This document shows, piece after piece, positions 1 through 64,000 of a DNA stretch of 64,000 nucleotides. How positions within the stretch are numbered: the stretch's first letter is position 1; each line of letters begins with the position of its first letter. Both the position numbers and the translations under genes were made by a program. The DNA lies in IMG/VR virus record IMGVR_UViG_3300037258_000514, positions 1 to 64,000 of that record; one strand, given 5' to 3'. This stretch comes from a virus. Below the pieces are notes generated by a model. That model did no database searches, was not told the DNA's origin, and saw only the letters and a list, made by a program, of their open reading frames with translations.

Positions 1-2
1 TC

Positions 3-344
3 CCCGGCGAAACACTCGAGACAATCGAAGAAATGCGTCAATGGGTAATTAAGGCGAAACCTTCCGCAGTTACGTTCTCACTGTTTCAACCTTATCCGGG
101 AAGTGATGTATGGAACAATCCACAGAACTACGGCGTAACACTTCCAAACAATGCGTTTGATAAGTTTTGGATTTATGGACTCGAAGGAACAGAAGACGAG
201 CTTGTTCTATCACTACCTACAATTACAAAAGGCGAATTACTTAGAGCGCGAAGAGAGATAGGCGCTTTTATTGACTCCAATATCGGACATAGAGATAGAA
301 GGCGCGTGGATAGTCAATTCCATGGCGAACCGGCGATGATGTGA
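3..344 (+). CDS. Radical SAM protein, C-terminal part (5' truncated by window)
   Basis: Frame is open from base 3: PGETLETIEEM...FSLFQPYPGS, the PGET and PYPG motifs of B12-binding-type radical SAM C-termini. Confidence 0.7.
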   Translation, partial: PGETLETIEEMRQWVIKAKPSAVTFSLFQPYPGSDVWNNPQNYGVTLPNNAFDKFWIYGLEGTEDELVLSLPTITKGELLRARREIGAFIDSNIGHRDRRRVDSQFHGEPAMM

Positions 345-1378
345 GAATCTTAATTTGTGGTAGTCAAGGCCGTATAATGTCACATACAATTAACAGACTG
401 CTTGAGGGAGGACATTCTGTTATTGGTGTAGATAATGGTCAGAAGTGGGGACTATCGCAAACGACACAATATGAATTTGTCGCCGGAGATTGTTCATCAG
501 CAGAATTACTTCAACCTCTTCTATATGACATAGATTGCGTTATACAAGCTGCTGCAACACTTTACGGTGTACTCGGTTTCCATCGCTATCCTGCCGATAT
601 TTTAAGTAACGATCTTGCAGTACAGAAAACTGTTTTAGAATGTTCTCTCAAAGCAGGTATTAAGCGTATAGTTTATATTTCATCTTCGATGGTTTATGAT
701 AAATCTAATCATTGTTCAGATGAATTAGACGAGAAGTTTGCTGTACCAGTAACAGATTATGGATTATCAAAGCTTGTATGCGAGCGTTTAGTCCAGGCTT
801 ATACTTATCAACACAATCTGAATTATACAATATGGCGTCCATTTAACGCACTTGATCCAACTGAACGCGCTGAAAGTGAACAGGGAATAAGTCATGTTAT
901 TCCCGATATGCTTCAGAGACTAATTGTAGAACAACAGAACCCTTTAGAAATTCTCGGTGACGGAAATCAGATTAGATGCTTTTGCCACATTCGTGAAATA
1001 GGCGAAGCAATTGCCGACTTTTCATTCGACTCACGAACACTAAATGGAATCTTTAATTTAGGACGCCACGAAGCTATTTCAATGAAAGACTTAGCTTTAA
1101 GGCTTTACGATGAAGCCTGTAAACAGGGTTTAATCGTTAATCCTGAAGAACTTAAATTTACTTCATTAAAGGTTCCGTCTACAGATGTTCGGGAAAGGAT
1201 CGGATCATTTAACAAGATAAAGAAAGCAGTTAATTGGACATCGAATATTTCATTAACTTCGATGATTCACGATTGTGTTTCATCGTATAGTAAACCCAAA
1301 TTACAAAGTAATGAAAGACAACATAAATCATTACAAACTGCAAATCAATCTGCAACATCAATGACTTTTACAGGATGA
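341..1378 (+). CDS. NAD-dependent epimerase/dehydratase (NDP-sugar modifying SDR)
   Basis: GSQGRIM glycine-rich loop, ISSSMVY, YGLSK catalytic motif, GDGNQIRCF. Confidence 0.9.
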   Translation: MRILICGSQGRIMSHTINRLLEGGHSVIGVDNGQKWGLSQTTQYEFVAGDCSSAELLQPLLYDIDCVIQAAATLYGVLGFHRYPADILSNDLAVQKTVLECSLKAGIKRIVYISSSMVYDKSNHCSDELDEKFAVPVTDYGLSKLVCERLVQAYTYQHNLNYTIWRPFNALDPTERAESEQGISHVIPDMLQRLIVEQQNPLEILGDGNQIRCFCHIREIGEAIADFSFDSRTLNGIFNLGRHEAISMKDLALRLYDEACKQGLIVNPEELKFTSLKVPSTDVRERIGSFNKIKKAVNWTSNISLTSMIHDCVSSYSKPKLQSNERQHKSLQTANQSATSMTFTG

Positions 1379-1381
1379 CAA

Positions 1382-2077
1382 ATGATCTCTGTTCTTCTCC
1401 CTACACGCAAGCGCCCGCTTTTCTTAAAACGCATGGTTGATTCTCTTCGAGAGATGTCAACTATACAACCTGAAATTATCGTTTACATTGACGATGATGA
1501 TCAGGAAACCCCGCCTATGGCTGCTCAACTCGGTCTTGTTTCAATCATCGGTCCCAGAATTACTATGACAGACTACTGGAATAAGTGTTACGAAAAGGCC
1601 AGTAATGATATTGTCATGCAGGCAGGTGACGATATTGTCTTTCGTACAAAAGGCTGGGATAAGATGGTCGAAGACGAATTTGCAAAGTGGCCTGATAAGA
1701 TCGTTCTTGTTCACGGAGATGATCTCGACGACAATTTTAGAAGTAACTTTGGAACTCACTCTCTTTTACACAGACGTTGGATTGAGACGCTCGGGTATTT
1801 TATTCCTCCCTATTTTTCTTCTGATAACGGCGATCGTTGGTTAATGGCCGTAGCTAATTTTTTAGGAAGAAGAGTGTATCTCCCGTTTGTTACAGAACAT
1901 TTGCATTATAGAACAGGCAAAGCTGTACTAGACGATACTTATAAGGAACGTCTAGCTCGCCACAGAGTTGATAACCCTGATCAACTATATATGGATATGA
2001 TTTCAGAAAGAATACAGGACGCCGCAAAGCTACAGGCCATAATGGACGAGGAGCTTGAGAATGTTAATATCGCCTGA
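1382..2077 (+). CDS. Glycosyltransferase family 2 (GT-A)
   Basis: MISVLLPTRKR start, IIVYIDDDD, MQAGDD (DxD-like), EHLH. Confidence 0.85.
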   Translation: MISVLLPTRKRPLFLKRMVDSLREMSTIQPEIIVYIDDDDQETPPMAAQLGLVSIIGPRITMTDYWNKCYEKASNDIVMQAGDDIVFRTKGWDKMVEDEFAKWPDKIVLVHGDDLDDNFRSNFGTHSLLHRRWIETLGYFIPPYFSSDNGDRWLMAVANFLGRRVYLPFVTEHLHYRTGKAVLDDTYKERLARHRVDNPDQLYMDMISERIQDAAKLQAIMDEELENVNIA

Positions 2078-2711
2078 TGAAGTTGGAAAGAACTATTTAC
2101 TTGTAGGTGTGCCTGCATGCGGTCGCGCTACAACAGTTAGATGGGGGATAAATTTAACATCACAGATTTATCCACTCAGTATGTCGCACAATTTCCTAGT
2201 AGTGAAAGGCGCAGAAGCAGGAGAAGCACGAAATCAAATAGTTAACTATGTAAAAGAATCTAAAGCCAAACTTCTTTGGATGGTTGACGACGATGTTTTT
2301 CCTCCGCAATATGCTGTGCAGAAAATGCTCTATGCTATGATGAGTAAAAAAGATGTAATGGCTTGTGCTGGAATTGTCTATACAAAGTCAGAAATCCCTG
2401 TACCGTTAGTATTTGAACATAATGGTTCTGGTCCTTACCTTAATTGGAAACACGGACGCGTTTTTGAAGTTCCGGGTTTTATCAGTACGGGATGTATGCT
2501 TATCAAGACTGAGATTTTTGATAAGATCGAAACTCCGTGGTTTAAAACTACAGACTACCCTGATAGAATGACAGAGGATGTTTACTTTTGTCTAAAGGTT
2601 AGGGAAGCGGGATATAAAATTCTAGCTCACGGCGGCGTGCTTTGTGGACATTACGATTTTAGAACGAAGAAAGTAGTTAGGGCTCCGGAGGAAACAGCAC
2701 TAATCACTTAG
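2055..2711 (+). CDS. GT-A fold glycosyltransferase-like protein
   Basis: ARNQIV, WMVDDD, TGCMLIK, PWF, TEDVYFC, CGH motifs. Confidence 0.8.
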   Translation: MRMLISPDEVGKNYLLVGVPACGRATTVRWGINLTSQIYPLSMSHNFLVVKGAEAGEARNQIVNYVKESKAKLLWMVDDDVFPPQYAVQKMLYAMMSKKDVMACAGIVYTKSEIPVPLVFEHNGSGPYLNWKHGRVFEVPGFISTGCMLIKTEIFDKIETPWFKTTDYPDRMTEDVYFCLKVREAGYKILAHGGVLCGHYDFRTKKVVRAPEETALIT

Positions 2712-2722
2712 GAGAGAGTAAG

Positions 2723-2947
2723 ATGAGCGAAAATAAAGAAAGAAGTAGAATGGAACAACTAAGAGAAGCTCGTGAAATTTTACTTTCTTCGTTGTTAAGT
2801 GTTACTGAAAACTCACTTAGCAATATTAGAAGAATTGATAGAGCAATTGAAAAACTTGAAAATAAAGAAGCAGATCCTGCACCGAGTTATGAAGATGATT
2901 TAAAATTCTTGAAACGATTAGGTATTAAGGAAGTAGAAAATGAGTGA
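2723..2947 (+). CDS. Small helical hypothetical protein
   Basis: SD GGAGAG upstream, overlaps next gene. Confidence 0.6.
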   Translation: MSENKERSRMEQLREAREILLSSLLSVTENSLSNIRRIDRAIEKLENKEADPAPSYEDDLKFLKRLGIKEVENE

Positions 2948-3581
2948 GAATGTAGGGTTTGGAGCAAATAAACTAATCATTAGTGTACCGAGTTGTGAAA
3001 CACCTGCTTCTGTGGATTGGGCTATCAATTTGGCCAGTCAATACTGGCCATTAACTGTTTCCATTGAATACTCATCGCAAGAGGGTGTAGGACAAGATTT
3101 AGATTTGCTCAGGAATTATACAGTTGCGTACGCGTTAGGAACAAAAACAAAGTACATTTGGTTTGTAAGAGAAAATTCTCTTCCGCCGAACTGGGCAGTG
3201 CATCGTTTGTTAGAAGCAATGCGTGTTGATCCTAAGATTATGATTTGTGCTGGTATGTCACGAACAAATGTTCCTGAATCTGTTGAATTTTTAGACGAAG
3301 TTACAGTATTTGTTGATGAAAATAAAAATGAATTCGAAGTACTCTCTCTAACTCAAAACAATCATGTTGGATTGGAGTGTACACTTATTAAAACAGAAGT
3401 ATTCGACTTAATCCCTGAACCGTGGTTTAAATCGACAGATTTAGTTAAATCTGATAGTCGTTTGTGTTATGAGGTTATGGCGGCAGGATATAAGGTCTGT
3501 GCGCATTCAGGTGTAATGTGCGGTCGTGTTGATGAATCAGGTAGAAGTCACTGGCCTGAAGAAGCACTGGTTGCAGTCTAA
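2940..3581 (+). CDS. Degenerate glycosyltransferase-like paralog of 2055..2711
   Basis: LRN, CTLIKTEVFD..PEPWF, GYKV.AH.GV.CG shared with 2055 ORF; DxD replaced by VREN. Confidence 0.65.
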   Translation: MSENVGFGANKLIISVPSCETPASVDWAINLASQYWPLTVSIEYSSQEGVGQDLDLLRNYTVAYALGTKTKYIWFVRENSLPPNWAVHRLLEAMRVDPKIMICAGMSRTNVPESVEFLDEVTVFVDENKNEFEVLSLTQNNHVGLECTLIKTEVFDLIPEPWFKSTDLVKSDSRLCYEVMAAGYKVCAHSGVMCGRVDESGRSHWPEEALVAV

Positions 3582-3585
3582 TAAA

Positions 3586-4311
3586 ATGAATAAGTTAACT
3601 GTAGTATCTCCCGCTTTTTATGAAACAACTCAGCCTTATCAACTGCTCGTTGATTCCTGTAAGCACTACGGCATTCAACTACATCTTTATGGATTAGGTG
3701 AACCGTGGCCTTGGTACTTTGATGCTAAAGTTTTAAGACTCAAAGCTGAAATAGAAGAACTTGACACAGAACTCGTTCTTGTGTGCGATGCCGATGATGC
3801 GTTTATTATGGGTCCGCAAGCCGAGATTTTAAACAAGTATTACAGGTTCGAATCCGATATTGTTGTATCAGCTGATAGAACTCAAGAAGAGGGAGATTCA
3901 AAATTTCCTCAAAGTATTTTCAGAGACTTATATCCTTTATCTTCAACTCCTTGGCGCTATTGCAACTCAGGCGGTTATATTGGTAAGAAAGAAAGTATTT
4001 TAGATCTTCTAAATACGATGGCTACGCTAAAACAGCCTGAGTATATTCCGATCTATAGAAGTAAAGATTGGGATAACGATCAATTTAGAATGTCAATTGC
4101 ATACTTAAATGGTTATGCTATGCGAGTAGATACTAGATGCAATATTTTTCAAACGACAGGATGCGCAGAGAAAGAAGAACTTGTTTGGAAAAGTAACTAT
4201 TTAATGAATAGTGTAACTGGTAATTTTCCCTGTATCATTCATTTCAATGGCAATGCACCTGGAATAAAGGAGACGTACGAAAAATGCTTCGCGCTTCGAA
4301 CTACTCAGTAA
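3586..4311 (+). CDS. PLOD/LH3-type glycosyltransferase domain protein
   Basis: LVCDADD, RYCNSGGYIG, DNDQ, IFQT, IIHFNG resemble the procollagen galactosyl/glucosyltransferase domain; start placed at ATG 3586. Confidence 0.75.
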   Translation: MNKLTVVSPAFYETTQPYQLLVDSCKHYGIQLHLYGLGEPWPWYFDAKVLRLKAEIEELDTELVLVCDADDAFIMGPQAEILNKYYRFESDIVVSADRTQEEGDSKFPQSIFRDLYPLSSTPWRYCNSGGYIGKKESILDLLNTMATLKQPEYIPIYRSKDWDNDQFRMSIAYLNGYAMRVDTRCNIFQTTGCAEKEELVWKSNYLMNSVTGNFPCIIHFNGNAPGIKETYEKCFALRTTQ

Positions 4312-4544
4312 CATTTAACCCGGATGGTCCTCCCGTTGAGCAGGATAGCTTCACTTGTGGACACTGCCAGAGAATAACATTTGTTAAACCTGGACAGAGA
4401 CCGGATGATATTGGTGGATTGTGCAAAGTATGTATGAATTTGATTTGTCCTGAATGTGTTGGTTTAATGGTGTGCGATCCTTTTGAAGAGAAACTAAAAC
4501 GAGCAGAACAACGTGATAGATTTAGACGTCAAGTAGATCTATAG
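4284..4544 (+). CDS. Small Cys-rich zinc-binding protein
   Basis: CGHC, CKVC, CPEC. Confidence 0.6.
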   Translation: MLRASNYSVTFNPDGPPVEQDSFTCGHCQRITFVKPGQRPDDIGGLCKVCMNLICPECVGLMVCDPFEEKLKRAEQRDRFRRQVDL

Positions 4545-4559
4545 CGGAGTTACTCTAAA

Positions 4560-5108
4560 ATGCAAATTCTTCAGTTTTTCATCTTAACAGCGATATTTAT
4601 ACAATCTGTTATCATTTTGCCGGCTCAACAACTTATTACACAAGCAAAAGCAGTTTCAGTATTAGTTAACAATGATCAAATTATTGGATATTCCTGGGGA
4701 ATCGCTATTCCCAGTAAATACGAACCGACTAAGCAATTAATTTCATGTAAATTTACAAAAGTAGAGAAAGCAAAAGCTAGTAATGTTCTTCTTGTTAAAA
4801 CGTGCCTCAACAAAACGATTAATATTTATTTCACAAGTGAAGATAGTTTTGTATGCAAGACTCCATGTTCTTTTGAGGGTACGACATTTAATTGGAATGA
4901 TGAAGTACGTTGGGCGCCCGACGGCACAAACTACCGAGTTGTTAATTCCGAAATACTCGTAGTATTTGGTAGTTTTACTGATCCATCAGGCACAATGATT
5001 CCAGCAGCTGCAAATATATCATTTAGAACTTGGCCAACAAATTATCAAGATTACAATTTCCCGATTCTTATGGGCGGAACATTTGGCGTTGAACTAGGTC
5101 AAAAATAA
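4560..5108 (+). CDS. Hypothetical protein with signal-peptide-like N-terminus
   Basis: Hydrophobic N-terminus, coupled to next gene (TAATG). Confidence 0.6.
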   Translation: MQILQFFILTAIFIQSVIILPAQQLITQAKAVSVLVNNDQIIGYSWGIAIPSKYEPTKQLISCKFTKVEKAKASNVLLVKTCLNKTINIYFTSEDSFVCKTPCSFEGTTFNWNDEVRWAPDGTNYRVVNSEILVVFGSFTDPSGTMIPAAANISFRTWPTNYQDYNFPILMGGTFGVELGQK

Positions 5109-6073
5109 TGGCAGATACTAAGATTAGTGCTCTCCCGACTGTAACAACAGCGCAGGGAACAGATCAATTCGCAGTTAATCAAGGCGGCGTTTCTATGCAG
5201 GAAACGCTTGCTCAAGCATTAACTGATGATGTTCACGCTGGATATTCTGAATACACAGCAATTGCGTCTCCCAGTACACCCTCAGGGGCCGTAAGATTCT
5301 ATGCTCAACAATCAGCAAGATATTTGCCGCGATGGATTGGTCCCTCAGGATTAGATACAGGCGTGCAACCAGCATTGTTTGGTAATAATGTTGTAATGTG
5401 GCTTGTAGGGACATCAATAACGGCGGCTATTAACTTTGGAACTGCTTGGACAGTCGCTACGACACAAGCAACCCCAACCATTGCAAATACAAATTTCATG
5501 ACGCAGATGAAGCGCGCTACGTTTACGACAACAACAACTGCTGCAAATACATCAGGCGTTAGAAGCAGTGCTCCTTGTTGTTGGATTGGAAGTTCTGCTG
5601 GTCAAGGCGGTTTTTATTTTGTTGTAAGATTTGGAATCGCAACATATTCATCGACAATGCGTGTATGGGCAGGATTATCAGCTCTTACAACAGCGTTGGC
5701 AGCCGATCCCAGTTCCACAGTAAATACATGTGCAATGACAAAGGATACAGGGGAAACAACTTGGCAATGTACTACAGTAAATGGACTCGGTTCTGCAACA
5801 AAAATAAGTACAGGGAGAACTACACAAGCCGGAACAACATCAGACATATTTGATTTTAGAATGTTTTGTGCGCCTAATGGTACATCAATCACATTTAATG
5901 TTGAAGACATTACATCGGGAACAGTTTATGTAAATAACTCATCTCAAACGTTAACTTTACCGGGTAACTCAGCTATGTTACTCCCTCACGTTGAATGCAC
6001 GAACGTTGCTGGGGGTGCGGGTACGGCAGTTGCAATCTTCTTAAATAAAATTTACATCGAGACGGATAACTAA
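5108..6073 (+). CDS. Virion fibre/appendage-like protein
   Basis: MADTKISALP N-terminus common in phage fibre proteins; T/G/S-rich beta-type composition. Confidence 0.6.
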   Translation: MADTKISALPTVTTAQGTDQFAVNQGGVSMQETLAQALTDDVHAGYSEYTAIASPSTPSGAVRFYAQQSARYLPRWIGPSGLDTGVQPALFGNNVVMWLVGTSITAAINFGTAWTVATTQATPTIANTNFMTQMKRATFTTTTTAANTSGVRSSAPCCWIGSSAGQGGFYFVVRFGIATYSSTMRVWAGLSALTTALAADPSSTVNTCAMTKDTGETTWQCTTVNGLGSATKISTGRTTQAGTTSDIFDFRMFCAPNGTSITFNVEDITSGTVYVNNSSQTLTLPGNSAMLLPHVECTNVAGGAGTAVAIFLNKIYIETDN

Positions 6074-6807
6074 TGAAAGAAAAAGTTGTTATCGGCTGGC
6101 CTGATGGAGGAAATGTTTACGGCGGATTTACTAAATCCCTGCTCTCTTTACTTCATTTTGAATTGAACAACCCTAATGATCGCTATGAAGTTTTAGAACC
6201 AATTCGATCTACCGGGTTATATATAACAGAGAATAGAAATGAGTTAATTAGACAAGCTAAAGAATATAAAGCAGATTGGCTTCTTCAGATTGATGGAGAC
6301 GAAACTTTTAATCCTAGTTTACTCAAAACTTTGCTTCGAACAGCTGATAAGGAAACAAGGCCGGTTGTTGTTGGTATTTATGCTAATATTGGATATGTTG
6401 AAAACGGCGGATTTAACCTAATTGATTGTGTATACGCAGAAGGCCCGGATGGACGTTATAGAAATATGGCTCCTCCTAAAAATCTCGTTCCTTTTATTGT
6501 AGACGCAGCAGGAACTGGTGTATTTTTAACGCATACATCGATTTATGACAAGATCCTCCCGCCTTGGTTCTGGCTCGAGCAACTCCAGTTGCCTGACGGT
6601 AAAATCCAGTTTATGAATGAGGATATCGCCTTTTGTCGTATTCTTAGAGAAAACGGATATAAGATCTGGTGCGATCCGCTAGCTGAAGCAACTCATTGGA
6701 AAATGCTTCCGTTAAACGCGTCACCTACCGGTCAATTTATTCGTAAGATAGGGAAAGATAAACAAGAACACAATATTAATATCGGAGCTGAAATAGTAGG
6801 AGTATAA
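6073..6807 (+). CDS. GT-A fold glycosyltransferase-like protein
   Basis: NRNELI, WLLQIDGD, DAAGTGVFL, PWF, NEDIAFC, H motifs. Confidence 0.8.
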   Translation: MKEKVVIGWPDGGNVYGGFTKSLLSLLHFELNNPNDRYEVLEPIRSTGLYITENRNELIRQAKEYKADWLLQIDGDETFNPSLLKTLLRTADKETRPVVVGIYANIGYVENGGFNLIDCVYAEGPDGRYRNMAPPKNLVPFIVDAAGTGVFLTHTSIYDKILPPWFWLEQLQLPDGKIQFMNEDIAFCRILRENGYKIWCDPLAEATHWKMLPLNASPTGQFIRKIGKDKQEHNINIGAEIVGV

Positions 6808-6984
6808 ATGGCTATTAATTATTACGAATTAGAAAATGGAACAGGACACTATGAATTAGAAAATGGTTCTGGTTCTCTTCTACTACAATCATCCGATGAT
6901 CCGAATTATATTGGTGCAGTTGGAGTAGAGACAAATCTTCCCGGTGGTTTAAGACTAGATCCATTAAAGATAATTGGATATTAA
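6808..6984 (+). CDS. 58-aa protein not in ORF track (MAINYYELENGTGHYELENGSGSLLLQ...)
   Basis: Exactly fills the gap between stop 6807 and ATG 6985; YELENG repeated. Confidence 0.7.
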   Translation: MAINYYELENGTGHYELENGSGSLLLQSSDDPNYIGAVGVETNLPGGLRLDPLKIIGY

Positions 6985-8298
6985 ATGGCGATCAGTCCTG
7001 ATCACATAACAGTTAGTTCTGCGGGTTTATCTTCAGGAGCGTCGTTAACAACGTCTTCTAGTACAGGTAATCTAAGTGCTGTTGCTATATGTTTGTCTGC
7101 TGTAGCAGGATTAGTTAATAGTGTAACAGATAATAAGAGTAATGCGTATTTGTTGGGAGTTAAGAAAGACGACACACTCTCAGATTTGGAGATTTGGTAC
7201 GCTCCGAATGCAACAACAGGAATAACATCAGTTACTGTTACATTTGTAGGTACAGCAACTATGTTATTTGCCGTTTATGACTGTTCCGGAGCATTAACAA
7301 CAAATCCTTTTGTTAACGCTGATTTTATAGAATCAAATGCAACTGGCAGTACAGCGACGACTAATCCTGTTGGTCCAACAGTTAATTACAATTATGGAGG
7401 AACATTTTCTATTGCAATCTGTTTCTCAACTGGTTCCGTGTCAGCTGTAAGTTCACCCTATACTTTAGACCTAGCTAGTCATAACGGATTGGCTCATGCA
7501 GCATTTGCGGGAACAGGCGTATTTCAACCGAGTTGGACAACACTTGTAAGTCAACCTTGGGCCGGTGTTAATGCCCTATTTGCTTCAAATGCAGGATCAA
7601 ATAATATTAGATTTTTAAAAGGTAAAAGTGGAAGTAATTTACCATCAATTCAAGCTAGTCCTGTAACAACGGCTATCGGAGATTTAGTTATTCTAATAGA
7701 TGTTTCAAGTGGCGGTTCAGCGCCATTTTTCACTGATAATAAAGGAAATACTTTTATAAACGTTCCTGGTATGAATCCTTTTAGTGGCGGAGGCGGAGAT
7801 AGTAACGTTGGATATTGCATTCTTACATCAGCCGGAACTAATCATATTTTCCAATTTAATTCGGCTTTTAATACAACCGGACCAATACTTGGAATAGTAA
7901 TTACACCAAATATAACGCCGACACTTACGGATAAGAATATAGCTTTTACATCATCTTCAGGTACTACATTTACAGGTGTTTCTTGCACGCCTCATGCCGG
8001 AGATTATTTATTTAACTGGACAGACGTGCAAGATGGACAAGAGTCAAGTTTTACTGCTAACGGCTCATGGATACTGGGACCATTTGAATTAGACGGTAAT
8101 AGTTATTCAGATCCACAGACATTAACATATCAGTTAAATGCTGTTGGGGGTTCTACATCTGATAATTCATCTGTATCTCCAAATGCAGCTTCGGCAGTCG
8201 AAGCCATAATTGCATTTACAATTGCAGCTTCATCGCCATCGAATATTTATCCAAATGATTTAACACCCGGGACGAATGTAGTATTTGAGATTGCATAA
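6985..8298 (+). CDS. S/T/G-rich two-domain beta-sandwich accessory structural protein
   Basis: Two similar halves (VTDNKSNAY / FTDNKGNTF). Confidence 0.55.
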   Translation: MAISPDHITVSSAGLSSGASLTTSSSTGNLSAVAICLSAVAGLVNSVTDNKSNAYLLGVKKDDTLSDLEIWYAPNATTGITSVTVTFVGTATMLFAVYDCSGALTTNPFVNADFIESNATGSTATTNPVGPTVNYNYGGTFSIAICFSTGSVSAVSSPYTLDLASHNGLAHAAFAGTGVFQPSWTTLVSQPWAGVNALFASNAGSNNIRFLKGKSGSNLPSIQASPVTTAIGDLVILIDVSSGGSAPFFTDNKGNTFINVPGMNPFSGGGGDSNVGYCILTSAGTNHIFQFNSAFNTTGPILGIVITPNITPTLTDKNIAFTSSSGTTFTGVSCTPHAGDYLFNWTDVQDGQESSFTANGSWILGPFELDGNSYSDPQTLTYQLNAVGGSTSDNSSVSPNAASAVEAIIAFTIAASSPSNIYPNDLTPGTNVVFEIA

Positions 8299-8300
8299 CT

Positions 8301-8774
8301 ATGAGAAAAAAATTTGTCATTACTGCTGTTAGCATACTAGTTATAGTGATTCTTGCATATACACAAGGACCACATATTCATGCTATCTTGGATCTAGGAC
8401 CTCCTAATCAAGCGTTTACTGTTGGACAGTCTGTTCCAGCTTATACTGTTGTTCATACATCAGGATCGCCTTATTCCTTAGTAGGATATTCAGGATATTA
8501 TTGGAATAATACATCAGGGTCCTACGGTTGGCAGTTAGACGCACCAATCGTTGGTAAACAATATTGTTTTGGTAATTACCCTGGAAGATCGGGAATACTA
8601 ACGGTTACGACCGCGCCTTCTGTTTATATCGCATATGAAGGAATAAATGGCACTATTACAACAGGAACATTAATTTCGGGAGGAGCTTTAGGTGATTTTG
8701 TATGCATGGAAGCCGTTGATTTAACTCACTACGTTGTTACAGGAGCAGGGTATGGTAGTTGGACTCCGAGCTAA
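8301..8774 (+). CDS. Protein with signal/TM N-terminus and fibre-like domain
   Basis: MRKKFVITAVSILVIVILA; G/T-rich body. Confidence 0.55.
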   Translation: MRKKFVITAVSILVIVILAYTQGPHIHAILDLGPPNQAFTVGQSVPAYTVVHTSGSPYSLVGYSGYYWNNTSGSYGWQLDAPIVGKQYCFGNYPGRSGILTVTTAPSVYIAYEGINGTITTGTLISGGALGDFVCMEAVDLTHYVVTGAGYGSWTPS

Positions 8775-10203
8775 ATTATTCTTGTTGTTGCTAATTGTAT
8801 TTTGTGGATGTGCAAGAGCAGCAAATACCCTACTTATTACAGATCCTTCTATGTGGGAATATGTAGATGCTCAAATACTGCAGGGTATAATGCCCGTTAG
8901 TAATGGGGCAGCAAATGATGGTTGGATAATCGTTCAAGACGCTGGATTTGCATGTGAAACAACAACAGCTAGTTGTTTAAATGAATATATGGTTCCAACT
9001 ATTTCAGGCACAGTGTTGGCGTTTTGTTTTAATTCAGGTACAAACGAAACAATACTCAGCGTAACTGGTGGTAGCGGCTGGACTGTTCAACCCTTATCGC
9101 ATCTTGTTGATAATACAAATGGTTCTTATGGAGAGTGCATTACAAGCGCAGCAGGTACATCGGGACTTTCGAATTTAACATTGAATTTAAACGGAGCAAT
9201 AAGTGGGGGATTTTATACAGATTTATTTGAATTACTCCCGCCACCAGGTTCTACGGCTTCGTTTGATACAGCAAATACAGTATCACTTACTTCCTGCACG
9301 AGTTGTCAAGCTGCATCAGTTAGTATATCAACTACAGATATAATAGTAGATTTTATAGTGAATTTTACTAATTTTACTACGACACCAAGTTTTTGGACTT
9401 CGCCCTACATATCGACAATAGTTAATAATGGTATAGGTAAGAATCTGACTAACGGGACAGGTGCTACAGCAACTCAAAGTCCGACCGGTCCATTTAATGA
9501 AATTACTCTTGCTTTCAAATCTACGGCAGGTCTTTTCACGCCGCCAGCAGAGATTCAATCATTACATGGTCTGACAATCGTATCTGATGCGATAGATTGT
9601 ACTCCTATTTGTTCTGCTATTACGCTTACTCCGGCGCCAACGCCAGGCGATTTACTATTTATTCAAGCAGCCGATGAAAATAGTGGTCAACACATTACAT
9701 CAATTAGCGATGGGCATAGCGGAGGTTATACAGTTCCTAGCGGAGCTAATACATGTCAGAACACAGGACCAACAACAAATAATGACGAAAGTTGTGGCTA
9801 TTCCCTGTCAGTCCCGTCCAGTGTTACACAACTTACTATTACAATGAATAGTACGGGATTTGTTGGATTTTTAATTTGGGATGTTCATAAGTCTAGTGGG
9901 GTTTGGAGTTTTGATAGTCAAAATTCTTTAACTACATCTAGTACATCACAATATATAAGTTGTCCTTCATTAAGTATTACAGGAAAAAATGATGCCATCT
10001 TTCAAGCTGCAATTCAAACGGGATCATTTGCAGTTAGTAGCCCTAGCTTCTACCCATTTGCTTGGCAAAATAGTAGTTGGGGAAATCCTGTATTGGTCGG
10101 CGCAGCCAGCGGTGCACTGGGTTTAAACTACAATAAGTACTATCAATGTGTGTGGGAGAGCAATGAAACGCCTTCTGCATTGTATAGTATAGCATTTAAG
10201 TAA
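8752..10203 (+). CDS. Secreted-type S/T/Cys-rich beta-sandwich repeat protein
   Basis: Signal peptide KLFLLLLIVFCGCARA; start ATG 8752 is a guess. Confidence 0.55.
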   Translation: MVVGLRAKLFLLLLIVFCGCARAANTLLITDPSMWEYVDAQILQGIMPVSNGAANDGWIIVQDAGFACETTTASCLNEYMVPTISGTVLAFCFNSGTNETILSVTGGSGWTVQPLSHLVDNTNGSYGECITSAAGTSGLSNLTLNLNGAISGGFYTDLFELLPPPGSTASFDTANTVSLTSCTSCQAASVSISTTDIIVDFIVNFTNFTTTPSFWTSPYISTIVNNGIGKNLTNGTGATATQSPTGPFNEITLAFKSTAGLFTPPAEIQSLHGLTIVSDAIDCTPICSAITLTPAPTPGDLLFIQAADENSGQHITSISDGHSGGYTVPSGANTCQNTGPTTNNDESCGYSLSVPSSVTQLTITMNSTGFVGFLIWDVHKSSGVWSFDSQNSLTTSSTSQYISCPSLSITGKNDAIFQAAIQTGSFAVSSPSFYPFAWQNSSWGNPVLVGAASGALGLNYNKYYQCVWESNETPSALYSIAFK

Positions 10204-10216
10204 ATTAGATAACTAA

Positions 10217-10555
10217 ATGAACTACTACCTACAAGATTCGGGAGCAAACAATTGGCAGTTAGGTGTTACTCCTTATGGAGATTTAACAACAGCTCCTGTT
10301 GGAGCTGTGTCTATTCCAACATTAGTATTGAAAGATCTTGCAGGAAACTATTGGGTTTTAGGAGTAACAACTGATGGGGTATTAACCACAACAGGAACTA
10401 GTCCTGCAACTGTTACAACAATTAATTTGCAGGACGGAGCGACGTATTTTTGGAATGTACAGATCACAATATTCGGACAGCTCGAAACATTTTTTCTATC
10501 GGGTAATATACTTCCTGAAGATATGACGCCAGGATCGGAATTTGTGTGGTGTTAA
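10217..10555 (+). CDS. Small protein with three internal beta-repeats
   Basis: L(Q/K)D.....W.(L/V).(V/I)T..G.L.T repeated three times. Confidence 0.65.
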   Translation: MNYYLQDSGANNWQLGVTPYGDLTTAPVGAVSIPTLVLKDLAGNYWVLGVTTDGVLTTTGTSPATVTTINLQDGATYFWNVQITIFGQLETFFLSGNILPEDMTPGSEFVWC

Positions 10556-10563
10556 AATTTTAG

Positions 10564-13500
10564 ATGTTTAGACAATATCAATACGATGAGCTAACTCAGC
10601 CAACAGTAGTTCCGGCTAATCCAGTTACTCCCTCTATTGATGGTTGGGGACAACCTCAAATCCAACCTACAAGTAATTTCTTATCGAAAGCGCGGGGCTT
10701 TGCTGTTGCATTAATTGCAACAGGAATTTTCTTTACAACTATTGTAACTCCGCATGCTGACGCTTTAAGTGGAGTTTCTTCTTCTGTAAATAGAATAAGA
10801 TTTCAGAAGAAATTTGCTTCCCGAATCCCAAGTTTCTTCTGGAGTGACTATACTCCTCCTGCTGCATTAACTCCTGTTCCTTTTGTTTGCGCAGAATATC
10901 CTACTAAATTTTATGCAAAAAAATATCTTACAGAAGCAGTAGATACGTCTGATGGACAAGCTTCTATAGGTATACCTCCTCCAGCTGTTAAGCAAATAGG
11001 CGGAAGTGCAGGCAAAAGTTTAAGAATTAAGTTTACAAAACCGTCCGTAGCACTAACTCCTTCATTCTTCTGGAGCGGCTATACTCCTGTTATAACTCTA
11101 CCAACAGGTTGGTTAACATTAACTAATCAACCTGCAACGTTAAAAGTAACGTCTAGAGCTGTTTATGAATACAACTCTAATGTTCCTCCGCCGCAACAGT
11201 TAGATTGGATTCAACCACAGAGTCAACCTGTTTCTAGAAAAGTATTAACTACTGCTGAACAACAAGCTGTAATCTTTGGTAGACCGATCGCTCAAGAATA
11301 TCTTGTAGGCGACATTTCAATATCACAACCGTATTCTACAAGAAAAGTTTTACATGCTTCTCAGCAACTGTATTACTTTGCTCCATTATCAGAGCAGTCA
11401 GAAAATGTTCTCGTAAGTAGCTGGTTTCAGAATACACAACAACCTTATCCTTTCAAGAAGTCTTTACCATCAGCTGAACAACAAGCTACATTCTGGAACA
11501 CATCAACTTCTCCAGAAAACGTACTTGTACCAAGCTGGAGTCCAAACTATCCGCAATCTTATCCAACTAGACCTTCTCTACGAACAGAAGATCAACAGTA
11601 CTTCTTCTTTGGAAAGCAGGTAGCCCAAGAATATCTTGTTGGAAATGTTCCTGTAGCACAGCCAGTAGTTAGACTACGTAATAGTGCTGTGTATGAACCA
11701 GCTTCAGGATGGATATTCACTCCACCGCCGGTTCAGACATTTAATGCTTGGTTACCGATATATCCGGATAATGTTTACGGAAGAGATTATTTACTAGCCG
11801 CGCAGCAGCAGGCAACATTTTGGAATACTTCTACTCAACCTGAAAACGTTCTTGAAAGCAGTTGGCAGGGAGTACAGGGACAACAAACACGTAACAGAAG
11901 AATTCAATCAACAGAAGCTGTAAGCTTTATTTCAGATCAGGGATTAGCTTCTGTTATACTTCCTGAGAGAAGCGTTGTAGTAAAAGCCCTTGCTACATAC
12001 CAACCATGTTCAACATGGTTAGCGCAACCAACGTCAACAGTCCTACTTGATTGGCAGCAACCACAATCACAACCTGTAATAGCGAAAAGGGCGACTCAGC
12101 TAGAATCTGTAACAGTTGTTCAACAGCAGTTTAGACTCGATTGGTCTCCTTTTTATCCGGATAGTATTTCGATAAAGAAACTGTTAGTAGCCGAACAACA
12201 GTTCTTAGCTTTAAATACATCTACAAGTCCAGAAACAGTATTTGAGAGTAGTTGGCAAGGTGTTTCATGGAGTTCGCGTCCTACTAAGCAATATCCGTTA
12301 TCTGCTCAGCAACAAGCATTCTTCTGGAACACATTAACACCGCCGGATACGTTGTTCCCCTCGCATTGGGGGCCACAGTATCCACAACCGTTCCCGAAGA
12401 AGCTATATTTACAAACAGCATCGATCCCTTCGACATTTTGGAATACTTCTACTCAATCTGAAGTTGTTACAGAAGATAGATGGCATCAACCGCAAAGTCA
12501 GCCGTATCCGTTTAAGCCATATAGACCAGCAGCCGTTTATCCGACTTCGTTTTACGATCCATCATTTGCTACAGAAGTAGTGGAAGTAAGTAGTTGGGCG
12601 CAGCAGCAATCGCAACCAACACCTAAACGGTTCCCAAGAGCTTCTTACGAAACTATTACATGGGCTCCGTTTACTCCAGCAGCAGTTTCACTAAATTGGT
12701 TCCAACAGATACAACAACCTATAAGGAAAGCTGTATCTGTAAGAAGTGATATAACATTTGTTCAACCAGTTGAAGAGGGTTGGAACCAACAACAAGCTAT
12801 TGTAGTAAGAAAGCAAACAGCACAACAGCAACAAGCTTCGTTCTGGAATACATTTACTCCAGCTGAGGTTATAACTGCTGATAAGTGGCAACCAGTTTGG
12901 CCGCAACCCTTCCCAGCGAAGCGTGTTCTTACAACTGCTGAACAACAAACCGTATTCTGGAACACATCAACTTCTCCAGAAACAGTATTTGTAAGTAGTT
13001 GGATATCTCAACAAAATCAATCTGTTCGTAAATTAGCGTCAGCACAACAGCAGAGTTTCTTCTGGAGCAATTATACTCCTGTTAGTGTATCGTTAGATTG
13101 GTTCCAACAGATACAGCAGCCAGTAAAAACTGTTGTAAAGATAAATACAAGTGCAATTACATTTGTTCAACCAACTGAGGAGGGTTGGAACCAACAACAA
13201 GCTATTGTAGTAAGAAAGCAAGTTGCTCAATATCAATCATTCTTCTGGAACGATTTCACACCTGTAGCAATTTCAGGGTTTGCTACACCAGCTCCTGTTT
13301 ATCCGGATAGAGTCTTAAGTAGGCAGTATTTGCCTGCAAATCAGCAGGCATTCTTCTGGGGAGAATTTACACCTGCTGTTGTTGCAATTACACAACCTGT
13401 TACACTTTATCCCGATAGATTAGTAGGCAGACGTTATTTAATCGCTGATCATCAATCATGTTTCTGGAGTGGATTTACTCCTTATGCTCCGGCAGCAATG

Positions 13501-14181
13501 GATTGGCAGCAGGCAGGTAATCAACCCAGACAAGAAAAGAAGCTTCTCGCTACAGCTGAACAACAGGCACTCGCTTGGAATACAAGTACAAGTGCGGAAA
13601 CAATATTTGTAAGTAGTTGGGTACAACCACAGAATCAACCGAAACTAACTGAGAAGTACCGAAGAGCTTGTTATGATTGGGTTAATTGGATTCCGTTCAC
13701 TCCAGCTGAAGAAGGATCAATGGAGTGGGCGCAACCGATTAATCAACCATATCCATACAAGCACACGCTTGCAACTGCTCAGCAACAAGCATTTTTCTGG
13801 CATATTTCAACCGAAGAAGAAACTGTTACCGTTTCTTCTTGGATGCCACCAATTGAACAGCCTTATCCTTATGGTAAGCATTTTGGAGTAGCGTTACAAC
13901 AAACTTCGGTATGGCATATTTCAACGCAGCAAGAACTTGTTCTTGTAAGTAGTTGGGTACAGCCGATTAGTCAGCCTTATCCTTATACAAGAGTACTACT
14001 AAACGCGCACCAACTTTCAACTGTATGGAATAACTTAACTCCTCCACCGGTTATCCCTGCATTTGTTCAGGGAACAGGAATCGTTACAGAAGCTGTAGTT
14101 GTTTCAGGAGCAGTAACACAAAACGTTAATGCTACAGGAGAAGTTTCTTCTGTACAGGGAACAGGGAGTGTTATTCAATAA
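10564..14181 (+). CDS. 1205-aa Q/P/W/S/T-rich repeat protein (putative virion scaffold)
   Basis: Many imperfect W.Q.Q.QP...AEQQA.FWNT.T.PE.V..SS repeats; coupled (TAATG) to the head-tail adaptor. Confidence 0.7.
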   Translation: MFRQYQYDELTQPTVVPANPVTPSIDGWGQPQIQPTSNFLSKARGFAVALIATGIFFTTIVTPHADALSGVSSSVNRIRFQKKFASRIPSFFWSDYTPPAALTPVPFVCAEYPTKFYAKKYLTEAVDTSDGQASIGIPPPAVKQIGGSAGKSLRIKFTKPSVALTPSFFWSGYTPVITLPTGWLTLTNQPATLKVTSRAVYEYNSNVPPPQQLDWIQPQSQPVSRKVLTTAEQQAVIFGRPIAQEYLVGDISISQPYSTRKVLHASQQLYYFAPLSEQSENVLVSSWFQNTQQPYPFKKSLPSAEQQATFWNTSTSPENVLVPSWSPNYPQSYPTRPSLRTEDQQYFFFGKQVAQEYLVGNVPVAQPVVRLRNSAVYEPASGWIFTPPPVQTFNAWLPIYPDNVYGRDYLLAAQQQATFWNTSTQPENVLESSWQGVQGQQTRNRRIQSTEAVSFISDQGLASVILPERSVVVKALATYQPCSTWLAQPTSTVLLDWQQPQSQPVIAKRATQLESVTVVQQQFRLDWSPFYPDSISIKKLLVAEQQFLALNTSTSPETVFESSWQGVSWSSRPTKQYPLSAQQQAFFWNTLTPPDTLFPSHWGPQYPQPFPKKLYLQTASIPSTFWNTSTQSEVVTEDRWHQPQSQPYPFKPYRPAAVYPTSFYDPSFATEVVEVSSWAQQQSQPTPKRFPRASYETITWAPFTPAAVSLNWFQQIQQPIRKAVSVRSDITFVQPVEEGWNQQQAIVVRKQTAQQQQASFWNTFTPAEVITADKWQPVWPQPFPAKRVLTTAEQQTVFWNTSTSPETVFVSSWISQQNQSVRKLASAQQQSFFWSNYTPVSVSLDWFQQIQQPVKTVVKINTSAITFVQPTEEGWNQQQAIVVRKQVAQYQSFFWNDFTPVAISGFATPAPVYPDRVLSRQYLPANQQAFFWGEFTPAVVAITQPVTLYPDRLVGRRYLIADHQSCFWSGFTPYAPAAMDWQQAGNQPRQEKKLLATAEQQALAWNTSTSAETIFVSSWVQPQNQPKLTEKYRRACYDWVNWIPFTPAEEGSMEWAQPINQPYPYKHTLATAQQQAFFWHISTEEETVTVSSWMPPIEQPYPYGKHFGVALQQTSVWHISTQQELVLVSSWVQPISQPYPYTRVLLNAHQLSTVWNNLTPPPVIPAFVQGTGIVTEAVVVSGAVTQNVNATGEVSSVQGTGSVIQ

Positions 14182-15167
14182 TGTCAACAACGATAGTATC
14201 TCCTCCACAATCCTTTACGTTTAGAGCGCTACAACAAGCCCAGATAACGTGGAACCTAACAGATCAGTTAGGAGTTCCGATTACTGGAGCCACTGTTAAT
14301 GCAACATGCTATGTTGACCAAAATATTCAAAATCCTACATTGTATCCTGGTACACCAATTGCAGGATTTAACAACGTTGTATTTACGGAGACACCTGCTC
14401 TTTCGGGAATATACATAGTAATTCTTCCTGCATCTATTTCACCACCGCAATGTACGATTGGATATGTTACGGTAATTTCCGCTCTGCTGGGTCCGACTGC
14501 TGTCGGAACATGGACGATACCAACTGTTTTTGTTCCGCCACAAAATATAATCGACCTTGTAACTCTAGAACAAGCAAAAGATTGGTTAGGTATCGCCTCA
14601 AGCAATACAGATTCGGATGGCACTATTCAATTTATTATTTCAGCATTCAGCGAATACGTAATTAACAGAACGGGAATCAGTTCATTTAATTCAATTCAAA
14701 CTTACAACGAGACTTATGATGGGAATGGTGCGTCTAGAATGTTTGTGCGAAATCCGCCCATTCAATCATTAATTTTATTACAAATCGGATCTAATCAGAT
14801 TTCTGTTTCATCTGGTCCTACATCAACGGGCATATATGTTGAGGATTCTAGAAAGTCTATTGCATTTAGATCTTCAGGATGGGCGTTGTATCCTCCTCAG
14901 TCGATATATCCTTATGTGTTTACTTCAGGACAAGGAAATGTTTTAGTTAGCTACTTAGGTGGTTATACATCCGTTCCCTTTGATTTAGGTGAGACGTGCA
15001 TGAAAGTTGTTGGAATCAACTACACAAGACAAGCTTTTATTGACTTAGCTAGCAAAACAATTGCGGCAGGCGGAGGTGCAACAGGGACAACGCGATATAG
15101 GGATTGGGCCATGCCACCTGAATGTGAACGCGTAATCTACTTCTACCAAAGAAGGGCGATGCCTTAA
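14181..15167 (+). CDS. Head-tail connector/adaptor with N-terminal Ig-like extension
   Basis: DLVTLEQAKDWLGI...YNETYDG...YLGGY..VPFDL typical of gp6/gp15-like connectors. Confidence 0.75.
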   Translation: MSTTIVSPPQSFTFRALQQAQITWNLTDQLGVPITGATVNATCYVDQNIQNPTLYPGTPIAGFNNVVFTETPALSGIYIVILPASISPPQCTIGYVTVISALLGPTAVGTWTIPTVFVPPQNIIDLVTLEQAKDWLGIASSNTDSDGTIQFIISAFSEYVINRTGISSFNSIQTYNETYDGNGASRMFVRNPPIQSLILLQIGSNQISVSSGPTSTGIYVEDSRKSIAFRSSGWALYPPQSIYPYVFTSGQGNVLVSYLGGYTSVPFDLGETCMKVVGINYTRQAFIDLASKTIAAGGGATGTTRYRDWAMPPECERVIYFYQRRAMP

Positions 15168-15745
15168 TGCCAAAAATTATTTCATTTTCTTTCGATGGAT
15201 CAGATACGCGCGCTGTTGCCGCACTCAGAGTTACAAACGAACGCCTTACTGTAATGCTTCTTGAAAAGATGACATTTCTAATGACTCGTTTACAAGAAAA
15301 GATTAGAGGGAAAATTCACTCAGTATCAGGCAAATTAAGTAGTAGTATTGATAATCCAAGAGCTGAAGTTGAAGGGACGAATATTGTAGGAAAACTTGAC
15401 GTAGGAAAAACAGCTATTAGTGAGGATGGATTTAACTATACAATGGCTGTTGAGAAAGGCATTGAAAAAGAATACGAAATACACCCGTTAGCTGTTGAAG
15501 GTACAAGGATGTATTTAAATCCTAAAGGATTATGGAGAAGAGGACACCATAAGGGAGCGATTAGACGTTTTGGACAAGGAAACTTACAACTATTTTCGCA
15601 GAAGCTTGGAAAGGAAGTATTTGCTAGTTATGTTACACATGGACCTGTTGAAGGTAAGTATTTTATCAAGTCTAGTTTAGAAGAAATGCAAGAAGAATTT
15701 AGACAGGGAATTATCGAAACGTTAGAGAGTGTTAATCAATCTTAG
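15167..15745 (+). CDS. Neck/tail completion protein (HK97 gp10-like)
   Basis: SGKLSSSI, Y..AVEKG, VTHGP...KYFIK; position after adaptor. Confidence 0.65.
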   Translation: MPKIISFSFDGSDTRAVAALRVTNERLTVMLLEKMTFLMTRLQEKIRGKIHSVSGKLSSSIDNPRAEVEGTNIVGKLDVGKTAISEDGFNYTMAVEKGIEKEYEIHPLAVEGTRMYLNPKGLWRRGHHKGAIRRFGQGNLQLFSQKLGKEVFASYVTHGPVEGKYFIKSSLEEMQEEFRQGIIETLESVNQS

Positions 15746-15753
15746 GAGTTATT

Positions 15754-16011
15754 ATGCCAAATACACGTGCAGTGCGATCTTACAAATTGTCTGGTATGAA
15801 GAAAGCATCCGATGGCGGAGTACCGTCGCAGGGTGTTCCTCCAGAAAACTCTACATATCCTGTTTTTGTAATGGAACCAGAACCAACAGAAGGAAATTCA
15901 AATCTTTACTCAGGAACGCCTGAGAATAAAGAATATTTGGGACGTTTACCAACAACACCTACGCCAATCGGAACAGTTGATCTTGGTCCCGTGGATCAGA
16001 AAGCAAAGTAA
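15754..16011 (+). CDS. Pro-rich hypothetical protein
   Basis: SD AGGAG upstream. Confidence 0.55.
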   Translation: MPNTRAVRSYKLSGMKKASDGGVPSQGVPPENSTYPVFVMEPEPTEGNSNLYSGTPENKEYLGRLPTTPTPIGTVDLGPVDQKAK

Positions 16012-16018
16012 AGTTTAA

Positions 16019-16060
16019 CTGCAAGTTGTTTTGATTTGCTTAGCGTTTAACGAGTAGTTA
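16019..16060 (+). promoter_or_regulatory. Conserved intergenic motif, copy 1
   Basis: CTGCAAGTTGTTTTGATTTGCTTAGCGTTTAACGAGTAGTTA, 36/42 identical to the reverse complement of 63431..63472. Confidence 0.65.
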
Positions 16061-16074
16061 AGGGAGAGTTGTAT

Positions 16075-16509
16075 ATGAATGCTATTGAATTAACTAACGC
16101 GCTTAGACCAGAAGAAAATAAGGATTGTTACAGTTTTTCAATTAGTACCAAAAAAGTTGTCACATACCTTCGTGATTTAGCAAATAAACTTGAAAGAGAT
16201 GAGGCAGGTATTCAATCTATTAAGATTGATAGCACTGCAGAATTTGATGAATTCCCTCGAGTAACGTTAAACGTTTGCTTTGTTGAAAAAATAAAACCCC
16301 ATGCTGATGAAATAGCTTTAGAAAGAAAGAAAAGCGAATCTTTCGATATGCGAGTGTTTTCAGGTAAAATACCAAAACAAGTTGCAAAGCTAACACTGCC
16401 TGCGAAGATGCAAAAATTGGCAAATGAAACAGGTATGCCTATCGAACCTCCTCCACAAGACTTTTTAGATAACATCGCCATTGCAGAATCATTAAGGTGG
16501 AATAAGTAA
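16075..16509 (+). CDS. Hypothetical protein inserted in head-tail module
   Basis: SD GGGAGAG; charged composition unlike structural neighbours. Confidence 0.6.
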   Translation: MNAIELTNALRPEENKDCYSFSISTKKVVTYLRDLANKLERDEAGIQSIKIDSTAEFDEFPRVTLNVCFVEKIKPHADEIALERKKSESFDMRVFSGKIPKQVAKLTLPAKMQKLANETGMPIEPPPQDFLDNIAIAESLRWNK

Positions 16510-16510
16510 T

Positions 16511-16981
16511 ATGGCTATTCAGCCTTTACCTCACGCGACGAGGAACCAAGTTTTTACTGCTCTCTATAACTTGCTTCTAACGACTCCACCGCCTGTCGGT
16601 CAGAAGTGGAACTATACTAGTCAATCATTGGAGTTATGGGATCAAGTTAAAGAAGCTAACCAACCTTCGTTGTTTTTACATAGAAGTGTGCAGATTGCAA
16701 CAGAAAATCATGCCTATGGTGTAACGAAGTGGTTATGGAAATCTTCTGTTTGGGTTTACTATAGAGTTGAGAACTACAATACAAAGAATACTTATCCGGA
16801 TCAATTAACAGATCAGTTTCTTGACGGATTAGAACAAGTGTTTTTACCTGTTCCGCCTTATAAGAACCAAACACTAGGTGGACTGTGCGTTAATGCGTGG
16901 ATAGATGGTCAGTGTATTTTTGATTCTGGTCTACAGGACGGACAGGCAGTTATTGTCATTCCTATTTCAATATACGTATGA
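16511..16981 (+). CDS. Tail terminator-like protein
   Basis: QPSLF, QTLGGL, GQAVIVIPI; position before tail tube. Confidence 0.6.
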   Translation: MAIQPLPHATRNQVFTALYNLLLTTPPPVGQKWNYTSQSLELWDQVKEANQPSLFLHRSVQIATENHAYGVTKWLWKSSVWVYYRVENYNTKNTYPDQLTDQFLDGLEQVFLPVPPYKNQTLGGLCVNAWIDGQCIFDSGLQDGQAVIVIPISIYV

Positions 16982-17694
16982 TTGTATATCTAATTACAAA
17001 TAATCGTGTATTTAACAAATACAACTGTAACAATATGTTATACGTTGGATGGACAAGTACGGATTTTAAAACTCGATGGAAATTACATTTATACGAAGTA
17101 CAGAGAGGAGGGAAGTATTACTTTAATAATGCAATTAGAAAATACGGTTCGGAAAGTTTTACATATGAAATTCTCTCTACAGTTAATACTGTAGCAGAAG
17201 CGCATAGTTTAGAACAGTTATGGATTTCTGTTCTTAGAACATATGATCCGGAATATGGTTATAACATGACCTATGGAGGTGAGGGAGCTAAACATACTAT
17301 AGGTACGAGGAAAAAATTACGCGAATTAAGATTAGGAAAATCTCCTGTTAACAAAGGTAAGTCTAATGTTGAATTTTTTGGAAAAGAACGCGCTGCTGCA
17401 ATTAAAAATCAAAACTCTTCTTCAAAGCGAGGAAAAATTTCGCCTATAAGAGGTATTCCCCGTACGCAGGAAGTAAAGAATAAAATTCGAAATACGTTAA
17501 TATCTAAAAAACTTCAATCATCGAAGAAAGGCAGAACTTATGAAGAGATTTACGGTAGAGAAAAAGCTGTTGAATTAAAACGAAATTTGAGATCTTCTGT
17601 CAAACTCAAGCGTTTGTATTTTTCTCCTCCTGTCGGAGAATTACAAGATGTAAACTTAACTAGAAGTGACAAAGGAGAACATCAATGCCTGTAA
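16978..17694 (+). mobile_element. Free-standing GIY-YIG homing endonuclease with NUMOD3-like repeats
   Basis: IVYLITN...YVGWT, NAIRKYG, GYNMTYGGEG, basic KG repeats. Confidence 0.85.
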
Positions 17695-18443
17695 TCGAGT
17701 TCGGAAGTGGCCTGCTATACGGAACACCAAATGCCGGCAATCTCCCTACAAATCCTACACCTATTCGCCTTTTACTTCAGGAAGTTTCAATTGATTTCAA
17801 AGGCGATTTAAAGAAACTATACACACAGTCTCAGTTGCCAATTGCGACCGCTCGCGGTAAGATCGACGTAACTGGTAAAGCTAAAATTGTAAACTTTGAT
17901 CCTGATCCCATCAATCAACTTTTCTGGGCGCAGTCAATTGCAACCGGAATTGAAATTCCTGTGGATCAAGAAGCTGATACTATTCCATCAGTATCAACTT
18001 TCACCATTACTGTTACAAATGGAGCAACATTTGCTGTTGATCACGGTGTGTCATTTACAACGGGATCTAGGTCAGGTCAGTTGTTACTAAACGTTGCATC
18101 AGCTCCAGCAACGGGACAGTATCAAGTTAATGCGTCAGGTACATATACATTTGCTGCTGTTGATAACAGTTTGGGCGTAGCGATTAGCTATACCTACACG
18201 AATGCAACACGCGGTAAGACCATTACACTAACGAACCAGTTAATGGGTTATGCGCCTATCGTACAGATGGACTTGTTTGCTAACTTCAGAAACAAAGTTT
18301 TGGGTATTAGACTTAATGCTTGCACTTTGGGCAGCTGGTCTTATCCTTCAAAGCTTGAGGACTTCTGGATGGCAGACGTGGCGTTTGACGCTAACACAGA
18401 TAACAGCAACAATCTCGGCAAGATCTTCGCCGACACATTTTAA
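17685..18443 (+). CDS. Major tail tube protein
   Basis: LQEVSIDF.GD.K.LY...PIA.ARGK; upstream of chaperone and tape measure; SD AAGGAG. Confidence 0.75.
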   Translation: MPVIEFGSGLLYGTPNAGNLPTNPTPIRLLLQEVSIDFKGDLKKLYTQSQLPIATARGKIDVTGKAKIVNFDPDPINQLFWAQSIATGIEIPVDQEADTIPSVSTFTITVTNGATFAVDHGVSFTTGSRSGQLLLNVASAPATGQYQVNASGTYTFAAVDNSLGVAISYTYTNATRGKTITLTNQLMGYAPIVQMDLFANFRNKVLGIRLNACTLGSWSYPSKLEDFWMADVAFDANTDNSNNLGKIFADTF

Positions 18444-18457
18444 TCGATGTGTCATTT

Positions 18458-18495
18458 TGGTAGGGAGGCTCTTACAGATCCCTACCAGTTTATTT
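18458..18495 (+). terminator. Stem-loop after tail tube gene
   Basis: TGGTAGGGA...TCCCTACCA 9-bp stem then GTTTATTT. Confidence 0.55.
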
Positions 18496-18503
18496 AATAT
18501 ACT

Positions 18504-18657
18504 ATGTCTACTCTTGGATATAAGCACTCTCCGGAAACGATTGCTAGAATAAGGGCTTCTAATCTTGGAACTTCGTTATACTGTAAGTAATGGATTAACG
18601 CTGTGTCCTAGCTGTCACAGAAAAGAAGAAACTAAATTAACAAAAGAGAGGAATTCA
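18504..18657 (+). pseudogene. Internally deleted NUMOD3-HNH homing endonuclease remnant
   Basis: MSTLGYKHSPETIARIRASNLG (NUMOD3) joined out of frame to ELRYTVSNGLTLCPSCHRKE (HNH C-terminus). Confidence 0.7.
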
Positions 18658-19011
18658 ATGAACACAGAAGTTAAGATTAATGAAAAATCATACCAAGCTG
18701 CTCCCTTGCGACTAAAGCAACTACGAACTATCAGCGAGATGATTGGTGCAGGATTGCCAACACCAAAAAGTGCTTACGAGGATATTAGTCGTTGGCTTCC
18801 TTTTGTTCTTCAATGTTTGCAAGTTAATCATCCTGAAGTAACAGCAGATACGCTTGACGAAATGACTCCCCAGGAGTTTACGGAAGCTTGGCAAGCAATT
18901 GTAGCAAATTCGAAGGTTAAAGTTGTTTCGGGGGAAACGAAGCCGGCGCCGAATGGAGTGCTATCTACGGAAGGCTCGCTACCGCCGTCGGCTGGTCCTA
19001 CCGTACAATAG
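18658..19011 (+). CDS. Tail assembly chaperone (short form)
   Basis: SD GAGAGG before ATG 18658; between tube and tape measure genes. Confidence 0.75.
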   Translation: MNTEVKINEKSYQAAPLRLKQLRTISEMIGAGLPTPKSAYEDISRWLPFVLQCLQVNHPEVTADTLDEMTPQEFTEAWQAIVANSKVKVVSGETKPAPNGVLSTEGSLPPSAGPTVQ

Positions 19012-19277
19012 ATGAACATACACTTGACGAAGTAGAAGAAGTATTTGATTGGCTTATTGACCATCCTCCAGCAGCTGATATTCTATTTGTAGCGCATAAG
19101 ATCAAATCCAATAGATTATCAAAGAAAAGAATTAAGAAAATGAATGAAGCTTTGTTGGAATCGTCGCTTCGCGAAGTTGCTGGGGTTGGATTAGATGCCA
19201 CTGAAATGCCCGATGATTTTAAAGAAAATATGCGTTATGCACAAGAATTAATGAGAAAGTGCAAAATCATAAACTAA
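18658..19277 (+). CDS. Tail assembly chaperone, -1 frameshifted long form
   Basis: G GGG GAA at 18930-18936; the -1 frame reads GNEAGAEWSAIYGRLATAVGWSYRTIDEHTL...HPP...KCKIIN to TAA 19277, just before the TMP ATG at 19279. Confidence 0.8.
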
Positions 19278-19278
19278 T

Positions 19279-22200
19279 ATGGACGATCTTGAACTTAGAG
19301 CACTTTTTGATACATCTGAATTTAAAGAAGGTATAGCAGAGATCGGCGAGTCATTACATAAGATGACCGCTGATTTTCTGTCGTCGGCTTCTGAAATAAC
19401 AGATAGTGAAGATACTGTTCTAGCTTCTTTAGGTCCAAACCTTGTAGCAGCACTTTCTCCTTCTGCTGAAGCGCTAAATGCTGTAGGAGAAAGTGTTTCC
19501 GGGATGCTACGTGAATTTGGCGTCCTAGACGATGAAGCGTCAAATACAGCAGTTGCTTTAGCGTCGATTGGCACAGGCGCAAGCGCGGCTGTGGGAGGAG
19601 AAACAGCATTAAGTACAGCACTTGATGATCTCTTCTCTTCTCTTTCTGAAACAGGCGGACTACTTGAAGGTGTTGTAGTACCGGCGAATACGAAACTCGC
19701 CGTCGCCCTTGATGCACTATTTGAACCTCTAACAGCAGTAGCAAGTGGATTCGAAACCCTTACACCGTTAGAGAATGAATTCAGTGCTGCACTGGATAGA
19801 GTATTTGCTTCATTAAACGCTGTAACTGATGAAACAGCAAACGTTGCCTCATCTGAAACTTTACTAAGCGGCGCGCTAGATCAACTACTAAATCCACTAG
19901 TAGCAGTTGATAATGCTGTTAAAGATGTAGGCATATCATTTGACCGGTTAGAGTCAACAGCTGGAGGTGTACAAGGCATCCTGGAAGGGATGAGTGGCCT
20001 ATTTAGCGATTCAGCTGAATCTCTTCTAAAAACACAGGTAGCTGCTGAAGCTTCTGCCGAAGGGCTAGCTAAAGTTGAAACTGCTGAAAGGAGATTAGCT
20101 GAAGCTACAGCTGCGAGAAAAGAAATACAAGACAGAATTTCTTCAGCGCCAACTTCAGCAATAGGAAACGCGCAGGAAGCCCCTTCATCTATCACCGCTA
20201 CTCAAGATGAACTGATAGTAGCATATAGAGAAGAAGCTGAAGCACTAAGACAAGTTAAAGAAGTAAAAGCAGATATTATTCAAATAACTGCTACTGAAGA
20301 TGCTTCTCTACAGTCTCTCAGTCAGTACATAACACAACTTCAAAATTCCTATACTCAAGAAGCTACTGCGGCAATAAAAGCTTCAATAGCTGCTACCGCG
20401 CTTGAAGACGCGCAGAGAAATGGACTAGCAACTTCACGTCAAGTAGTTGCCGCACAGAATGATGAAATTGCTGCATACGAACGAGAACGTGAAACTCTTC
20501 AATCTTTAATTGCAGCAAAAGAAGCTTATGCAGCAGGCGGAGTTGGAGCTACAGGAGCAGCAGCTGTAGTTCCAACGGCAGATACCTCTCAACTAGACGT
20601 ATTTTCTGCTAAGGCGAGTGAACTTCAGCAAGAAATTACAGGACTAAAAGAGAGCCTTGCTAGTTTAACGCCTGCATTTGAAGCCGTTGGAGAATCTGCT
20701 AATGAAGCAGCGGGTCAACTCGCACTATTTGCAGGTGAAGCTAATGTATCAACCACACCATTAACAGAAGGTTTACAGGATGCAAATGGGCAGCTTCCGT
20801 TATTCACTTCAAATATTGCTGATGCGAATGGACAGTTAGGTTTATTTGAAATTCAATCCTCTGCGGCAGCAGCGGCAGAAGCAGCTTATGAAGCTTCGTT
20901 AGGTGAAGGATCAGCAGCGCAAAATGCTTTTAACATCTCTATTGGTCAAGGCGTAATAGTTACAGAGAAGATGCAAGCTGCAATTGATTATCTAACTAAT
21001 GCCGAAGCTGTGAGCGAAGGCGGCGCGCTAAATCTAGCTACAGCAAAAAGACTGTTAGCTCAAGAAGCACAGAAGGCTGGATTATCAATAAAGGAACTTG
21101 GTAATGAAATTTCGCTCACAAAGATTAAATCAGATGCAGCTAGAGCCGCGATCTCGCAACTTGATCAACTACTCGGTAACTTAGCTGGTCGAGGTGTTGC
21201 AGAAGAACTAGGTCTTGGTAGACTAAGTTACGCTTTGGGTTTATTGGGAAGGTCTTTAGCGCCACTTAATGCAATATTTGTAGCTGCATTCCCAATAATT
21301 GGTGTTGCACTTGCTATTCAAGTAATTCAAGATTTAATTGATAAAATCAGACTGGCTGGAGACGAAACTAGAAAGAATATTCTTTCTTTTACTGATCTTA
21401 GTGCTTCTGCTACTGTAGCGGCTGAATCACTTGAACTTGTAAATCTAAGATTAGATGATCAGATAGCAAAGCTTGAAGGCGGTCCTGCAAGCAATCAACT
21501 CGCAGAAGCATTAATTGAGAATAGAATTGAAGCCGATAAGCTAACGAAGTCTGTTGGTGATACTCTTGAGAAAATTACTGAGTTAATTGAGAAAGCAGAT
21601 ATAGGTGTTATACCTGCGTTCTTTAAGGGCGAGGCTCCTTCTAGCGTTGCATTTGATTTAGGCAGTAAGTATGATGATCTTAAAACAAAGATTGATCTAG
21701 CTTCTGCTGCCCTCGGTTCTTATAGGGAAGCACAAGCAGATGTTGATACACAAGCCGAAAAAGTTAACGCTGCTATACAAAGTGGTAATACTAATGCGAT
21801 AGCTTCTGCAGTGGCAGTTGCAGCTGTAAAGAAACAAACGGCAGCTGATGCTCTTGCCGCAGCCAATGCAGCTCAAACAGATGCAGTAAAAGCTGGACAA
21901 ACAGCAAAAGATCAGTTAGACACAGAAAAAGCAGCAAGAATAAAGTCTTTAGAAACTCCGCAATATGCTCCGGGTGGCGGTTACGCTCCTGCTATTCAAA
22001 AACCTGCTCTCTCTTCTACTGATGCGATAAAAGAAGCAAACACTGAATATGTGCATCAAGAAGCTGTAATTAATAATACAACTGCTGCACTTAAAGAACA
22101 AAGAATAGCTCAGGATGAAGGTGCACGTGCTGATGTAAAAAGATTAAAAGAAGCTGCCGATGCAAAGGCTACTGCAGATTATGCTGCGTTGAAAGAGCAG

Positions 22201-25200
22201 CGTACTCCTGAAATTAAGTCAGGTGCAACTGATGAAGAGAAAGAAGCTGCAAGAATACGTTCTACTGCAGCGGCAAATCTCGCTCTTCAAGAAGCTACAA
22301 TTAAAAAGGAAGTTGAAGATGCTCAGCTTGCCGGTAGGTCTAAAGCAGCAGCAGAAGAACAAGGTGCGCGAGAAGTAGCGGCTGCGAAAGAAACAGCTCG
22401 ACAACAAGATCTTGCCGCTGAGCAAATTAGCTACGAAACTAAGAAGAAATCAACAGAACAAGAAATTGCACTTGCACAACAAAATCCAGATCAGGGTAAG
22501 AAAGCTGCTGAATTACTTACATTAAATACTCAGCTTGAACAGATAGAAAAGGATCATACAACAGCAGTAGCTACAATTGATGCTAAGTCAAAGACCGATC
22601 AATTAAATGCTGAAGCAGAAGTTGATAAGCAACTTATAGCTGAAAGAACAAAGCAAACAAATGAACTTGTAACTGTTGCATCAGAAGAGACTAGAGCACT
22701 AATTGATGAGCAGAAGCGCGCAGCATCTGAACAACTACAACAAGTAACAACAGGTGAACAAGAAAAACTAGTAGCGATTAATGAAAGCGAAAAACTACAC
22801 TTCGACTCAGTACGACAAGCTGCTGCAGAAAGACAAGCAGCCCTCGAAGACGAGAGAGCTGCTGCCAATGTTATATATGAGAAAGAAAAAGATGATATTG
22901 AAACGCAGCAAGCATCGCTTGCACTTCTTTCTGGTCAACTACCTGAAGGAAGTCCCGGTATCGAAAAACTTCAAAGTCAACTTGATAAATTAGCGCAATC
23001 ACTTAGAACTGTTACAGAAGAACAGGATAAGTTTAATCAGAAGATTCGCGAGCAGGAATCACTTGCATCAGGTAAATCGTGGGATGAACAATATCAAGCT
23101 CTTTCCAACTTTACAAATCAAGCCACAGGAGCGTTTAATGGATTCGTAGGACAGATTATTACATCTAATCAGAGAATCAGTGTTGATTTTTACCACATGA
23201 CTCTTCAGTTAGAGAATGATTTTTTCCAGATGCTTTTGAAGATGGTAGAACAACTGCCTTTCTTCACAAGTATTCAACATGAAGTACAAAATATTATTCA
23301 AGGAGCTTTTAGCAAATTAGGATTGGGTCCTCCTGTTGCTGGTCCCGGTGAAGTTCCTTCTATTACACCAGGATTAACACAACAAGTTGTTGGTAGCGGA
23401 ACTACAACGGATACAGCTGCACAACAAGCTCAAACAGAAGCAATTGAAGCAGGAATTCCTCCGATTCAACAACTTGCTACTTCTGCTGAGTATGCAGCGA
23501 ATACTTTAGAGGCACAGAAATTTACCGGTATCGGAGGCGCAGAAGTAGCATCTCCACTAACGCCTATAGAAGCGCGATTTGGGAGTGGTATTGCTGCTGA
23601 GGGTAATCTTCCTGCAATAGAGGCACCTCTTGGAACAGGTGCAACTGATATTGATAGTCAGTTAAGGGGAGAACAATCAGCAATAACGGCGGGATTCCAA
23701 GTACAACATGTACCTCCAGGAACATCGGGACTCATTCCTCCCGGAGGTACCGCAGCCGCTAACGACCAAGCTAAAATTACAGCAGAGCAGACAAATACTA
23801 CTGCAATCCAACAGTTAAACTCTTCAATACAAACAAAGACACAAACTACTACACCTACAGCAGCTACAAATGCTCCGCCCGCGCCTTCAGCCGTTACAGC
23901 AACAGAAGGAGGAGCTACTCAAAGCGCAGGCGCATCACAGTTTACAAGTGTTCTTCAATCGACTGTAGTGGCCTTACAACAATTTAATCTTGCGTTGCAA
24001 AGAGCTGTTAGTACACTTACTCAATTAAATACATCAACTCAAACTGCTACTACGTCACAATCGACGCACACAGCAACAGTAAACAATTCGAGCGTAGCTC
24101 ATCAGATAAATACACCTTCAGTTCAACAATCAACAGTAGCTAACACACTTAACACAGGTACAACAAATACTAATACAACATCTACAATACTTAATACAGG
24201 AACACAAAACGCAAATACAACTTCTACACTTATTAACACAGGAATAACGAATACTGATACGGTTTCAACGATAGGAAACGTAGCAGTTACAAATACTGAT
24301 ACTGCTACCACAGCAGTTCATGCAGCATCTACTACTGCCGATACAGGAGCAACACACGCACATTCAGCTTCGCTCTTTACAAGTATTGGAGCAATATTTA
24401 CTCACACTGCAGCTGTAATTCACGATACTGCAGTGTCAATTGGACATGCAGCAGCGGTAACTGCTTCAACAATTGCGCACGTACTTCACGCTGTTTTCGT
24501 TCATTTATCGTCAGCAGCACATGCACTTCATCTGGGAACAGTTCTTGCCGATACAGCAGCTATTATTACGCACACAGCTGAAGTACTCGCTGACGTAATA
24601 GCATTAATTATTCACGCTATTGTTGCTTTATTTACTTCAGGACATGCTGAAGGCGGGTTAATTCAAGGAGCGGGAACGGGAACGAGCGATTCGATTCCCT
24701 CATTGTTGTCTCATGGTGAATACGTAATTCAAGCTGAGAGTGTTGGCAAACCTGGAATGCTTAATTTGTTGCATGCAATTAATGCTGGTAACATTGGAGC
24801 AGAGCATTTTAGTAATGAAAGTCATGATAGTATAGCTTCAAAAGCTACTGCTGAAAAATCTAACGCGGCCCAGTTTATAGATCATAGTTCTGCAACAAGA
24901 TCAGTCTCGAGATTGGAAACACAAGCCTCGTTGGCAGGAACGTTCTCTGCTATGGGTTATACAGGAAAGACTATTAAAGCTGCAAGTGGTGGATTTGTTG
25001 GTCCGACAGGTGTATATCACGATGATATTCTTCTCCCAACTTCATTTAATGTTAATTTAAAGAACGTTGTTTCTCCGGAACATAACGAAGATACAACAGA
25101 TGGAAGAATTGGTGCTACAGTACAAAATGAACGTGTTGCTTCAGTAGCCACTTCAGCTAATTCAGTTGCTGCCACAGCTGCAAACCTAACATCAGGAAAA

Positions 25201-25635
25201 GGCGGTAAACCTCAAGATAATGATACAATTCCCGAAAGCTTAGTTGCTCATACAGAAAAGAACATCAGGAATATAGGAAACGCTTTAAATCTTCAAACTA
25301 CGCAAACGGCACGAGGAATTCAAACAAGTTTAAATGAAGGTTTATTTGTTCCTACGTTCATGGGAGCATCTGGAATTACACCGACAACTAGATTAGCAAG
25401 TAATATCGCTTCAACCGCTAGCGCGTTAAAGACAGACGTACATAATACATTTGATTCGCCACAACATACTACAGTTGCTCCTGTTGTACATTTTCATGGA
25501 GGAGATGTACAAGCACTAGACGGAGAAGGTGTAGGAGCTATTCTTGCGCGTAATCATAAACATGTATCCAAAATTGTAGAGGGAGCAGTAAGACGCGGAT
25601 TGATTAACCCAAAGGATTTTCTAAAACACTCTTAA
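19279..25635 (+). CDS. Tape measure protein
   Basis: 2118 aa, Ala-rich helical; HAEGGLI.G.GTGTSDSIP..LS.GEYV motif; position. Confidence 0.9.
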   Translation: MDDLELRALFDTSEFKEGIAEIGESLHKMTADFLSSASEITDSEDTVLASLGPNLVAALSPSAEALNAVGESVSGMLREFGVLDDEASNTAVALASIGTGASAAVGGETALSTALDDLFSSLSETGGLLEGVVVPANTKLAVALDALFEPLTAVASGFETLTPLENEFSAALDRVFASLNAVTDETANVASSETLLSGALDQLLNPLVAVDNAVKDVGISFDRLESTAGGVQGILEGMSGLFSDSAESLLKTQVAAEASAEGLAKVETAERRLAEATAARKEIQDRISSAPTSAIGNAQEAPSSITATQDELIVAYREEAEALRQVKEVKADIIQITATEDASLQSLSQYITQLQNSYTQEATAAIKASIAATALEDAQRNGLATSRQVVAAQNDEIAAYERERETLQSLIAAKEAYAAGGVGATGAAAVVPTADTSQLDVFSAKASELQQEITGLKESLASLTPAFEAVGESANEAAGQLALFAGEANVSTTPLTEGLQDANGQLPLFTSNIADANGQLGLFEIQSSAAAAAEAAYEASLGEGSAAQNAFNISIGQGVIVTEKMQAAIDYLTNAEAVSEGGALNLATAKRLLAQEAQKAGLSIKELGNEISLTKIKSDAARAAISQLDQLLGNLAGRGVAEELGLGRLSYALGLLGRSLAPLNAIFVAAFPIIGVALAIQVIQDLIDKIRLAGDETRKNILSFTDLSASATVAAESLELVNLRLDDQIAKLEGGPASNQLAEALIENRIEADKLTKSVGDTLEKITELIEKADIGVIPAFFKGEAPSSVAFDLGSKYDDLKTKIDLASAALGSYREAQADVDTQAEKVNAAIQSGNTNAIASAVAVAAVKKQTAADALAAANAAQTDAVKAGQTAKDQLDTEKAARIKSLETPQYAPGGGYAPAIQKPALSSTDAIKEANTEYVHQEAVINNTTAALKEQRIAQDEGARADVKRLKEAADAKATADYAALKEQRTPEIKSGATDEEKEAARIRSTAAANLALQEATIKKEVEDAQLAGRSKAAAEEQGAREVAAAKETARQQDLAAEQISYETKKKSTEQEIALAQQNPDQGKKAAELLTLNTQLEQIEKDHTTAVATIDAKSKTDQLNAEAEVDKQLIAERTKQTNELVTVASEETRALIDEQKRAASEQLQQVTTGEQEKLVAINESEKLHFDSVRQAAAERQAALEDERAAANVIYEKEKDDIETQQASLALLSGQLPEGSPGIEKLQSQLDKLAQSLRTVTEEQDKFNQKIREQESLASGKSWDEQYQALSNFTNQATGAFNGFVGQIITSNQRISVDFYHMTLQLENDFFQMLLKMVEQLPFFTSIQHEVQNIIQGAFSKLGLGPPVAGPGEVPSITPGLTQQVVGSGTTTDTAAQQAQTEAIEAGIPPIQQLATSAEYAANTLEAQKFTGIGGAEVASPLTPIEARFGSGIAAEGNLPAIEAPLGTGATDIDSQLRGEQSAITAGFQVQHVPPGTSGLIPPGGTAAANDQAKITAEQTNTTAIQQLNSSIQTKTQTTTPTAATNAPPAPSAVTATEGGATQSAGASQFTSVLQSTVVALQQFNLALQRAVSTLTQLNTSTQTATTSQSTHTATVNNSSVAHQINTPSVQQSTVANTLNTGTTNTNTTSTILNTGTQNANTTSTLINTGITNTDTVSTIGNVAVTNTDTATTAVHAASTTADTGATHAHSASLFTSIGAIFTHTAAVIHDTAVSIGHAAAVTASTIAHVLHAVFVHLSSAAHALHLGTVLADTAAIITHTAEVLADVIALIIHAIVALFTSGHAEGGLIQGAGTGTSDSIPSLLSHGEYVIQAESVGKPGMLNLLHAINAGNIGAEHFSNESHDSIASKATAEKSNAAQFIDHSSATRSVSRLETQASLAGTFSAMGYTGKTIKAASGGFVGPTGVYHDDILLPTSFNVNLKNVVSPEHNEDTTDGRIGATVQNERVASVATSANSVAATAANLTSGKGGKPQDNDTIPESLVAHTEKNIRNIGNALNLQTTQTARGIQTSLNEGLFVPTFMGASGITPTTRLASNIASTASALKTDVHNTFDSPQHTTVAPVVHFHGGDVQALDGEGVGAILARNHKHVSKIVEGAVRRGLINPKDFLKHS

Positions 25636-25639
25636 CACT

Positions 25640-26614
25640 ATGTCAATAGCATTCCCTGTTTTTCCTACACTTATAGCGGGACAGTCATTCATTACTCCAA
25701 ACCAACCTCTTAGAGGTGTAGGATGGAGTGTGAAAAAAACTCCCACATGGAGCAATGAACGTCAGCAAACAACATCAGGACGCACGCTTGTAGTTAAGTA
25801 TTGGGTAAATCCTCTTTGGAAGTGGGAGTTCAGTTATGAAATAATTCTAGACAATCCTGATAATTCTAATAGTTTTTACTCAACGCCATTCCCGGCCACA
25901 GATTTTGAAATGCTTCAAGGATTTTATTGTGGGATGGAAGGTATGGGGAATGAATTTGCGTATCAACCACCTGATTCTATTAGAGGTGGAAGTTTTACAA
26001 TAACATCAGTTTATATTGGGACTGCAAATATAGCTGTACTTGGAATTAATTCGTCATTATCTGTCGGACAACTTAGACTTGGTGATGGTTTACATATTTC
26101 GGGTTTAAGTGTTGTAACAGGTTTAAATGGAGGAAATGGCACTGTAATAGGTCTTGATACAGTAGCTAATAAAATTACGTTGTCTATTACTATTGCTACG
26201 CATGTTTTTACTGCGGATAGCGGAACAGCAGTTGGCGGACAACCTCTAAGTGTTCCTGATGGTGATGGTAATATTGAAATAGTAAATACGATTGGCGCTT
26301 ATCCAAACACACTAGTCGCGGCCCCTGCAATTAATACTTCTGTGGAATCTGTTCAGTTGCCTGATACATCCACAATTATAATCTACAGTAACGGAACTGA
26401 CGTAACGAGTAGTTGTACTTTTGCTGCTGCAAATACGATCGCTGATTATCAGGGTGTTGTTGCTCAATTCGGGGTAACATCTTTAACAGCACCAATTACT
26501 GCATCATTCCAATACTTTTACTTATGTCGCTTTTCTGAAGATACACAAGAATTTGAAAATTTTATGGCTATGCTTTGGAAAGCAACAGTCAAAATAGATC
26601 AGGTGCGAATCTAA
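25640..26614 (+). CDS. Distal tail protein (DUF2460/GTA-like)
   Basis: GWSVKKTP.W...Q.TSG, W.W.FSYE, LCRFSEDTQEFENF..LW. Confidence 0.7.
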   Translation: MSIAFPVFPTLIAGQSFITPNQPLRGVGWSVKKTPTWSNERQQTTSGRTLVVKYWVNPLWKWEFSYEIILDNPDNSNSFYSTPFPATDFEMLQGFYCGMEGMGNEFAYQPPDSIRGGSFTITSVYIGTANIAVLGINSSLSVGQLRLGDGLHISGLSVVTGLNGGNGTVIGLDTVANKITLSITIATHVFTADSGTAVGGQPLSVPDGDGNIEIVNTIGAYPNTLVAAPAINTSVESVQLPDTSTIIIYSNGTDVTSSCTFAAANTIADYQGVVAQFGVTSLTAPITASFQYFYLCRFSEDTQEFENFMAMLWKATVKIDQVRI

Positions 26615-27891
26615 TGGGGTTGCAATTCTTAATGTCGGGATGTAACTTTTGCTTTAATCAGGGTATAACTACTGCTGGAGTGTTCGGCGCGACATTTCAA
26701 GCTACTTTATCAAATAGTGCCCCTGCAGGCAGAGGAAGTTCGTATGCAGTTCAAACAACTGGATCAGGAGGACAAGTATCTGCATTTTCGTTAGCATCAA
26801 ACTACTCAACCCTTATCGCAGGATTTGCTTACTACCCCACAGGACTTAGCTTTGTTATTCAACCGCAGATATTAACATTCTATACAAACAGTATAGCGAG
26901 TCAGTGTGATGTACGAGTAAATAGTAGTGGACTCTTTTACTTTACTAGAAACGGAACTACAATAAGCGGATTGAGTTCTATAGCTTTAAGCCAAAACGTA
27001 TGGCAGTATATAGAATTTAAAGCTTTCTTCTCAATAGGAACTTCAGGGACATGCGAAGTTAGAGTAAATGGTGTTCCTGTTCTAACAGCAACGGGATTAG
27101 ATAACTCCTCTACAGGAAACGGGGGACTCGTACAGTACGGAACACTAGGCGCTACTCAAGGATACTACAGAGATTTTTATTTCTTAGATGGTATAACAGG
27201 AGTAAATACAGATTATTTAGGAGATATTAGTGTTCAAGAATACTATCCGAATGGGGCAGGTGTAAATTCTCAATGGACGCCAAACGTCGGACCTTTCTTA
27301 ATTACCTCCGTAGCAGCAGGAACTGGTGTTTATACAGGAGTAATTACAGGAGGAGGATCAAATGCTTACCAAGGATATTACTTTGTAGCAAGCGGTTTCG
27401 GCCAATCTGCAAATAACGGAACTTTTTTGTGTACAGCATCATCATTAACTACATTAACACTAGCCAATGCATCAAGTCAGATTGATACAACAGGAACAAT
27501 TGATTTTCAATGTATAGTTCAGCCAGGTATTCATGGCGGTGCAGTTGATAATTCTACTTCGAATGTAGGAACCCGTCCGAATCAAGATGTAACATATATT
27601 TCAGATTCAACTTCCAGTGATATTTCTGACTTCGTTCATCAACAGTTTACTACGGCTAACGCATTAATTCCTGGAATTACGCATTTATCTTATGCCCGAA
27701 AAGATGATGTTGGCACGAGACTAATCGCGCAAGTTCTTCTATTGGGAGGAGCAACTGCTGTTTCTAACAGCATATCTTTAAGTACGAACTATCAGTACTA
27801 TCAACAGGTAATGGATGTTGATCCGAATAGTAATCCCTGGACAGTTTCAAATTTTAATTTGACAACAGGCGGAGTAAAGGAGTTAACATAA
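26614..27891 (+). CDS. Tail fibre/receptor-binding-like protein (paralog of 34853..36190)
   Basis: QCDVR.N.SG..FTRNGTTI, W.YIEFKA, CEVRVNG, YLGDI.V.E.YPNGAGV shared with paralog; TAATG coupling at 26614. Confidence 0.6.
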   Translation: MGLQFLMSGCNFCFNQGITTAGVFGATFQATLSNSAPAGRGSSYAVQTTGSGGQVSAFSLASNYSTLIAGFAYYPTGLSFVIQPQILTFYTNSIASQCDVRVNSSGLFYFTRNGTTISGLSSIALSQNVWQYIEFKAFFSIGTSGTCEVRVNGVPVLTATGLDNSSTGNGGLVQYGTLGATQGYYRDFYFLDGITGVNTDYLGDISVQEYYPNGAGVNSQWTPNVGPFLITSVAAGTGVYTGVITGGGSNAYQGYYFVASGFGQSANNGTFLCTASSLTTLTLANASSQIDTTGTIDFQCIVQPGIHGGAVDNSTSNVGTRPNQDVTYISDSTSSDISDFVHQQFTTANALIPGITHLSYARKDDVGTRLIAQVLLLGGATAVSNSISLSTNYQYYQQVMDVDPNSNPWTVSNFNLTTGGVKELT

Positions 27892-27892
27892 A

Positions 27893-28996
27893 TTGGCTGC
27901 GCGACTCGATCAGGATTTATATCTTCTAGCCGTCCAGAAGACAGGAGCAAGAGCTCGCTTAGATCAAGATTTACTTCTTGTTGCAAAAGCCTCTGATGGT
28001 TTCCTCCAAACATTACCTATAGTTGTTGCGGGTCAAAGTACTAATCTTCCTCTAAATGCAGTTCGTGGAGTTGGATGGAGTGTAAAAAAATCAGCAAAGT
28101 ATTTTTCAATTCCTCAACAGTCTACATCAGGCGTATCTACAGTAGTTATACTAGCAAGAAATCCTGAATGGCACTGGGAGTTTACTTTTGAGATACTTCT
28201 AGATAATCCAAATCAACCTAATTCTTTCTATACTATTCCTTTTCCTGCCACGGATATTGAAGAACTAACAAGTTTCTATTCAAGTGCTCAAGGTGCAGGG
28301 AAATTTGCTTATCAACCTCCTGATTCTGCGCGAGGAGGTACATTCGTAGTCACAACAGTTAATGTTCCTACAAACGGATTAGTAGCTATAACGACAGATG
28401 GCGCCACTCCTGTTACAAATCTTAAACTTGGAGATATACTTGTCGGAAACAGTTTTTCTTTAGCGACGTATTTAAATAGAGCAGCAGCAACTGTTGTTGG
28501 AATTAACCCGTTAATAAGTGCGTTTACTATTGCTGTGAGTACATCAGGTATCCATGCACCGGTAACAGATAACGGTCAGATGGTAGGAGGACAGCCACTA
28601 ATAGTTACAAATAATACGTGTGAACTTGTTAGTACGATAGGAACCGTTCCTCTAACTATAACATCTTCGCCATCAACAAGTTTAACGGTTGAAGCTGTAC
28701 AGCTAATAGATAAAGAAACTCTCACCTTTTATTCCAATGGTGTTCGTCTTCTAAACTATACAATAGATAGAACATTCGCTTTAACAGGAAGAGCAATGTA
28801 CATAGCTAAGGGAAAAGGCGTAAGCCCTTATCAAGGTATTTCAGTTTCATTTCTTTCTACGCCTACTAATCCTGTTACAGCAAGCTATAACTACTATTAT
28901 TTGTGTAAGTTTTCAGATGATACACAAGAATATGATAATTTTGTTGCAACACTTTGGGCATGTAGTTCAATAAAAATTCAACAGACAAAACACTAA
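27893..28996 (+). CDS. Second DUF2460-like distal tail protein with N-terminal ARLDQDL repeats
   Basis: Clear paralog of 25640 (RGVGWSVKK, LDNP..NSFY..PFPATD, AYQPPDS, LCKFSDDTQE). Confidence 0.7.
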   Translation: MAARLDQDLYLLAVQKTGARARLDQDLLLVAKASDGFLQTLPIVVAGQSTNLPLNAVRGVGWSVKKSAKYFSIPQQSTSGVSTVVILARNPEWHWEFTFEILLDNPNQPNSFYTIPFPATDIEELTSFYSSAQGAGKFAYQPPDSARGGTFVVTTVNVPTNGLVAITTDGATPVTNLKLGDILVGNSFSLATYLNRAAATVVGINPLISAFTIAVSTSGIHAPVTDNGQMVGGQPLIVTNNTCELVSTIGTVPLTITSSPSTSLTVEAVQLIDKETLTFYSNGVRLLNYTIDRTFALTGRAMYIAKGKGVSPYQGISVSFLSTPTNPVTASYNYYYLCKFSDDTQEYDNFVATLWACSSIKIQQTKH

Positions 28997-28997
28997 A

Positions 28998-30044
28998 ATG
29001 CGCTCAATTTACGATTCAACTACAGGTAACGATGTTACATCATCAGTTCAATCAACATTACTTGCAGGACGCACATTCTTTACACGATATTTGTTTCGTT
29101 TTCAGGTGTTAGGATTTTGGTTCACAAATGCAACAAATAATTTTGTTGACTTTGCTTTTACAACAGACTTTCCTATCTTCGTAAACAAATATCAGGTTAC
29201 AGCGACAGGAGCAACACAATTAGGATCATATTCAGGAGGAATACTTCAGAATAATGGTGTTACTTTTTTCCCTGACCAGTTTGATATAACATCATCAATT
29301 GATTACGATATTGGATTTGCAGATCATCCTGTCGAAATTACTTGGTATATAGATGATACAAGAAATTACTCAGGGAATAGCGGAACAGGATTAAATGCAG
29401 TAACTAGTCCGAATGGACTAACGATGAAACAAGCTATGCTAATGGGGGCGTTTAATGAAGCTCCCTTTTGGATACATCAAGCGTTGTACACAGCAGATCC
29501 CACTAAAGGAGGAACTTTTTTAGGAACAGTTTTAATGTTTAGAGGTTATATTAGAAAAGTTGTGGCCTCGAAGAACTCCCTAATTCTAAGTATTACAAGC
29601 TTGATGGATGCATTTCAACAAACACAAGTTCCAACACAAACATTTACTCCAAACTGCCGCGCTGTTCCATTCTTGCCGGCAGCAGGAGGAACTTATGCGG
29701 GACATTGGGTTAGTATTGCCTCTGTTACATCACCTACACAGATTACATTTAACATAGGAGCTACATTAAGTATTCCTGAAGACGCATTGAGAGATTATTA
29801 CATAGGATTTACATCAAATATTGGTGGAGGTGTTGTTCCTTGGGGTACAGCGACGCCTCCTGCTCCATTTTGGAGGATTAGAGGTAACCCTTCAACAACA
29901 AGTAGTAGTACAGTAACGTGCTATTTCTACGAGCCGCCAATTGTTCCGGCAAGTCCTTCGGATATACCTGTAATGGGTCAAACAAGTTTGGCAGGTTCAC
30001 CAAAAGGTTTCCCCTACATTCCGCCTCCAGAATTATCAATATAA
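28998..30044 (+). CDS. Baseplate hub-like protein (DUF2163-like)
   Basis: GAFNEA, MFRGYI, C-terminal GFPYIPPPE. Confidence 0.65.
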   Translation: MRSIYDSTTGNDVTSSVQSTLLAGRTFFTRYLFRFQVLGFWFTNATNNFVDFAFTTDFPIFVNKYQVTATGATQLGSYSGGILQNNGVTFFPDQFDITSSIDYDIGFADHPVEITWYIDDTRNYSGNSGTGLNAVTSPNGLTMKQAMLMGAFNEAPFWIHQALYTADPTKGGTFLGTVLMFRGYIRKVVASKNSLILSITSLMDAFQQTQVPTQTFTPNCRAVPFLPAAGGTYAGHWVSIASVTSPTQITFNIGATLSIPEDALRDYYIGFTSNIGGGVVPWGTATPPAPFWRIRGNPSTTSSSTVTCYFYEPPIVPASPSDIPVMGQTSLAGSPKGFPYIPPPELSI

Positions 30045-30066
30045 CCTCTAAGGAGCATTTCCTGTC

Positions 30067-30333
30067 ATGCCCGATACATTAATTGATGTACAAAATATAG
30101 TTGCTAAACAACTGGGTGTTGAATTAAACGCTGTACAACCAGAATCATTACTAGCCGAAGAACTCGGTGCAAATTCGCTAGACAAGGTTGAAATTATTAT
30201 TCGTATTGAAGAACGATATGACATTATTATTCATGATAATGATGCTAAGGATATACGAACTGTTTCTGATGCAGTTAAAGCTATTGATGAACGTGTAGCT
30301 CAGAGAGAAGAAAAACTTGATATATCCTTCTGA
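30067..30333 (+). CDS. acpP: Acyl carrier protein
   Basis: IVAKQLGV..V.PES.L.EELGANSLDKVEIIIRIEERYDI.I.D.DA..I.TV.DAV; Ser of (D/N)SL motif retained. Confidence 0.85.
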   Translation: MPDTLIDVQNIVAKQLGVELNAVQPESLLAEELGANSLDKVEIIIRIEERYDIIIHDNDAKDIRTVSDAVKAIDERVAQREEKLDISF

Positions 30334-30571
30334 ACTTGTCGAGGAAGTAACAATAGGATTTAAGAATCCAAAAATACGTCGTGTCCTTCGTATTTACAGA
30401 AAAGCTTTTGGAGTAGATCCAGCGCATATTGGTGGATATTACGATGCCGCGTATCTTCTGAAAGTTATACGTTTTTCAGAGTTTTATGCTAGAATGCGTA
30501 ATAGACGCGCTGTAGCAATAATTAAGCAATTGCGGAAGGAGTTATCTGCATGTCGTCGCCAGAAGAAGTAA
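30317..30571 (+). CDS. Small basic hypothetical protein
   Basis: Fills gap, overlaps both neighbours. Confidence 0.45.
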   Translation: MIYPSELVEEVTIGFKNPKIRRVLRIYRKAFGVDPAHIGGYYDAAYLLKVIRFSEFYARMRNRRAVAIIKQLRKELSACRRQKK

Positions 30572-31038
30572 CTAATCAGCGAGTGGCAGTGTGTACTGAA
30601 GCAGAATCTTGGATAAAAACTCCTTTTCATCACGCTGCCTGTGTAAAAGGAGCGGGAGTTGATTGTGCACATGTTGGAGCAACGTTTGAAAAAGTTCTCG
30701 GGATAAAACTTCCTTTTCCATCGTACTACGCATCTCAGTGGCATTTACACGAAACAATGACTCCAGAAGGATTGAGATTCGTAGAAATATACGTTGATGG
30801 CCTCCATAATGGAGGATTTATTGATATTACTAAAGAACAAGCTCTTCCCGGAGATGTAGTTCTATCAAAACTTGGACGCACATTTTGTCATGGCGGTATT
30901 ATCGTAGGATGGCCTTGGGTTGTTCAGGCAGAATCTTCTCCTGTGGGTGCCGGGAAAGTAGTTAAAGCAAATGCTACAGCAAATTGGTTCCTATCAGGAA
31001 GAACACTAAAATTCTTTTCTTATAAGGATTGGCATTAA
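30550..31038 (+). CDS. NlpC/P60 tail-associated peptidase
   Basis: W.KTPFHH..CVKGAGVDC, PGDVV, HGGI. Confidence 0.9.
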   Translation: MSSPEEVTNQRVAVCTEAESWIKTPFHHAACVKGAGVDCAHVGATFEKVLGIKLPFPSYYASQWHLHETMTPEGLRFVEIYVDGLHNGGFIDITKEQALPGDVVLSKLGRTFCHGGIIVGWPWVVQAESSPVGAGKVVKANATANWFLSGRTLKFFSYKDWH

Positions 31039-31040
31039 AG

Positions 31041-34000
31041 ATGGCTTCTACTAAAGCGCCCGCCCAACAGACACAAAGAGTTACCGGATTACAAATATCT
31101 GATACTGCTATGGGGCAATGTCTTCAATATGTATTTGGACATTGCCGTTGTCCTCATACCCTAATCTACTACTCAAACTTTCAAGTTCATCAACAACAAA
31201 ACTCTCTGAAGAAAGGAGGCAAAGCGGGAAGTACCAACTGGTACAGTGTTAACGCTGATTTCTTTCTTGGTTATGGTCCATTTGAAGGTCTTGTAAGTTG
31301 CTGGGAAAGTAGCGTTTGGTATTATGCAACATACAGTTCGCAAACATTTACAGGATCAGGAACAGGAACGCAATTCAATTTTACAATAAGTAACAATTCT
31401 TCTGATCTAATTCTCGTAATGGGCGTAGCTTATAGTTCAGCATATAATATCAACTACAGCGATTATGCTGATCCATTTACAACAAACGCATTTAATTTAT
31501 CAGGTACATCGTATCTTCCTCTATATAACGCCTTCTTTCCATTGCCAAATTACGGAAATATTTCTTTAAGTGGACAACCTTTTGCATACTATAATGATAA
31601 TCCAACAGAACCAACAGTTACAGTAATTTTTCCATCTGCAGTTACAAGTCCTCAGATTATTGTTTACTATGCTGAAGTTGGAGGAAATAACGGTTTAATC
31701 AATAATCAATCAGGTAAAAAAGGTGGTGGGAATCTTCCTTATCAAAATGGCGGATTAGTTTTTGAAAGAGTATTAGGTGTCGGACCTTCAGGAAATCCTC
31801 TTACATATCCAGAATTTTCTGGAGATGGCGGCGCTAATATTGCATTGGGCGCGTCAGCAATTCTGCCTCAGTTTAACTATGAGGTAAAAGCTTTATTTGG
31901 ATTAGGTAATTCATCACCTGTTAGCACATACAATCCAGGAGCGGCTCCTGGAGACCCTGGTCAGTATATTGCTAAAACGACAAGTGGTGATTGTAATCCT
32001 GCAGATATTATCTGTGACCTAATTTGCTCAGGCAATAGAGAACCTGGGGACGTAGATTTTGTTTGGCAGCATGGATTAGGATTTAGTAGCTATATTCCCT
32101 CCACAGTTGATGCTTATTGGGCATATAGTCGATTTGGGGGTATCTTAAAAGATGAACCTAATTTGAACGGAACTAGTGGAGGAACGCATACATTTTATCG
32201 CCCAACAACATCTTCCGGTTCAGGAGGACCAGTACCGGGATATGTAAACCCCGCAAATGCTTATGACAATGATCCTACTACGTTTTCATCGGGATTTACT
32301 AATGTAGCTATTGATGATCTTGTCAGTGAAACCTGGAGTGGATTTCCCGCAGGAACAGTTAGTACTAATACGTTTTTAAGAATATTGTCTTCAGTTCCAA
32401 AAGTTGTTTCCGGAGGATTAGCAGAACTTCAATATTCAATTGATGGTGGATCATCCTTTACTACAATATATTCAGAAACATCGCAATCAGGACAAGATGT
32501 GTCCAGAAACGAACAAACTGACTCTGTTTTAATTCCTAGTGGGACATCAATGACTGATGTTCAGGTACAAGCTATTGTAAACTTTGGATCAGGAAGTGCA
32601 AGTCAACTTATTAATGAGATCTATCTTGACGCAGTAGTTTTTTCTGGAGGAGGAGGAACTGGAAGTTTAGGTTTAACAAATCTAAGAAACTACTGTATGG
32701 CTTACAACATCTTTATTTCAGGAGCTATAGATAATCAATCTATAGCAGCACAAATACTAGACGATCTTGCTGCAGTGGCAAATAGCGCCCCGGTATTTGA
32801 TGGCGCAGCTCTTGATTTTATTCCTTACTGCGAAGTTAGTAACTATGGGAATGGTACAAGTTATGTAGCCCTATCTGCAAGTGGGCCACTTTTTAATCTG
32901 ACATCAGCTAACTTCTTGCCTGTAAAAGGAAAAGCTCCCGTTGAAGAAACTTATGATAGAGCAAAAGATAACTTCAACTCAATTCAAGTAGGATTTAAAG
33001 ATGCTACTGCTCAATGGACAGATAACTTTATAATCTTAACAGATTCAATGGATGTTACTATCCAAGGAGCAATGAATTCTACACAGAGAAATTTTTCGTA
33101 TATAACGAATGCAGCTACAGCGCAAGCCGTTGGGTATCCACTATTACGGCGAACATTATTAGTAGAACGAAAAGAATATAAATTTTCTCTTCCTGCCGTT
33201 TGGTCTACAATCCTTACACCAATGGATCTAGTTACATTAGATGAATCTACGATTAGTTCTTATCCAATACCTGTAAGGATTAAAACTTTATCGCTAGATA
33301 AAAAAATGGAACTGCAAGTTACGGCTGAACCATACATCTATGCATCAAGCAGTCCGATAGTTCCGGGAGCGACAGGAACTGCGCAAGCTATTCAAAACCC
33401 CGGGAATGGTAGTAATGATCCGGGAAATATTAATACACCTATAATTTTAGAAACAGTTCCAAAACTTATACCGACAGGACCCTCAATTGCATTTTGTGTT
33501 TCAGGTTCCGGAGCCTACTGGGGCGGCGCTATTATTTGGATGTCCACTGATGGAGGAAATTCTTATGCGCAAGTTGCAGGTGTAACAAATAGACAAACAC
33601 AGGGAGTAACATCAACATCAACATATCCTAATAATACTGACCCTGATAGCACAGACAGTTTATTTGTTGATTTAACTGAGAGTTTAGGGACACTCAATAG
33701 TGTTTCGTCTTCACAGCAAGATCAATTCTTTCCTTCTTTGTGTTACTTACAAGGCGGAGGAACATTTACAGATCCAAACGGTAATATCTTTACAATTCCT
33801 TATGAATTGGTGTCATTTCAAACTGCAACATTAACTGCTGCTAATAAATATGAAATGGGTGCTGTTACATCTACGCCTATTCGACGCGGCGTATTTAATA
33901 CGCCTCCTACTTCACATGCATCAGGCAGTCAGTTTTCGTTTTTATCAGATGGTATTGTAGTAACAATAAATCTTCCAAACAACTTAATTGGAACAACGCT

Positions 34001-34853
34001 TTACTTTAAGTTTACTTCATTTAATATTCAGGGAGGTAGTTCTCAGCAACTACAAGATGTTTCTGCATATACATTTACTCCAACAGGTCAGGTTGGATGG
34101 ATGCAAGGCACATACACTGTTTCTCCACAACCTACAATTTACCAAGGCCAGAGTGGAGGGTGGGCTGGTGTTGATACAAATAGTTCTACATGGACTACAT
34201 CAGCAGATATATACTTCCCACCTATTACAACGACTTATTCAGGTGGATCATCTGTGAAATATGCTGCAAGAGATGCGGGAATCGTTGCGTTTACTAATCC
34301 GCTAGGTGGCGAACAAACTTGGGTTACAATTTATGATCCTGGGTTGGTAGGAGATTTTGGCGCATCTTCTCTTCTTAACACGTATGCTGATCTAAACCAG
34401 ACACGGTGGAATACGCCCGGCTATATTCGTGTAGGTACTCTGACATCATTAGCTTTCTCTGGTGGAGGCGGTTCAGGGGGAGGTGGAGGAACAAGTCCAG
34501 GTGGAGTAAACGATTCCATTATGTATATTCCAATTGTTGCTGGAACGTATGCCGCAAATCAAGAATTATTTTACACAATTTATCCAAGAACCGTTACTTT
34601 CCCTGTAAATCTAACAGGTACAACTGTTGGAAGTAGAGTTAATCCAACTTCTACTGTAACTGTAACATTAAATAAAAATGGAAGTTCAATAGGAACAATT
34701 AGTATAACATCGGCAGGGGTAGCAACAATAACATTTACGGCTGCTGTTTCATTTAACGGAATTTCAGATAGCTTTAGTATCGTAGCACCTTCTAGTTCTG
34801 ATTCTGCCTTTGCAGGTTTCTTCATGGCGATATACGCAAGTAGGAGCAACTAA
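31041..34853 (+). CDS. Tail tip/host-specificity protein (gpJ/megatron-like)
   Basis: 1270 aa after NlpC/P60; DCNPADII, LRNYC, LTPMDLVTL, RRGVFNT, LYFKFTSFN. Confidence 0.8.
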   Translation: MASTKAPAQQTQRVTGLQISDTAMGQCLQYVFGHCRCPHTLIYYSNFQVHQQQNSLKKGGKAGSTNWYSVNADFFLGYGPFEGLVSCWESSVWYYATYSSQTFTGSGTGTQFNFTISNNSSDLILVMGVAYSSAYNINYSDYADPFTTNAFNLSGTSYLPLYNAFFPLPNYGNISLSGQPFAYYNDNPTEPTVTVIFPSAVTSPQIIVYYAEVGGNNGLINNQSGKKGGGNLPYQNGGLVFERVLGVGPSGNPLTYPEFSGDGGANIALGASAILPQFNYEVKALFGLGNSSPVSTYNPGAAPGDPGQYIAKTTSGDCNPADIICDLICSGNREPGDVDFVWQHGLGFSSYIPSTVDAYWAYSRFGGILKDEPNLNGTSGGTHTFYRPTTSSGSGGPVPGYVNPANAYDNDPTTFSSGFTNVAIDDLVSETWSGFPAGTVSTNTFLRILSSVPKVVSGGLAELQYSIDGGSSFTTIYSETSQSGQDVSRNEQTDSVLIPSGTSMTDVQVQAIVNFGSGSASQLINEIYLDAVVFSGGGGTGSLGLTNLRNYCMAYNIFISGAIDNQSIAAQILDDLAAVANSAPVFDGAALDFIPYCEVSNYGNGTSYVALSASGPLFNLTSANFLPVKGKAPVEETYDRAKDNFNSIQVGFKDATAQWTDNFIILTDSMDVTIQGAMNSTQRNFSYITNAATAQAVGYPLLRRTLLVERKEYKFSLPAVWSTILTPMDLVTLDESTISSYPIPVRIKTLSLDKKMELQVTAEPYIYASSSPIVPGATGTAQAIQNPGNGSNDPGNINTPIILETVPKLIPTGPSIAFCVSGSGAYWGGAIIWMSTDGGNSYAQVAGVTNRQTQGVTSTSTYPNNTDPDSTDSLFVDLTESLGTLNSVSSSQQDQFFPSLCYLQGGGTFTDPNGNIFTIPYELVSFQTATLTAANKYEMGAVTSTPIRRGVFNTPPTSHASGSQFSFLSDGIVVTINLPNNLIGTTLYFKFTSFNIQGGSSQQLQDVSAYTFTPTGQVGWMQGTYTVSPQPTIYQGQSGGWAGVDTNSSTWTTSADIYFPPITTTYSGGSSVKYAARDAGIVAFTNPLGGEQTWVTIYDPGLVGDFGASSLLNTYADLNQTRWNTPGYIRVGTLTSLAFSGGGGSGGGGGTSPGGVNDSIMYIPIVAGTYAANQELFYTIYPRTVTFPVNLTGTTVGSRVNPTSTVTVTLNKNGSSIGTISITSAGVATITFTAAVSFNGISDSFSIVAPSSSDSAFAGFFMAIYASRSN

Positions 34854-36190
34854 TGTCAATTCGTTTTGTTGAATCCGGCGGACAATACCATCTTAACTCT
34901 GGAGTGGGAGTTGCAGGAGTATGGGGATCCGCTTCTAGTAACGGCATTGTTAGTAATGCTATTGCTAGGAATGGTAGTACTTATGCTTATGGGCAGAATA
35001 GTAACTTAAAAACTCCCAATCTTGGAGGCGGTTCAGGATATAATGGCATGGTTGCTGGATTTGCGCTTTATTCTCCAACGATTACAAACAATCAACAACT
35101 AATTGTCTTTTTAGATAATTCGAATGCAAATCAATGCGATGTTAGAATGAATGGCTCCGGCCAGCTTTTCTTCACAAGAAATGGAACAACGATAGGAAGC
35201 ACTAGTACAAGCGTTTTAACTGCAAATACCTGGAGTTATATAGAATTTAAAGCTTCATTTAGTATAACGGGAACAGGCAGTTGTGAAGTTAGAGTAAATG
35301 GAATAGTATTTGTATCCTCTTCGAGTTTGACAAATGCTACTACAACAGCGAAAGGGTTTGGTGTTCAATTTGCTACAGAAAATGCAGCAAATGCAGCTGC
35401 TATGGATTTTTATGTACTCGACACTGACTCAAGTAGCGGTGGCGGTTCAAATCCAAATAATACGTATTTAGGTGATATAACAGTTGCAGAAATTTATCCG
35501 AACGGCGCTGGAGTTCATTCGGATTGGTCGCAAGCTACAAACAATGGCGGAGCAGGTTCTCCTCCTCCGTTTGCTTTGTCATCATGTAATAATACATCAG
35601 GCGGCACAACTGTTTATAACAGAACAACAACTGCAACAGGAGAAGCTACCAATGCCTACCAAGGCTACTACTTTATTGTATCAGGATTTGTCACACATAG
35701 CGCACAGAATAATGGGACATTTTTATGTGATTTATCATCAACTACAACAATAACGTTATCGAATCCGAATGGGATAGCCGAAACTGTTTCTGCATCGGCA
35801 GCTTTCCAAGCTATTACGCAATGCGGTATCCATGGCGGTATTGTAGACGGCTATCAACTTGGCGCTGTTGGAACGCGTAATAATGGTGATGCTACATTTA
35901 TACTAGACAGTTCTTCAGGCGATATAAATGATTTTGCTCATCAAACCCTACCAGGAATCGGTACAATTTATGGTGTAGTTCATGTTTCTCTAGCCCGGGA
36001 TGATGCTGGCGGCGGAGCAACAATGAATCAAGTTTGTATTTCAAATGCGACTACTGAAACATCGACAGCTATTTCTCTTGGAGCTTCGTACCAGTACTAT
36101 CAAGACATTATCGAACTAGATCCTCATACATCAGCAACATGGACTGGTTCAAATTATAATGCGGCTACATTCGGTCCAAAGAAAACATAA
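34853..36190 (+). CDS. Tail fibre/receptor-binding-like protein (paralog of 26614..27891)
   Basis: Motifs shared with the paralog along its whole length. Confidence 0.6.
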   Translation: MSIRFVESGGQYHLNSGVGVAGVWGSASSNGIVSNAIARNGSTYAYGQNSNLKTPNLGGGSGYNGMVAGFALYSPTITNNQQLIVFLDNSNANQCDVRMNGSGQLFFTRNGTTIGSTSTSVLTANTWSYIEFKASFSITGTGSCEVRVNGIVFVSSSSLTNATTTAKGFGVQFATENAANAAAMDFYVLDTDSSSGGGSNPNNTYLGDITVAEIYPNGAGVHSDWSQATNNGGAGSPPPFALSSCNNTSGGTTVYNRTTTATGEATNAYQGYYFIVSGFVTHSAQNNGTFLCDLSSTTTITLSNPNGIAETVSASAAFQAITQCGIHGGIVDGYQLGAVGTRNNGDATFILDSSSGDINDFAHQTLPGIGTIYGVVHVSLARDDAGGGATMNQVCISNATTETSTAISLGASYQYYQDIIELDPHTSATWTGSNYNAATFGPKKT

Positions 36191-36193
36191 CAA

Positions 36194-36499
36194 ATGGCGA
36201 TTAGAAATAGTCAAGACATTACACTAGTTGTTTTTTCAGGACAACCAAATGTAAGAGTTTCGCAAGACATTACACTAGTTGTTTTTTCAGGACAACCAAA
36301 TGTAAGAGTTTCGCAAGACATTACACTAGTTGCTTATACGAGACTTTTTGGTCCTGCAACACAGCTACTTACATTTACTGATCCTGGATTCGGTTTTAAG
36401 CCTGTGATACGAAGAAATCAAGGATTATTTCAAACGGCAAGTACTTTAGTATATCCAACAACACGAAAAGTATTTCCGATTGTATTTTGTGTAACATAG
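36194..36499 (+). CDS. Small repeat protein (RxSQDITLV x3)
   Basis: 17-aa tandem repeat. Confidence 0.65.
   Translation: MAIRNSQDITLVVFSGQPNVRVSQDITLVVFSGQPNVRVSQDITLVAYTRLFGPATQLLTFTDPGFGFKPVIRRNQGLFQTASTLVYPTTRKVFPIVFCVT
36212..36332 (+). repeat. Perfect 51-bp coding tandem repeat, about 2.4 copies
   Basis: caagacattacactagttgttttttcaggacaaccaaatgtaagagtttcg at 36212 and 36263, partial at 36314. Confidence 0.95.
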
Positions 36500-36508
36500 G
36501 GAGGCAGT

Positions 36509-38002
36509 ATGAAGTGGAAGTTAGTTACAGCATTGCTATGTATTTGTATTGGAATCGTATCGTGTACAAAACCCGCGCAACAATCGAGTGCCAAACTTGT
36601 ACAAAATAAAACACTCGCACCCGAACAGCCTCAACCCAGTACAGTGCAAGGGGCGCCAACAAGTTATACAGTTGCAAGAACCGATCAAGCTATAACACAG
36701 GTTCCTGCTCCAATGCCTAAGTGGGGTTCAACAGGTATAGGACAGAAATGGTGTAATCCTGCTTTCAACGGAATTTGTATGATTCGTTTAACAGATAGAA
36801 CATCATGGCCGAATGCTGCCTCGGGTTTATCTGTTGAAGCCGGGAAAGAAAATCCTTTTTCAAAGGATTCAAAGTTTGTTATGGTATCGAATTCTAACGG
36901 AGCTTCGAAGATAATTGCGTTTGATCCGAAGAAAGAGCTCCCCAAAGCAACCGCTACCGTATTTAAAAACGGTCCTGCTGAATTTTCTTACAATGAAGCA
37001 AATAGTGCATTTCAGCGGCAGAATAAAACTCAAGTTGCTAAACTTACTTCAACAAATAGCTGGTTAACATATTCATCAACATTAGTATATGATTTTGCTA
37101 AGTGTTTGCCTACAGGATATGTTGTTACATGGGTAAGTTCCTGGTCGATCTCTTCGAGCGATACAGAGTTTACTTCCATTTATTCAAATAATGGCGGACA
37201 AGGATCTGGTGGACTTGTAGTGTACTGGAAGAAAAGTAAAGGCTGTGCATCGTTAAATACACTTACAGGAGTTGTAACAGACTGGAACGGAAAAGTACTC
37301 GGGACTATTGATGATGGATCTAAGCCTCTAGCCGATAGATTTGTTGTTCATGATGGTGGTTCTGTAAAAATGCCTGGAGTCGTATCTTTGGGTTATTCAG
37401 TTAATGACAATACTAAAGGTGCGAAAGGGACATCAGGTTGTAAAGCAGGAGATTGCGCTGGTAATGATCCTTACTTTTGGGAAGTGTATGATTCATCAGG
37501 AAAAGTTACTACGCATCTTCGACCATGCGGTCCTTATCAATGCGGAGGACATTCAGCCTCAGCGTATCAACATGCTGCGGGCAAAAAGCTAGAATTGCAC
37601 AATCTATTAAATCCTTCAACACCTTTAACAAAGTTAATTACACTTCCCTGTTGCGGTTATGACATGCAAGGATCTTGGAATAATGCTGATAGCACAAGTG
37701 CGCAGCCAATAGCAATCGTTACGTCACTTGTAACAAAAGTACCTGGTCCTCCATTTAACGGACCTTACCAGAATGAAATCACAATGGTTCAACCTGTAGC
37801 TAATGGCAAAGCTTGGAGAGAGGGGCAAACATTAAATACAGGAATGTCTCCTTACTATATTTGCCAAACAGCGCATCAATCTATAAGTCCGGATGGACAT
37901 TGGGTTCTATTCTCTACAGATGCTGGGGGTAATGGCGCTTTAGGGTATGAAGTAGGTAGCGCTATATCTGCATGTGACGCCTTCTTGATGGAATTAAAAT
38001 AA
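36509..38002 (+). CDS. Putative lipoprotein, Cys-rich, beta-propeller-like (TolB/WD40-like) segments
   Basis: Signal ending IVSC; FSKDSKFVMV and ISPDGHWVLFSTD motifs. Confidence 0.6.
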   Translation: MKWKLVTALLCICIGIVSCTKPAQQSSAKLVQNKTLAPEQPQPSTVQGAPTSYTVARTDQAITQVPAPMPKWGSTGIGQKWCNPAFNGICMIRLTDRTSWPNAASGLSVEAGKENPFSKDSKFVMVSNSNGASKIIAFDPKKELPKATATVFKNGPAEFSYNEANSAFQRQNKTQVAKLTSTNSWLTYSSTLVYDFAKCLPTGYVVTWVSSWSISSSDTEFTSIYSNNGGQGSGGLVVYWKKSKGCASLNTLTGVVTDWNGKVLGTIDDGSKPLADRFVVHDGGSVKMPGVVSLGYSVNDNTKGAKGTSGCKAGDCAGNDPYFWEVYDSSGKVTTHLRPCGPYQCGGHSASAYQHAAGKKLELHNLLNPSTPLTKLITLPCCGYDMQGSWNNADSTSAQPIAIVTSLVTKVPGPPFNGPYQNEITMVQPVANGKAWREGQTLNTGMSPYYICQTAHQSISPDGHWVLFSTDAGGNGALGYEVGSAISACDAFLMELK

Positions 38003-38048
38003 CAAGACACTTTGTCTAAACTACATTAAAATACAAAAGGAGAAGTAA

Positions 38049-38675
38049 ATGAATACACTAACAGTAAAATTTAGGAACGTAGAAATTGACGATATTCCGC
38101 GTATGGCAACATCACTACTCCTAATCCCGATTCTAGTCGTTATGCTGGGAGCCTGGAGTTGTAGTGTTCAACAAACACAAACATGGTTACAGATTGCGCA
38201 GAGTGATTTACCTGTTCTTTCACAAGAAGCTGTAAATATTTTAAATCTTGTGAATCCTGCTGATAGTGCGATTGCGCAACAAGTATCTACCGCTGCCACA
38301 GTAGCATTAACCCTTATCACTGATGCTATTGCAGCTTACAATGTTAATCCATCAGCTACTACATTGCAGGCCGTTGCAGCAGCATTCGATAAAGCAGGAA
38401 GTGAACTATCAGGATTAATGCAAACATTAACGTTTGTTAATCCTACAGATGAGTTGATCGTTGGCGCGGCTGTAGCTGCTATTGTTACAACACTTGACAT
38501 AATTGCTTTACAGATTCCGGGATCAGCTCCGAATGCAATGAAGGCGCGATTCTCTAGAATGTCAAAATCCGGAACAGTTAAGAATTCTATTCCTACTCCG
38601 CAACAACTTAAGAAAAATTGGAATAAGAATATATGTTCTAAGGGCGTAAATGTTACAACTTGTAAATTGAAGTAG
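38049..38675 (+). CDS. Putative helical membrane lipoprotein
   Basis: Hydrophobic segment ending LGAWSC; Ala-rich helices. Confidence 0.55.
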   Translation: MNTLTVKFRNVEIDDIPRMATSLLLIPILVVMLGAWSCSVQQTQTWLQIAQSDLPVLSQEAVNILNLVNPADSAIAQQVSTAATVALTLITDAIAAYNVNPSATTLQAVAAAFDKAGSELSGLMQTLTFVNPTDELIVGAAVAAIVTTLDIIALQIPGSAPNAMKARFSRMSKSGTVKNSIPTPQQLKKNWNKNICSKGVNVTTCKLK

Positions 38676-38683
38676 GAGTTCAC

Positions 38684-38899
38684 ATGAAACTAAAACTAAC
38701 ACTTTTATTGCTAACGCTATCACCTATGATGTATGCATCGCAGCTTGATAGTAAATCATTGTTTATAGGCGTAGGACTTGGTTTAGGAACCTATGCTTCA
38801 CGACAATATATCGCAAAACCTGTAGCAAAAGCAACAAAGAAAGCTGCGAAGAAAACAGCATACGGTGCCGTTCATATTGTTACCCTAGGGAAGAAGTAA
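38684..38899 (+). CDS. Small membrane/secreted protein
   Basis: Signal-like N-terminus, GVGLGLG helix, basic tail. Confidence 0.55.
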   Translation: MKLKLTLLLLTLSPMMYASQLDSKSLFIGVGLGLGTYASRQYIAKPVAKATKKAAKKTAYGAVHIVTLGKK

Positions 38900-38911
38900 G
38901 GAGTAATCTAA

Positions 38912-39658
38912 ATGAGCAACAGGAAGTTAGGAAAGCTCGCTCCAAAGCAAAATGCTAAAACACTAAAACTCTCTAAATATACTTTTGCTCTGCCTCAAGC
39001 ACCTGCAAAAATATATAGAGAGTATAAAATCCCAGAAGAACTTTGGGGGATGGATGCAAATGATCTGTATGGTGATTGTACATGTGCTGCTATTGCGCAT
39101 ATGTTAATGCTTATAACAGCACATACAGGTACAATGGTAGTACCAACCACACAACAGGTACTTCAGGAATATAGTGATATAACAGGCTTTAACGTTGGAC
39201 CTCCACCAATCAATGATAACGGTGCAGCTATAACTGATGTTCTTAACTATTGGAGAACAACAGGTATTGCAGGGCATAAGATTCTTGGATGGGTTCAAAT
39301 TGACCACACAAATATTGAAGTGGTTAAGCAGGCTATCTGGTTGTTTGGAGCCGTTGATATCGGTGTGATGCTACCGAATTCTGCATCGACTCAAACAGAT
39401 AACAGACAATCATGGAATATAGTTAAACCTGATGGTGGTATTGATGGCGGCCATTCTATTCCTATATTTGGCTATGGAGCGGATGGTTGTACAAGTGTAA
39501 CTTGGGGACAGTTGCAACAGATTAATTGGGCTTGGTTTAACAAGTATTGTGACGAAGCTTATGCAGTCCTTACTGAGGATTGGATTAATCAGGCAACTCA
39601 ATCAGCCCCGAATAATTTTAACTTAGATCAGCTGAAGCAAGATTTAGCGGCGTTGTAA
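38912..39658 (+). CDS. Papain-like (C1) cysteine peptidase
   Basis: NDLYGDCTCAA (Cys), GGHSI (His), VTWG, YCDEAY. Confidence 0.75.
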   Translation: MSNRKLGKLAPKQNAKTLKLSKYTFALPQAPAKIYREYKIPEELWGMDANDLYGDCTCAAIAHMLMLITAHTGTMVVPTTQQVLQEYSDITGFNVGPPPINDNGAAITDVLNYWRTTGIAGHKILGWVQIDHTNIEVVKQAIWLFGAVDIGVMLPNSASTQTDNRQSWNIVKPDGGIDGGHSIPIFGYGADGCTSVTWGQLQQINWAWFNKYCDEAYAVLTEDWINQATQSAPNNFNLDQLKQDLAAL

Positions 39659-39669
39659 GAAAGGACAAA

Positions 39670-39882
39670 ATGTCAGTCCTTGCATGGATTATTAAAGTGT
39701 ACAATAAACTAGTTGCTCTATACAAAATTGCGGAGCAAATACAGAAACAACAGCAGCTTTATCAACAAGATATAGATACAAGATTTGATACTGTAGATAA
39801 GGATCTTGCGTCTATTAAAAAAGCAATTGGGATAGGTGTTCCTGTACAAGAAACAATTGTATGGGGCGCACCAAAACCATAG
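39670..39882 (+). CDS. Small coiled-coil protein ending ETIVWGAPKP
   Basis: SD AAGGA; amphipathic N-terminus. Confidence 0.6.
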   Translation: MSVLAWIIKVYNKLVALYKIAEQIQKQQQLYQQDIDTRFDTVDKDLASIKKAIGIGVPVQETIVWGAPKP

Positions 39883-39916
39883 ATGTTACACAACTAAATG
39901 CGAAAGGAAATTACAA

Positions 39917-40240
39917 ATGCCAGCAACAATTACAGATGTACAGTCAATCCCGGTAACAGGTATCGCAGCGGTTGATGCTGCGGGTGAAGCTGTTACAGTT
40001 GATACCACGCAAGTTACAACAAGTGTTGGGGATCCAACACTTCTTGCGTTCACCTTAGATCCAACAACTAACCTCCCAACGTTTAGTTTCAACAAGGGAG
40101 TATTTACAGGAACTCTTCCTGCAACAAGTCAAGTTAGTTTACAGGACACAGTAAATAATCTAACTTCGCAGGATACAGTTACTGTTAATGCGTCTGCTGC
40201 CACATCTGAGACAGTTCAGTTCGGTACGCCGACTCCGTAA
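39917..40240 (+). CDS. Thr/Val-rich Ig-like small protein ending ETVQFGTPTP
   Basis: SD AAGGA before ATG 39917; AVDAAG motif, beta-rich. Confidence 0.6.
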   Translation: MPATITDVQSIPVTGIAAVDAAGEAVTVDTTQVTTSVGDPTLLAFTLDPTTNLPTFSFNKGVFTGTLPATSQVSLQDTVNNLTSQDTVTVNASAATSETVQFGTPTP

Positions 40241-40260
40241 GATTTCATAACTGATTAATA

Positions 40261-40291
40261 AACCGGACAGCTAAATACTGTCCGGTTTTTT
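40261..40291 (+). terminator. Rho-independent terminator
   Basis: AACCGGACAG-ctaaata-CTGTCCGGTT followed by T run. Confidence 0.85.
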
Positions 40292-40302
40292 ATCTTCTCA
40301 TC

Positions 40303-40740
40303 ATGCTAACAAACGTAGCAGCAGAGCGGCAAAAGAAGACACGATCCGACAGATTAGCTCGTGTAAAAGATCTTCTTCTAACGGGAGCTTCTAACGCTGT
40401 TATTTCAGAAGAACTACATGCAACTGAAAGAACAGTTAAAGCTTACATGCACTCTTTATTTACAATATACAATATCACAGGTAAATGCAAAAGAGTAAAG
40501 TTAGCCGTAAGATTAATTGACGATGTAGAAAAAGAACAGACAAATTTAAATATGACAAAGCTAGAGAAACTAATAATAAATCTTGTTGTAGAAGGAAAAA
40601 TTAATCGACAGATTAGCGAAGAACTCCATTTATCAGAAAATATGGTAAAAAATTATCTCCGCACTATATATGATAAAACAGGAATGGGTTGCAGAACAGA
40701 GTTAGCACTCTGGGCAAAATCAAAAAGTTTCGTTGCTTAG
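40303..40740 (+). CDS. Tandem LuxR-type HTH regulator
   Basis: G.SN..IS.EL...E.TVK.Y...LF and G..N.QIS.EL.LSE.MVKNYL..IY.K.G...R.EL. Confidence 0.85.
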   Translation: MLTNVAAERQKKTRSDRLARVKDLLLTGASNAVISEELHATERTVKAYMHSLFTIYNITGKCKRVKLAVRLIDDVEKEQTNLNMTKLEKLIINLVVEGKINRQISEELHLSENMVKNYLRTIYDKTGMGCRTELALWAKSKSFVA

Positions 40741-40756
40741 GGAGGCAACGCTTGAA

Positions 40757-40802
40757 GGGCTACAAACTGCTCCTGGAAGGGTTTGTAGCCCATTTTTATT
40801 TT
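40757..40802 (+). terminator. Rho-independent terminator
   Basis: GGGCTACAAAC...GTTTGTAGCCC 11-bp stem then ATTTTTATTTT. Confidence 0.75.
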
Positions 40803-40812
40803 AAAGAAAAGC

Positions 40813-40842
40813 TTGACATTGGACCCTCAATTTTTATATTAT
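40813..40842 (+). promoter_or_regulatory. Sigma70-like promoter
   Basis: TTGACA (40813) with TATATT (16-bp spacer) or TATTAT (18-bp spacer). Confidence 0.7.
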
Positions 40843-40848
40843 TACGCT

Positions 40849-40857
40849 ATGACATAG
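40849..40857 (+). other. Two-codon minigene ATG-ACA-TAG in frame with the Pth ORF
   Basis: ATG ACA TAG ATG at 40849-40860, at the predicted transcription start. Confidence 0.6.
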
Positions 40858-41328
40858 ATGAATCAGAACGCCCCGAATCCTGCCGATAAATACGTGTATC
40901 TCTTCGTCCGCCAAGATCTACCAATTCAACACCAAATTGTTCAATCCAATCACGCCACTCATATGATGGCTTCGATTCGCCCGGAAGAGTGCGTGCCCAA
41001 TATCGTACTTATTGGTGTGCCCGACTTAAACGCTCTTCTTCGTGTGGCGCAGAAGCTTAGAGCTAATCAAATTCCTCACTACGAGTGGGTCGAACCAGAT
41101 TTTGATTTAGGTTTTACTTCAATTGCTACTGCTCCGATTACTGGAGAGAAGCGTCAAGTTTTGAAGAACTATAGACTTTATTCCCCTGGAACCGTTGCGG
41201 TAAACGGCGTCGCTTGTATAGACCAGCCAATCCGCGCAGCTTGTCTCTTAACTGAGGACAGGGGAGCCAGTGCCCGAGTAGCTCAACAGCAAGAGCAGCC
41301 CGGTCTAAACGGGATGGCTGAAGGTTAA
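40858..41328 (+). CDS. Peptidyl-tRNA hydrolase (Pth2-like phage family); C-terminal tail overlaps tRNA-like genes
   Basis: YLFVRQDL...QIVQSNHA, IVLIGV, W.EPD...GFTSIATAP, LKNYRL. Confidence 0.75.
   Translation: MNQNAPNPADKYVYLFVRQDLPIQHQIVQSNHATHMMASIRPEECVPNIVLIGVPDLNALLRVAQKLRANQIPHYEWVEPDFDLGFTSIATAPITGEKRQVLKNYRLYSPGTVAVNGVACIDQPIRAACLLTEDRGASARVAQQQEQPGLNGMAEG
41182..41269 (+). ncRNA. Degenerate tRNA-like element inside the Pth ORF
   Basis: Perfect 7-bp TCCCCTG/CAGGGGA + G + CCA; D-like hairpin CCGTT-GCGGTA-AACGG; weak anticodon and T arms. Confidence 0.45.
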
Positions 41329-41347
41329 AGTCCTTCCTTGGGCACCA
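41272..41347 (+). tRNA. tRNA with CUA anticodon (amber suppressor-like)
   Basis: 76 nt; GCCCGAG/CTTGGGC, GCTC/GAGC, CCCG/CGGG, loop GT-CTA-AA, GAAGG-TTAAAGT-CCTTC, ACCA end. Confidence 0.75.
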
Positions 41348-41350
41348 TAT

Positions 41351-41400
41351 AGGGCGGGCTAGCGCGCTAGCTAGGGGCTTCAGTGCCTCCCGCCCTACCA
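41351..41400 (+). ncRNA. 50-nt mini-tRNA-like RNA
   Basis: AGGGCGG/CCGCCCT + ACCA; hairpin GCTAG-CGCG-CTAGC; T-like arm GGGGC-TTCAGT-GCCTC. Confidence 0.55.
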
Positions 41401-41405
41401 GATAT

Positions 41406-41486
41406 GCCGCTGTAGCTCAGATGGGCTGTATCCAGAGCAGCTTCCTTTTAGGGAGCAGGTCGGTGGTTCGATTCCATCCAGCGGCT
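41406..41486 (+). tRNA. tRNA-Lys(UUU)-like with enlarged D-loop, no encoded CCA
   Basis: GCCGCTG/CAGCGGC, GCTC/GAGC, GCTTC-CTTTTAG-GGAGC, GGTGG-TTCGATT-CCATC. Confidence 0.75.
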
Positions 41487-41502
41487 CTCTTTAAAATCGT
41501 GC

Positions 41503-41530
41503 GTCGGTTCGAACCCGACATGGCGCTCCA
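41503..41530 (+). other. Orphan tRNA 3' half (T arm + 3' acceptor strand + CCA)
   Basis: GTCGG-TTCGAAC-CCGAC-ATGGCGC-T-CCA with no adjacent GCGCCAT 5' strand. Confidence 0.65.
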
Positions 41531-41567
41531 CTTCTTAACTACACCGTGTTTAAGACATATCCACTCA

Positions 41568-42974
41568 TCATCCATTTTCACTCCCTTGCTGCAGTTGATT
41601 TGCCAGTTCCATTGTCATCGCAGTAGAATCCAAACAAAACTGTCCTATCCTGTAGTTCTGTGAAATTAGTGCTGTAAATCCATCCTCTGAATCTCTTCCA
41701 GCAGCAGCGTAAATTCTAGCTAACCCCAAACGCTTTTCCTCAGGAGTTTGACTATACGTTATAACGTTATCCGCTGTACCTATTTTCGACCAATCTTCTG
41801 CAATATGTTTCTTTCCCACAAGATTAGCTTCGTCAGACTCTTTATTACCTTGACTAGCTGTTACAAGTGCTTTATCTCTACTAACAGCAATTCCTCTAAG
41901 TTCCTTGTAGAGTCTACCTGTATCAATACGAAGAATCGAAGAATCAATCCTCATTAAATCCGCATAGTCAACGATGATGATATCTGGATCAAAGGGAATC
42001 TCATGTCCGGCGCCACGCTTAAGAGAATCAAGATACAAGCATAACTGCTCAGTTGATAACATCCCGGGCGGATATTCCTTTATTAGAAATGGAGGAAAAC
42101 TATTTGCCATTGCTAGTAACTTACGACTAACTTCTTTTCTCTTTGCAATGACAGAGTCTCTAATAATATCACGAAAACTAAGTACAACTCCACCTTCCCC
42201 GTCTCTTTGAAAGTAGGGAGTACGTACTTCTTGCGCCTCGTCTTTTGTTAAACTAAACAAAGCTTGAATATAACGTTTTGCTGTCTTCTCTTCGCTTAAT
42301 TCAAGTGTTAGATGAAGTACTTTATGATGATGTTGTATCGCTGCTTTTCCCACGTCTGTTAGCCACCAAGACTTTCCCCTCTTAGCAGCCGCGATGATAA
42401 ACATTAGTGTCTTACGTTCAGGTCTGATCCCCTTTCTATCAAATACTTCTATTCCTGATGAGAAAAATTCATGTTCTTCATTCTTATCCAGAAATCTAAA
42501 TGCTTGTCCAGGATCGAATAACTGTATCCCTTTAGATCCTTCTGTTTGTATTGATACTTGTTTGTAGAGAGCTTCTTTTGCTTGTTCGAGCTCGCCTTGA
42601 TCAACTAAATCTGTTGCTGTTTCAAGTGTTTTCTGTAGCTGCTGAATAGCGATGAAGTGATCGAGTTGTTCAATAATAAACTGCGGTTGGATTAATATGG
42701 ATTGCTTACGAAGTAAATCTATCTCTTGTTTTAAAACACGTCCTTCATCTCCGCGACGAAGTTCGCTCTCGAGTAAATACTCCAACTGCATACCGGGGGC
42801 GATGGAATACTTTTCGATATATGCAAGCGATGTCTTTGCTATATCTTGTGTTTGTTTGTTTGTAAAAAGAGAATTATCGCGTATTCTTAATGCAACCGTA
42901 GCTGCGTGTTCTGCACTAAATGCCAAAAGGCAGAGTACTGCTTCTTCGAGAGCAGCATTAGATATTTTGGTCAT
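41568..42974 (-). CDS. dnaB: DnaB-like replicative helicase
   Basis: AAAKRGKS, HLTLELS, IIVDYADL, TASQGN, IAED. Confidence 0.85.
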   Translation of the reverse strand: MTKISNAALEEAVLCLLAFSAEHAATVALRIRDNSLFTNKQTQDIAKTSLAYIEKYSIAPGMQLEYLLESELRRGDEGRVLKQEIDLLRKQSILIQPQFIIEQLDHFIAIQQLQKTLETATDLVDQGELEQAKEALYKQVSIQTEGSKGIQLFDPGQAFRFLDKNEEHEFFSSGIEVFDRKGIRPERKTLMFIIAAAKRGKSWWLTDVGKAAIQHHHKVLHLTLELSEEKTAKRYIQALFSLTKDEAQEVRTPYFQRDGEGGVVLSFRDIIRDSVIAKRKEVSRKLLAMANSFPPFLIKEYPPGMLSTEQLCLYLDSLKRGAGHEIPFDPDIIIVDYADLMRIDSSILRIDTGRLYKELRGIAVSRDKALVTASQGNKESDEANLVGKKHIAEDWSKIGTADNVITYSQTPEEKRLGLARIYAAAGRDSEDGFTALISQNYRIGQFCLDSTAMTMELANQLQQGSENG

Positions 42975-42977
42975 TTA

Positions 42978-43175
42978 CTATCGAGCGGCGAGAATTGCTT
43001 TCTTAACTTCGCTTACAGGAACTGCTCCTGTTGCATTCTTCTGTTCAAGCATTAACTTAAAAAAGACTGAGAAGTTTTGATTTAATTCCGCGATCTGGGC
43101 TGTCGTCTCAACACGAAGTGCAGCTTCCATACTGTTTAGTGATTTAAACTGATTTCTAATTTCGTTAGATGTCAT
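42978..43175 (-). CDS. Small hypothetical protein
   Basis: Coupled to neighbours; SD AAGGAG. Confidence 0.55.
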   Translation of the reverse strand: MTSNEIRNQFKSLNSMEAALRVETTAQIAELNQNFSVFFKLMLEQKNATGAVPVSEVKKAILAAR

Positions 43176-44326
43176 TCTAGCTCCTTTGGTAAAACTAATA
43201 GCCCACTGTTTGTATAAACTAAGGAATACATTGTAGTTGATGTTAGTTCAAATGTTGCAGAGCACTTTCTTGTTTCCTCAACACAACATTTTACTAAGTG
43301 CACTCCTGTTCCTGTAAGTTGTTTTGGACCGACATGCTCAACAAGAAATTTAGCGATATTTTCAGCTGTAGGATTAAATGGAGTAATTACAACAGTTTTA
43401 TCAAGAGCCTTAAATGTTTTACTCCAAGGATCTTTCTTCCATATTAAAAATCTATGATCCCAGTTTGTTTCTAGCCATTGGCATAGAAGTGTGTTAATTA
43501 CTCCAAAATCAATTACTCTTCCTATTGAATCTAGAGAAGAAGCAACGCATGTAAAGTGTATTCTATAATTATGTCCATGAGCGTGGGAGCAAGCCCCTTC
43601 GTGTCCATATACTCTATGACCTGAAGAGAAATCGTGATAACGAGTAGCTGTAATTAAACTGTTATGAATTTTCTTAGCTATCCATAAGGGAATATCATGC
43701 TCCCAAAGTATTTCGACTTCCCATCCCTTTGCTTTGATAAAGCTAAGTCTTTGTTTTTCGTATGAAATACTTTTCTCTAAAACTTGTTTATCTACAATTT
43801 TATCAAATCCACATATCGAGCAGTTATGCCAAAAACATCCATTAACTTCGAGAATTTTCTTCTCATTTAGTGAGGCAAAATCTACTTGGTATCTTCCGAT
43901 ATGATATTGCCTTTTCCATCCCTGAAGATATTTCGCAACTAAATCTTCTACTTTTGATGTTTTTCTTCTGCCAACTTCAGGAGAATGAAAAATCCAATGT
44001 GCACCATTTTTTAGTGCTGTTGAAATCTTCTTAGCTATTTCAGGATCTTTAGCTATATTCTTCTCGCCATGCTGATATCCTACTTTAGGCATAGAAGTTC
44101 CGTAAATACCTAAGTATGTTTTTCCTTTTGTTCCGTGTCCTTGTTTATAAACAGGTCCGGATTTTACTTCGTGCGACAATCTTATAATTTTTGTTCCGCA
44201 TCCACAGGAACATTCTACTTCTATGGGTGTTAAGCATAAATTGCATATAAACGATTTAATATCGTTAGCTAGAAAACGGTCCTCGCAGTATTTGCAACTA
44301 CGCTCTTTCGGTGTAGTTAAACGCAT
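43172..44326 (-). CDS. queD: 6-carboxytetrahydropterin synthase QueD fused to an N-terminal Vsr/DUF559-like endonuclease
   Basis: C-terminus GHRV.GHEG.C...HGHNY, IDFG, WDH, NPTAEN, EET; N-terminus CSCGCG, YQVDF, EVNGCFWH, ILWEHD. Confidence 0.85.
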   Translation of the reverse strand: MRLTTPKERSCKYCEDRFLANDIKSFICNLCLTPIEVECSCGCGTKIIRLSHEVKSGPVYKQGHGTKGKTYLGIYGTSMPKVGYQHGEKNIAKDPEIAKKISTALKNGAHWIFHSPEVGRRKTSKVEDLVAKYLQGWKRQYHIGRYQVDFASLNEKKILEVNGCFWHNCSICGFDKIVDKQVLEKSISYEKQRLSFIKAKGWEVEILWEHDIPLWIAKKIHNSLITATRYHDFSSGHRVYGHEGACSHAHGHNYRIHFTCVASSLDSIGRVIDFGVINTLLCQWLETNWDHRFLIWKKDPWSKTFKALDKTVVITPFNPTAENIAKFLVEHVGPKQLTGTGVHLVKCCVEETRKCSATFELTSTTMYSLVYTNSGLLVLPKELE

Positions 44327-44336
44327 AAATCGTTTC

Positions 44337-44588
44337 TCACTTCTTGTCCCTCACTAACTGCGCTTTCTTTTTTGCTCTGTTGATTCTTCTATGTCTTGCT
44401 GAATGACAGGCTCTGCATCTCGGTTGTACTTTCCACCACCATCTATAGCCGCTATAATGATCGTACTCACAAGGACCCCCACCACAATCCACGCAAGGCA
44501 GATAAAAGGGTGGATCAATAGTACCTTTGCGTATAGCGCGGTAAATGCGACAGTGACAGCGATGAGCCACTTTGTTCTTCGTTGCCAT
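44337..44588 (-). CDS. Small HNH-like zinc-binding protein
   Basis: RAIRKG, CVDCG, DHYSGY, CRACH. Confidence 0.6.
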   Translation of the reverse strand: MATKNKVAHRCHCRIYRAIRKGTIDPPFYLPCVDCGGGPCEYDHYSGYRWWWKVQPRCRACHSARHRRINRAKKKAQLVRDKK

Positions 44589-44589
44589 T

Positions 44590-44748
44590 TCATTTAGATT
44601 TTGCCTGGTCGTCTGCTATTTTTGTCGCTGCCGCAATTCGGGCAAGTTCAGCAAACATAGAACTACCTTTAATTGTTTGTGAAATTCTTCTTCTTCGAGC
44701 TTTAGATTTACCTCTATTGGCATTATACTTCTTATTAATCGCCATCAT
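44590..44748 (-). CDS. 52-aa basic protein not in ORF track (MMAINKKYNANRGKSKARRRR...)
   Basis: Fills gap between sbcC and HNH-like gene. Confidence 0.5.
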   Translation of the reverse strand: MMAINKKYNANRGKSKARRRRISQTIKGSSMFAELARIAAATKIADDQAKSK

Positions 44749-46828
44749 GCTCACTTACCTTATAAATTTTACTTCCTGTTGTTTCTTTTACTACAGTCCA
44801 TATTTCCTTAAAACCACTGAACGCTAATGCTCTGTGATCTACGATCCAGATTTGTTTATCATTTGCTTCTGCTCGATACTGAAGTGATTGTAATAAATCT
44901 TCAATACCTTCTGATGATAACCATGATGATGGTTCATCCCACACTTCAAATGTAAATCTAACTCCTGCTGCTCTATGTATTAAACTAGCTAATCCCATAG
45001 CAATAGCAAGGCGAAGGCGCTGTGTTTCTCCCCCTGACCATACATCCCAAGTACCTTGTGCCGTAGGAGAACTAATATGTATTTGTACACCTAACTTGAT
45101 CGTAGCTGATTTTGTTTCGGTTTCAGTGGCGAGTGCCACACTCCAGCCTGTCAACCCTAGCGCACTTATTGCAGACTGAATTTCGAGTTGTAACACAGCA
45201 AGTACCTGCTGAACGAAATAAAGCCGAATGCGTTTAAAACCATGCTTCCAATATTCGGCGGCGATAACTTGTGATTCTATTAATTTATACTCAGTTTCTT
45301 GAGCTACCAGCAGTGTGAGTAAACGTGATCTTTCTTCTTTAACTCTTTCAAGTTTTTTTATGAAAGGATTTTCTTCGATACTAACTGCTGCCATCTGTAT
45401 GGCGTAAGGATCTTTCTTATTCTTAACATCTACAATTTGCTTTGTAAATGGATTGTTTTCGTTTTCGAGCACTGCAAGTTGTTTTATGTAAGGATCGTTA
45501 TCGTGTGCGCGAACGAGCGCCGAAGCGTCTTTCTCAATCTGTCGAATCTGATCTTTTAGGCTTTTTACCTCCTTCTCAAGTATTTGCTTCTTACCATTAT
45601 GTTGAGAATTTGTTACGATGCAACCCTGAATCTGTAAGTTAAAGTCTATAATTTCTTTAGATTTAACTTCTACAACAGCCTGCGCTTTATCACGAGTGTC
45701 TTCGAGAGTTTTCTTTATCTTGCCAACACACTCAAGTTCGTGCTTCTTCTTATCATGTTCGATCTTCTGAAAGCACGTAGGGCACGTTTCTTGTGTCCAG
45801 AGGGAGGCTGCCGTATCACAACTCGCTATATCGTATGTTGTCTTATATAAGATTGCTGTCTGTTCTTTATTTATCTTTTCAAATTCTTTTACAAGGAGTT
45901 GCATTTGTTGAATGTGTCCCTGTAAAGGATTACTTACAAAGTTCTCATACTCAAACTCTAACGGTGCAAGACGTGTTTCAAGATCTTCTATCTGCTGAAG
46001 TTTATCTTCAGCTTCTGTCATTTTGGATTGTTTCCACTCAGCGATACTTTCTGTAAGATGAATGATCTGCTCTTGTTGCTTTCCCAACCAGTTTATAGCT
46101 TGACTTTCAAGTAGGGTTACTTGACGTACTTTTTCATCAGCCCAATCACGTGATTGTTTATCTAGTGACGCAAGCCGCAAGTCTCTTTCAAGATTCCAAG
46201 TTTGTATATCAGCTGATAAGGTTTCTTCAGTAGCTAATGAGTTTAAACTGCCGTTAGTAAAAGCCCGTGCTGTTTTCTTTTGTTCCAAAACTTTTTCAAG
46301 ACTGGATTGCTTGCTACTTGCAGCTTCAGTTGCTTTCTGCCAGACGCTTAGTGAGAGTACTTCGTCAAGTAGAGCGCCACGTTCCGACGTATCTTTATCC
46401 GGAAATAATTCGACACCTTGTCCGAAGATAACAGAATTAAGAAAACGAAGTTTAGATAAGCAGAAAAGTTGATCTACTTCATTTTGTGTTACGATCACGT
46501 CGTTTATTTCGACCTTCATTGGAGGACCGTAACGTTTTACTTTGTATAGGGTTTCATCTATAAACACATGAAATTCTACTTCTGTAGTTTCCTGTCCCCA
46601 ACTTATTACAGAAGATGTTCGTGCACCTTTTATGCTAGTGCCTGTTACACACCAACAAACAGCATCCCAAAATGAACTTTTACCAGCTCCATTAGCTCCG
46701 AGTCGTAGATCTACCTTATTATTGCCTGATAGAAGTTTTAATCCATTTGTATCAGGAAACACAACTGTTTCACTAGAGAACGAACGAAAGTTCTTAATCG
46801 TTACGCGTTGTGGTTTAATAGTCTTCAT
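44735..46828 (-). CDS. sbcC: SbcC/Rad50-like ATPase (gp46-like)
   Basis: IKNFRSF, NGAGKSS, coiled coil with CPTC zinc hook, WSGGE, VWDEP, DH. Confidence 0.92.
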   Translation of the reverse strand: MKTIKPQRVTIKNFRSFSSETVVFPDTNGLKLLSGNNKVDLRLGANGAGKSSFWDAVCWCVTGTSIKGARTSSVISWGQETTEVEFHVFIDETLYKVKRYGPPMKVEINDVIVTQNEVDQLFCLSKLRFLNSVIFGQGVELFPDKDTSERGALLDEVLSLSVWQKATEAASSKQSSLEKVLEQKKTARAFTNGSLNSLATEETLSADIQTWNLERDLRLASLDKQSRDWADEKVRQVTLLESQAINWLGKQQEQIIHLTESIAEWKQSKMTEAEDKLQQIEDLETRLAPLEFEYENFVSNPLQGHIQQMQLLVKEFEKINKEQTAILYKTTYDIASCDTAASLWTQETCPTCFQKIEHDKKKHELECVGKIKKTLEDTRDKAQAVVEVKSKEIIDFNLQIQGCIVTNSQHNGKKQILEKEVKSLKDQIRQIEKDASALVRAHDNDPYIKQLAVLENENNPFTKQIVDVKNKKDPYAIQMAAVSIEENPFIKKLERVKEERSRLLTLLVAQETEYKLIESQVIAAEYWKHGFKRIRLYFVQQVLAVLQLEIQSAISALGLTGWSVALATETETKSATIKLGVQIHISSPTAQGTWDVWSGGETQRLRLAIAMGLASLIHRAAGVRFTFEVWDEPSSWLSSEGIEDLLQSLQYRAEANDKQIWIVDHRALAFSGFKEIWTVVKETTGSKIYKVSEHDGD

Positions 46829-46888
46829 CTAATCTACATCATTTCGTCATCATAGCCTAAGAGACACGCCATAGCAAAACGATCAAGC

Positions 46889-46918
46889 AAACGCTAAGCA
46901 ACCAATGGCAATTAGCAG
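46889..46918 (-). promoter_or_regulatory. Conserved intergenic motif, copy 2 (shorter)
   Basis: Reverse complement CTGCTAATTGCCATTGGTTGCTTAGCGTTT, same spacing as copies 1 and 3. Confidence 0.55.
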
Positions 46919-46924
46919 AGTAAA

Positions 46925-47215
46925 TTAGTCTTCGAGGCGGACAGCGCGCTCGATATTTGTTTCGATTCTGGCTACAGGCACAGGGGGCGGTGGAGGAGGG
47001 GCAGCTTGAGGAATAGGACCATTGTAAATAAAGATTCTATCGCCGCTGCCATTATCCTGCCAGTTCAAAAATCCGTGTGTTGTTTCTATTCTGCCCATTG
47101 TATTATTCCAAACAACGGGCACACCTTTTTCTTGTAGAATGGGAATAAGAGCTTGATCTCCTGGAAGCGCCCTAAGGCGAGAATAACTAATCGTGACTTT
47201 AATTTCATTCCCCAT
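46925..47215 (-). CDS. Hypothetical protein ending RAVRLED
   Basis: ORF with poly-Pro linker before C-terminal motif. Confidence 0.65.
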   Translation of the reverse strand: MGNEIKVTISYSRLRALPGDQALIPILQEKGVPVVWNNTMGRIETTHGFLNWQDNGSGDRIFIYNGPIPQAAPPPPPPVPVARIETNIERAVRLED

Positions 47216-47216
47216 C

Positions 47217-47810
47217 TTAGTCTTCTAATCTAATCTCTCTATCTTCTTCTACTGTTACGTGAATCGCATTTTTTGCTTTTGCTGCATGTGCAAGGTGTTG
47301 CCTAGCTATAAGAAGTTCTGTTTCAAGTTCGCGCTTTTCCTTAAGTAATGCTGTATAAGAATTTGAAGTTCCTACATTCGAAGTAGAATTATCAACTGCA
47401 CCGCTATAATGCGAGGGGTAGGATGTATTTCCAGGAACAAGTCCTCCAGACGCTCCAATTTCTACGATTTCACTATCTGGAGGAATATATGCGTAATTAG
47501 AAAAGTTAGGACTAGCACTTGTACAGTTAACATTTGTGGTAAAAGATACTGCTGTTTCTTTGGCATTTTTAATTGCTGATGACAATTGCTTAATCTTTTC
47601 TGCTGTTAAGTTAACAGTACCTGTAAGATGTTTGTCAAACGATTCTAAGTCAGCGGCAGTAGCTTTTGATATGTAGGGCGAATTTGAATATGAAGGTCCG
47701 GGAGTAGATTGAGTATTCATACCTGTAAGTTCGCGCGGAACATGCTCTCCGCACTCTATACAAAGGCAAAGACTGCTTCCATCGTCGTAAAATTTATGAG
47801 CGCACTTCAT
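47217..47810 (-). CDS. Hypothetical protein ending REIRLED
   Basis: N-terminal C.H..C..C, low-complexity middle, coiled coil. Confidence 0.65.
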   Translation of the reverse strand: MKCAHKFYDDGSSLCLCIECGEHVPRELTGMNTQSTPGPSYSNSPYISKATAADLESFDKHLTGTVNLTAEKIKQLSSAIKNAKETAVSFTTNVNCTSASPNFSNYAYIPPDSEIVEIGASGGLVPGNTSYPSHYSGAVDNSTSNVGTSNSYTALLKEKRELETELLIARQHLAHAAKAKNAIHVTVEEDREIRLED

Positions 47811-48034
47811 TAGTCTTCAAATCTTACTTCACGTTCTGCCTGTATTTCAGTTGTACAATTAACTGTAGCACGTGCCTCATTTATTGACTCTACACAACCA
47901 ATAAGCATAAGATGCGTTTTTAGCATCGCTATGCGAAGTTCGTTCTCGATCTTGTTCTCTTCTAACTTATTGTGGAGGAAAATTTCTCTAACGTGCATAT
48001 TATATACCTTCCAACAGTGCAACACCCATATCAA
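47810..48034 (-). CDS. Hypothetical protein ending REVRFED
   Basis: Coupled to neighbours. Confidence 0.6.
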   Translation of the reverse strand: MIWVLHCWKVYNMHVREIFLHNKLEENKIENELRIAMLKTHLMLIGCVESINEARATVNCTTEIQAEREVRFED

Positions 48035-48995
48035 TTACATCGCTGCTAAGTTTTTCATCTGCGCCGAATGTACGGACAACTTCCGCTGGTTTCATCAGTT
48101 CGAGTTGTTCTACTTTCTTGTTAGTATTAGCCTTTACTCCATCACCGATGAGTATACTTTCAGTAGAAGCTATATGAATCCCACGATCACTTCCCCACTT
48201 AGTTATCACTTTTTGTTCTTCAGGCCACTGCGTAAGTTGCTTACCTGTTAGATGATATCTTATTCTAACTTGGTCGCCTTTCTTATAAGGCATAGTCATG
48301 AGTTCTTGTGAAGATGCAATATCTAAGATTGCTCTTTTTGTTGTATCAAGCCATATATCTATAGGCATGGCAAAGCAATCATCTTTAATAAGTATTACTC
48401 TATTAGGCCACGATTCACTAAATTTTACCGGATGCGGCGTACCGATGTAAATTACGTTTCCAACAGTTTGTGGACGATGAATGTCTCCTGAGTAAATAAT
48501 AAAGTTATTTACTGATAATGGCAGAGTACAACCGGACAGCACTCTATCATTCTCTACAAGTGACCCGGAAACACACTGATGCATGAATAACGTCTTTACT
48601 CCTTTGAAATTTAGCTTTTCCCAATCTTTCTCAGGGTTAGAAGTAAACGGTAGGAAATACACGCCATCATGTAACTCCGGTTCTTGAATGTATTTAATGC
48701 CTAGTTTGTTAAGAAATTTCCAGTAATATAATCCTGTTGTTGGTGCATCGTGGTTTCCTGATATGATCTTTATATCTGCTTTTGTAAAAGATTGAAGATG
48801 ACTAAATACGTCTATCACTCCGTTAATAAGAGTTCGTGAGTGGTAATCCTTTCTGTCTACAAGATCACCTAAGCAATCAATCTCACTAACTTGATGCTTA
48901 ATAGCTAACTCTTCTAACGTCTTAAAAATATTCCATCTGTAAGCTTCCAGTGGATTGTCTGTTAGATGAGGATCTGTAAAGAGTAATCTGTTCAT
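48000..48995 (-). CDS. sbcD: SbcD/Mre11-like nuclease (gp47-like)
   Basis: TDPH, LGDLVD, SGNHD, MHQ, SGDIH, YIGTP. Confidence 0.92.
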   Translation of the reverse strand: MNRLLFTDPHLTDNPLEAYRWNIFKTLEELAIKHQVSEIDCLGDLVDRKDYHSRTLINGVIDVFSHLQSFTKADIKIISGNHDAPTTGLYYWKFLNKLGIKYIQEPELHDGVYFLPFTSNPEKDWEKLNFKGVKTLFMHQCVSGSLVENDRVLSGCTLPLSVNNFIIYSGDIHRPQTVGNVIYIGTPHPVKFSESWPNRVILIKDDCFAMPIDIWLDTTKRAILDIASSQELMTMPYKKGDQVRIRYHLTGKQLTQWPEEQKVITKWGSDRGIHIASTESILIGDGVKANTNKKVEQLELMKPAEVVRTFGADEKLSSDVIDMGVALLEGI

Positions 48996-49201
48996 CTTTT
49001 TAGCTCAGGTACAAAATCTCTATGCGTTGGTTTAAGTCGAAACGACTTTCTAGTTATTTGCATTTTATCCCATGAATAATCAAATTCAGCTCCACAACAT
49101 AAACAGGTGATGTACGAGCGATTTTCTTGTTTTATTGTAAAAACACGACTCGTATGTTCATGTTTGCATCCGAACAAAAAATTAAGTAGATTAAAAAGCA
49201 T
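48992..49201 (-). CDS. Small Cys/His protein (FGCxH...YxxCLxCGxEFxYxW family)
   Basis: Motif pattern. Confidence 0.65.
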   Translation of the reverse strand: MLFNLLNFLFGCKHEHTSRVFTIKQENRSYITCLCCGAEFDYSWDKMQITRKSFRLKPTHRDFVPELKR

Positions 49202-49376
49202 CTTCTACACACTTTGCATCCTCATACACCACTAAACAACGAGGACAGATTTTAGGTCGCTCTCTAGTCTTCATTGAAAATTCTAACCCACAATCCCAAC
49301 AGTGCCACATACGATAAGTTGTTAAAACTACTTCAAGAGTTTGTGAACCACAATTAGGCAGGATTTCGCGGATCAT
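49191..49376 (-). CDS. Zinc-ribbon protein
   Basis: CWDCG...CPRC. Confidence 0.6.
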   Translation of the reverse strand: MIREILPNCGSQTLEVVLTTYRMWHCWDCGLEFSMKTRERPKICPRCLVVYEDAKCVEDAF

Positions 49377-49930
49377 TCTCTTGTCCTTAACAACTTACCC
49401 AAGTATGCCTTAGATGGAATTTCTTTAACAAATTCTTCCAGTCTAAACATATATACCTGTCCGTTGAATATCTTGTGGAAAGATAAAGTTTCAGGAACAT
49501 TTTCAAAAACTTCATCGAAACAATATTTCATACCATTTATAGGCATGAAAAGCAAATCGGGTTTATGATTTTGTTTCGCAATAAGCCACCACATCTTACC
49601 TAATCCTTCCGCTTCACTTTGTACTTTTAGTAACGCATCGTAGAGTAAACCTTTACGAAAAAGAAAGTTGTGTATTTCTAGATCTTTCCAAAATTTACAC
49701 TCAACAACAAACTGAGAACAGAAATCAAAAGCAAGAGGATCTTGTGCCATCAGATCCCCTGCTTGCCCTGCTGAAATTAGTTGTTTGTTATAGTTTGTAA
49801 ACTGTGCGCCTGATCCGACCGTACGACAGAGTAATTTTTTATGAACGCCTTCGGAGAGCCAGAGACTGATTTTCTCACTTACATCGTTTTCATAACCTCC
49901 ACCTTTAGCTTTTCCTCCTCCACTACGCAT
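49373..49930 (-). CDS. Holliday junction resolvase (PD-(D/E)xK)
   Basis: GKAKG..YE, R..GSGA, GDL, VECK. Confidence 0.8.
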   Translation of the reverse strand: MRSGGGKAKGGGYENDVSEKISLWLSEGVHKKLLCRTVGSGAQFTNYNKQLISAGQAGDLMAQDPLAFDFCSQFVVECKFWKDLEIHNFLFRKGLLYDALLKVQSEAEGLGKMWWLIAKQNHKPDLLFMPINGMKYCFDEVFENVPETLSFHKIFNGQVYMFRLEEFVKEIPSKAYLGKLLRTRE

Positions 49931-50051
49931 GATGCACTTCCAATCCGGAAGTTATTATTAGTTTTCTTCCTTGCCACCAGTTATGTACACCGATATAAAA
50001 ACATCCATCTATAATATTAGTTGTTTTGTATATCGTAAACTGTTTCGTCAT
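49923..50051 (-). pseudogene. Internally deleted GIY-YIG (Seg-like) endonuclease remnant
   Basis: MTKQFTIYKTTNIIDGCFYIGVH joined directly to WWQGRK, 42 aa. Confidence 0.65.
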
Positions 50052-50425
50052 ATATTCTTCTCATGCCCGTGACAAAGAATATGTCCGCACGTTGTGCAAT
50101 AAAGTTCATTCTCAATGTCATCAGGTCTAAAGTCAATGTCATGTGGAGCGAAGCCGTGCCGCTCTGCTGCTCTATCTTCTAACAGCCAAAGTACGTTTTG
50201 TAAAAATCTAATAGAATGATCGTTGTTAATATGCTGATGTTGATTGTTGAGATAACGAAATCTATGTATGAGTGCACGGATGTTATCTTGAATATTTGTT
50301 CCGGAGTGGCTTCCTACGTTTCCTGGATAACCGTCTCCTTCACGCTTCATAAAATCAAGCTGTTGGGGAAGACCTCCGTCATAACTATCAAGTAAGTAAC
50401 TATGTCCAGGATCGAGTACTATCAT
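50048..50425 (-). CDS. Conserved phage hypothetical protein, helical hairpin
   Basis: DPGHSY.L, GTNIQ..IRALI.R..YLN, LE.RAAERHG. Confidence 0.6.
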   Translation of the reverse strand: MIVLDPGHSYLLDSYDGGLPQQLDFMKREGDGYPGNVGSHSGTNIQDNIRALIHRFRYLNNQHQHINNDHSIRFLQNVLWLLEDRAAERHGFAPHDIDFRPDDIENELYCTTCGHILCHGHEKNI

Positions 50426-50652
50426 TTAAGTATGTTCTTTCTTTGTTCTTCCATAAGCGCTGCGCACTCAATTGCGTCGAGCATTTTCTGATCGTTAAGT
50501 GTATTTAAACCTAGACGAATACGTTCTTGTATCCATGCTAAGATTGCTACTTGCGCGGCAGGATCTCGTGCAAGGAGAACAAACATTAATTCATCATCTC
50601 CAGCTCGATTAAAACAACTATTTGGATTAGCTACTTCTTCATTTTTTCTCAT
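50422..50652 (-). CDS. Conserved phage hypothetical protein
   Basis: SCF.RA.DDE..FVLLARDPAA. Confidence 0.6.
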   Translation of the reverse strand: MRKNEEVANPNSCFNRAGDDELMFVLLARDPAAQVAILAWIQERIRLGLNTLNDQKMLDAIECAALMEEQRKNILK

Positions 50653-51707
50653 CTGTATTTCCTTATTGATGGTGCAAGATTTTGCTCAATCTTAGTCCAA
50701 CGCGTAATAGCATCCTGTTTAATATTTGCAAGTAGTTCGTCGAGCAAAACATAATCTTGCTTTTCGCGTGCTGTCTCTATTTGATCTTTTAAAGCTTTTG
50801 CAGTTTCTTTTGGATAAGCACCACTACTTTGGAGCCACTCCACCATTGATATTTCATCATCAATTCCATATCCAAAAATAATTCTAAATGAAGCTTCGCG
50901 AAAGGGCATGGCTACACTACACTTCTTAACTCTAGCGAGTACGTCTACGCCAACCGGTCTTTCTTCGCCTAATGACTGACGAGTTATTTTACCTTCTTCT
51001 CTAAGCCAAACGATTTGACTTGCATAGAAGTTAAGTGCTCTCCCTCCTGAGCGCGTAGATTGCTCACCGAAAGATACACCAATTGCATCACGAAGCTGAC
51101 TAATAATCCCTAGTGTACAATTAGCTCTAGTAATGTCTCGAGCAAGCACACGGAATAAAGCTGACATCTTCTTAGCCTTAGCTGTACCATAACTTCCGCC
51201 TTCTTCATCCCCGCGTTTCTTAATCTCTCCGTAACGCTCTAGTTCATCTTTATCGCTTAATGAATCGAGAGAATCCAGAATGTATAACTTAGGTCTTGTA
51301 TCATCTACTTTTCTATCTTTTTCTTTCTTCTTTGGATCACCGTTGATAAACTCTGTAAAATCAAACTGAAAGTCTTCAACTGTCTCAAGTGGTTCATCTG
51401 GAAGAGCTACTTCTGGAGGGAAACCTATACTTTCAGCAAAGTCACGTTCGAAGCGCGATTCGGCTTCTCCATAACGCATATCACAATTAGGTCCGAAGGT
51501 ACGTTTGAAGTTTGCGAATGCCTCAAACGCTTGCAAAGTCTTTCCGCTGCTTCTATCGCCTACAAGATTAAAAACACGCTTGCAAGCCCAACCTCCACCG
51601 AGCGCTAAATTTAGTAAAGTACTGCCTGTTGAAAAGAATTTTGTTAAGGGAACTGGAGAGTTTTTTAACTGCTCTTTTTCATCTTTCGAAGTGGTTTCAT
51701 TAGCCAT
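50649..51707 (-). CDS. recA: RecA/UvsX recombinase
   Basis: STGS..LN.ALGGG, GDRSSGKT, ILDSL, ISQLR, SGGRAL.FYAS. Confidence 0.92.
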   Translation of the reverse strand: MANETTSKDEKEQLKNSPVPLTKFFSTGSTLLNLALGGGWACKRVFNLVGDRSSGKTLQAFEAFANFKRTFGPNCDMRYGEAESRFERDFAESIGFPPEVALPDEPLETVEDFQFDFTEFINGDPKKKEKDRKVDDTRPKLYILDSLDSLSDKDELERYGEIKKRGDEEGGSYGTAKAKKMSALFRVLARDITRANCTLGIISQLRDAIGVSFGEQSTRSGGRALNFYASQIVWLREEGKITRQSLGEERPVGVDVLARVKKCSVAMPFREASFRIIFGYGIDDEISMVEWLQSSGAYPKETAKALKDQIETAREKQDYVLLDELLANIKQDAITRWTKIEQNLAPSIRKYR

Positions 51708-51874
51708 TCGTAAGCCTCTTCACGAGAATCAAATATCGCAATACTAGTGGGTACCACTGATTTAACTTTCGCAATTGTTCTAAGATCACCCACTGTTGTT
51801 CTATAACCGATCCACACACGATCAGTTCTGCGCTTAGCCATGCACGTAATCTCCTTCTGCCCTTGCACTTCCAT
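51700..51874 (-). CDS. Small hypothetical protein (boundaries uncertain)
   Basis: Track ORF 51665..51874 fills the gap; FDSREEAYEWL motif. Confidence 0.35.
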
Positions 51875-52103
51875 GTTCAGTAATATGGAACACTGAAGTG
51901 TCCTCTATCTTGGGAGGTTCTTTACTAGGCCAGTAAGAAGAATTTTTGGGTAGTGTTCGCAAATATTCTTGCATCTCAGCAAGCTTTTGAACCATCGCTT
52001 TATCAAAACGTTTCTTATCTATATCAGCAAATGATAGGGCTGCTTTTACTCCTGCAAGAGCTAATCTTCGTCTGCGCTCTGCGTATTGTCCTTGATCAAG
52101 CAT
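51834..52103 (-). CDS. Hypothetical protein
   Basis: Coupled by TAATG. Confidence 0.55.
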   Translation of the reverse strand: MLDQGQYAERRRRLALAGVKAALSFADIDKKRFDKAMVQKLAEMQEYLRTLPKNSSYWPSKEPPKIEDTSVFHITEHGSARAEGDYVHG

Positions 52104-52765
52104 TAAAATCCTAATCTCAACTCTCTAATTTTGTAAGGATCGCTCATTGCCCACGCAACAATTTCTGGCATCCACGTATCGAGAGTGAAATAATCAGCCC
52201 ACTGTTTTAACCTGTCGAGTTTCCTTCTTGTATCAGCTACCGATATGTCGTTAAGAGGTTTCATCTTTGAAAGTGCCCCCTTTGTTCCATCAATCTTCTT
52301 CAAGGCCCACGCTCTGCCGAGCCCACGACTTGTTAGTAAGTTGTGTTGTTTGTATTGATTTACTTGTAGTGGAGGAAGGTCACACTCAAAAGCTCGTTCT
52401 TCATAGTGCATACATCTGCCTGTTACAACATCCAGATTACGACACCAATCACCTGTATGATCCTGCTGTAGATCTGAGAATAGAAGAAATTCTTTTTCGT
52501 TTACTTTTACTTTAAACTCAAGTGTAGCCTCCTTTACGCGCTTAGTTTCATCAGGTAAGTAATTAAGAGCATATCGCTTACAACATGCTCCGCACTTTTC
52601 AGGACAATCTAGTTCGCGAAAGATCATTGGACTTACTACAAGGGGTTTAGGCGTAATTGTAAAGAGACTGTAATTAATCGTCTTCCGCGTAACAGCAGCG
52701 AAAAATCGTGTAAATAATCTATCTAAGTCGGCAGGATCTGTTTTGTGCCCGATATGAATGAGCAT
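52103..52765 (-). CDS. YkgJ-like Cys-cluster (Zn/Fe-S) protein
   Basis: CPEKCGACC, C.NL....G.C..YEERAFEC..PP. Confidence 0.7.
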   Translation of the reverse strand: MLIHIGHKTDPADLDRLFTRFFAAVTRKTINYSLFTITPKPLVVSPMIFRELDCPEKCGACCKRYALNYLPDETKRVKEATLEFKVKVNEKEFLLFSDLQQDHTGDWCRNLDVVTGRCMHYEERAFECDLPPLQVNQYKQHNLLTSRGLGRAWALKKIDGTKGALSKMKPLNDISVADTRRKLDRLKQWADYFTLDTWMPEIVAWAMSDPYKIRELRLGF

Positions 52766-52767
52766 TA

Positions 52768-53052
52768 CTACACCCTATTAATTCCATCTACAACAACAAA
52801 ATCTGAATCATCTTGCCATCCGTACTTTGAAGCAAAAGCTTTTGCCGCTGTATGAAACAAACGCATTGATGTTTCAGCAAAAACAACTTTACCATCAGGT
52901 AAAGTAATAGCAAATGATATAGATGGTTTACCAGACGTCATCCCTCCCGCTAAACCGCCTATCTTTATATCATTATCTGCTATGATAACATTCTCGCGCG
53001 GTATACCTTCAAGCATACCGTCACCTGCTAAGAAGATCTTCAAAAGAGCCAT
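52768..53052 (-). CDS. Hypothetical protein
   Basis: L.GGMTSGKPS.....LPDG..V.AETS phage motif. Confidence 0.6.
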   Translation of the reverse strand: MALLKIFLAGDGMLEGIPRENVIIADNDIKIGGLAGGMTSGKPSISFAITLPDGKVVFAETSMRLFHTAAKAFASKYGWQDDSDFVVVDGINRV

Positions 53053-53496
53053 TTACTTCATTTCCTTTTGAAGTCTCACATGAGGCTGAAAGGAAATTCC
53101 TCCTCTTGGATAAAACCTGCCTATTACATTAATCCAGTGTGGCCGTAAGAAGTTAAACAAATCCGCTGCAATGCGATTTGTTACGTCTTCATGAAAAGCT
53201 CCTGAATTACGGAAAGAGAATAGATATAGTTTTAAACTCTTACTCTCTACGCATAGCGTATCTGGTGAGTATGTGATCTCAATTGTCGCAAAATCGGGTT
53301 GTCCTGTTTTTGGACAAAGACAAGTAAATTCAGGAGCTTTTATTTCAATTGTGTACTCGTGCTTCTGCTGAGGGTTTGAAAAAGATTCAAGAAGTGTTGG
53401 ATTGTAGTAAACTTCGTACTTCGTATCCCCACTTCCTAAAGACTTTAAATTTGGTGGAGGAGGAACAGGAGGATAGTCTTCTTTTGTTATGGTCAT
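53053..53496 (-). CDS. queF: PreQ0 nitrile reductase QueF (type I)
   Basis: [35 protein letters not shown]. Confidence 0.92.
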
Positions 53497-53768
53497 TATT
53501 TTATCTCATACTTTACTAAGAATTCTTCGAACGAGTTAGGTATGTCGTTAATTTCTCGAGCCTTAAGAGACGGAGTGCTTTTGATCGAAGATTCGATCTC
53601 CAGCACTCTCATGTCAGGATTCATCTCTCTTTCAATACGTTCACTAAGTGTTTTTACAACGGATTCTTCTGCTTCAGCTCTTACTTCATTTTTAAGCTGA
53701 TCGACGAAACTTTGATGTTTTCGTTGAAGATGCTCAGTTGTTAAGGGATCGTATTGAAATTGTTCCAT
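53496..53768 (-). CDS. Hypothetical protein
   Basis: Coupled ORF. Confidence 0.55.
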
Positions 53769-53771
53769 TGG

Positions 53772-54014
53772 TTACCTATCTCCTCTAACACTAGGCATTG
53801 GACCGTTTGTGTTTGGTTTCTTTGGTTGCACGGCACCTGCTTCAACAATTGATAATTCTTCAATATCAAAAGTCGATGTTTTAACTGGTTCACCATCTTT
53901 AATTTCTTGTGGCTGAATAGTTAAGCGAATACAACCGTTTATCCATGTTGTATAAGCTACAACTATTCCGGTAAGACCAGTTACACGATCTTTAACTTTA
54001 TCACCTAAATTCAT
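53772..54014 (-). CDS. Small SH3/KOW-like phage protein
   Basis: LGDKVKD.VTG..G.VV......GC....IQP. Confidence 0.65.
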   Translation of the reverse strand: MNLGDKVKDRVTGLTGIVVAYTTWINGCIRLTIQPQEIKDGEPVKTSTFDIEELSIVEAGAVQPKKPNTNGPMPSVRGDR

Positions 54015-54250
54015 TATGCAGCCGCCTGTATAACTTTCTTACCACGTGTTACGCGAATTGTTTTTGCAACGTTTCCGTCAGCTGTCAGGAAGTAGAAGAA
54101 TCCTTTTTCGGGAACAAATGCTCCTGAAGCTACAACTGTGCGATCCTTTGTTTTTCTATCTTGTGCTACAACATCACTACCAGAAATAAAGTAGCGAAAA
54201 CCTTCTTGACGCTTAATGTTAGTTTTAGCAACTACTGTTGACTCTGCCAT
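54014..54250 (-). CDS. Small basic protein resembling Cc1-type chromatin proteins
   Basis: Two repeats VVA...(KR..|..EK)GF.YF...; SD AAGGAG. Confidence 0.55.
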   Translation of the reverse strand: MAESTVVAKTNIKRQEGFRYFISGSDVVAQDRKTKDRTVVASGAFVPEKGFFYFLTADGNVAKTIRVTRGKKVIQAAA

Positions 54251-54300
54251 TGTGTTATTTCTCCTTTAATTTTATAGTAAAAACGTAGTGCTACCGCCTT

Positions 54301-55089
54301 TTATCTTACATTCATAATCTTGTGCATCTGAACCGAAATTCTCCAGTTTGGAAATTTCTTCTGCCAGTCTAAACATAATTTGAGATTCGTCATATTAACT
54401 TTATTTTCAAAGTTAATTGGTTGCAGCCATACTAGCTGATGTTTTAAAATCTCTTCAGGTAGTTGATAAGGATCAAATTTTTCATCTACAAGTAATTTTA
54501 TTTCATTTGCAATCTTTAACATTTCAGGCAAAGCCTTAAATTTTGGTGAACATGTAATCCATATATATGCGTGAGAATCGAAACTAGTAAAGGTTTTATT
54601 TAATGGAATTGTTCCTGAAGTCTCAAGTCGGATTTCTTTTCCTGCATTATGAAGTATATCAACAAGTGATGTTAATGGATGCATCATAGGTTCGCCTCCT
54701 GAAATGCAAACGTACTTAACTTCTTGCGGAAGTAATGCAATTATTTCGTAAGCAAATAAGCGTTCTTTTACTCTATAGTCTGTATCACACTCCATTGTTC
54801 GCCCGTCAAGTATTGTACACTTTTCTGTGTAAATAGGTAGAAGCGCGCTCTTTTCTTGAAAATATTTCGCTACAGCACAATTCGGCTTATGTCCAATATC
54901 CGGATCACAGTCGCTTGTACATTTATCAGGTTGAACAGGATTTTCATAACGCTCTTTTGAATAAGGCTTACCAACAGTACAACCGGCTAACCTAATGAAT
55001 GTCTGTAATTGACCACTATACGTTCCTTCACCTTGAGGTGATGTAAAAATTTCTGCTATTGGATATTTATATTCTTTAGATTTAAACAT
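54301..55089 (-). CDS. queE: 7-carboxy-7-deazaguanine synthase QueE (radical SAM)
   Basis: EIF.S.QGEG..G....FIRLAGC, CDTD, SGGEP, ETSG, SPK, R.S.Q.HK. Confidence 0.9.
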   Translation of the reverse strand: MFKSKEYKYPIAEIFTSPQGEGTYSGQLQTFIRLAGCTVGKPYSKERYENPVQPDKCTSDCDPDIGHKPNCAVAKYFQEKSALLPIYTEKCTILDGRTMECDTDYRVKERLFAYEIIALLPQEVKYVCISGGEPMMHPLTSLVDILHNAGKEIRLETSGTIPLNKTFTSFDSHAYIWITCSPKFKALPEMLKIANEIKLLVDEKFDPYQLPEEILKHQLVWLQPINFENKVNMTNLKLCLDWQKKFPNWRISVQMHKIMNVR

Positions 55090-55144
55090 GTTTTACCTGT
55101 TTGTTTTCCTTTCCATTAGTAATCCATGTAGAGCCGACTAACAT

Positions 55145-56224
55145 TTATTTTGGTGGTCCTGTTTGAAATCTTGCTTTCAATCGTGAGATACCGTCTCCTG
55201 CTGCTTGAGGTTCAGCTGTGACTGTTGCAACCACAGGTTGGGTTTGTTGTGCAACCACAGGTTGCGCAGTTACTGCCGGAGCAGAACCATTTGTCAGATC
55301 GCGGCTAAAGTCGCAATCACCCTGGTGATTACCAACAAAGGCGCATCCCCATACTCTCCCGCCTGCCTTCATTGACTTGTTACAAAATTCAGGAGGAGTT
55401 AAGACAAGAGGTACAGTAGGCGGAACTGGTTGCTGTACTTGGACTTGCTGAGCTTGCGGCTGTTGTATTTCAGTTCGTGGAGGGCGATCAGACTGTACAG
55501 CTTGCGGCGGCACTTGTTGCGTTTGTTCTGGTTCGGCATTCTTTTCCTTCTCCGGAACATTACCCTCAAACAAGTGCTTCATCTCATCGTAATCTCTATA
55601 CAAGAGAACAGTTGGAAGAGGATTGTTGACAATAATATCCAAGTAGTGATCTTCAATTACTGACTGCCTACGAGCAAGCTGTGGTGCAGAATATTTTGTT
55701 GTCTCACCCTCACCTGTCTTATCAAAGTAAACATCATAGCCAAGTGTTGGATGGTCTATATGATAAATCTCACCTGATTCGCGATCCTTGCAGATCTTTG
55801 AGATATCTCTATCCAACGTCCACGGCATTGACCAGACCATTGGATTTTCGTTCTTGTCTTCTTCTTTCCTATCAATTACCCATACAAGAACGCGTCGCTT
55901 GGGTTTGAACTCTGATGCATCATCACGTCCCTGTGCTTCTGCCTGTAGTTGAAATTCGCATATAGGACAAGCCATGCGCATCATCTTGTTTAAGCAGAGA
56001 ACAGTTCCACCCTCAGGACTCGCATCGTAATGCACCCAAACATCATAACCATGATGCGTTGCGCCATCCCATGTTGGGGGAGCAATACGAATTGAGTTTT
56101 CATCCTTACGTGCTCCGTAAGTGTTAAACTGATCCTTGATAATACCTATGTAAGTGTTACCTGATTGATTCGCTCGTTTTGCCCAATTGGCCTCTTCACG
56201 TGGTTTGTAAACGAAATTTGCCAT
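55145..56224 (-). CDS. Single-stranded DNA-binding protein (gp32-like)
   Basis: N.IRI.PP, H...LC...CPICE, D...GYD....K.G.G..TKY, low-complexity tail. Confidence 0.75.
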   Translation of the reverse strand: MANFVYKPREEANWAKRANQSGNTYIGIIKDQFNTYGARKDENSIRIAPPTWDGATHHGYDVWVHYDASPEGGTVLCLNKMMRMACPICEFQLQAEAQGRDDASEFKPKRRVLVWVIDRKEEDKNENPMVWSMPWTLDRDISKICKDRESGEIYHIDHPTLGYDVYFDKTGEGETTKYSAPQLARRQSVIEDHYLDIIVNNPLPTVLLYRDYDEMKHLFEGNVPEKEKNAEPEQTQQVPPQAVQSDRPPRTEIQQPQAQQVQVQQPVPPTVPLVLTPPEFCNKSMKAGGRVWGCAFVGNHQGDCDFSRDLTNGSAPAVTAQPVVAQQTQPVVATVTAEPQAAGDGISRLKARFQTGPPK

Positions 56225-56232
56225 CGCTGCGT

Positions 56233-56364
56233 TTATTCCTTTCCTCTAAATTTTCTTTGCCAAACTTGAAAGTCTTGGAGTGAACGTAAGATTGCGGATG
56301 ACCATAATCGCAGCGCTATGTACACTGTAAATATACCAAGAACTATCTCTAAAGCAATTTTCAT
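56233..56364 (-). CDS. 43-aa membrane peptide not in ORF track (MKIALEIVLGIFTVYIALRLW...)
   Basis: Fills gap; single TM helix and basic tail. Confidence 0.5.
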   Translation of the reverse strand: MKIALEIVLGIFTVYIALRLWSSAILRSLQDFQVWQRKFRGKE

Positions 56365-56375
56365 TCATTTACCTT

Positions 56376-56873
56376 TTATTCTTTAATATCTGCAAGGCCT
56401 CTAATTTCACGCCGTCGCTTTGTTCTCACGTAATCTGTAGTCAAAAAACCATTACTTAATAAATCGGCTGCCACTCTAATTTGTGATGATTTAGTTCTCA
56501 TTGCTTCCTGCATTGACGACCACAATGCTGCATCGAGTCTTGCTTGACTAAGTTTGTTTTGACTTGTTTTATACAAGTCGTATAAAGGCAGTTGAGAATC
56601 AATTGTTGACTCAGAACGCGCTTTTCCGTTATCACCTGGCACTATTCTTAACTGCTGCGCAATATTAGCTTTTGTTCGATCAAACTCTTCTTTCGCTGAA
56701 TCACGCAGCTCATTTGCAATTGCTACACACTCACCTGCATCCTGAACAAGTACCGGAATCTCTATAAGTTCTTCGTCAATGTCGAGCAATTCCAAGCGAC
56801 GTTTAGAACGAAACCACAAATATTTTTCAGTTCTAAATGACGGTACTAAATCAGAATCTTTATTATCTTCCAT
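56376..56873 (-). CDS. Helical protein, UvsY-like recombination mediator candidate
   Basis: L.L..IDEEL...P, coiled coil, next to SSB. Confidence 0.45.
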   Translation of the reverse strand: MEDNKDSDLVPSFRTEKYLWFRSKRRLELLDIDEELIEIPVLVQDAGECVAIANELRDSAKEEFDRTKANIAQQLRIVPGDNGKARSESTIDSQLPLYDLYKTSQNKLSQARLDAALWSSMQEAMRTKSSQIRVAADLLSNGFLTTDYVRTKRRREIRGLADIKE

Positions 56874-56934
56874 TGTAATTATACCAATTACTTATGATTG
56901 TTTAAGCAGCGTCTCATATGATTTAACGCAATAC

Positions 56935-57972
56935 TTAATTTCCCCACAGCACTTGTCCTATACCGGAGTACAACTGAACTTTCTTATTCCAACTTCCATT
57001 TGTTTCCGAAATTGATCTAAGCAATTTCCAGATTTGTTGCGCGTTTTCAGTGTCTTTACTACGTGATAAAGATGAAGTTAAGATGTTGAGAATGTGACTA
57101 TGTGCTGCTGTAAAATCTTCAATGTTTCCGAGCATCTTTGTAATCATTCCCCAATCACGTCCACCCTTTGCAAGATACACACCAAGTGCAGCAGCAGGAG
57201 AGTTATCTGATTCTACTTCAACAATTATTTGAGAGAGATCGTCTCTTGATTTTACAGCATGTCCTGCCTGAAGGATGGATAAAGCGTTGCGGGCACTTCC
57301 ATCTGCCGCTTGAACAATCGCATTAAATACATCATCTACAACTGTCCACTTCTCAACTTCGCAAACAAGAGTAAGAAGCTTTTCAATATCACGCGCTTTT
57401 AGTGGTTTAAGCGCAACAGGATAGCATCTACCCTTCTTGACCGTTAGCTTTACTGCTTCTGGCTCTGTTGTGCAGAGCGCCCAGTAAAGAAACAGAGGAG
57501 GTTCTTCGATTGGCTTTAGCAAAGGTTCCCAAGCCTTATCGGACAAGTTGTGACACTCGTCTACGATAATCATTCTGTTTTTCTGTCCTGGTATGACAAG
57601 AGAAGGAAAACAAGAATTTTCAACGAGCCTTCTTGTATCATCTACACCGCTATTGCTAGCAGCGTCCATCTCCTGGATAAAAGCATTTACTTCCTTTGCA
57701 ATAATTCTCGCTAGAGTTGTCTTGCCTACACCTGTTGGTCCTGTAAATAAAAATGCATGCGGATGCGCATCGCCTTTCATTGCTTCAGCTAAGGCTTTAA
57801 TGCAAAGTTCATTCCCAATAACTTCCTCAAACACTTCAGGACGATATTTTGTAATCAATGGCAAAGACATTTTCTTCCTTTGTTTCTCTTCTCTATAATC
57901 GTCGAGTTCGATTGCTTGTTGTACTTCAAATAGCGGTTCTTCGTCTTTTGGATACGTATAAGGAACGCGCAT
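56935..57972 (-). CDS. dnaX: Clamp loader ATPase (DnaX gamma/tau-like); start 57972 or 57870
   Basis: KYRP..FEEV.G, GPTGVGKTTLARI, EMDAASNSGVDD.R, IVDECH, LLK..EEPP, GSARNAL. Confidence 0.9.
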   Translation of the reverse strand: MRVPYTYPKDEEPLFEVQQAIELDDYREEKQRKKMSLPLITKYRPEVFEEVIGNELCIKALAEAMKGDAHPHAFLFTGPTGVGKTTLARIIAKEVNAFIQEMDAASNSGVDDTRRLVENSCFPSLVIPGQKNRMIIVDECHNLSDKAWEPLLKPIEEPPLFLYWALCTTEPEAVKLTVKKGRCYPVALKPLKARDIEKLLTLVCEVEKWTVVDDVFNAIVQAADGSARNALSILQAGHAVKSRDDLSQIIVEVESDNSPAAALGVYLAKGGRDWGMITKMLGNIEDFTAAHSHILNILTSSLSRSKDTENAQQIWKLLRSISETNGSWNKKVQLYSGIGQVLWGN

Positions 57973-58709
57973 TAAGTTAATGCTCTTCTCGGACGTCCCG
58001 ATGGTTTTATTCTGTGCGTGAGACCGTAATGCCAACCATCAGGTAGTTGTTCTGTTTTAAGTAATTTCCTATTGTTTATGCCATTTGTAATTAAGTTGTA
58101 AGGATTTGCTTTTAATGTAACGGATTGATGAAGAGAACGCTTTAACTTGATTTCTGCAGAAGACGCAATACGCATTAATGAAGCTTTTCTTGCGGCCTTA
58201 ATTTCGGGCCTTTCCCAAACAATAGCGTTCTTACTTCCGCGTACTTTCCTGTATTGGGGATCAGACCATGTTTCTCTTATCCTAGTAGATTTTCTAGCTC
58301 TACTTTCTGGCGTTGAATGAATTTGCTTACAGATTGTTTGAAATAACAATCCGTATCGTGGCCCACCTTTAGAAGATTCTAAAACGTTATAACCATTTCT
58401 TACTGAATCGAAAAGCTTAATGTACGCTCTTTCCATTTCAAGCAAAATTTCTCTATTGTAATCATCTTGATAGTAAAGAGGAAGAAGTAGAAAAGAACTA
58501 ACTTTATACTTTAGAAGAGCACTTCGTATTATCGGACCGATACTACTTCTTTCAGGAGAAGTGTAATCAAGCAAACGTGTTGCCACATTCTGACTGATAC
58601 CAACATATTTCTTTTCATTTAGCATGTTTTGAATACAATATATACCGGGACGATATTCAGGGATATTACGTTCTAACACTTTGAACCCGCGCCAGTCTGC
58701 GAATATCAT
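57972..58709 (-). mobile_element. Free-standing GIY-YIG homing endonuclease
   Basis: GIYCI.N....K.YVG.S, E..YI, NGYN, C-terminal LPDGWHYG. Confidence 0.85.
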
Positions 58710-61220
58710 CTAGAAATAGCTCCCAGTAAATTTAGTTAGAGTTTCCAAATCGCACCAGTTATATCCTACTCGCGCTTCTGTCATAAGTGGTACCGTTACA
58801 AAAGGAAATCTTGGTTTAACTATTTCAACTCCTATCGTAGTAATATACGATTCCGTTTTATCTGAATCAGGTATCGCGAAGATTAGATCGTCATGAACAT
58901 TAACCCGAGGTAATAAATTCATATCTGTCTCAATTGCCATCTCAAATAGAGCGTTTTGGGCTTCTAACACAAGCTCTGCAGCAGTACCTTGAACAGGTGT
59001 ATTAATTACTTCGTTTCCAGGTAGTACTTCGTTCCTCTCTCTGCCTGTTAGTGAAGCTACCGTTCCCGTAGCTTTATACCTTCTAAACTGTCCGTCAACC
59101 CAAGCTTTTGTTACTTTATATTCTGTCCAGAATTCATGCAAGATCTCTTCGCAAATACGAAGCGGGATTCCCGTCCTTGTAGCAATAGATTTAGCAATTG
59201 ATCCATAAAAGCTGGCAAATACAAAATCAGTTTTAATGATCGTGCGCCCGCCTTTTAGTATGTGCTTCTCTGTTGTTTCTCCTGTCTTTTGTTTTAGACG
59301 ATCCATATAAGCCGGATAGGCTTTAATAATTCTATACAGCCATTTCCAGTGGATATCGTCATCATCTACAAAAGCTTTCTTTAAGACAGGATCTTTACTA
59401 AACATTGCGATAACTCTGCCTTCAAGTTGTCCATAGTCAAAAGCAGCAAACATATAACCAGGAGGAGGGATTATCTGACGTCTAACCTCTCTGTGCTTTC
59501 GTTTCGGCCAATTCTGCATGTTGGGATCGGCGCCAGAGAGGCGATAAGTGTTTGTGTGAACTACAGTATATTGTCCGTGGATAAGTCCATCTACACCGAT
59601 AATACGTCCCTTTAAAATCGGATCAACGTAAGTGGATTTTTGTTTTTCAACTTCTCTGTATTCAAGAGTTAAATCAATTAATCTACAACTTTTCTTCTCC
59701 GCTAATTTTTCAAGTTCGTCTGCTTCTGTAACATAGTTTATTTTTCCCGCTGCAGTGACGTTCGTTGGAACTTGATAGTGATAATACTTATCCAATACGT
59801 AAGCTAAAGTTTGACCTGAGGAAATACTAAATATTTTGCTTTCTTTTTTCTCAAAATCTCTAACTTCAGGTAATAATGAAGCTTCTTTTTCACATGCTTG
59901 AGATTTCTTAAATAAGTCTTTCTGTAGCGATTCACTCTCCTTAATGTCGTAGTTTAATCCCTGTACTTCCATTGCAACAGTTGATTGCACTGTTTGAACA
60001 CTGCGTCGGTAATTAGGCAATTGAACAGGAGGAAGCATTTCAAGCATTTGGTAATATAACAATGCTTCAGCCCAAGCATCCAGCGCATTATACTCTAAAA
60101 CTTGTTCAGGAGAATATTCAGATAAGCGCTCTTTATCAAGCGGTCCTAATCCCTGTCCTGCAAGTGCGTTGTTTGTTAACTGCTTTACATCAATACCGAA
60201 ATAAATACGTGATAGAACATCTAAACTACCAAGTCCTTTTCTCTTGTGAAGTAAACGTGCAAGAATTTCTGTATCATGTAATTTCTGTTTGTAGTTCTTT
60301 GTCAAACCTACGATCCAAGGAAGTTCCATACTAGCATGTTGTGCTATCCATTCTTTATCGGATAACATCATTTCAGTTAGTACTTCCATTCCCCACGGAT
60401 CTAAATCACCCGGCCATCTAACTTTGAATGAAAACGTGAGTATTCCATCAGAACATCCACAAGTAAGTAAACGCGCGTCACGTTGGTAATGTCGAAACTT
60501 AAACGTTTCAAAATCTATTGCATAAGGACTTCTTAATTTATGAAAAAGATTAAGAACTTCTTGCTTTGTTTTTGGATAGAGTATTTCTTTTGGGGGAATT
60601 TTAATCTTTGGCGGAGCTTGAAATTTGGTCTTAACGTTCTCAAAGAAGTTTATAAGGTCATTTTGGAAAAGAGGCAGTACTGTATTAACTGTACTTCCAT
60701 CTGCATAATCTTCTCTCTCAGCACGTGCGACGTAAGATGGATGAAAAGTAGATGTAAACCAGCAAACGTGATCTCCAACTATAACAGGAAAAGGAATTCC
60801 TCTTATTTTAGAGATTGTAGGAGCATCCGGCCAAAAATAATTGAGTGCCTCATTTCCAATACCAAGAATGGCATGGGGACGGAGACTTAGGATATCCTGT
60901 TTAAGAAAGTTGGCACAACAGCTTACCTCACGTGGTGTTGGAGTTCTATTCTTTGGTGGACGACATCTTACTGTGTTCTGCCAATAAAGCTTTTTCTCCC
61001 AGTTAGGAGGGAAGTTTTCACGAAGAAACTGTCCTGTCTTTCCAATAAACGGAAACCCTTTATCGTCTTCGGTTTGTCCAGGAGCTTCTCCAATTACCAA
61101 TACTTTGTAAGGACTTTGCTCCTTCGCTATTGCCATAGGCATGCGAGGGGTCTTTAATATTGGCCACTCCTGTTTCAAGGAGCAGGAATTGCAGCTGTCG
61201 AATTGTATTAGTCCGGGCAA
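58710..61220 (-). CDS. polA: Family A DNA polymerase with N-terminal uracil-DNA-glycosylase-like and 3'-5' exonuclease domains
   Basis: GEAPG, RCRPP.NR.P, HPS (UDG family 4); DFET, YNALD (exo); RLS..PN.QN, DYGQLE.R, YG, INTPVQG, VHDD. Confidence 0.92.
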   Translation of the reverse strand: MPGLIQFDSCNSCSLKQEWPILKTPRMPMAIAKEQSPYKVLVIGEAPGQTEDDKGFPFIGKTGQFLRENFPPNWEKKLYWQNTVRCRPPKNRTPTPREVSCCANFLKQDILSLRPHAILGIGNEALNYFWPDAPTISKIRGIPFPVIVGDHVCWFTSTFHPSYVARAEREDYADGSTVNTVLPLFQNDLINFFENVKTKFQAPPKIKIPPKEILYPKTKQEVLNLFHKLRSPYAIDFETFKFRHYQRDARLLTCGCSDGILTFSFKVRWPGDLDPWGMEVLTEMMLSDKEWIAQHASMELPWIVGLTKNYKQKLHDTEILARLLHKRKGLGSLDVLSRIYFGIDVKQLTNNALAGQGLGPLDKERLSEYSPEQVLEYNALDAWAEALLYYQMLEMLPPVQLPNYRRSVQTVQSTVAMEVQGLNYDIKESESLQKDLFKKSQACEKEASLLPEVRDFEKKESKIFSISSGQTLAYVLDKYYHYQVPTNVTAAGKINYVTEADELEKLAEKKSCRLIDLTLEYREVEKQKSTYVDPILKGRIIGVDGLIHGQYTVVHTNTYRLSGADPNMQNWPKRKHREVRRQIIPPPGYMFAAFDYGQLEGRVIAMFSKDPVLKKAFVDDDDIHWKWLYRIIKAYPAYMDRLKQKTGETTEKHILKGGRTIIKTDFVFASFYGSIAKSIATRTGIPLRICEEILHEFWTEYKVTKAWVDGQFRRYKATGTVASLTGRERNEVLPGNEVINTPVQGTAAELVLEAQNALFEMAIETDMNLLPRVNVHDDLIFAIPDSDKTESYITTIGVEIVKPRFPFVTVPLMTEARVGYNWCDLETLTKFTGSYF

Positions 61221-61221
61221 T

Positions 61222-61446
61222 TTACTTTGGTTCTAAGAGATAGATACCTACAATTGCATCCTGCATAAAATATGCAATGGTTTCAGTTTTATCTCCGTTA
61301 GTTTTATCTCTGTTAGTCTTATAAAGCGAGACTGTCGGCGCATACCAACCAGTTCCATCAGCTTCTATGTCAACATACTTAGTTGTTACAGATGCACGTA
61401 CTGCTGCGACATCGTTACCCCGAAATATTATCCTGTAAGTTTTCAT
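61222..61446 (-). CDS. Hypothetical protein
   Basis: Coupled ORF. Confidence 0.55.
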   Translation of the reverse strand: MKTYRIIFRGNDVAAVRASVTTKYVDIEADGTGWYAPTVSLYKTNRDKTNGDKTETIAYFMQDAIVGIYLLEPK

Positions 61447-62537
61447 TTTGCCTCTCCATCTACAACGTAAATAAACTCAGGTTCATCACCGCGAAGTACT
61501 AGCGTACTCTTTCCGTCCTTGTTAAGATAATCAAATACAATCGTCTTAACGTGCATTAAAGCAATAAGTAGTAGATCAGCTGATAGCGCAACTTGCTCAT
61601 ACTTAATATCGACAGGCAATCCTTCAGCAATAAAAAATTCTTCCGTTGAACTTGCGATGCCTGAATGCGATAAGATTAGTTTTCCATCTTCTACTTTAAC
61701 TGTGATCGTGAAGGATGTATTACGATCCGATAGGAAGCGCGCTCTTGTAATAAACTTTCTCACAGCATCGCCGTTTATCTTTGTTGTTTGTGTTTGTAAC
61801 TTGTAACCATCTATGAGTTCTTTTAAATCATGTTCTAAAGGAACTGAAATAGGTAAGTGGGCTTTTAGCCAATCGCCTTGAATGAAAATTCCATCTTTAG
61901 TAATGTCAATCGCACAGTTAGGACAAACGGATACAAATGTTGAAATAATTCCCGGAACTGGCGGACGCACAGTTACTTCGTTTCTAAGAAATGTTCCATC
62001 TTGTAATATAGGAAATGTTCCTCTTGGAATCTTCGAACAGGCAAGTGAGATTGAATTTGAGGATAACAAAAATAAATCATCGCCTACAGGTTTAAAAGCA
62101 ATCCCGTACAACCCAACAGAGACAGCATGAGCTTGACACGCTGATGCTGCAAGATCGAGTGCATCGCTAAGGCTTTTGCTAGGGATCCAAGGATATGATT
62201 GATGATCAAGTGCAGGGATTTGATGATCACTAAATACAATATTCCATCGCCCTGTAGCTGCTCCGCATTGCCAGTTAATTCTATTCTCTTTTTCAATAAA
62301 AGTAATTTCACTGTCACTAGGAAGTGAACGGGCTACTGCCAGTACAGCAACAGTATCCAATAACGTTGGTTTTGTTATACCTGTGTCATCACAAAGAATG
62401 GCTGCTGTACCAAACTCACTAGTACAACGAATTTGTTCTTTATCAATCTCAATACTTCGAAATAGAGAAGTGATACTACTTGAGAATGAGATTTTTGATA
62501 GGATATTTGTTATAGCAAGAAGTGCAGAAACTTTCAT
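61443..62537 (-). CDS. dnaN: Sliding clamp (DnaN beta-like), divergent
   Basis: 364 aa with three-domain alpha/beta pattern (L.GI.F, SSNSISLA); near polA and dnaX. Confidence 0.55.
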   Translation of the reverse strand: MKVSALLAITNILSKISFSSSITSLFRSIEIDKEQIRCTSEFGTAAILCDDTGITKPTLLDTVAVLAVARSLPSDSEITFIEKENRINWQCGAATGRWNIVFSDHQIPALDHQSYPWIPSKSLSDALDLAASACQAHAVSVGLYGIAFKPVGDDLFLLSSNSISLACSKIPRGTFPILQDGTFLRNEVTVRPPVPGIISTFVSVCPNCAIDITKDGIFIQGDWLKAHLPISVPLEHDLKELIDGYKLQTQTTKINGDAVRKFITRARFLSDRNTSFTITVKVEDGKLILSHSGIASSTEEFFIAEGLPVDIKYEQVALSADLLLIALMHVKTIVFDYLNKDGKSTLVLRGDEPEFIYVVDGEAK

Positions 62538-62555
62538 CTTTTCCTCTTCTTTACT

Positions 62556-62990
62556 TCAATTTTTTAGATTCGGTTCCTCGCAGAGTAGTTTAGTTCTTTC
62601 CAGCATGATAATTTTACCGAGATGATTTTCGCCCGCTCCGTTAACTGTCCCCCAGTAAGTATCTCCCCACCAATTGCCTTCTTCAAGCTGTTCATTGTCT
62701 GTATCAAGTAGCAGTTGCCGTAGCGGATTTACAGAAAATTTCTGTGCAACAAGTTCTTGCATAATCTTGTTGCGCATTTCATTCCAACCATCACGCAATT
62801 GGACAATTCTACCAAGGTGTTTAGCTTCTGATGCTTTACAGTGAAAAAACTTGGATCGCTCTTCCTTATTTCTACATTTGGCGGCTTGAAAGGCATTTTC
62901 AACGGATGGATATCTATCGCCTTCGTAGTAGATAAAACAACTCCAGAAGTTTGAAAGAAATCTGTATTGTCCAACAAAGTTGTTAATCAT
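62556..62990 (-). CDS. NADAR (YbiA-like) protein
   Basis: FLSNFW, SVENAFQAAK, AK..GR, W...R..IM...V..KF, LLDT, WGDTYWG...G.N.LG..IM..R. Confidence 0.92.
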   Translation of the reverse strand: MINNFVGQYRFLSNFWSCFIYYEGDRYPSVENAFQAAKCRNKEERSKFFHCKASEAKHLGRIVQLRDGWNEMRNKIMQELVAQKFSVNPLRQLLLDTDNEQLEEGNWWGDTYWGTVNGAGENHLGKIIMLERTKLLCEEPNLKN

Positions 62991-63382
62991 ATAATTACTT
63001 GTCCTCCATTTGTTGGGGGAGGTAGCGTCATTGATTCTTCAACAGGCGTAAGGCGCTGCTTCTCGATAAGCTCAGCAATACACTCTCTGCCTGTTATTGT
63101 TACTTTTGTATAGAAGTTTTCAATCAGCTTTAAGCTAAGTTCGTTGATTACAGTTTTTTGCTCCCGCCCTGATTGAAGTATTTTTAAAGCATGTTCGCAG
63201 ATTTGATTAGTACAATCAGTAAACTCGGAAGTTTTATCCCCGTCAGCATGGAAGTGGGCATGACGTTCTTGAACGAGTGCAGCGAAGGCTGTGCGTAATT
63301 GGGTTTCTTCTTGCCTTTCATACAGTAGGTAAGATACAATTGTTTGTAATCTTGCTAACTGTACTTCCATCGTTGGACCCAT
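62987..63382 (-). CDS. Hypothetical protein
   Basis: SD GAGAGGG upstream. Confidence 0.6.
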   Translation of the reverse strand: MGPTMEVQLARLQTIVSYLLYERQEETQLRTAFAALVQERHAHFHADGDKTSEFTDCTNQICEHALKILQSGREQKTVINELSLKLIENFYTKVTITGRECIAELIEKQRLTPVEESMTLPPPTNGGQVII

Positions 63383-63430
63383 AAAATCCCTCTCATTAAT
63401 TTTCGTTATACTTTGATATACCGAAGCATC

Positions 63431-63472
63431 TAACTACTCGTTTAACGCTAAGCAAATCACGTTAACTAGCAG
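63431..63472 (-). promoter_or_regulatory. Conserved intergenic motif, copy 3
   Basis: Reverse complement CTGCTAGTTAACGTGATTTGCTTAGCGTTAAACGAGTAGTTA. Confidence 0.65.
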
Positions 63473-63477
63473 GTGTT

Positions 63478-63786
63478 TTAGGATTCTTTCTGTTTTGGCG
63501 GACTAATTACAATGTCGAGTTCGCGCGTGCTCTGCTGAAATCCTACAGGACCTCTTTCACGAGATTCGACAATCCATGCTATCTTTTCCATCTGAGTAAG
63601 TGATGTTGCTGTACGATTAGAATAATCAGAACATTCCGCAACAGCAAATTTCATAATTGCATCTAGAATACCGCATTTAATAACATGCTCTAGATTTGCT
63701 CCTTTTACAACAGTTGCTTGTGAGCAAGTTTCGCAAAGTGACTTCTCAATTCGCGGTGTCCCATTTTTAACTTTAATTACAATCAT
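63478..63786 (-). CDS. Cys-containing hypothetical protein
   Basis: SLCETC, C...ECSDY, MEKIAW, VGF. Confidence 0.6.
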   Translation of the reverse strand: MIVIKVKNGTPRIEKSLCETCSQATVVKGANLEHVIKCGILDAIMKFAVAECSDYSNRTATSLTQMEKIAWIVESRERGPVGFQQSTRELDIVISPPKQKES

Positions 63787-63947
63787 AGCGTTTTTACTTT
63801 TCTTGTCGGTGTTTTACATCTCATGCAGTGCATATCTTCTTTCCTACACTTGCCCTGTGAGAGAAGATAAAATCTTGCCTTACAAGACCCGCAGTAAATC
63901 TCGAAGATTTTTTCGCCTTTACTGTGCTTAGAAAGAAATTTGCTCAT
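63783..63947 (-). CDS. 54-aa zinc-ribbon protein not in ORF track
   Basis: MSKF...YCGSCK...HCMRCK; ATGA overlap with next gene. Confidence 0.55.
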   Translation of the reverse strand: MSKFLSKHSKGEKIFEIYCGSCKARFYLLSQGKCRKEDMHCMRCKTPTRKVKTL

Positions 63948-64000
63948 ATTACTGCTAATTCGGCTTTAAGAATACACTCTTGGATTTTGTCCCAGTAGCG

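What the first reader, a model, noticed from the sequence alone, without database searches (positions are those of the whole stretch)
40813..41347. Candidate amber-gated translation circuit: leaderless ATG-ACA-TAG minigene, Pth2-like hydrolase, and an amber tRNA inside the same ORF
Seen: a terminator insulates a TTGACA..TATTAT promoter whose expected start (about 7 nt after the -10) is the A of ATG at 40849. The transcript would begin AUG ACA UAG AUG, in frame with the Pth2-like ORF. There is no Shine-Dalgarno before ATG 40858, and a CUA-anticodon tRNA lies within the 3' end of the same ORF. Known: two-codon minigenes (lambda bar type) cause peptidyl-tRNA drop-off that Pth must clear, and RF2 is autoregulated through an internal stop codon. 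Inference: Pth synthesis depends on UAG readthrough or reinitiation, making the locus a self-contained sensor of RF1 activity, suppressor charging or peptidyl-tRNA load. It could counter host translation shut-off defences. I do not know this arrangement as a described system.
Basis: partly seen in the sequence, partly recalled or inferred. Interest (0 to 1): 0.92.

Follow-up and report, generated by a model that had tools for sequence, protein, structure and literature searches.

The report
Stop-codon-gated phage Pth2-like gene
A soil phage with the normal genetic code has a small tRNA-hydrolase-like gene whose third codon is the stop codon UAG, followed directly by the phage's own UAG-reading tRNA; dozens of diverged phages, some lab-grown, keep this layout, so the enzyme is probably made only when that tRNA overrides the stop.

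Summary
ATG-ACA-TAG-ATG lies at 40849-40860, in frame with a 156-codon ORF. A CUA tRNA (41272-41347) straddles the ORF's stop. A 12-bp terminator and the best sigma-70-like promoter in the 176-kb genome sit directly upstream.

The "minigene" is better read as codons 1-3 of the gene. Of about 30 non-identical homologous loci from soil and peat phages and seven cultured jumbo phages, about 27 have start + 1-9 codons + TAG in frame. Most have no start codon after the stop.

At least 22 TAG-gated loci carry a CUA tRNA, usually 0-500 nt downstream on the same strand. The one TGA-gated locus carries a UCA tRNA. TAA never occurs at the gate. Synonymous sites are saturated and dN/dS is about 0.1.

The protein has the Pth2 fold. 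The genome is not recoded: TAG ends 22% of its genes, and no second gated gene was found.

Best reading: enzyme synthesis is coupled to suppressor-tRNA activity. The purpose is inferred only. Nothing here is experimental.

I found no paper describing this. Earlier agents of this scan reported the same module on many other genomes. New here: the conserved leaderless-type promoter, the ORF-into-tRNA overlap, and the tRNA's odd elbow and 4-bp anticodon stem.

The parts
40757..40802 (+). Intrinsic terminator ending the upstream LuxR/GerE-type regulator gene: 12-bp stem plus U-rich tail. It insulates the module.
   Evidence: strand folding (-21.5 kcal/mol; stem 40757-40791); scan; sequence
40813..40842 (+). 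Sigma-70-like promoter: -35 TTGACA (40813-40818); -10 TATATT (40835-40840, 16-nt spacer) or TATTAT (40837-40842, 18-nt spacer). Expected start is at or up to 3 nt before the A of ATG 40849, giving a leaderless or near-leaderless mRNA.
   Evidence: 11/12 for both options; best such site in the 176-kb genome; only 4/304 genes have a match of 9/12 or better at 5-10 nt from the start; same arrangement without a Shine-Dalgarno in about half of the gated homologues
40849..40857 (+). Gate: start codon ATG, codon 2 ACA (Thr), codon 3 TAG, followed by a purine. The true 5' end of the coding sequence.
   Evidence: conserved in frame in about 27 of about 30 non-identical homologous loci; most have no start codon after the stop
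40858..41328 (+). Pth2-fold protein ORF (156 codons as read under table 11). The structured, conserved core is residues 11-110 (about 40888-41187). Residues 111-156 are a disordered, unconserved tail that runs into the tRNA. The ATG at 40858 has no Shine-Dalgarno.
   Evidence: Pfam PTH2 15.2 bits, below the cut-off of 23; pLDDT above 90 for the core; Foldseek: Pth2/Bit1 structures, prob 1.0, TM 0.66-0.71; dN/dS 0.08-0.18
41272..41347 (+). tRNA with anticodon CUA (amber suppressor) and encoded CCA. It overlaps the last 57 nt of the ORF. Atypical features: G27·A43 mismatch giving a 4-bp anticodon stem, T loop TTAAAGT, and no GG in the D loop.
   Evidence: (54.6 bits)
41351..41395 (+). Conserved spacer hairpin between the two tRNAs: a GGGCGGG/CCCGCCC outer stem around a palindromic core. 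The palindrome differs but is kept in L014. Role unknown, possibly processing.
   Evidence: alignment A2; sequence
41406..41487 (+). Second tRNA with anticodon loop CUUUUAG (UUU, Lys-type), an 11-nt insertion in the D loop and no encoded CCA. ARAGORN miscalls it Trp.
   Evidence: (53.2 bits, alignment shown)
41498..41530 (+). 3' remnant (T arm, acceptor 3' strand, CCA) of a second CUA tRNA that is intact in relatives L002 and L014.
   Evidence: alignment A2

Best explanation
The module is one transcription unit: terminator, strong promoter, near-leaderless mRNA, Pth2-like gene, tRNA(CUA), a Lys-type tRNA, and a tRNA remnant.

Translation starts at ATG 40849 and meets UAG at codon 3. Without a suppressor, release factor 1 terminates there, or the dipeptidyl-tRNA drops off, and no enzyme is made. 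When the co-transcribed phage tRNA(CUA) is processed, charged and able to compete with RF1, it inserts an amino acid at the unconserved, disordered position 3. The full Pth2-fold protein is then made. Enzyme output therefore follows suppressor activity.

Shown by comparison:
- the conserved early stop;
- the missing alternative start in most homologues;
- the linked tRNA whose anticodon matches the stop;
- purifying selection on the gene;
- the Pth2 fold.

Inferred:
- Placing the stop at codons 3-10 wastes nothing when the gate is closed.
- It also puts the stop where termination is least efficient, so a weak suppressor suffices. That would spare the 22% of phage genes that end in TAG.

Most likely purpose (about 35%): feed-forward supply of peptidyl-tRNA hydrolase activity to clear peptidyl-tRNAs and stalled products created by stop read-through.

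Alternative purposes:
- negative feedback, with the enzyme acting on the suppressor's own acylated form (about 20%);
- a timer for late expression (about 20%).
For: Sequence and structure in the window.

Conservation of start + 1-9 codons + TAG, in frame:
- IMG/VR loci L001-L007, L009, L012;
- metagenome and MAG loci L014-L040;
- L034;
- blind picks from the 1.84-billion-protein library: L054, L055 and L057, 3 of 4 gated;
- cultured phages Arash, CBB and XacN1, and RsoM2USA, ME3, fHe-Yen9-04 and CM1.

No ATG, GTG or TTG follows the stop before the conserved core in most loci.

Linked CUA tRNAs:
- on the same strand, from overlapping the ORF end to about 500 nt downstream in most loci, and up to about 2.2 kb away in a few such as L006 and L009;
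- in L001;
- in Arash, where the record annotates it as tRNA-Phe;
- in ME3, annotated with anticodon CTA;
- XacN1 has two CUA tRNAs whose targets its authors could not find (PMC5852040).

The TGA-gated locus L007 carries a UCA tRNA. TAA is never the gate, although it ends 48% of this genome's genes.

dN/dS is 0.08-0.18 with pS 0.7-0.9.

Pth2 fold.

Standard code, and no other gated gene.

Many database proteins of the family begin inside the conserved core. This is what gene callers would produce when blocked by the early stop.
Against: - Nothing is experimental.
- In this window and in L001, an ATG directly follows the TAG. Suppressor-independent initiation or reinitiation is therefore not excluded for this particular genome.
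- The tRNA is atypical (G27·A43, T loop TTAAAGT, no GG in the D loop), so its function is unproven.
- 68 of 306 phage ORFs end in TAG. They show no enrichment of back-up stops and no avoidance of a purine at +4, so strong suppression should be costly.
- Some family members are not gated: L008, L010, L013, L039, L056 and RaK2.
- The TGA/UCA covariation rests on one independent locus in my own sample.
- The protein lacks the Lys-rich loop of canonical Pth2 and scores below Pfam's cut-off, so its substrate may not be peptidyl-tRNA.
Confidence: 0.78

Rival explanations
1. Termination-reinitiation without the tRNA. ATG-NNN-TAG is a two-codon loading ORF on a leaderless mRNA. After termination the 70S ribosome restarts at the adjacent codon (ATG here; ATC, ATT, GTG or GTT elsewhere). 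The neighbouring CUA tRNA is there only because the family sits among tRNA genes.
For: The codon after the stop is ATG, GTG, ATT, ATC or GTT in most soil-clade loci. In this window it is a true ATG. Members of the family also sit next to non-suppressor tRNAs, for example L008 and RaK2.
Against: Any stop would serve reinitiation. Yet TAA, the commonest stop here (148/306), is never used. TAG goes with CUA tRNAs in at least 22 loci, and TGA with a UCA tRNA in L007. Cultured-phage versions have AAC, AAT or ACC after the stop. Leaders of 8-9 codons (L006, L031, L034) are not minimal loading ORFs.
Confidence: 0.1
2. Bar-type minigene. The two-codon ORF is an end in itself. It generates fMet-Thr-tRNA drop-off that loads the host's Pth, and the downstream Pth2-like gene is translated separately to relieve that load.
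For: A strong promoter drives AUG-ACA-UAG. When the gate is closed, the transcript is in effect a two-codon minigene. Lambda bar minigenes are known to need Pth (established knowledge, not tested here).
Against: The mini-ORF is always in frame with a downstream ORF that usually has no start codon or Shine-Dalgarno of its own. Codon 2 varies: Thr, Pro, His, Leu, Lys. Leader length varies from 1 to 9 codons. The stop type matches the linked suppressor anticodon.
Confidence: 0.06
3. Genome-wide reassignment of TAG (code 15). The TAG at codon 3 would be just one of many sense TAGs.
For: A phage-encoded CUA tRNA is the hallmark of TAG-recoded phages (bioRxiv 10.1101/2021.08.26.457843).
Against: Under table 11 the ORFs cover 91% of the genome. 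TAG ends 68 of 306 ORFs. TAG-joined ORF pairs are not clearly in excess. No other early-TAG gene lacks a start, and the one candidate has its own Shine-Dalgarno and ATG.
Confidence: 0.02
4. Decaying pseudogene or chance juxtaposition.
For: The locus does contain decayed tRNA pieces: the remnant at 41498-41530 and the odd second tRNA.
Against: dN/dS is 0.08-0.18 with saturated synonymous sites. The only defect is the same early stop in dozens of lineages. The core model is confident.
Confidence: 0.02

Closest known systems
Stop-codon recoding in phages with phage-encoded suppressor tRNAs (TAG read as an amino acid, 'code 15'; Borges et al., bioRxiv 10.1101/2021.08.26.457843; crAss-like and Lak phages)
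   Same: A phage carries its own stop-reading tRNA, and in-frame stops make expression of certain genes depend on it. That work also proposes a regulatory gating role.
   Different: In those phages, dozens to hundreds of genes, mainly late and lytic, contain the stop, and coding density collapses under table 11. Here the genome uses the standard code, with TAG ending 22% of genes. A single small gene is gated, always within its first 3-10 codons, and it is physically linked to the tRNA.
prfB (RF2) autoregulation through an early in-frame UGA
   Same: An early in-frame stop in a translation-factor gene makes its synthesis report on how efficiently that stop is recognised.
   Different: prfB needs a +1 frameshift, and its product is the factor that reads the stop, giving direct feedback. 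Here the frame is unchanged, bypass needs a dedicated tRNA, and no link between the Pth2-like product and stop recognition has been shown.
Lambda bar minigenes (AUG-AUA-stop) and minigene-induced peptidyl-tRNA drop-off
   Same: A two-sense-codon ORF ends in a stop and is strongly transcribed. The functional theme is peptidyl-tRNA hydrolase.
   Different: bar minigenes stand alone. Here the three codons are the in-frame beginning of a 150-codon gene that mostly lacks any other start.
Archaeal/eukaryotic peptidyl-tRNA hydrolase Pth2 (PF01981; PDB 1q7s, 1wn2, 3erj, 2zv3, 1xty)
   Same: Same alpha/beta fold (TM 0.66-0.71). Shared R-x-D...Q-x-x-H-A N-terminal motif and an invariant Asp in the E-P-D...G-x-T segment.
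   Different: About 15% identity, and below Pfam's cut-off. The Lys-rich loop of canonical Pth2 is two residues shorter and has His or Gln instead. Activity and substrate are untested.

Membership tests
Pth2 peptidyl-tRNA hydrolase (Pfam PF01981) | Sequence match above the curated Pfam cut-off | tested here: not met
   15.2 bits against a cut-off of 23, E 0.026; 13.7 bits in the genome scan; profile against PDB sequences E 0.095
Pth2 peptidyl-tRNA hydrolase (Pfam PF01981) | Pth2 alpha/beta fold | tested here: met
   AlphaFold core pLDDT above 90. Foldseek top hits are all Pth2/Bit1 structures: prob 1.0, TM (target) 0.66-0.71, E 6e-5 to 8e-4
Pth2 peptidyl-tRNA hydrolase (Pfam PF01981) | Catalytic residues (Lys in the G-K-G-K loop and Asp in the D-A-G-x-T segment of archaeal Pth2; recalled from the literature, not re-read here) | tested here: inconclusive
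   Asp81 is invariant; Gln29 and His32 are nearly invariant. The HMM alignment to a solved Pth2 shows a 2-residue gap where the Lys-rich loop lies, and the family has His or Gln there
Pth2 peptidyl-tRNA hydrolase (Pfam PF01981) | Hydrolysis of peptidyl-tRNA or N-acyl-aminoacyl-tRNA | not testable with these tools
   Needs an enzyme assay or complementation of an E. coli pth(ts) strain
Stop-codon-recoded phage (code 15) | Phage-encoded suppressor tRNA with anticodon CUA | tested here: met
Stop-codon-recoded phage (code 15) | Many genes with in-frame TAG; poor coding density under table 11; TAG rare as a terminator | tested here: not met
   91% coverage under table 11; TAG ends 68 of 306 ORFs; one gated gene only
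Stop-codon-recoded phage (code 15) | Accessory release-factor gene (RF2) favouring TAG read-through | tested here: not met
   Only a 58-codon GGQ-domain fragment was found, 31.9 bits against a cut-off of 35, in the tRNA array
Lambda bar-type minigene | Stand-alone two-codon ORF, not part of a longer gene | tested here: not met
   Always in frame with the downstream ORF, which mostly lacks its own start
Lambda bar-type minigene | Toxicity when Pth is limiting | not testable with these tools
   Needs expression in pth-defective cells
prfB-type autoregulatory in-frame stop | The gene product itself controls recognition of the in-frame stop | not testable with these tools
   No evidence that the Pth2-like protein affects RF1 or the suppressor; needs experiment
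prfB-type autoregulatory in-frame stop | Bypass by +1 frameshift | tested here: not met
   The ORF continues in the same frame as the start codon in all loci

The most novel reading that the evidence does not exclude
The Pth2-like enzyme and the suppressor tRNA form an obligate, self-regulating pair. The enzyme acts on the suppressor's own acylated or peptidyl form, or on its by-products. In this clade, ribosomes that pass the gate translate into the tRNA sequence itself and so interfere with its folding and RNase P processing. Conversely, a closed gate exposes the mRNA to polarity. Together these would give a homeostatic or switch-like control of stop read-through in standard-code phages. That would explain the 'orphan' suppressor tRNAs of many jumbo phages.
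Probability: 0.2. Interest if true: 0.92.

Novelty: new variant of a known kind. Interest (0 to 1): 0.8.

Why it matters
Many large phages that use the standard code carry suppressor tRNAs with no known target. The XacN1 authors said so explicitly (PMC5852040). This module supplies a conserved target that covaries with the tRNA's anticodon.

It would be a natural, compact, tRNA-gated translational switch. It ties stop-codon read-through to peptidyl-tRNA or ribosome-rescue chemistry.

It also shows that public annotations systematically truncate or omit this gene. One cultured phage record annotates its CUA tRNA as tRNA-Phe.

The idea can be tested directly in cultured systems: Salmonella phage Arash, Acinetobacter phage ME3, Pectobacterium phage CBB and Xanthomonas phage XacN1.

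Tried and rejected
- **Genome-wide TAG recoding: rejected.** ORF statistics under alternative codes, stop usage and gap analysis all argue against it.
- **Other gated genes in the 176-kb genome: none found.** I scanned for ATG + 1-11 codons + TAG followed by a long open frame, and for short-uORF-stop-long-ORF cases for all three stops. TAG gave 6 cases, against 8 for TGA and 4 for TAA. The best candidate, on the minus strand at 138785, has its own Shine-Dalgarno and ATG.
- **Adaptation of ordinary TAG stops to suppression: not seen.** There is no excess of back-up stops (Mann-Whitney p = 0.30) and no avoidance of a purine at +4.
- **Amino-acid identity of the tRNA(CUA): unresolved.** Its nearest in-genome relative is tRNA-Gln(UUG) at only 70%.
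- **DNA similarity to GenBank phages: none**.
- **More TGA-gated relatives of L007: none found.** A viral-contig scan returned only L007's own contig. tblastn found no Atu_ph07 member.
- **HDV-like or theta ribozyme or another Rfam family next to the tRNA: none** at E up to 1.
- **Literature: no description found.** Five full-text searches and four papers read turned up nothing on an early-stop Pth2 gene linked to a suppressor tRNA. The library lacks most subscription journals.

Full report
**What the window is.** The 64-kb window is the first part of a single 175,952-bp virus contig with 40.6% GC. Plus-strand genes fill 1-41 kb. A minus-strand block that begins with a DnaB-like helicase gene starts at 41.5 kb. 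The genome has 32 tRNA genes. Thirty lie in an array at 81-99 kb. Two lie at 41.3-41.5 kb, at the junction of the two blocks.

**The observation.**
- The LuxR/GerE-type regulator gene (40303-40740) is followed by a 12-bp hairpin at 40757-40791 with a U-rich tail.
- TTGACA lies at 40813. It is paired with TATATT at a 16-nt spacer or TATTAT at an 18-nt spacer, 11 of 12 matches either way.
- TATTAT ends 7 nt before the A of ATG 40849.
- The sequence reads ATG ACA TAG ATG, and the frame then runs open to TAA at 41326-41328.
- ARAGORN and Rfam both find a tRNA with anticodon CUA at 41272-41347, at 54.6 bits. The ORF's stop codon lies in its T loop.
- A second tRNA lies at 41406-41487 (53.2 bits). 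Its anticodon loop is CUUUUAG (UUU, Lys-type) and it has an 11-nt insertion in the D loop. ARAGORN's 'Trp' call is wrong.

**The promoter is unusual for this genome.** Only 4 of 304 ORFs have a sigma-70 match of 9/12 or better ending 5-10 nt before their start codon. This one is the best, and only five loci (six spacer variants) combine TTGACA with a -10 hexamer matching at least 5 of 6.

**The protein.**
- Pfam gives only a sub-threshold PTH2 match (15.2 bits, cut-off 23).
- The AlphaFold model built on 25 homologues is confident for residues 11-110 and disordered for 111-156.
- Its top Foldseek hits in the PDB are all Pth2 enzymes: human Bit1 (1q7s) and archaeal 1wn2, 3erj, 2zv3 and 1xty, at probability 1.0 and TM 0.66-0.71.
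- Asp81 is invariant in the family. Gln29 and His32 are nearly invariant.
- The Lys-rich loop of canonical Pth2 is two residues shorter and carries His or Gln.
- So this is a Pth2-fold protein of a distinct, mostly phage-borne family.
- A profile search of 1.84 billion representatives finds 2,646 clusters at E up to 0.001 and 1,310 at E up to 1e-10. Many of those predicted proteins begin inside the conserved first strand or later. That is what gene callers would produce if the true start were blocked.

I fetched:
- 13 IMG/VR loci;
- 26 metagenome loci;
- 2 MAG loci;
- 4 blind picks from the representative search;
- 9 regions of cultured phages.

After removing near-identical copies, about 27 of about 30 loci have a start codon, 1-9 sense codons and then a stop, in frame with and directly upstream of the conserved core.
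- In the soil and peat clade the motif is ATG-ACA/ACG-TAG. Variants are ATG-CCT-TAG, ATG-CAT-TAG, GTG-ACC-TAG and TTG-ACA-TAG.
- One subgroup has an 8-9-codon leader (M-R-K/N...G-x-L-TAG).
- In most loci the codon after the stop is ATC, ATT or GTT, and no ATG, GTG or TTG occurs before the core. The upstream ATG is then the only possible start.
- Cultured phages show the same pattern behind a Shine-Dalgarno:
  - Salmonella phage Arash: M-L-TAG;
  - Ralstonia RsoM2USA: M-L-TAG;
  - Acinetobacter ME3: M-T-TAG;
  - Pectobacterium CBB: M-A-Q-TAG;
  - Yersinia fHe-Yen9-04: M-S-H-TAG;
  - Xanthomonas XacN1 and Stenotrophomonas CM1: M-K-TAG, at the head of an N-terminally extended form.
- Their public annotations truncate, split or omit the gene.

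**The linked tRNA.**
- A CUA tRNA lies on the same strand, from overlapping the ORF end to about 500 nt downstream, in most loci. In a few it lies up to about 2.2 kb away, as in L006 and L009. Six loci have two.
- L001, the closest large relative, has one that ARAGORN missed because of a 30-nt insertion in the variable region.
- In Arash, ARAGORN calls the tRNA annotated as 'tRNA-Phe', about 1 kb downstream, as CUA.
- ME3's CUA tRNA is annotated, 420 nt upstream.
- XacN1 has two, for which its authors found no target.
- That makes at least 22 TAG-gated loci with a CUA tRNA and none with a mismatched suppressor.
- The one locus gated by TGA (L007, ATG-CAT-TGA) carries a UCA tRNA just downstream and a tmRNA just upstream.
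- TAA ends 48% of this genome's ORFs but is never the gate.
- The base after the gate stop is always a purine. Classic E. coli work found that context to favour amber suppression (my recollection, not tested here).

**The gene is under selection.** Against 14 relatives, the proportion of synonymous differences is 0.68-0.93, which is saturated. The non-synonymous proportion is 0.22-0.36. Where dS can be estimated, dN/dS is 0.08-0.18. A 9-nt motif surviving saturated synonymous divergence is not drift.

**The genome is not recoded.**
- Table-11 ORFs cover 91% of it.
- TAG ends 68 of 306 ORFs.
- Reading TAG as sense brings no special gain.
- No other gene has an early TAG without its own start.
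- Ordinary TAG-ending genes show no excess of back-up stops and no avoidance of a purine at +4. Suppression is therefore probably weak, brief or tolerated.

**What is specific to this clade.**
1. A sigma-70-like promoter whose -10 ends 6-9 nt before the start codon, with no Shine-Dalgarno, occurs in about half of the gated loci: the window, L002-L005, L007, L019, L020/22, L023, L025, L026, L040 and L055. The genomic background is 1.3%. The mRNA is therefore leaderless or nearly so. In the window, that makes ATG 40849, not the Shine-Dalgarno-less ATG 40858, the expected initiation site.
2. In at least ten loci the ORF ends inside or beyond the first tRNA. The tails are unconserved and disordered, and several homologue tails are plainly translated tRNA sequence. 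Gene and tRNA must be co-transcribed. RNase P cleavage would remove the stop codon from the mRNA. Whether this couples translation to tRNA maturation is speculation.
3. The window's tRNA(CUA) has a G27·A43 mismatch, a T loop of TTAAAGT and no GG in the D loop. Across the set, suppressors have 4-bp anticodon stems in 14 of 28 cases against 11 of 48 for other tRNAs. They have non-canonical T loops in 9 of 26 cases against 5 of 50 (Fisher p = 0.013).
4. Alignment with L014 and L002 shows the ancestral layout: gene, CUA tRNA, hairpin, odd tRNA, second CUA tRNA. The window keeps only the 3' remnant of the last one, at 41498-41530.

**Mechanism.** The best-supported reading is that the full-length Pth2-fold protein is made only when UAG at codon 3 is decoded by the co-transcribed phage suppressor tRNA, in competition with RF1.

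Position 3 lies in an unconserved, low-confidence N-terminal segment, so the inserted amino acid probably does not matter and the stop is purely regulatory.

Why the enzyme should track suppression is inferred. Read-through of ordinary stops sends ribosomes into 3' regions and to mRNA ends. That creates stalled complexes and peptidyl-tRNA, which a hydrolase would clear. The tmRNA beside the opal-gated gene in L007 and a GGQ-domain fragment in this phage's tRNA array fit that theme, but they prove nothing.

Negative feedback on the suppressor, a late-expression timer, and defence against tRNA-acetylating toxins (Pth detoxifies such tRNAs, PMC9241777, seen) remain open.

**Rivals.**
- Reinitiation after a two-codon loading ORF cannot be excluded for this window alone, because an ATG follows the TAG. 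It does not explain the exclusive use of TAG or TGA, or the match to the anticodon.
- A stand-alone bar-type minigene is contradicted by the in-frame, start-less downstream ORF and by the variable leader.
- Recoding and pseudogene readings fail the tests above.

**Novelty.** Five full-text searches and four papers read found suppressor tRNAs and 'peptidyl-tRNA hydrolases' listed side by side in jumbo-phage genome papers. None linked them or noted the early stop.

Earlier agents of this scan reported the same module on many other genomes. One word search returned 200 notes in at least 125 genomes, including opal-gated cases with matched anticodons. Those are unchecked AI notes, but they agree with what I tested independently here.

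I class this as a new variant of the known kind 'phage suppressor tRNA makes genes with in-frame stops translatable'.

Noticed in passing
window 41406-41487 (+): tRNA with anticodon UUU (Lys-type), an 11-nt insertion in the D loop and no encoded CCA. ARAGORN calls it Trp(CCA). The same GGGCUGUAUC insertion is present in a degenerate copy in L014. A Lys(UUU) tRNA also sits next to the CUA tRNA in L002, L006, L034 and Salmonella phage Arash.
   Followed up: partly
window 41498-41530 (+): 3' half of a tRNA (T arm, acceptor strand, CCA). It aligns with the 3' half of the second CUA tRNA of L002 and L014, so this phage has lost its second suppressor.
   Followed up: partly
window 41351-41395 (+): Conserved hairpin between the two tRNAs. 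The outer stem is GGGCGGG/CCCGCCC, around a 12-nt palindrome (CTAGCGCGCTAG). L014 has a different palindrome (CCAGCTAGCTGG) at the same place. No Rfam match; role unknown.
   Followed up: no
loci L002-L040 and window 41272-41347: The stop-reading tRNAs of these modules are often odd. A 4-bp anticodon stem occurs in 14 of 28, against 11 of 48 other tRNAs. A non-canonical T loop occurs in 9 of 26 against 5 of 50, usually together with a D loop lacking GG. One (L005) has an 8-nt anticodon loop.
   Followed up: partly
L001:3860-3963 (+): CUA tRNA with a 30-nt insertion at the variable-loop position (Rfam 59 bits), missed by ARAGORN. A degenerate tRNA-like piece (26 bits) overlaps the end of the Pth2-like ORF at L001:3325-3391.
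   Followed up: partly
G000:C1:92496-92672 (-), outside the window, in the tRNA array (L062:1504-1680): A 58-codon ORF with a GGQ motif matching the RF-1/ArfB peptidyl-tRNA hydrolase domain (31.9 bits, cut-off 35). It ends early at TAA. It may be a fragment or a mini GGQ protein.
   Followed up: partly
window 40303-40740 (+): A 145-residue protein with two helix-turn-helix units (GerE/LuxR type, E 3e-18) lies directly upstream of the module and ends at the insulating terminator. It might regulate the strong promoter at 40813.
   Followed up: no
L058 (Salmonella phage Arash, OQ632216.1 49176-49247): Public records mis-annotate the module. ARAGORN calls Arash's annotated 'tRNA-Phe' as CUA. The Pth2-like gene is split (Arash), truncated (CBB, XacN1) or not annotated at all (RsoM2USA, Serratia BF, Erwinia pEa_SNUABM phages, fHe-Yen9-04).
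   Followed up: partly
L006, L031, L034: A subgroup has a longer leader before the TAG that is similar at the amino-acid level: M-R-K-A-I-V-G-D-L, M-R-K-Q-I-S-G-L and M-R-N-A-N-S-G-L. This hints at a functional leader peptide.
   Followed up: no
L007:2152-2541 (+): A phage tmRNA gene lies about 450 nt upstream of the TGA-gated Pth2-like gene and its UCA tRNA.
   Followed up: no
G000:C1:142440-142477 (+), outside the window: A second consensus-like promoter (TTGACA, 17 nt, TACAAT) ends 6 nt before an ATG. This is another candidate leaderless gene in the phage.
   Followed up: no

What the first reader, a model, noticed from the sequence alone, without database searches (positions are those of the whole stretch)
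41272..41347. Non-canonical amber (CUA) tRNA in a genome that is not TAG-recoded
Seen: a 76-nt cloverleaf with CTA exactly at positions 34-36 (41305-41307) and encoded CCA. It has G32, a G27.A43 mismatch, no G18G19 in the D-loop and TTA instead of TTC in the T-loop. Long ORFs contain no internal TAG and several genes end in TAG, so the code is standard. Inference: this is a conditional suppressor or a decoy/quality-control tRNA, and the amino acid it carries cannot be read from the sequence.
Basis: partly seen in the sequence, partly recalled or inferred. Interest (0 to 1): 0.75.

Follow-up and report, generated by a model that had tools for sequence, protein, structure and literature searches.

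The report
Phage amber tRNA gating neighbouring hydrolase gene
This is a real stop-codon-reading (UAG) tRNA in a soil phage that otherwise uses the normal genetic code, and its likely job is to read a UAG kept as the third codon of the tRNA-hydrolase-like gene just upstream, a pairing conserved in many phages including cultured ones.

Summary
A 76-nt tRNA with anticodon CUA and encoded CCA lies at 41272-41347 (ARAGORN; Rfam 54.6 bits), with G32, a G27.A43 mismatch, no GG in the D-loop and a TTAAAGT T-loop. The window is the first 64 kb of a 176-kb phage record from soil that uses the standard code: TAG ends about 22% of ORFs.

That gene has a PTH2 (peptidyl-tRNA hydrolase 2) fold, and its ORF runs into the tRNA.

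- In 32 of 35 non-redundant related viral loci, three further metagenomic loci and five cultured phages (Arash, BF, RsoM2USA, ME3, XacN1), the same gene has an early in-frame TAG, usually codon 3, mostly with no usable start codon after it.
- About 30 of those 35 loci carry one to three CUA tRNAs downstream.
- One locus has TGA there and a UCA tRNA.
- 39 family CUA tRNAs show compensatory changes in all 21 stem pairs, with CUA invariant.

Best reading: a dedicated suppressor tRNA that gates translation of its neighbouring gene. A feedback role is inferred only, and nothing is experimental. This scan has already reported the same cassette on other genomes. I found no published description of it.

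The parts
40757..40801 (+). Intrinsic-terminator-like hairpin plus T-run that ends the upstream LuxR/GerE-type HTH gene (40303-40740), so the cassette is a separate transcription unit
   Evidence: stem 40779-40791 plus ATTTTTATTT; the longer GGGCTACAAAC...GTTTGTAGCCC stem is read; Pfam GerE on 40303-40740
40813..40842 (+). Sigma-70-type promoter-like site: TTGACA (40813-40818), 16-18 nt spacer, TATATT/TATTAT. It ends 6-8 nt before the ATG at 40849, so the mRNA would be leaderless or nearly so
   Evidence: 11 of 12 matches; the same TTGACA-N17-TAnnnT-N4-9-ATG layout is seen in L001, L002, L004, L007 and many others
40849..40857 (+). True start of the PTH2-like gene: ATG (40849-51) ACA (40852-54) TAG (40855-57). 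This is the programmed amber codon, the candidate client of the tRNA. Here it is followed by ATG (40858-60), a possible bypass start
   Evidence: conserved ATG-NNN-TAG-(A/G)TN in relatives
40858..41328 (+). PTH2-fold (peptidyl-tRNA-hydrolase-2-like) gene. The conserved core is 40879-41199. The ORF has no stop before the tRNA and ends at a TAA inside the tRNA's T-loop
   Evidence: AF2 pLDDT 90.5; Foldseek PDB top hits Bit1/Pth2 at probability 1.0, TM about 0.7; weak PF01981; family of 2,348 clusters; no stop before the tRNA in 17 of 17 abutting loci
41272..41347 (+). tRNA(CUA), the amber-reading tRNA that is the finding itself, with encoded CCA
   Evidence: family covariation
41350..41400 (+). 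Y-shaped mini tRNA-like element: an 8-9 bp closing stem, two small hairpins (the second resembles a T-arm), then CCA
   Evidence: fold -29.3 kcal/mol, z -2.0; the same architecture ending N-CCA is found in L001, L002, L014, L015, L018 and L025, with compensatory changes in the closing stem; no Rfam match
41406..41487 (+). Second cassette tRNA: anticodon loop CUUUUAG (UUU) by the Rfam alignment, U73, no encoded CCA, and a 16-nt D-loop with an insertion. ARAGORN misreads it as Trp(CCA)
   Evidence: 79% identical to the cassette UUU-tRNA of L011; shares its D-loop insertion with L036 4713-4797
41503..41530 (+). tRNA 3'-half-like remnant: a T-arm (GTCGG TTCGAAC CCGAC), a 7-nt acceptor 3' strand, then T-CCA, with no matching 5' half
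   Evidence: read; not scored by Rfam

Best explanation
The tRNA is a functional, selected amber (UAG) suppressor. It belongs to a compact, mobile, self-contained cassette at about 40813-41530. The cassette consists of a strong promoter, a nearly leaderless mRNA that begins AUG-ACA-UAG, a PTH2-fold (peptidyl-tRNA-hydrolase-like) gene, and directly behind it on the same transcript the tRNA(CUA), a CCA-ended mini tRNA-like element and a UUU-anticodon tRNA. The phage otherwise uses the standard code. The tRNA's conserved client is the UAG at codon 3 of the adjacent gene. Ribosomes that start at the 5' AUG stop after two residues unless charged tRNA(CUA) outcompetes RF1, so the hydrolase-like protein is made only when, and in proportion as, the cassette's own tRNA is matured and aminoacylated.

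Shown by comparison: the programmed early TAG, its linkage with CUA tRNAs, one TGA/UCA switch, and selection on the tRNA.

Inferred: readthrough actually occurs. Also inferred is that the loop is a governor: an enzyme that cleaves acyl or peptidyl esters at tRNA 3' ends, whose own synthesis depends on a charged reporter tRNA, would limit itself, or limit suppression, by negative feedback. This is analogous in logic to RF2 autoregulation. In this particular phage the TAG is followed by ATG, so the gate may be leaky.
For: 1. The tRNA is real and well scored.
2. CUA and CCA are invariant, and all 21 stem pairs show compensatory double changes across 39 family tRNAs, including one from the cultured phage Arash.
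3. The adjacent gene reads ATG ACA TAG ATG in frame with a PTH2-fold domain.
4. The first in-frame stop upstream of the conserved domain is TAG in 36 of 39 IMG/VR loci (32 of 35 non-redundant). In 25 of these 35 it is exactly ATG/GTG-NNN-TAG, and it is always followed by a purine. In most loci no ATG/GTG/TTG lies between the TAG and the conserved core.
5. The same holds in L004 (conjugative-element context), L006 and L007, and in the cultured phages Arash, BF and RsoM2USA and XacN1 and ME3.
6. In the Shine-Dalgarno-led class, AGGAG sits at normal spacing before the upstream ATG, so ribosomes are positioned to meet the TAG.
7. CUA tRNAs lie downstream on the same strand in about 30 of 35 loci, 13 or more of them starting within 60 nt of the gene.
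8. L035 has TGA at the gate and a tRNA(UCA) downstream.
9. Public gene calls for the family are N-terminally truncated in 82 of 189 cases, and the gene is unannotated or truncated in BF, RsoM2USA and Arash. That is the footprint of a hidden start.
10. A genome-wide scan finds no other convincing early-TAG client, and ordinary TAG stops behave like the other stops.
Against: - Nothing is experimental. No RNA data exist for this phage.
- Charging and the inserted residue are unknown.
- TAG terminates 62-66 ordinary genes of this phage, so an efficient suppressor would extend them by a median of 9 residues. There is no enrichment of back-up stops (p = 0.70).
- In this window the codon after the TAG is ATG, so termination followed by reinitiation could bypass the gate.
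- This tRNA is the family outlier at position 32 (G) and has a mismatched 27:43 pair and a non-canonical elbow, so it may be a weak decoder.
- Stop/anticodon covariation rests on one locus in my sample.
- Four non-redundant loci have the TAG but no CUA tRNA in the DNA I hold. L028 and L037 carry a tRNA with an aberrant anticodon loop at the abutting position, and L009 and L040 are cut by a contig end soon after the gene.
- The Lys of the Pth2 'GK' motif is not conserved, so hydrolase activity is unproven. The feedback step is pure inference.
Confidence: 0.62

Rival explanations
1. General-purpose suppressor, or a first step toward TAG recoding. On this view the phage acquired a CUA tRNA as in the Borges et al. 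model (suppressor acquisition precedes recoding), or uses it to read through host or phage TAG stops broadly. The early TAG in the neighbouring gene would be one early recoded site rather than the purpose of the tRNA.
For: Standard-code relatives of recoded phages can carry suppressor tRNAs (10.1101/2021.08.26.457843). Several carriers are huge phages, some with 2-3 different CUA tRNAs, which is more than one gate should need. In-frame ORF pairs across TAG are slightly more frequent than across TGA or TAA (14 of 66 against 27 of 234).
Against: TAG is not depleted (22% of stops, 40% GC). The best TAG junction is DNA polymerase followed by ThyX, which are separate genes elsewhere. Readthrough extensions after TAG do not differ from those after other stops. 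The same single gene carries the TAG at the same position in lineages 30-65% identical, in GC contexts from 40 to 58%, and on a conjugative element. That is conservation, not a transient state. No RF2 or synthetase 'code-change module' was found.
Confidence: 0.12
2. Anti-defence tRNA island. On this view the CUA tRNA, the UUU tRNA with U73, the tRNAs with odd anticodon loops and the CCA-ended mini-helix are decoys or replacement substrates for host toxins that attack tRNA anticodon loops or 3' ends, and the PTH2-like enzyme repairs modified tRNA ends. AUG-ACA-UAG would then be a two-codon start-stop mini-ORF that loads ribosomes for reinitiation, not a suppression site.
For: The cassette occurs in phage early or accessory regions next to Acb3 (L003) and in a relaxase/coupling-protein element (L004). 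A UUU-anticodon tRNA is a recurrent companion; from my own knowledge, tRNA-Lys(UUU) is the target of PrrC and PARIS. Many companions have 6- or 8-nt loops that could not decode normally. In the window and L010 the codon after the TAG is ATG, and in many loci it is ATT or ATC, which are weak starts.
Against: If the stop were only a mini-ORF terminator, TAA and TGA should serve equally, yet TAG is used in 32 of 35 loci, and the one TGA locus carries a UCA tRNA. In 15 or more loci the next codon is GTT, GTC, GTA, GAT, GGG, AAC, AAT or ACC, none of which is a start codon. No natural tRNA has a CUA anticodon for a decoy to mimic. The CUA anticodon is invariant while the rest of the tRNA varies.
Confidence: 0.15
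3. Decaying relic. On this view the gate has been bypassed in this particular phage (TAG-ATG), and the tRNA, with G32, G27.A43, an odd elbow and A73, is drifting toward a pseudogene.
For: The window tRNA is the only one of 39 with G32. ATG directly follows the TAG here. In L010, the other TAG-ATG locus, the abutting tRNA has decayed to 26.3 bits with no CCA. The cassette also holds a tRNA 3'-half remnant (41503-41530).
Against: It scores 54.6 bits, with intact acceptor, D and T stems, CCA and U33. The odd elbow is a shared subclass trait, since the identical D-loop AACAGCAA occurs in L036, and weak 27:43 pairs are common in the family (16 of 39). L010 still keeps a CUA tRNA 550 nt downstream.
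Confidence: 0.08

Closest known systems
Stop-codon-recoded phages with their own suppressor tRNAs (TAG read as Gln, 'code 15': crAss-like, Lak and others; Borges et al., 10.1101/2021.08.26.457843; PMC9523058)
   Same: A phage-encoded tRNA(CUA) in a host presumed to use the standard code. In-frame TAG in a phage gene that needs that tRNA. The tRNA is proposed to act as a translational switch.
   Different: Here TAG remains an ordinary stop for about 22% of genes, and only one gene carries it, always within the first few codons. No RF2 or synthetase module is present. The client is a tRNA-hydrolase-like gene physically joined to the tRNA, not late or lysis genes.
Orphan CUA suppressor tRNAs of standard-code jumbo phages, e.g. 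Xanthomonas phage XacN1 (PMC5852040)
   Same: This is the same situation, and by my check the same cassette. XacN1 has two CUA tRNAs, a standard code and a homologue of this gene.
   Different: [quoted passage not shown] I find SD-ATG-AAG-TAG at the start of XacN1 ORF364 (an HD-domain plus PTH2-like fusion), five codons before the annotated ATG.
prfB (RF2) autoregulation through an early in-frame UGA (own knowledge)
   Same: An early in-frame stop codon in the gene of a translation factor acts as a sensor of the balance between termination and an alternative decoding event. The logic is a feedback loop.
   Different: RF2 uses a +1 frameshift and senses its own product directly. Here the frame is kept, a dedicated suppressor tRNA is the alternative decoder, and the feedback link from protein to tRNA is not shown.
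Pth2 / Bit1 peptidyl-tRNA hydrolases (PF01981; PDB 1q7s, 2zv3, 1wn2, 3erj, 1xty)
   Same: The same alpha/beta fold (Foldseek probability 1.0, TM about 0.7). Shared RxDL...VQSxHA and D-x-G-x-T-like motifs.
   Different: Sequence similarity is below Pfam's threshold (16.6 against 23 bits). The Lys of the GK motif is replaced. The family is almost wholly viral, and its activity and substrate are unknown.
Lambda bar minigenes and Pth (own knowledge)
   Same: A two-codon ORF followed by a stop (AUG-NNN-stop), in a setting linked to peptidyl-tRNA hydrolysis. Very short ORFs terminate poorly and shed peptidyl-tRNA.
   Different: The bar minigenes are stand-alone and toxic when Pth is limiting. Here the mini-ORF is in frame with, and continuous with, the hydrolase-like gene, and it comes with a cognate suppressor tRNA.

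Membership tests
tRNA (Rfam RF00005) | Cloverleaf scoring above the curated gathering score | tested here: met
   54.6 bits against 29, E 5.9e-10, full model 1-71; ARAGORN agrees
tRNA (Rfam RF00005) | 7-nt anticodon loop with U33 and a purine at position 37 | tested here: met
   Loop GUCUAAA: U33, C34-U35-A36, A37. G32 is unusual: it is the only such case among 39 family members.
tRNA (Rfam RF00005) | Canonical elbow: G18-G19 in the D-loop pairing with psi55-C56 of a T54-psi55-C56 T-loop | tested here: not met
   D-loop AACAGCAA, T-loop TTAAAGT. The same deviation recurs as a subclass in L033, L034, L036 and L044, so it is a trait of the family rather than damage.
Functional amber suppressor tRNA | Anticodon CUA conserved in orthologous context, with selection on the stems | tested here: met
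   CUA invariant in 39 of 39; 21 of 21 pairs show compensatory double changes
Functional amber suppressor tRNA | A conserved in-frame UAG in a gene that needs it | tested here: met
   TAG at codon 3 of the adjacent gene here, and in 32 of 35 non-redundant relatives plus five cultured phages
Functional amber suppressor tRNA | Processed, aminoacylated, and inserting a residue at UAG | not testable with these tools
   Only one DNA run holds the sequence. Needs tRNA-seq or acid gels, a reporter and mass spectrometry.
tRNA-Pyl (pyrrolysine system) | Pyl-type architecture: 3-nt variable loop, 6-bp anticodon stem, very small D-loop, one base between acceptor and D stems (own knowledge) | tested here: not met
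   5-nt variable loop, 5-position anticodon stem with a mismatch, 8-nt D-loop, two bases (U8, A9) between the stems. ARAGORN's 'Pyl' label reflects the anticodon alone.
tRNA-Pyl (pyrrolysine system) | PylS synthetase encoded alongside | tested here: not met
   No TIGR02367 match in the 176-kb record; the record is about 86% complete
TAG-recoded ('code 15') phage | Many genes with in-frame TAG; TAG rare or absent as a stop; coding density rises when TAG is read as sense | tested here: not met
   TAG ends 66 of 300 ORFs; coverage 0.902 (standard code) against 0.911 (TAG read through); no excess of early TAGs
Pth2 peptidyl-tRNA hydrolase (PF01981) | Sequence score above Pfam's gathering threshold | tested here: not met
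   16.6 bits against 23 for the window protein; 14 of 30 members hit weakly, best E 0.0011
Pth2 peptidyl-tRNA hydrolase (PF01981) | Pth2 fold | tested here: met
   AF2 pLDDT 90.5, pTM 0.83. The top 10 PDB hits are all Pth2/Bit1 or Pth2-like, probability 1.0, TM 0.63-0.72.
Pth2 peptidyl-tRNA hydrolase (PF01981) | Catalytic residues and esterase activity on peptidyl-tRNA | tested here: inconclusive
   The invariant D81, G85 and T91 and the near-invariant H32 parallel Pth2 motifs. The GK-motif Lys aligns with Gln/His. Activity was not tested.

The most novel reading that the evidence does not exclude
The cassette is a natural, portable tRNA-operated feedback circuit. An enzyme that strips acyl or peptidyl groups from tRNA 3' ends is translated only through a UAG read by its own co-transcribed suppressor tRNA. 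The charged state of that reporter tRNA therefore sets the enzyme's level, and the enzyme in turn sets the charged state. The missing stop codon before the tRNA would add a second layer: excision of the tRNA by RNase P would turn the message into a non-stop mRNA, making tRNA maturation and protein synthesis compete for the same transcript.
Probability: 0.25. Interest if true: 0.85.

Novelty: new variant of a known kind. Interest (0 to 1): 0.7.

Why it matters
1. It offers a concrete, testable answer to a published puzzle: why phages that use the standard code carry amber suppressor tRNAs with no detectable targets (XacN1, PMC5852040). The target sits at the start of a gene, not at an end.
2. 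If readthrough is confirmed, this is a natural single-gene, tRNA-gated translational switch. It is widespread (a protein family of over 2,000 clusters at 50% identity) and present in culturable phages of Salmonella, Serratia, Acinetobacter, Ralstonia and Xanthomonas, so ordinary genetics can address it.
3. It exposes systematic annotation errors. The gene is missed or N-terminally truncated (82 of 189 public calls; unannotated in BF and RsoM2USA), and the tRNA is mislabelled (tRNA-Phe in Arash, 'Pyl' by ARAGORN).
4. Compact tRNAs that coexist with a standard-code host, some with unusual elbows, may interest genetic-code engineers.

Tried and rejected
- Nucleotide search of 38.5-46 kb against 50,697 phage records found no match, so this is a new lineage. 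The DNA polymerase is only about 30% identical to Edwardsiella and Vibrio phage polymerases.
- An exact-pattern search for the anticodon arm in IMG/VR gave 0 hits.
- The cellular-genome scan failed with the alignment (no pattern conserved enough) and found no relative with the single protein. The host remains unknown.
- PLSDB plasmids: no match.
- Sequencing runs: one soil-metagenome DNA run, possibly the source of the record, and no RNA holder listed. Expression was therefore not examined, and read laying was not used.
- Readthrough fusion at the 58710 TAG junction was rejected: it is DNA polymerase I followed by ThyX, which are separate genes elsewhere. The 36497 junction (a 101-aa ORF followed by a 497-aa ORF, neither with a Pfam or PHROG hit) was left unresolved.
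- Back-up stops or extensions after TAG do not differ from the other stops.
- Other early-TAG clients in the genome: none convincing (TAA 34, TAG 23, TGA 17 candidates).
- A UAG-plus-RGPP/RAPP arrest leader, described in earlier notes of this scan, is absent from this phage.
- A release factor, GlnRS/GluRS-type and class-IIb synthetases, a CCA-adding enzyme, an HD domain, PylS and a second PTH2-like gene were not found. The only hit was a short GGQ-motif ORF.
- Derivation from one of the phage's own 30 array tRNAs was rejected: identity is 68% at most, which is background level.
- The YTCTAAR pattern search in L010's genome was uninformative because the pattern is too short.
- Complex prediction was not used, because there is no protein-protein claim.
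Full report
**1. What is there.** ARAGORN finds two tRNAs in the window: 41272-41347 (+, anticodon cta at position 34) and 41406-41487. Rfam's tRNA model scores them 54.6 and 53.2 bits against a threshold of 29.
- G32 and a G27.A43 mismatch at the top of the anticodon stem;
- D-loop AACAGCAA, with no GG;
- T-loop TTAAAGT, with A56;
- A73 and an encoded CCA.

The window is bases 1-64000 of a 175,952-bp IMG/VR virus record that CheckV puts at about 86% complete. The only sequencing run that holds it is a soil metagenome. The phage carries 32 tRNAs, 30 of them in an array at 81-99 kb on the other strand. The CUA tRNA and its neighbour sit apart from that array, at the point where the + strand structural module meets the - strand replication module.

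**2. The code is standard.** On the whole record, standard-code ORFs cover 0.90 of the sequence. Stops are TAA 144, TAG 66 and TGA 90. Reading TAG through raises coverage only to 0.911.
- In-frame ORF pairs across a stop occur for all three stops: TAG 14, TGA 8, TAA 19.
- The most suggestive TAG junction (58710) is DNA polymerase I followed by ThyX, which are separate genes in other phages.
- Readthrough extensions after TAG (median 9 codons) do not differ from those after the other stops (Mann-Whitney p = 0.70).
- I found no release factor, no GlnRS/GluRS-type or class-IIb synthetase, no PylS and no CCA-adding enzyme.

**3. The exception is next door.** The ORF called at 40858-41328 runs into the tRNA. 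Its conserved core (40879-41199) has no Pfam hit at standard thresholds. With an alignment of 30 relatives it folds at pLDDT 90.5. Its best PDB matches are all Pth2/Bit1 peptidyl-tRNA hydrolases or Pth2-like proteins (probability 1.0, TM about 0.7). Three weaker results agree: sub-threshold PF01981 hits in 14 of 30 members, a PDB Pth2 profile hit over the RxDL...VQSxHA motif, and Atlas neighbours that are viral clusters partly carrying PF01981.

Prompted by earlier notes of this scan, I read the sequence upstream. The gene really begins ATG(40849) ACA TAG(40855-57) ATG(40858). It is preceded by TTGACA-N16-TATATT, which ends 8 nt before the first ATG, so the mRNA is nearly leaderless. Upstream of that lies the terminator of the previous gene. 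No terminator was predicted between the gene and the tRNAs.

**4. The arrangement is conserved.** Relatives of the gene were fetched from IMG/VR, from metagenome contigs and from cultured phages.
- **Early TAG in viral loci.** In 36 of 39 IMG/VR loci (32 of 35 after removing duplicates), the first in-frame stop upstream of the conserved domain is TAG.
- **Position and context.** In 25 of the 35 it is exactly ATG/GTG-NNN-TAG. In six others the ATG lies 5-9 codons upstream. The base after the TAG is always a purine, and there is usually no start codon before the conserved core.
- **Two leader types.** One class is leaderless behind TTGACA-N17-TAnnnT. The other has an AGGAG Shine-Dalgarno site at normal spacing from the upstream ATG. 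In both, ribosomes are placed so that they meet the TAG.
- **Other contexts.** The same start is found in L004 (next to a TrwC relaxase and a TraG/TrwB coupling protein), L006 and L007.
- **Cultured phages.** Salmonella phage Arash has ATG CTG TAG. Serratia phage BF has ATG ACG CAC TAG. Ralstonia phage RsoM2USA has ATG TTG TAG. Acinetobacter phage ME3 has ATG ACT TAG, with a tRNA annotated 'anticodon CTA' about 450 nt upstream. Xanthomonas phage XacN1 has ATG AAG TAG at the head of an HD-domain plus PTH2-like fusion.
- **Annotation footprint.** GenBank leaves the gene unannotated in BF and RsoM2USA, truncates it in Arash, starts it after the TAG in XacN1, and labels Arash's CUA tRNA 'tRNA-Phe'. 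Among 189 public gene calls of the family, 50 start inside the conserved core and 32 start exactly at the first strand.
- **Family size.** The family has 2,348 clusters (50% identity) at E <= 1e-3.

**5. Link with CUA tRNAs.** ARAGORN finds one to three CUA tRNAs downstream on the same strand in most loci, often starting 0-60 nt after the gene. Rfam adds CUA tRNAs that ARAGORN missed in L010, L013, L016 and L026. That gives about 30 of 35 non-redundant loci.
- L035 has TGA at the gate and a tRNA(UCA) downstream.
- An alignment of 39 CUA tRNAs shows CUA and CCA invariant, with compensatory double changes in all 21 stem pairs.
Weak 27:43 pairs occur in 16 of 39 (G.U 10, G.A 4, G.G 2). An elbow without GG and with an A-rich T-loop defines a subclass, and L036 has the identical D-loop. 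G32 is unique to the window.
- Discriminators vary (G, U, A, C). Phages with several CUA tRNAs hold distinct types, so the amino acid cannot be inferred. Since the residue falls in a non-conserved N-terminal stretch, it may not matter.
- The window tRNA is no closer to the phage's own array tRNAs (68% at most) than to cassette tRNAs of other phages (71-75%). The cassette travels as a unit.

**6. Interpretation.** The simplest account of a conserved early TAG, a cognate tRNA on the same transcript and an otherwise standard code is a gene-specific translational gate: the PTH2-like protein is made only when the cassette's tRNA reads the UAG. Reinitiation after a two-codon mini-ORF is the main alternative. 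It does not explain the near-exclusive use of TAG, the TGA/UCA pair, or the many loci where the next codon (GTT, GTC, GTA, GAT, GGG, AAC, AAT, ACC) cannot start translation.

Why gate a tRNA-ester hydrolase with a tRNA? My preferred, unproven answer is negative feedback. The charged suppressor acts as a reporter of acyl-tRNA status or of suppression strength, and the enzyme acts on that status. For this window there are caveats. ATG follows the TAG, so a bypass is possible. The tRNA has G32. L010, the other TAG-ATG locus, has a decayed abutting tRNA, although it keeps another CUA tRNA downstream.

**7. Relation to what is known.** Phage suppressor tRNAs are known from recoded phages. In standard-code phages they are treated as precursors of recoding or as orphans. 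[quoted passage not shown] Two full-text searches found no description of an early amber in a Pth2-like gene.

This scan has reported the same cassette before on other genomes. A later check there rated the observation as sound and the bold 'self-contained switch' reading at about 20 in 100. My independent tests on this window and its relatives agree with the observation. They also add the XacN1 and ME3 cases, the rule that the ORF has no stop before the tRNA, and the annotation footprint. This window has the minimal form of the cassette: no RGPP/RAPP leader and no HD gene.

**8. Unexplained.**
- In all 17 loci where a tRNA abuts the gene, the ORF's first stop lies inside or beyond the tRNA. 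RNase P processing would therefore leave a non-stop message.
- A Y-shaped, CCA-ended mini tRNA-like element follows the first CUA tRNA here and in at least five relatives.
- The companion tRNAs (UUU anticodon with U73, 6- or 8-nt loops, inserted second anticodon arms) are not ordinary decoders.

Noticed in passing
window 41350-41400: A Y-shaped element lies directly after the CUA tRNA: an 8-9 bp closing stem, two small hairpins (the second resembles a T-arm), then CCA. The same design ending in N-CCA follows the first CUA tRNA in L001/L008, L002/L015, L014, L018 and L025, with different stem sequences. Rfam does not recognise it.
   Followed up: partly
window 41406-41487: The second tRNA is misread by ARAGORN as Trp(CCA). 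The Rfam alignment gives anticodon loop CUUUUAG (UUU), U73, no encoded CCA and a 16-nt D-loop with an insertion. It is 79% identical to the cassette UUU-tRNA of L011, and L036 4713-4797 has the same D-loop insertion. UUU-anticodon tRNAs with U73 are recurrent companions of the CUA tRNAs.
   Followed up: partly
window 40858-41328 (and 16 related loci): The PTH2-like ORF never has a stop codon before an abutting tRNA (17 of 17 loci). Its first stop lies inside or beyond the tRNA, so 5' processing of the tRNA would create a non-stop mRNA.
   Followed up: partly
window 41503-41530: A tRNA 3'-half-like remnant (T-arm GTCGG-TTCGAAC-CCGAC, 7-nt acceptor strand, T, CCA) with no 5' half, just before the convergent helicase gene.
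   Followed up: no
L010 3360-3466; L013 2946-3051; L021 3002-3099: CUA tRNAs carrying a roughly 30-nt insertion after the anticodon arm. The insertion repeats 'AGAGCA' plus a second anticodon-arm-like hairpin. In L021 both arms read CUA. ARAGORN misses or mislabels these tRNAs.
   Followed up: no
L035 1685-1950; L037 1005-1294: Phage-encoded permuted tmRNA genes (RF04321, 78 and 101 bits) lie about 1 kb upstream of the PTH2-like gene in two related phages.
   Followed up: no
own genome G000:C1:92478-92651 (-), outside the window: A short ORF with a GGQ motif (RF-1/ArfB-like domain, 31.9 bits, below the cut-off of 35), interrupted by an in-frame TAA, lies inside the tRNA array.
   Followed up: partly
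L047 (Salmonella phage Arash OQ632216), L048 (Serratia phage BF KY630187), L049 (Ralstonia phage RsoM2USA MG752970), L050 (XacN1 AP018399): Public annotation errors caused by the early TAG. The gene is unannotated in BF and RsoM2USA, truncated to 50 aa in Arash, and started after the TAG in XacN1. Arash's CUA tRNA is labelled tRNA-Phe. XacN1 ORF364 fuses an HD-type domain to the PTH2-like domain.
   Followed up: yes
window 43172-44326 (-): A QueD-like 6-pyruvoyl-tetrahydropterin synthase domain is fused to a DUF559/endonuclease-like N-terminal part. This hints at a 7-deazaguanine pathway in this phage.
   Followed up: no
own genome G000:C1:84616-84690 (-), outside the window: One tRNA of the main array is reported by ARAGORN with a 4-base anticodon (cgat), meaning an 8-nt anticodon loop.
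   Followed up: no

What the first reader, a model, noticed from the sequence alone, without database searches (positions are those of the whole stretch)
41161..41328. Pth ORF runs into tRNA-like sequence, so processing would leave a non-stop mRNA
Seen: the recognisable Pth2-like fold ends at LKNYRLY and the next base (41182) opens a perfect 7-bp acceptor stem. The only stop (TAA 41326-41328) is in the T-loop of the amber tRNA, so about 48 codons are tRNA-like sequence. Known: arfA mRNA is cut to a non-stop message and thereby controlled by tmRNA. Inference: RNase P cleavage at 41182 or 41272 would create a stop-less pth mRNA, so Pth output would depend on ribosome rescue capacity. tRNA maturation and full-length translation would exclude each other on a given transcript.
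Basis: inference. Interest (0 to 1): 0.72.

Follow-up and report, generated by a model that had tools for sequence, protein, structure and literature searches.

The report
Stop-less phage Pth2 gene fused to tRNAs
In a soil phage, a small tRNA-hydrolase-like gene has no stop codon of its own and runs straight into a mini-tRNA and a stop-codon-reading tRNA; about two dozen related phages do the same, so cutting out the tRNAs should leave a message without a stop, though this has not been shown.

Summary
ORF 40858-41328 has a PTH2 fold that ends at Y108 (41181). Base 41182 opens a 7-bp stem that closes before GCCA (41269). The first in-frame stop (TAA 41326-41328) lies in the T-loop of tRNA(CUA) 41272-41347.

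The "tRNA-like" stretch is not a tRNA. It belongs to a covarying family of anticodon-less mini-tRNAs of about 50 nt, here with an insertion.

In 23 of 24 distinct tRNA-linked homologous loci, the frame also has no stop before the first tRNA or mini-tRNA. Homologs without a tRNA behind them stop 1-20 codons after the motif.

The gene is also gated at its 5' end. It starts ATG-ACA-TAG, a feature kept in nearly all relatives, including cultured jumbo phages that carry tRNA(CUA).

RNase P cleavage, the stop-less mRNA and control by ribosome rescue remain inference. Against a purpose-built device:
- tail lengths fit chance;
- five other genes in this phage also run into tRNAs.

This scan has already noted the amber gate, the mini-tRNAs and the stop-less overlap on other DNA. 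I found none of them in the paper library I could search. Closest analogues: plant-mitochondrial t-elements and arfA.

The parts
40813..40842 (+). Sigma-70-like promoter: TTGACA, 16-18 nt, TATATT/TATTAT. The -10 hexamer ends 6-8 nt before ATG 40849, which implies a leaderless or near-leaderless message.
   Evidence: 11 of 12 consensus match. 17 of 29 distinct soil loci have a promoter matching at least 9 of 12 whose -10 ends 6-12 nt before the same ATG. It is a consensus match only; the transcription start is not mapped.
40849..40857 (+). ATG-ACA-TAG, in frame with the PTH2-like ORF: the conserved start followed by an amber codon at position 3.
   Evidence: An ATG (GTG in L038), one or two codons, then TAG in frame stand before the domain in 28 of 29 distinct soil-type loci read (L004 is the exception; the distant N-terminally fused L040 also lacks it) and in cultured phages CBB, BF, Arash, RsoM2USA, ME3 and the 595-kb record LR756511. 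In most soil loci the next codon is ATC or ATT rather than a standard start codon, and the base after TAG is always a purine.
40858..41181 (+). PTH2-fold domain (108 aa), ending ...LKNYRLY.
   Evidence: AlphaFold2 model with pLDDT 92.4. Foldseek top hits are Bit1 and archaeal Pth2, TM 0.70-0.75, probability 1.0. Pfam PTH2 gives only 15.2 bits, under the cut-off of 23. 52 homologs found.
41182..41325 (+). 48-codon tail of the open frame, encoded entirely by RNA genes. It is not conserved as protein.
   Evidence: Tails of homologs differ in length (10-68 aa in the loci) and in sequence, and read as translated tRNA or mini-tRNA.
41182..41269 (+). Class A mini-tRNA: 7-bp acceptor stem, extended first hairpin (a GNRA-capped hairpin in relatives), 4-bp T-like hairpin (loop UUAACU), then GCCA. 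No anticodon loop.
   Evidence: Covariance model R1, built without this copy, scores 32.5 bits, E about 1e-5. Covariation is strong. Neither ARAGORN nor Rfam calls it a tRNA.
41272..41347 (+). Amber-suppressor-type tRNA(CUA) with encoded CCA. Its elbow is non-canonical: T-loop UUAAAGU and a D-loop without GG.
   Evidence: ARAGORN. Rfam 54.6 bits. The loop sequences were read.
41326..41328 (+). TAA, the first in-frame stop of the ORF, inside the T-loop of tRNA(CUA).
41351..41400 (+). Class B mini-tRNA: AGGGCGG/CCGCCCU acceptor stem, a short hairpin, a T-like arm, then ACCA.
   Evidence: R1 scores 24.3 bits, E 0.0013-0.0019. Counterparts sit at the same position in L016, L009, L025, L002, L021 and L035.
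41406..41486 (+). tRNA with anticodon loop CUUUUAG (UUU, Lys-type), a 16-nt D-loop and no encoded CCA.
   Evidence: Rfam 53.2 bits with an 11-nt D-loop insert. ARAGORN's call of Trp (CCA at position 27) rests on a different fold and looks wrong.

Best explanation
The region 40813-41486 is most likely one compact transcription unit. Its order is: promoter, AUG-ACA-UAG, a PTH2-fold ORF with no stop codon of its own, an anticodon-less mini-tRNA, tRNA(CUA), a second mini-tRNA, and a Lys-type tRNA.

The enzyme can be made only when UAG at codon 3 is read through, most simply by the tRNA(CUA) encoded on the same transcript.

At the 3' end, the ORF abuts RNase P-type substrates, much as plant-mitochondrial t-elements do. 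Each transcript then has two possible fates:
- RNase P cuts at 41181/41182 (and at 41271/41272). This frees the RNAs and leaves a stop-less PTH2 message whose ribosomes must be rescued.
- A ribosome runs on through the unfolded RNA genes to the chance TAA in the T-loop, giving a protein with a 48-residue junk tail.

tRNA maturation and full-length translation therefore compete on each transcript.

Shown here: the anatomy, the PTH2 fold, the covarying RNA family, and conservation of both the stop-less junction and the TAG gate. Inferred: co-transcription, RNase P cleavage, the stop-less species and any regulatory use of it.
For: The stop-less junction is kept in 23 of 24 distinct tRNA-linked loci at 45-66% protein identity, whatever the first RNA element is: mini-tRNA, tRNA(CUA), tRNA-Arg, or an anticodon-less tRNA capped with GCAA.

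Homologs with no RNA gene behind them end 1-20 codons after the motif with an ordinary stop: P0038, L040, L013, L026, CBB, BF, Arash, RsoM2USA, ME3.

The gap to the first element runs from -2 to 24 nt in 22 loci. No promoter-like site was found between the ORF start and the RNA genes of the window.

The elements end in an encoded NCCA and are packed 1-3 nt apart. That is the layout of RNase P-processed tRNA operons (established knowledge).

The mini-tRNA is a real structured RNA.

TAG at codon 3-4 is near-universal in the family. tRNA(CUA) was found in all 4 cultured TAG-carrying phages tested and within about 700 nt in roughly 20 soil loci. The one soil locus without the TAG (L004) has tRNA-Arg(UCU) instead.

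Precedent: t-elements overlapping the ends of ccmC and nad6 give stop-less mRNAs, with RNase P the likely nuclease (PMC1920247).
Against: There are no RNA data of any kind. Cleavage, transcript ends and tagging are all untested.

The distance to the first stop fits chance (about 0.036 stops per codon; median overlap about 95 nt). So there is no sign of selection on where translation ends.

Absence of a stop in the short gaps is only weakly improbable (P about 0.02 if loci were independent, which they are not).

Same-strand overlap of a gene with the next tRNA is common in this phage (5 of 30 tRNAs in the large array) and occurs in Arash and CBB. The overlap may therefore be a general by-product of tight packing.

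In L021-L023 the RNase P site would remove part of the last conserved codon.

In the window an ATG follows the TAG directly, so some suppression-independent initiation cannot be excluded.
Confidence: 0.5

Rival explanations
1. Neutral compaction. The tRNA array moved directly behind the gene, the stop was lost because a disordered tail does no harm, and the protein is made mainly from uncut, co-transcriptionally translated RNA with a junk tail. Any stop-less fragments are a tolerated minority with no regulatory role.
For: Tail lengths match the chance expectation. Tails are not conserved and simply mirror the RNA genes. Five other genes of the same phage, mostly HNH-like, end inside the next tRNA, and similar cases occur in Arash and CBB. 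In L021-L023 the full domain needs read-through of the RNase P site.
Against: A single mutation in the 2-8 gap codons would create a stop without touching the RNA, yet 23 of 24 loci lack one. A random tail of 10-68 residues on a 108-residue enzyme would usually be expected to cost something. RNase P acts quickly on such substrates in well-studied bacteria (established knowledge, not tested here).
Confidence: 0.33
2. Ribosome-invasion feedback on the suppressor. Once tRNA(CUA) is active, ribosomes pass UAG at codon 3. Because there is no stop, they plough into the mini-tRNA and tRNA(CUA) precursor, unfold them and block their maturation. The suppressor level would then limit itself.
For: This explains both odd features at once: the early TAG and the missing stop. 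In about 11 loci the frame reaches or crosses the tRNA(CUA) itself: window, L001, L003, L006, L007, L015, L016, L021, L037, L039, L041.
Against: In about 9 loci the frame stops before the tRNA(CUA), which lies 20-400 nt further on: L002, L008, L009, L017, L025, L027, L029, L035 and also L026. Downstream tRNAs could still be cut out independently. There are no data on kinetics.
Confidence: 0.1
3. Artefact: an assembly or sequencing error removed the real stop, or the ORF is a dead gene.
For: None found.
Against: The same architecture appears in independent assemblies from many soil metagenomes, MAGs and IMG/VR contigs. The domain is conserved as protein, with invariant residues and a confident fold.
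Confidence: 0.02

Closest known systems
Plant-mitochondrial t-elements at the ends of ccmC and nad6 (Forner et al. 2007, PMC1920247)
   Same: A non-canonical tRNA-like structure overlaps the 3' end of a reading frame. In that system the major mRNA 3' ends lie inside the frame, upstream of the stop, and match the 5' end of the t-element, which points to RNase P. The anatomy here is the same: an ORF without a usable stop that abuts a tRNA-like RNase P substrate.
   Different: That is an organelle system with mapped ends. Here it is a bacteriophage, the ends are unmapped, the element carries an encoded CCA, genuine tRNAs follow it, and the gene also has an amber gate at codon 3.
arfA mRNA of E. 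coli (reviewed in PMC8012679)
   Same: A cut inside the ORF makes a stop-less message, so output depends on trans-translation. The product also belongs to the ribosome-rescue and peptidyl-tRNA field.
   Different: arfA uses an RNase III hairpin or premature termination, not a tRNA-like RNase P site. ArfA is not a PTH2-fold protein. Here neither the cut nor the tagging has been shown.
Phage-encoded suppressor tRNAs and stop-codon recoding (bioRxiv 10.1101/2021.08.26.457843); XacN1 suppressor tRNAs with no known target (PMC5852040)
   Same: A phage tRNA(CUA) is needed to read in-frame TAG in phage genes.
   Different: This phage is not recoded. TAG ends ordinary genes, and the in-frame TAGs I inspected in the window are normal stops followed by a gene with its own start. 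The only clear target is codon 3 of the PTH2-like gene. The XacN1 authors reported finding no target.
PTH2 genes in jumbo phages and mycobacteriophage tRNA arrays (PMC7824862, PMC5966550)
   Same: Phage PTH2-family genes located in or near tRNA clusters are already described.
   Different: The passages I read in those papers mention neither the early TAG, nor the missing stop, nor the mini-tRNAs.
Small stable tRNA-like RNAs in the T4 tRNA cluster (species 1 and 2 RNAs), and synthetic acceptor/T-arm minihelices used as RNase P substrates (my own knowledge, not checked here)
   Same: These are non-decoding RNAs with tRNA-like ends, made from a phage tRNA operon, and minimal substrates for RNase P.
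   Different: The mini-tRNAs here are about 50 nt, form their own covarying family, gave no Rfam match, and overlap a protein-coding frame.

Membership tests
PTH2 peptidyl-tRNA hydrolase (Pfam PF01981) | The alpha/beta fold of Pth2/Bit1 | tested here: met
   AlphaFold2 model pLDDT 92.4. Foldseek hits 1q7s, 2zv3, 1wn2, 3erj and 1xty at TM 0.70-0.75, probability 1.0.
PTH2 peptidyl-tRNA hydrolase (Pfam PF01981) | Sequence score above Pfam's gathering threshold | tested here: not met
   15.2 bits against a cut-off of 23, E 0.026. A profile search against PDB sequences gives only E 0.39 to a peptidyl-tRNA hydrolase. This is a divergent relative, not a Pfam-level member.
PTH2 peptidyl-tRNA hydrolase (Pfam PF01981) | Conserved active-site residues and hydrolase activity on peptidyl-tRNA | tested here: inconclusive
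   The family has invariant R18, D20, Q26, Q29, H32, A33, D81 and T91. The N-terminal block R-x-D...Q-x-x-H-A aligns with the same block of a solved Pth2. Activity cannot be tested with these tools.
tRNA (Rfam RF00005), applied to 41182-41269 | Cloverleaf with an anticodon loop, recognised by tRNA models | tested here: not met
   No ARAGORN call. No Rfam match even at E up to 10. Only the 7-bp acceptor stem and the NCCA end are tRNA-like.
tRNA (Rfam RF00005), applied to 41272-41347 | Cloverleaf above the gathering score, with a CUA anticodon in a 7-nt loop | tested here: met
   54.6 bits against 29. ARAGORN reports anticodon CUA. Caveat: the T-loop is UUAAAGU and the D-loop lacks GG, so the usual elbow contacts are missing. 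Charging and decoding are untested.
Class A/B anticodon-less mini-tRNA family (defined here) | 7-bp terminal stem, two internal hairpins, 3' NCCA, supported by covariation | tested here: met
   Model R1, built without the window, finds 41182-41269 (32.5 bits) and 41351-41400 (24.3 bits) and nothing else in the 176-kb record. 14 of 15 pairs show compensatory changes.
t-element-type mRNA end formation | mRNA 3' end mapped at the 5' end of the tRNA-like element, made by RNase P | not testable with these tools
   No RNA run holds this stretch. Only the anatomy matches.
arfA-type regulation through a stop-less mRNA | The product is tagged by tmRNA when rescue capacity is ample and released untagged when it is not | not testable with these tools
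   No expression data. No SmpB gene in the record. The only RF-1/GGQ-domain match is a short frame interrupted by TAA at 92493-92651.
Amber-gated PTH2 plus suppressor-tRNA module | In-frame TAG within the first 3-4 codons after a real start, with tRNA(CUA) in the same genome | tested here: met
   Window: ATG-ACA-TAG at 40849-40857, with tRNA(CUA) 415 nt downstream. The gate is kept in 28 of 29 distinct soil-type loci read and in CBB, BF, Arash, RsoM2USA, ME3 and LR756511. tRNA(CUA) was found in Arash, CBB, ME3 and RsoM2USA.
HDV-like theta ribozymes next to phage tRNAs (PMC10879173) | Nested double-pseudoknot in which the 5' strand of P1 pairs with the middle of the element; the associated tRNAs mostly lack an encoded CCA | tested here: not met
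   No HDV-type Rfam match at E up to 10. Here the first 7 nt pair with the last 7 nt before NCCA, which does not fit that topology.

The most novel reading that the evidence does not exclude
A double-gated sensor. The PTH2-like enzyme would be released intact only when two conditions hold together: the phage's own tRNA(CUA) is active (UAG at codon 3 is read), and the host's trans-translation is saturated (the RNase P-made stop-less message is no longer tagged for degradation). Heavy read-through of host UAG stops would produce exactly that state. The phage would then make extra peptidyl-tRNA-clearing capacity only when its suppressor has begun to jam ribosomes. The mini-tRNA would act as the built-in 'cut here' signal that replaces a stop codon.
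Probability: 0.15. Interest if true: 0.85.

Novelty: new variant of a known kind. Interest (0 to 1): 0.68.

Why it matters
If RNase P really cuts here, this is a bacterial-virus counterpart of organelle "tRNA punctuation", in which a tRNA-shaped RNA takes the place of a stop codon. It would also be a natural case where making a tRNA and translating a protein from the same RNA molecule exclude each other.

Together with the conserved TAG at codon 3, it gives a concrete target to the puzzling amber-suppressor tRNAs of phages that use the standard code. The XacN1 authors looked for such targets and found none (PMC5852040).

It also has a practical side. The gene is missing or cut short at its 5' end in the annotation of cultured-phage records, and gene callers give it spurious tails or starts.

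Tried and rejected
- RNA evidence: no RNA holder listed for this stretch; the single run found is DNA and may be the source sample. I therefore laid no reads.
- blastn of the locus against cultured or deposited phages: no match.
- HDV-like or theta ribozyme reading of the mini elements: rejected on topology and on the absence of any Rfam hit.
- Completion of a stop by polyadenylation after the cut, as in animal mitochondria: a few loci would end in U (L001, L004, L021) but most would not, so I dropped it.
- Alanine identity (G3:U70) for the mini-tRNAs, as in the tmRNA tRNA-like domain: no G:U at the third pair.
- Reading-frame constraint: all class A mini-tRNAs start at codon position 1 (offsets +1, +7, +10, +16), but this rests on about 3 independent indels, and loci where a tRNA comes first show all phases. 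I give it little weight.
- A strict anticodon-loop pattern search for suppressors in cultured phages found nothing because the pattern was too narrow. I replaced it with ARAGORN on whole records.
- Other TAG read-through targets in the window: the TAGs at 4542, 36497 and 58710 are followed by genes with their own ATG, and an RBS where one is visible. They are ordinary stops.
- I did not run a complex prediction; no protein-protein claim is made.

Full report
**What is in the sequence.** The window is the first 64 kb of a 176-kb IMG/VR phage record of soil origin. Virion genes lie on the + strand up to about 40.7 kb and replication genes on the - strand from 41.6 kb. The finding sits at this turning point.

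ORF 40858-41328 encodes 156 aa. The part conserved in 52 homologs ends at ...LKNYRLY, whose last codon is 41179-41181. The next 48 codons are RNA genes:
- 41182-41269: a perfect 7-bp stem (UCCCCUG/CAGGGGA) followed by GCCA.
- 41272-41347: tRNA(CUA) with an encoded CCA (ARAGORN; Rfam 54.6 bits).

The first in-frame stop, TAA 41326-41328, lies in the T-loop of that tRNA.

**The protein.** Pfam PTH2 is only a weak hit (15.2 bits, cut-off 23). However, an AlphaFold2 model built on 32 homologs is confident (pLDDT 92.4), and its best structural matches are all Pth2/Bit1 (TM 0.70-0.75, probability 1.0). It is a divergent PTH2-fold protein. PTH2 genes in jumbo phages and in phage tRNA arrays are already known (PMC7824862, PMC5966550).

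**The "tRNA-like sequence" is a mini-tRNA, not a tRNA.** Taken alone, 41182-41271 folds no better than shuffles (z -0.9), and neither ARAGORN nor Rfam recognises it. Related loci have a 45-61-nt element (most often 52 nt) at the same place. It has a 7-bp terminal stem, a hairpin usually capped by GCAA or GAAA, a 4-bp T-like hairpin, and NCCA.

Seven copies give 12 of 15 pairs with compensatory changes. A covariance model built from them, without the window, finds the window copy end to end (32.5 bits, E about 1e-5). It also finds the second element at 41351-41400 (24.3 bits) and nothing else in the 176-kb record. With 13 copies, 96.8% of cells pair against 62% in shuffles and 40-50% when partners are slid. 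That alignment is fitted to the model, which favours the structure.

The window copy has an insertion of about 36 nt in the first hairpin. Some loci instead carry full-size tRNA shapes whose anticodon loop is replaced by a GCAA cap, for example L002. These elements do not fit the HDV-like theta ribozymes that flank some phage tRNAs.

**Is the missing stop conserved?** I collected 41 related loci from soil MAGs, IMG/VR contigs, metagenomes and Logan assemblies. Of these, 24 are distinct and linked to a tRNA or mini-tRNA.
- In 23 of the 24 there is no in-frame stop between the conserved ...Y-R-L-W/Y motif and the first RNA element. That element starts between 2 nt inside the last motif codon and 24 nt after it in 22 loci, and at +73 in L007. 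The exception is L026.
- The frame then runs 27-179 nt into or through one or two RNA genes. It ends at whatever stop comes first, often in a loop.
- Homologs with no RNA gene behind them end normally 1-20 codons after the motif: P0038, L040, L013, and the cultured phages CBB, BF, Arash, RsoM2USA and ME3.

**Limits of that evidence.**
- The distance to the first stop (median about 95 nt) is what the local composition predicts (about 0.036 stops per codon).
- The absence of a stop in the short gaps is only mildly unlikely (P about 0.02 if loci were independent, which they are not).
- In the phage's large tRNA array (81-98 kb), 5 of 30 tRNAs are also entered by a real upstream gene on the same strand, with stops at tRNA nucleotides 8-20 and once at 70. 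Arash and CBB show similar cases. Running into the next tRNA is thus a habit of such arrays and is not unique to this gene.
- In L021-L023 the tRNA begins 2 nt inside the last conserved Tyr codon. There, a complete domain needs the uncut RNA.

**A second gate at the 5' end.** Directly upstream and in frame stands ATG-ACA-TAG (40849-40857). This is not chance.
- 28 of 29 distinct soil-type loci read have an ATG (GTG once), one codon (mostly ACA), then TAG before the domain. In most of them the next codon is ATC or ATT, not a standard start codon.
- The same holds, with one or two codons before the TAG and a Shine-Dalgarno sequence, in cultured phages CBB, BF, Arash, RsoM2USA and ME3 and in a 595-kb uncultured phage.
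- The base after TAG is always a purine. From my own knowledge, that context favours suppression.
- In 17 of 29 soil loci a sigma-70-like promoter ends 6-12 nt before that ATG. In the window it is TTGACA-16-TATATT, an 11 of 12 match, which implies a leaderless message.
- tRNA(CUA) lies within about 700 nt downstream in roughly 20 soil loci. It is present in all four cultured phages tested. ME3 has only four tRNAs, and one of them is CUA, about 440 nt upstream of the gene.
- The single soil locus without the TAG (L004) has a normal GTG start and tRNA-Arg(UCU) in place of tRNA(CUA).

The window phage is not recoded: the other in-frame TAGs I inspected are ordinary stops. The XacN1 paper reported finding no target for its CUA suppressors (PMC5852040). 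My library searches found no description of this gate.

This scan has already noted the gate, the mini-tRNAs behind PTH2 and the stop-less overlap on other DNA. I re-tested each on my own loci.

**How it most likely works.** The most economical reading is a single transcript in which the message and the RNA genes are fused. Without tRNA(CUA), ribosomes stop after two codons and the rest of the RNA is free to fold and be processed. Once tRNA(CUA) is available, the PTH2-fold enzyme is translated.

The first RNA element has the features of an RNase P substrate: a 7-bp stem stacked on a T-like hairpin, an encoded RCCA in most loci, and U at -1 in 15 of 24. RNase P should therefore cut exactly at the end of the domain and leave a message without a stop.

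This is what plant mitochondria do at ccmC and nad6 with t-elements (PMC1920247). It also parallels arfA, where RNase III makes a stop-less message that trans-translation controls (PMC8012679). Uncut molecules would give the tailed 156-aa form and have their tRNA precursors unfolded by the ribosome.

I put about 0.5 on RNase P-made stop-less messages being a regular, conserved outcome. That last reading is a special case of the first. Nothing here is experimental; no RNA run holds this stretch.

**Verdict.** The regulatory mechanism is plausible but unproven, and it is weakened by the chance-like tail lengths and by similar overlaps elsewhere in the phage. Relative to known systems it is a new variant: a t-element-like or arfA-like arrangement in a phage, joined to an amber gate and an undescribed mini-tRNA family.

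Noticed in passing
window 41351-41400: A second anticodon-less mini-tRNA (class B) sits between tRNA(CUA) and the next tRNA. It has the stem AGGGCGG/CCGCCCU, a palindromic hairpin, a T-like arm and ACCA. Counterparts occupy the same slot in L016, L009, L025, L002, L021 and L035. Function unknown.
   Followed up: partly
window 41406-41486: A Lys-type tRNA (loop CUUUUAG, anticodon UUU) with a 16-nt D-loop and no encoded CCA. ARAGORN miscalls it Trp. tRNA-Lys(UUU) recurs in these arrays (L006, L026, L029, L033, L038).
   Followed up: partly
window 41499-41531: A canonical T-arm (GUCGG-UUCGAAC-CCGAC) followed by AUGGCGC-UCCA, with no matching 5' acceptor strand nearby. It is either a tRNA 3' half or a short minihelix. 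It folds only weakly.
   Followed up: no
own genome, outside the window: G000:C1:92493-92651 (-): A short RF-1/GGQ-domain frame (...TGGKGGQRRN...) lies inside the large tRNA array and is interrupted by an in-frame TAA. It scores 31.9 bits, just under Pfam's cut-off. It could be a broken or recoded ArfB-like rescue factor.
   Followed up: partly
own genome, outside the window: tRNAs at 81481, 82384, 85885, 89865, 97812 (-): Five genes, mostly HNH-like, have their stop codon inside the next tRNA gene. Three use TAG or TGA within the first 17 tRNA nucleotides, one uses TAG at nucleotide 20, and one reads through to nucleotide 70. If RNase P acts first, these messages would also lose their stop.
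   Followed up: partly
L002:3320-3398 (also L010 and L035, same position): L002 carries a full-size tRNA shape directly behind the PTH2-like gene whose anticodon loop is replaced by an 8-bp stem capped with GCAA. L035 has a loop without U33; L010 was not read. These are non-decoding tRNA look-alikes.
   Followed up: no
L042-L045, L076 (cultured phages CBB, BF, Arash, RsoM2USA, ME3): The PTH2-like gene is unannotated or annotated from a downstream start because of the early TAG. In Arash, the tRNA that ARAGORN reads as CUA (49173-49247) is deposited as tRNA-Phe.
   Followed up: partly
L004:2860-3490 (Candidatus Angelobacter MAG / IMG/VR contig): This is the only soil relative without the ATG-N-TAG start (it has GTG with a Shine-Dalgarno sequence). 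It is also the one followed by tRNA-Arg(UCU) rather than tRNA(CUA), and it carries an insertion in the domain.
   Followed up: partly
window 40741-40800: A terminator-like hairpin with a T-run lies right after the LuxR-type gene and just before the promoter of the PTH2/tRNA unit. This suggests the unit is transcribed on its own.
   Followed up: no
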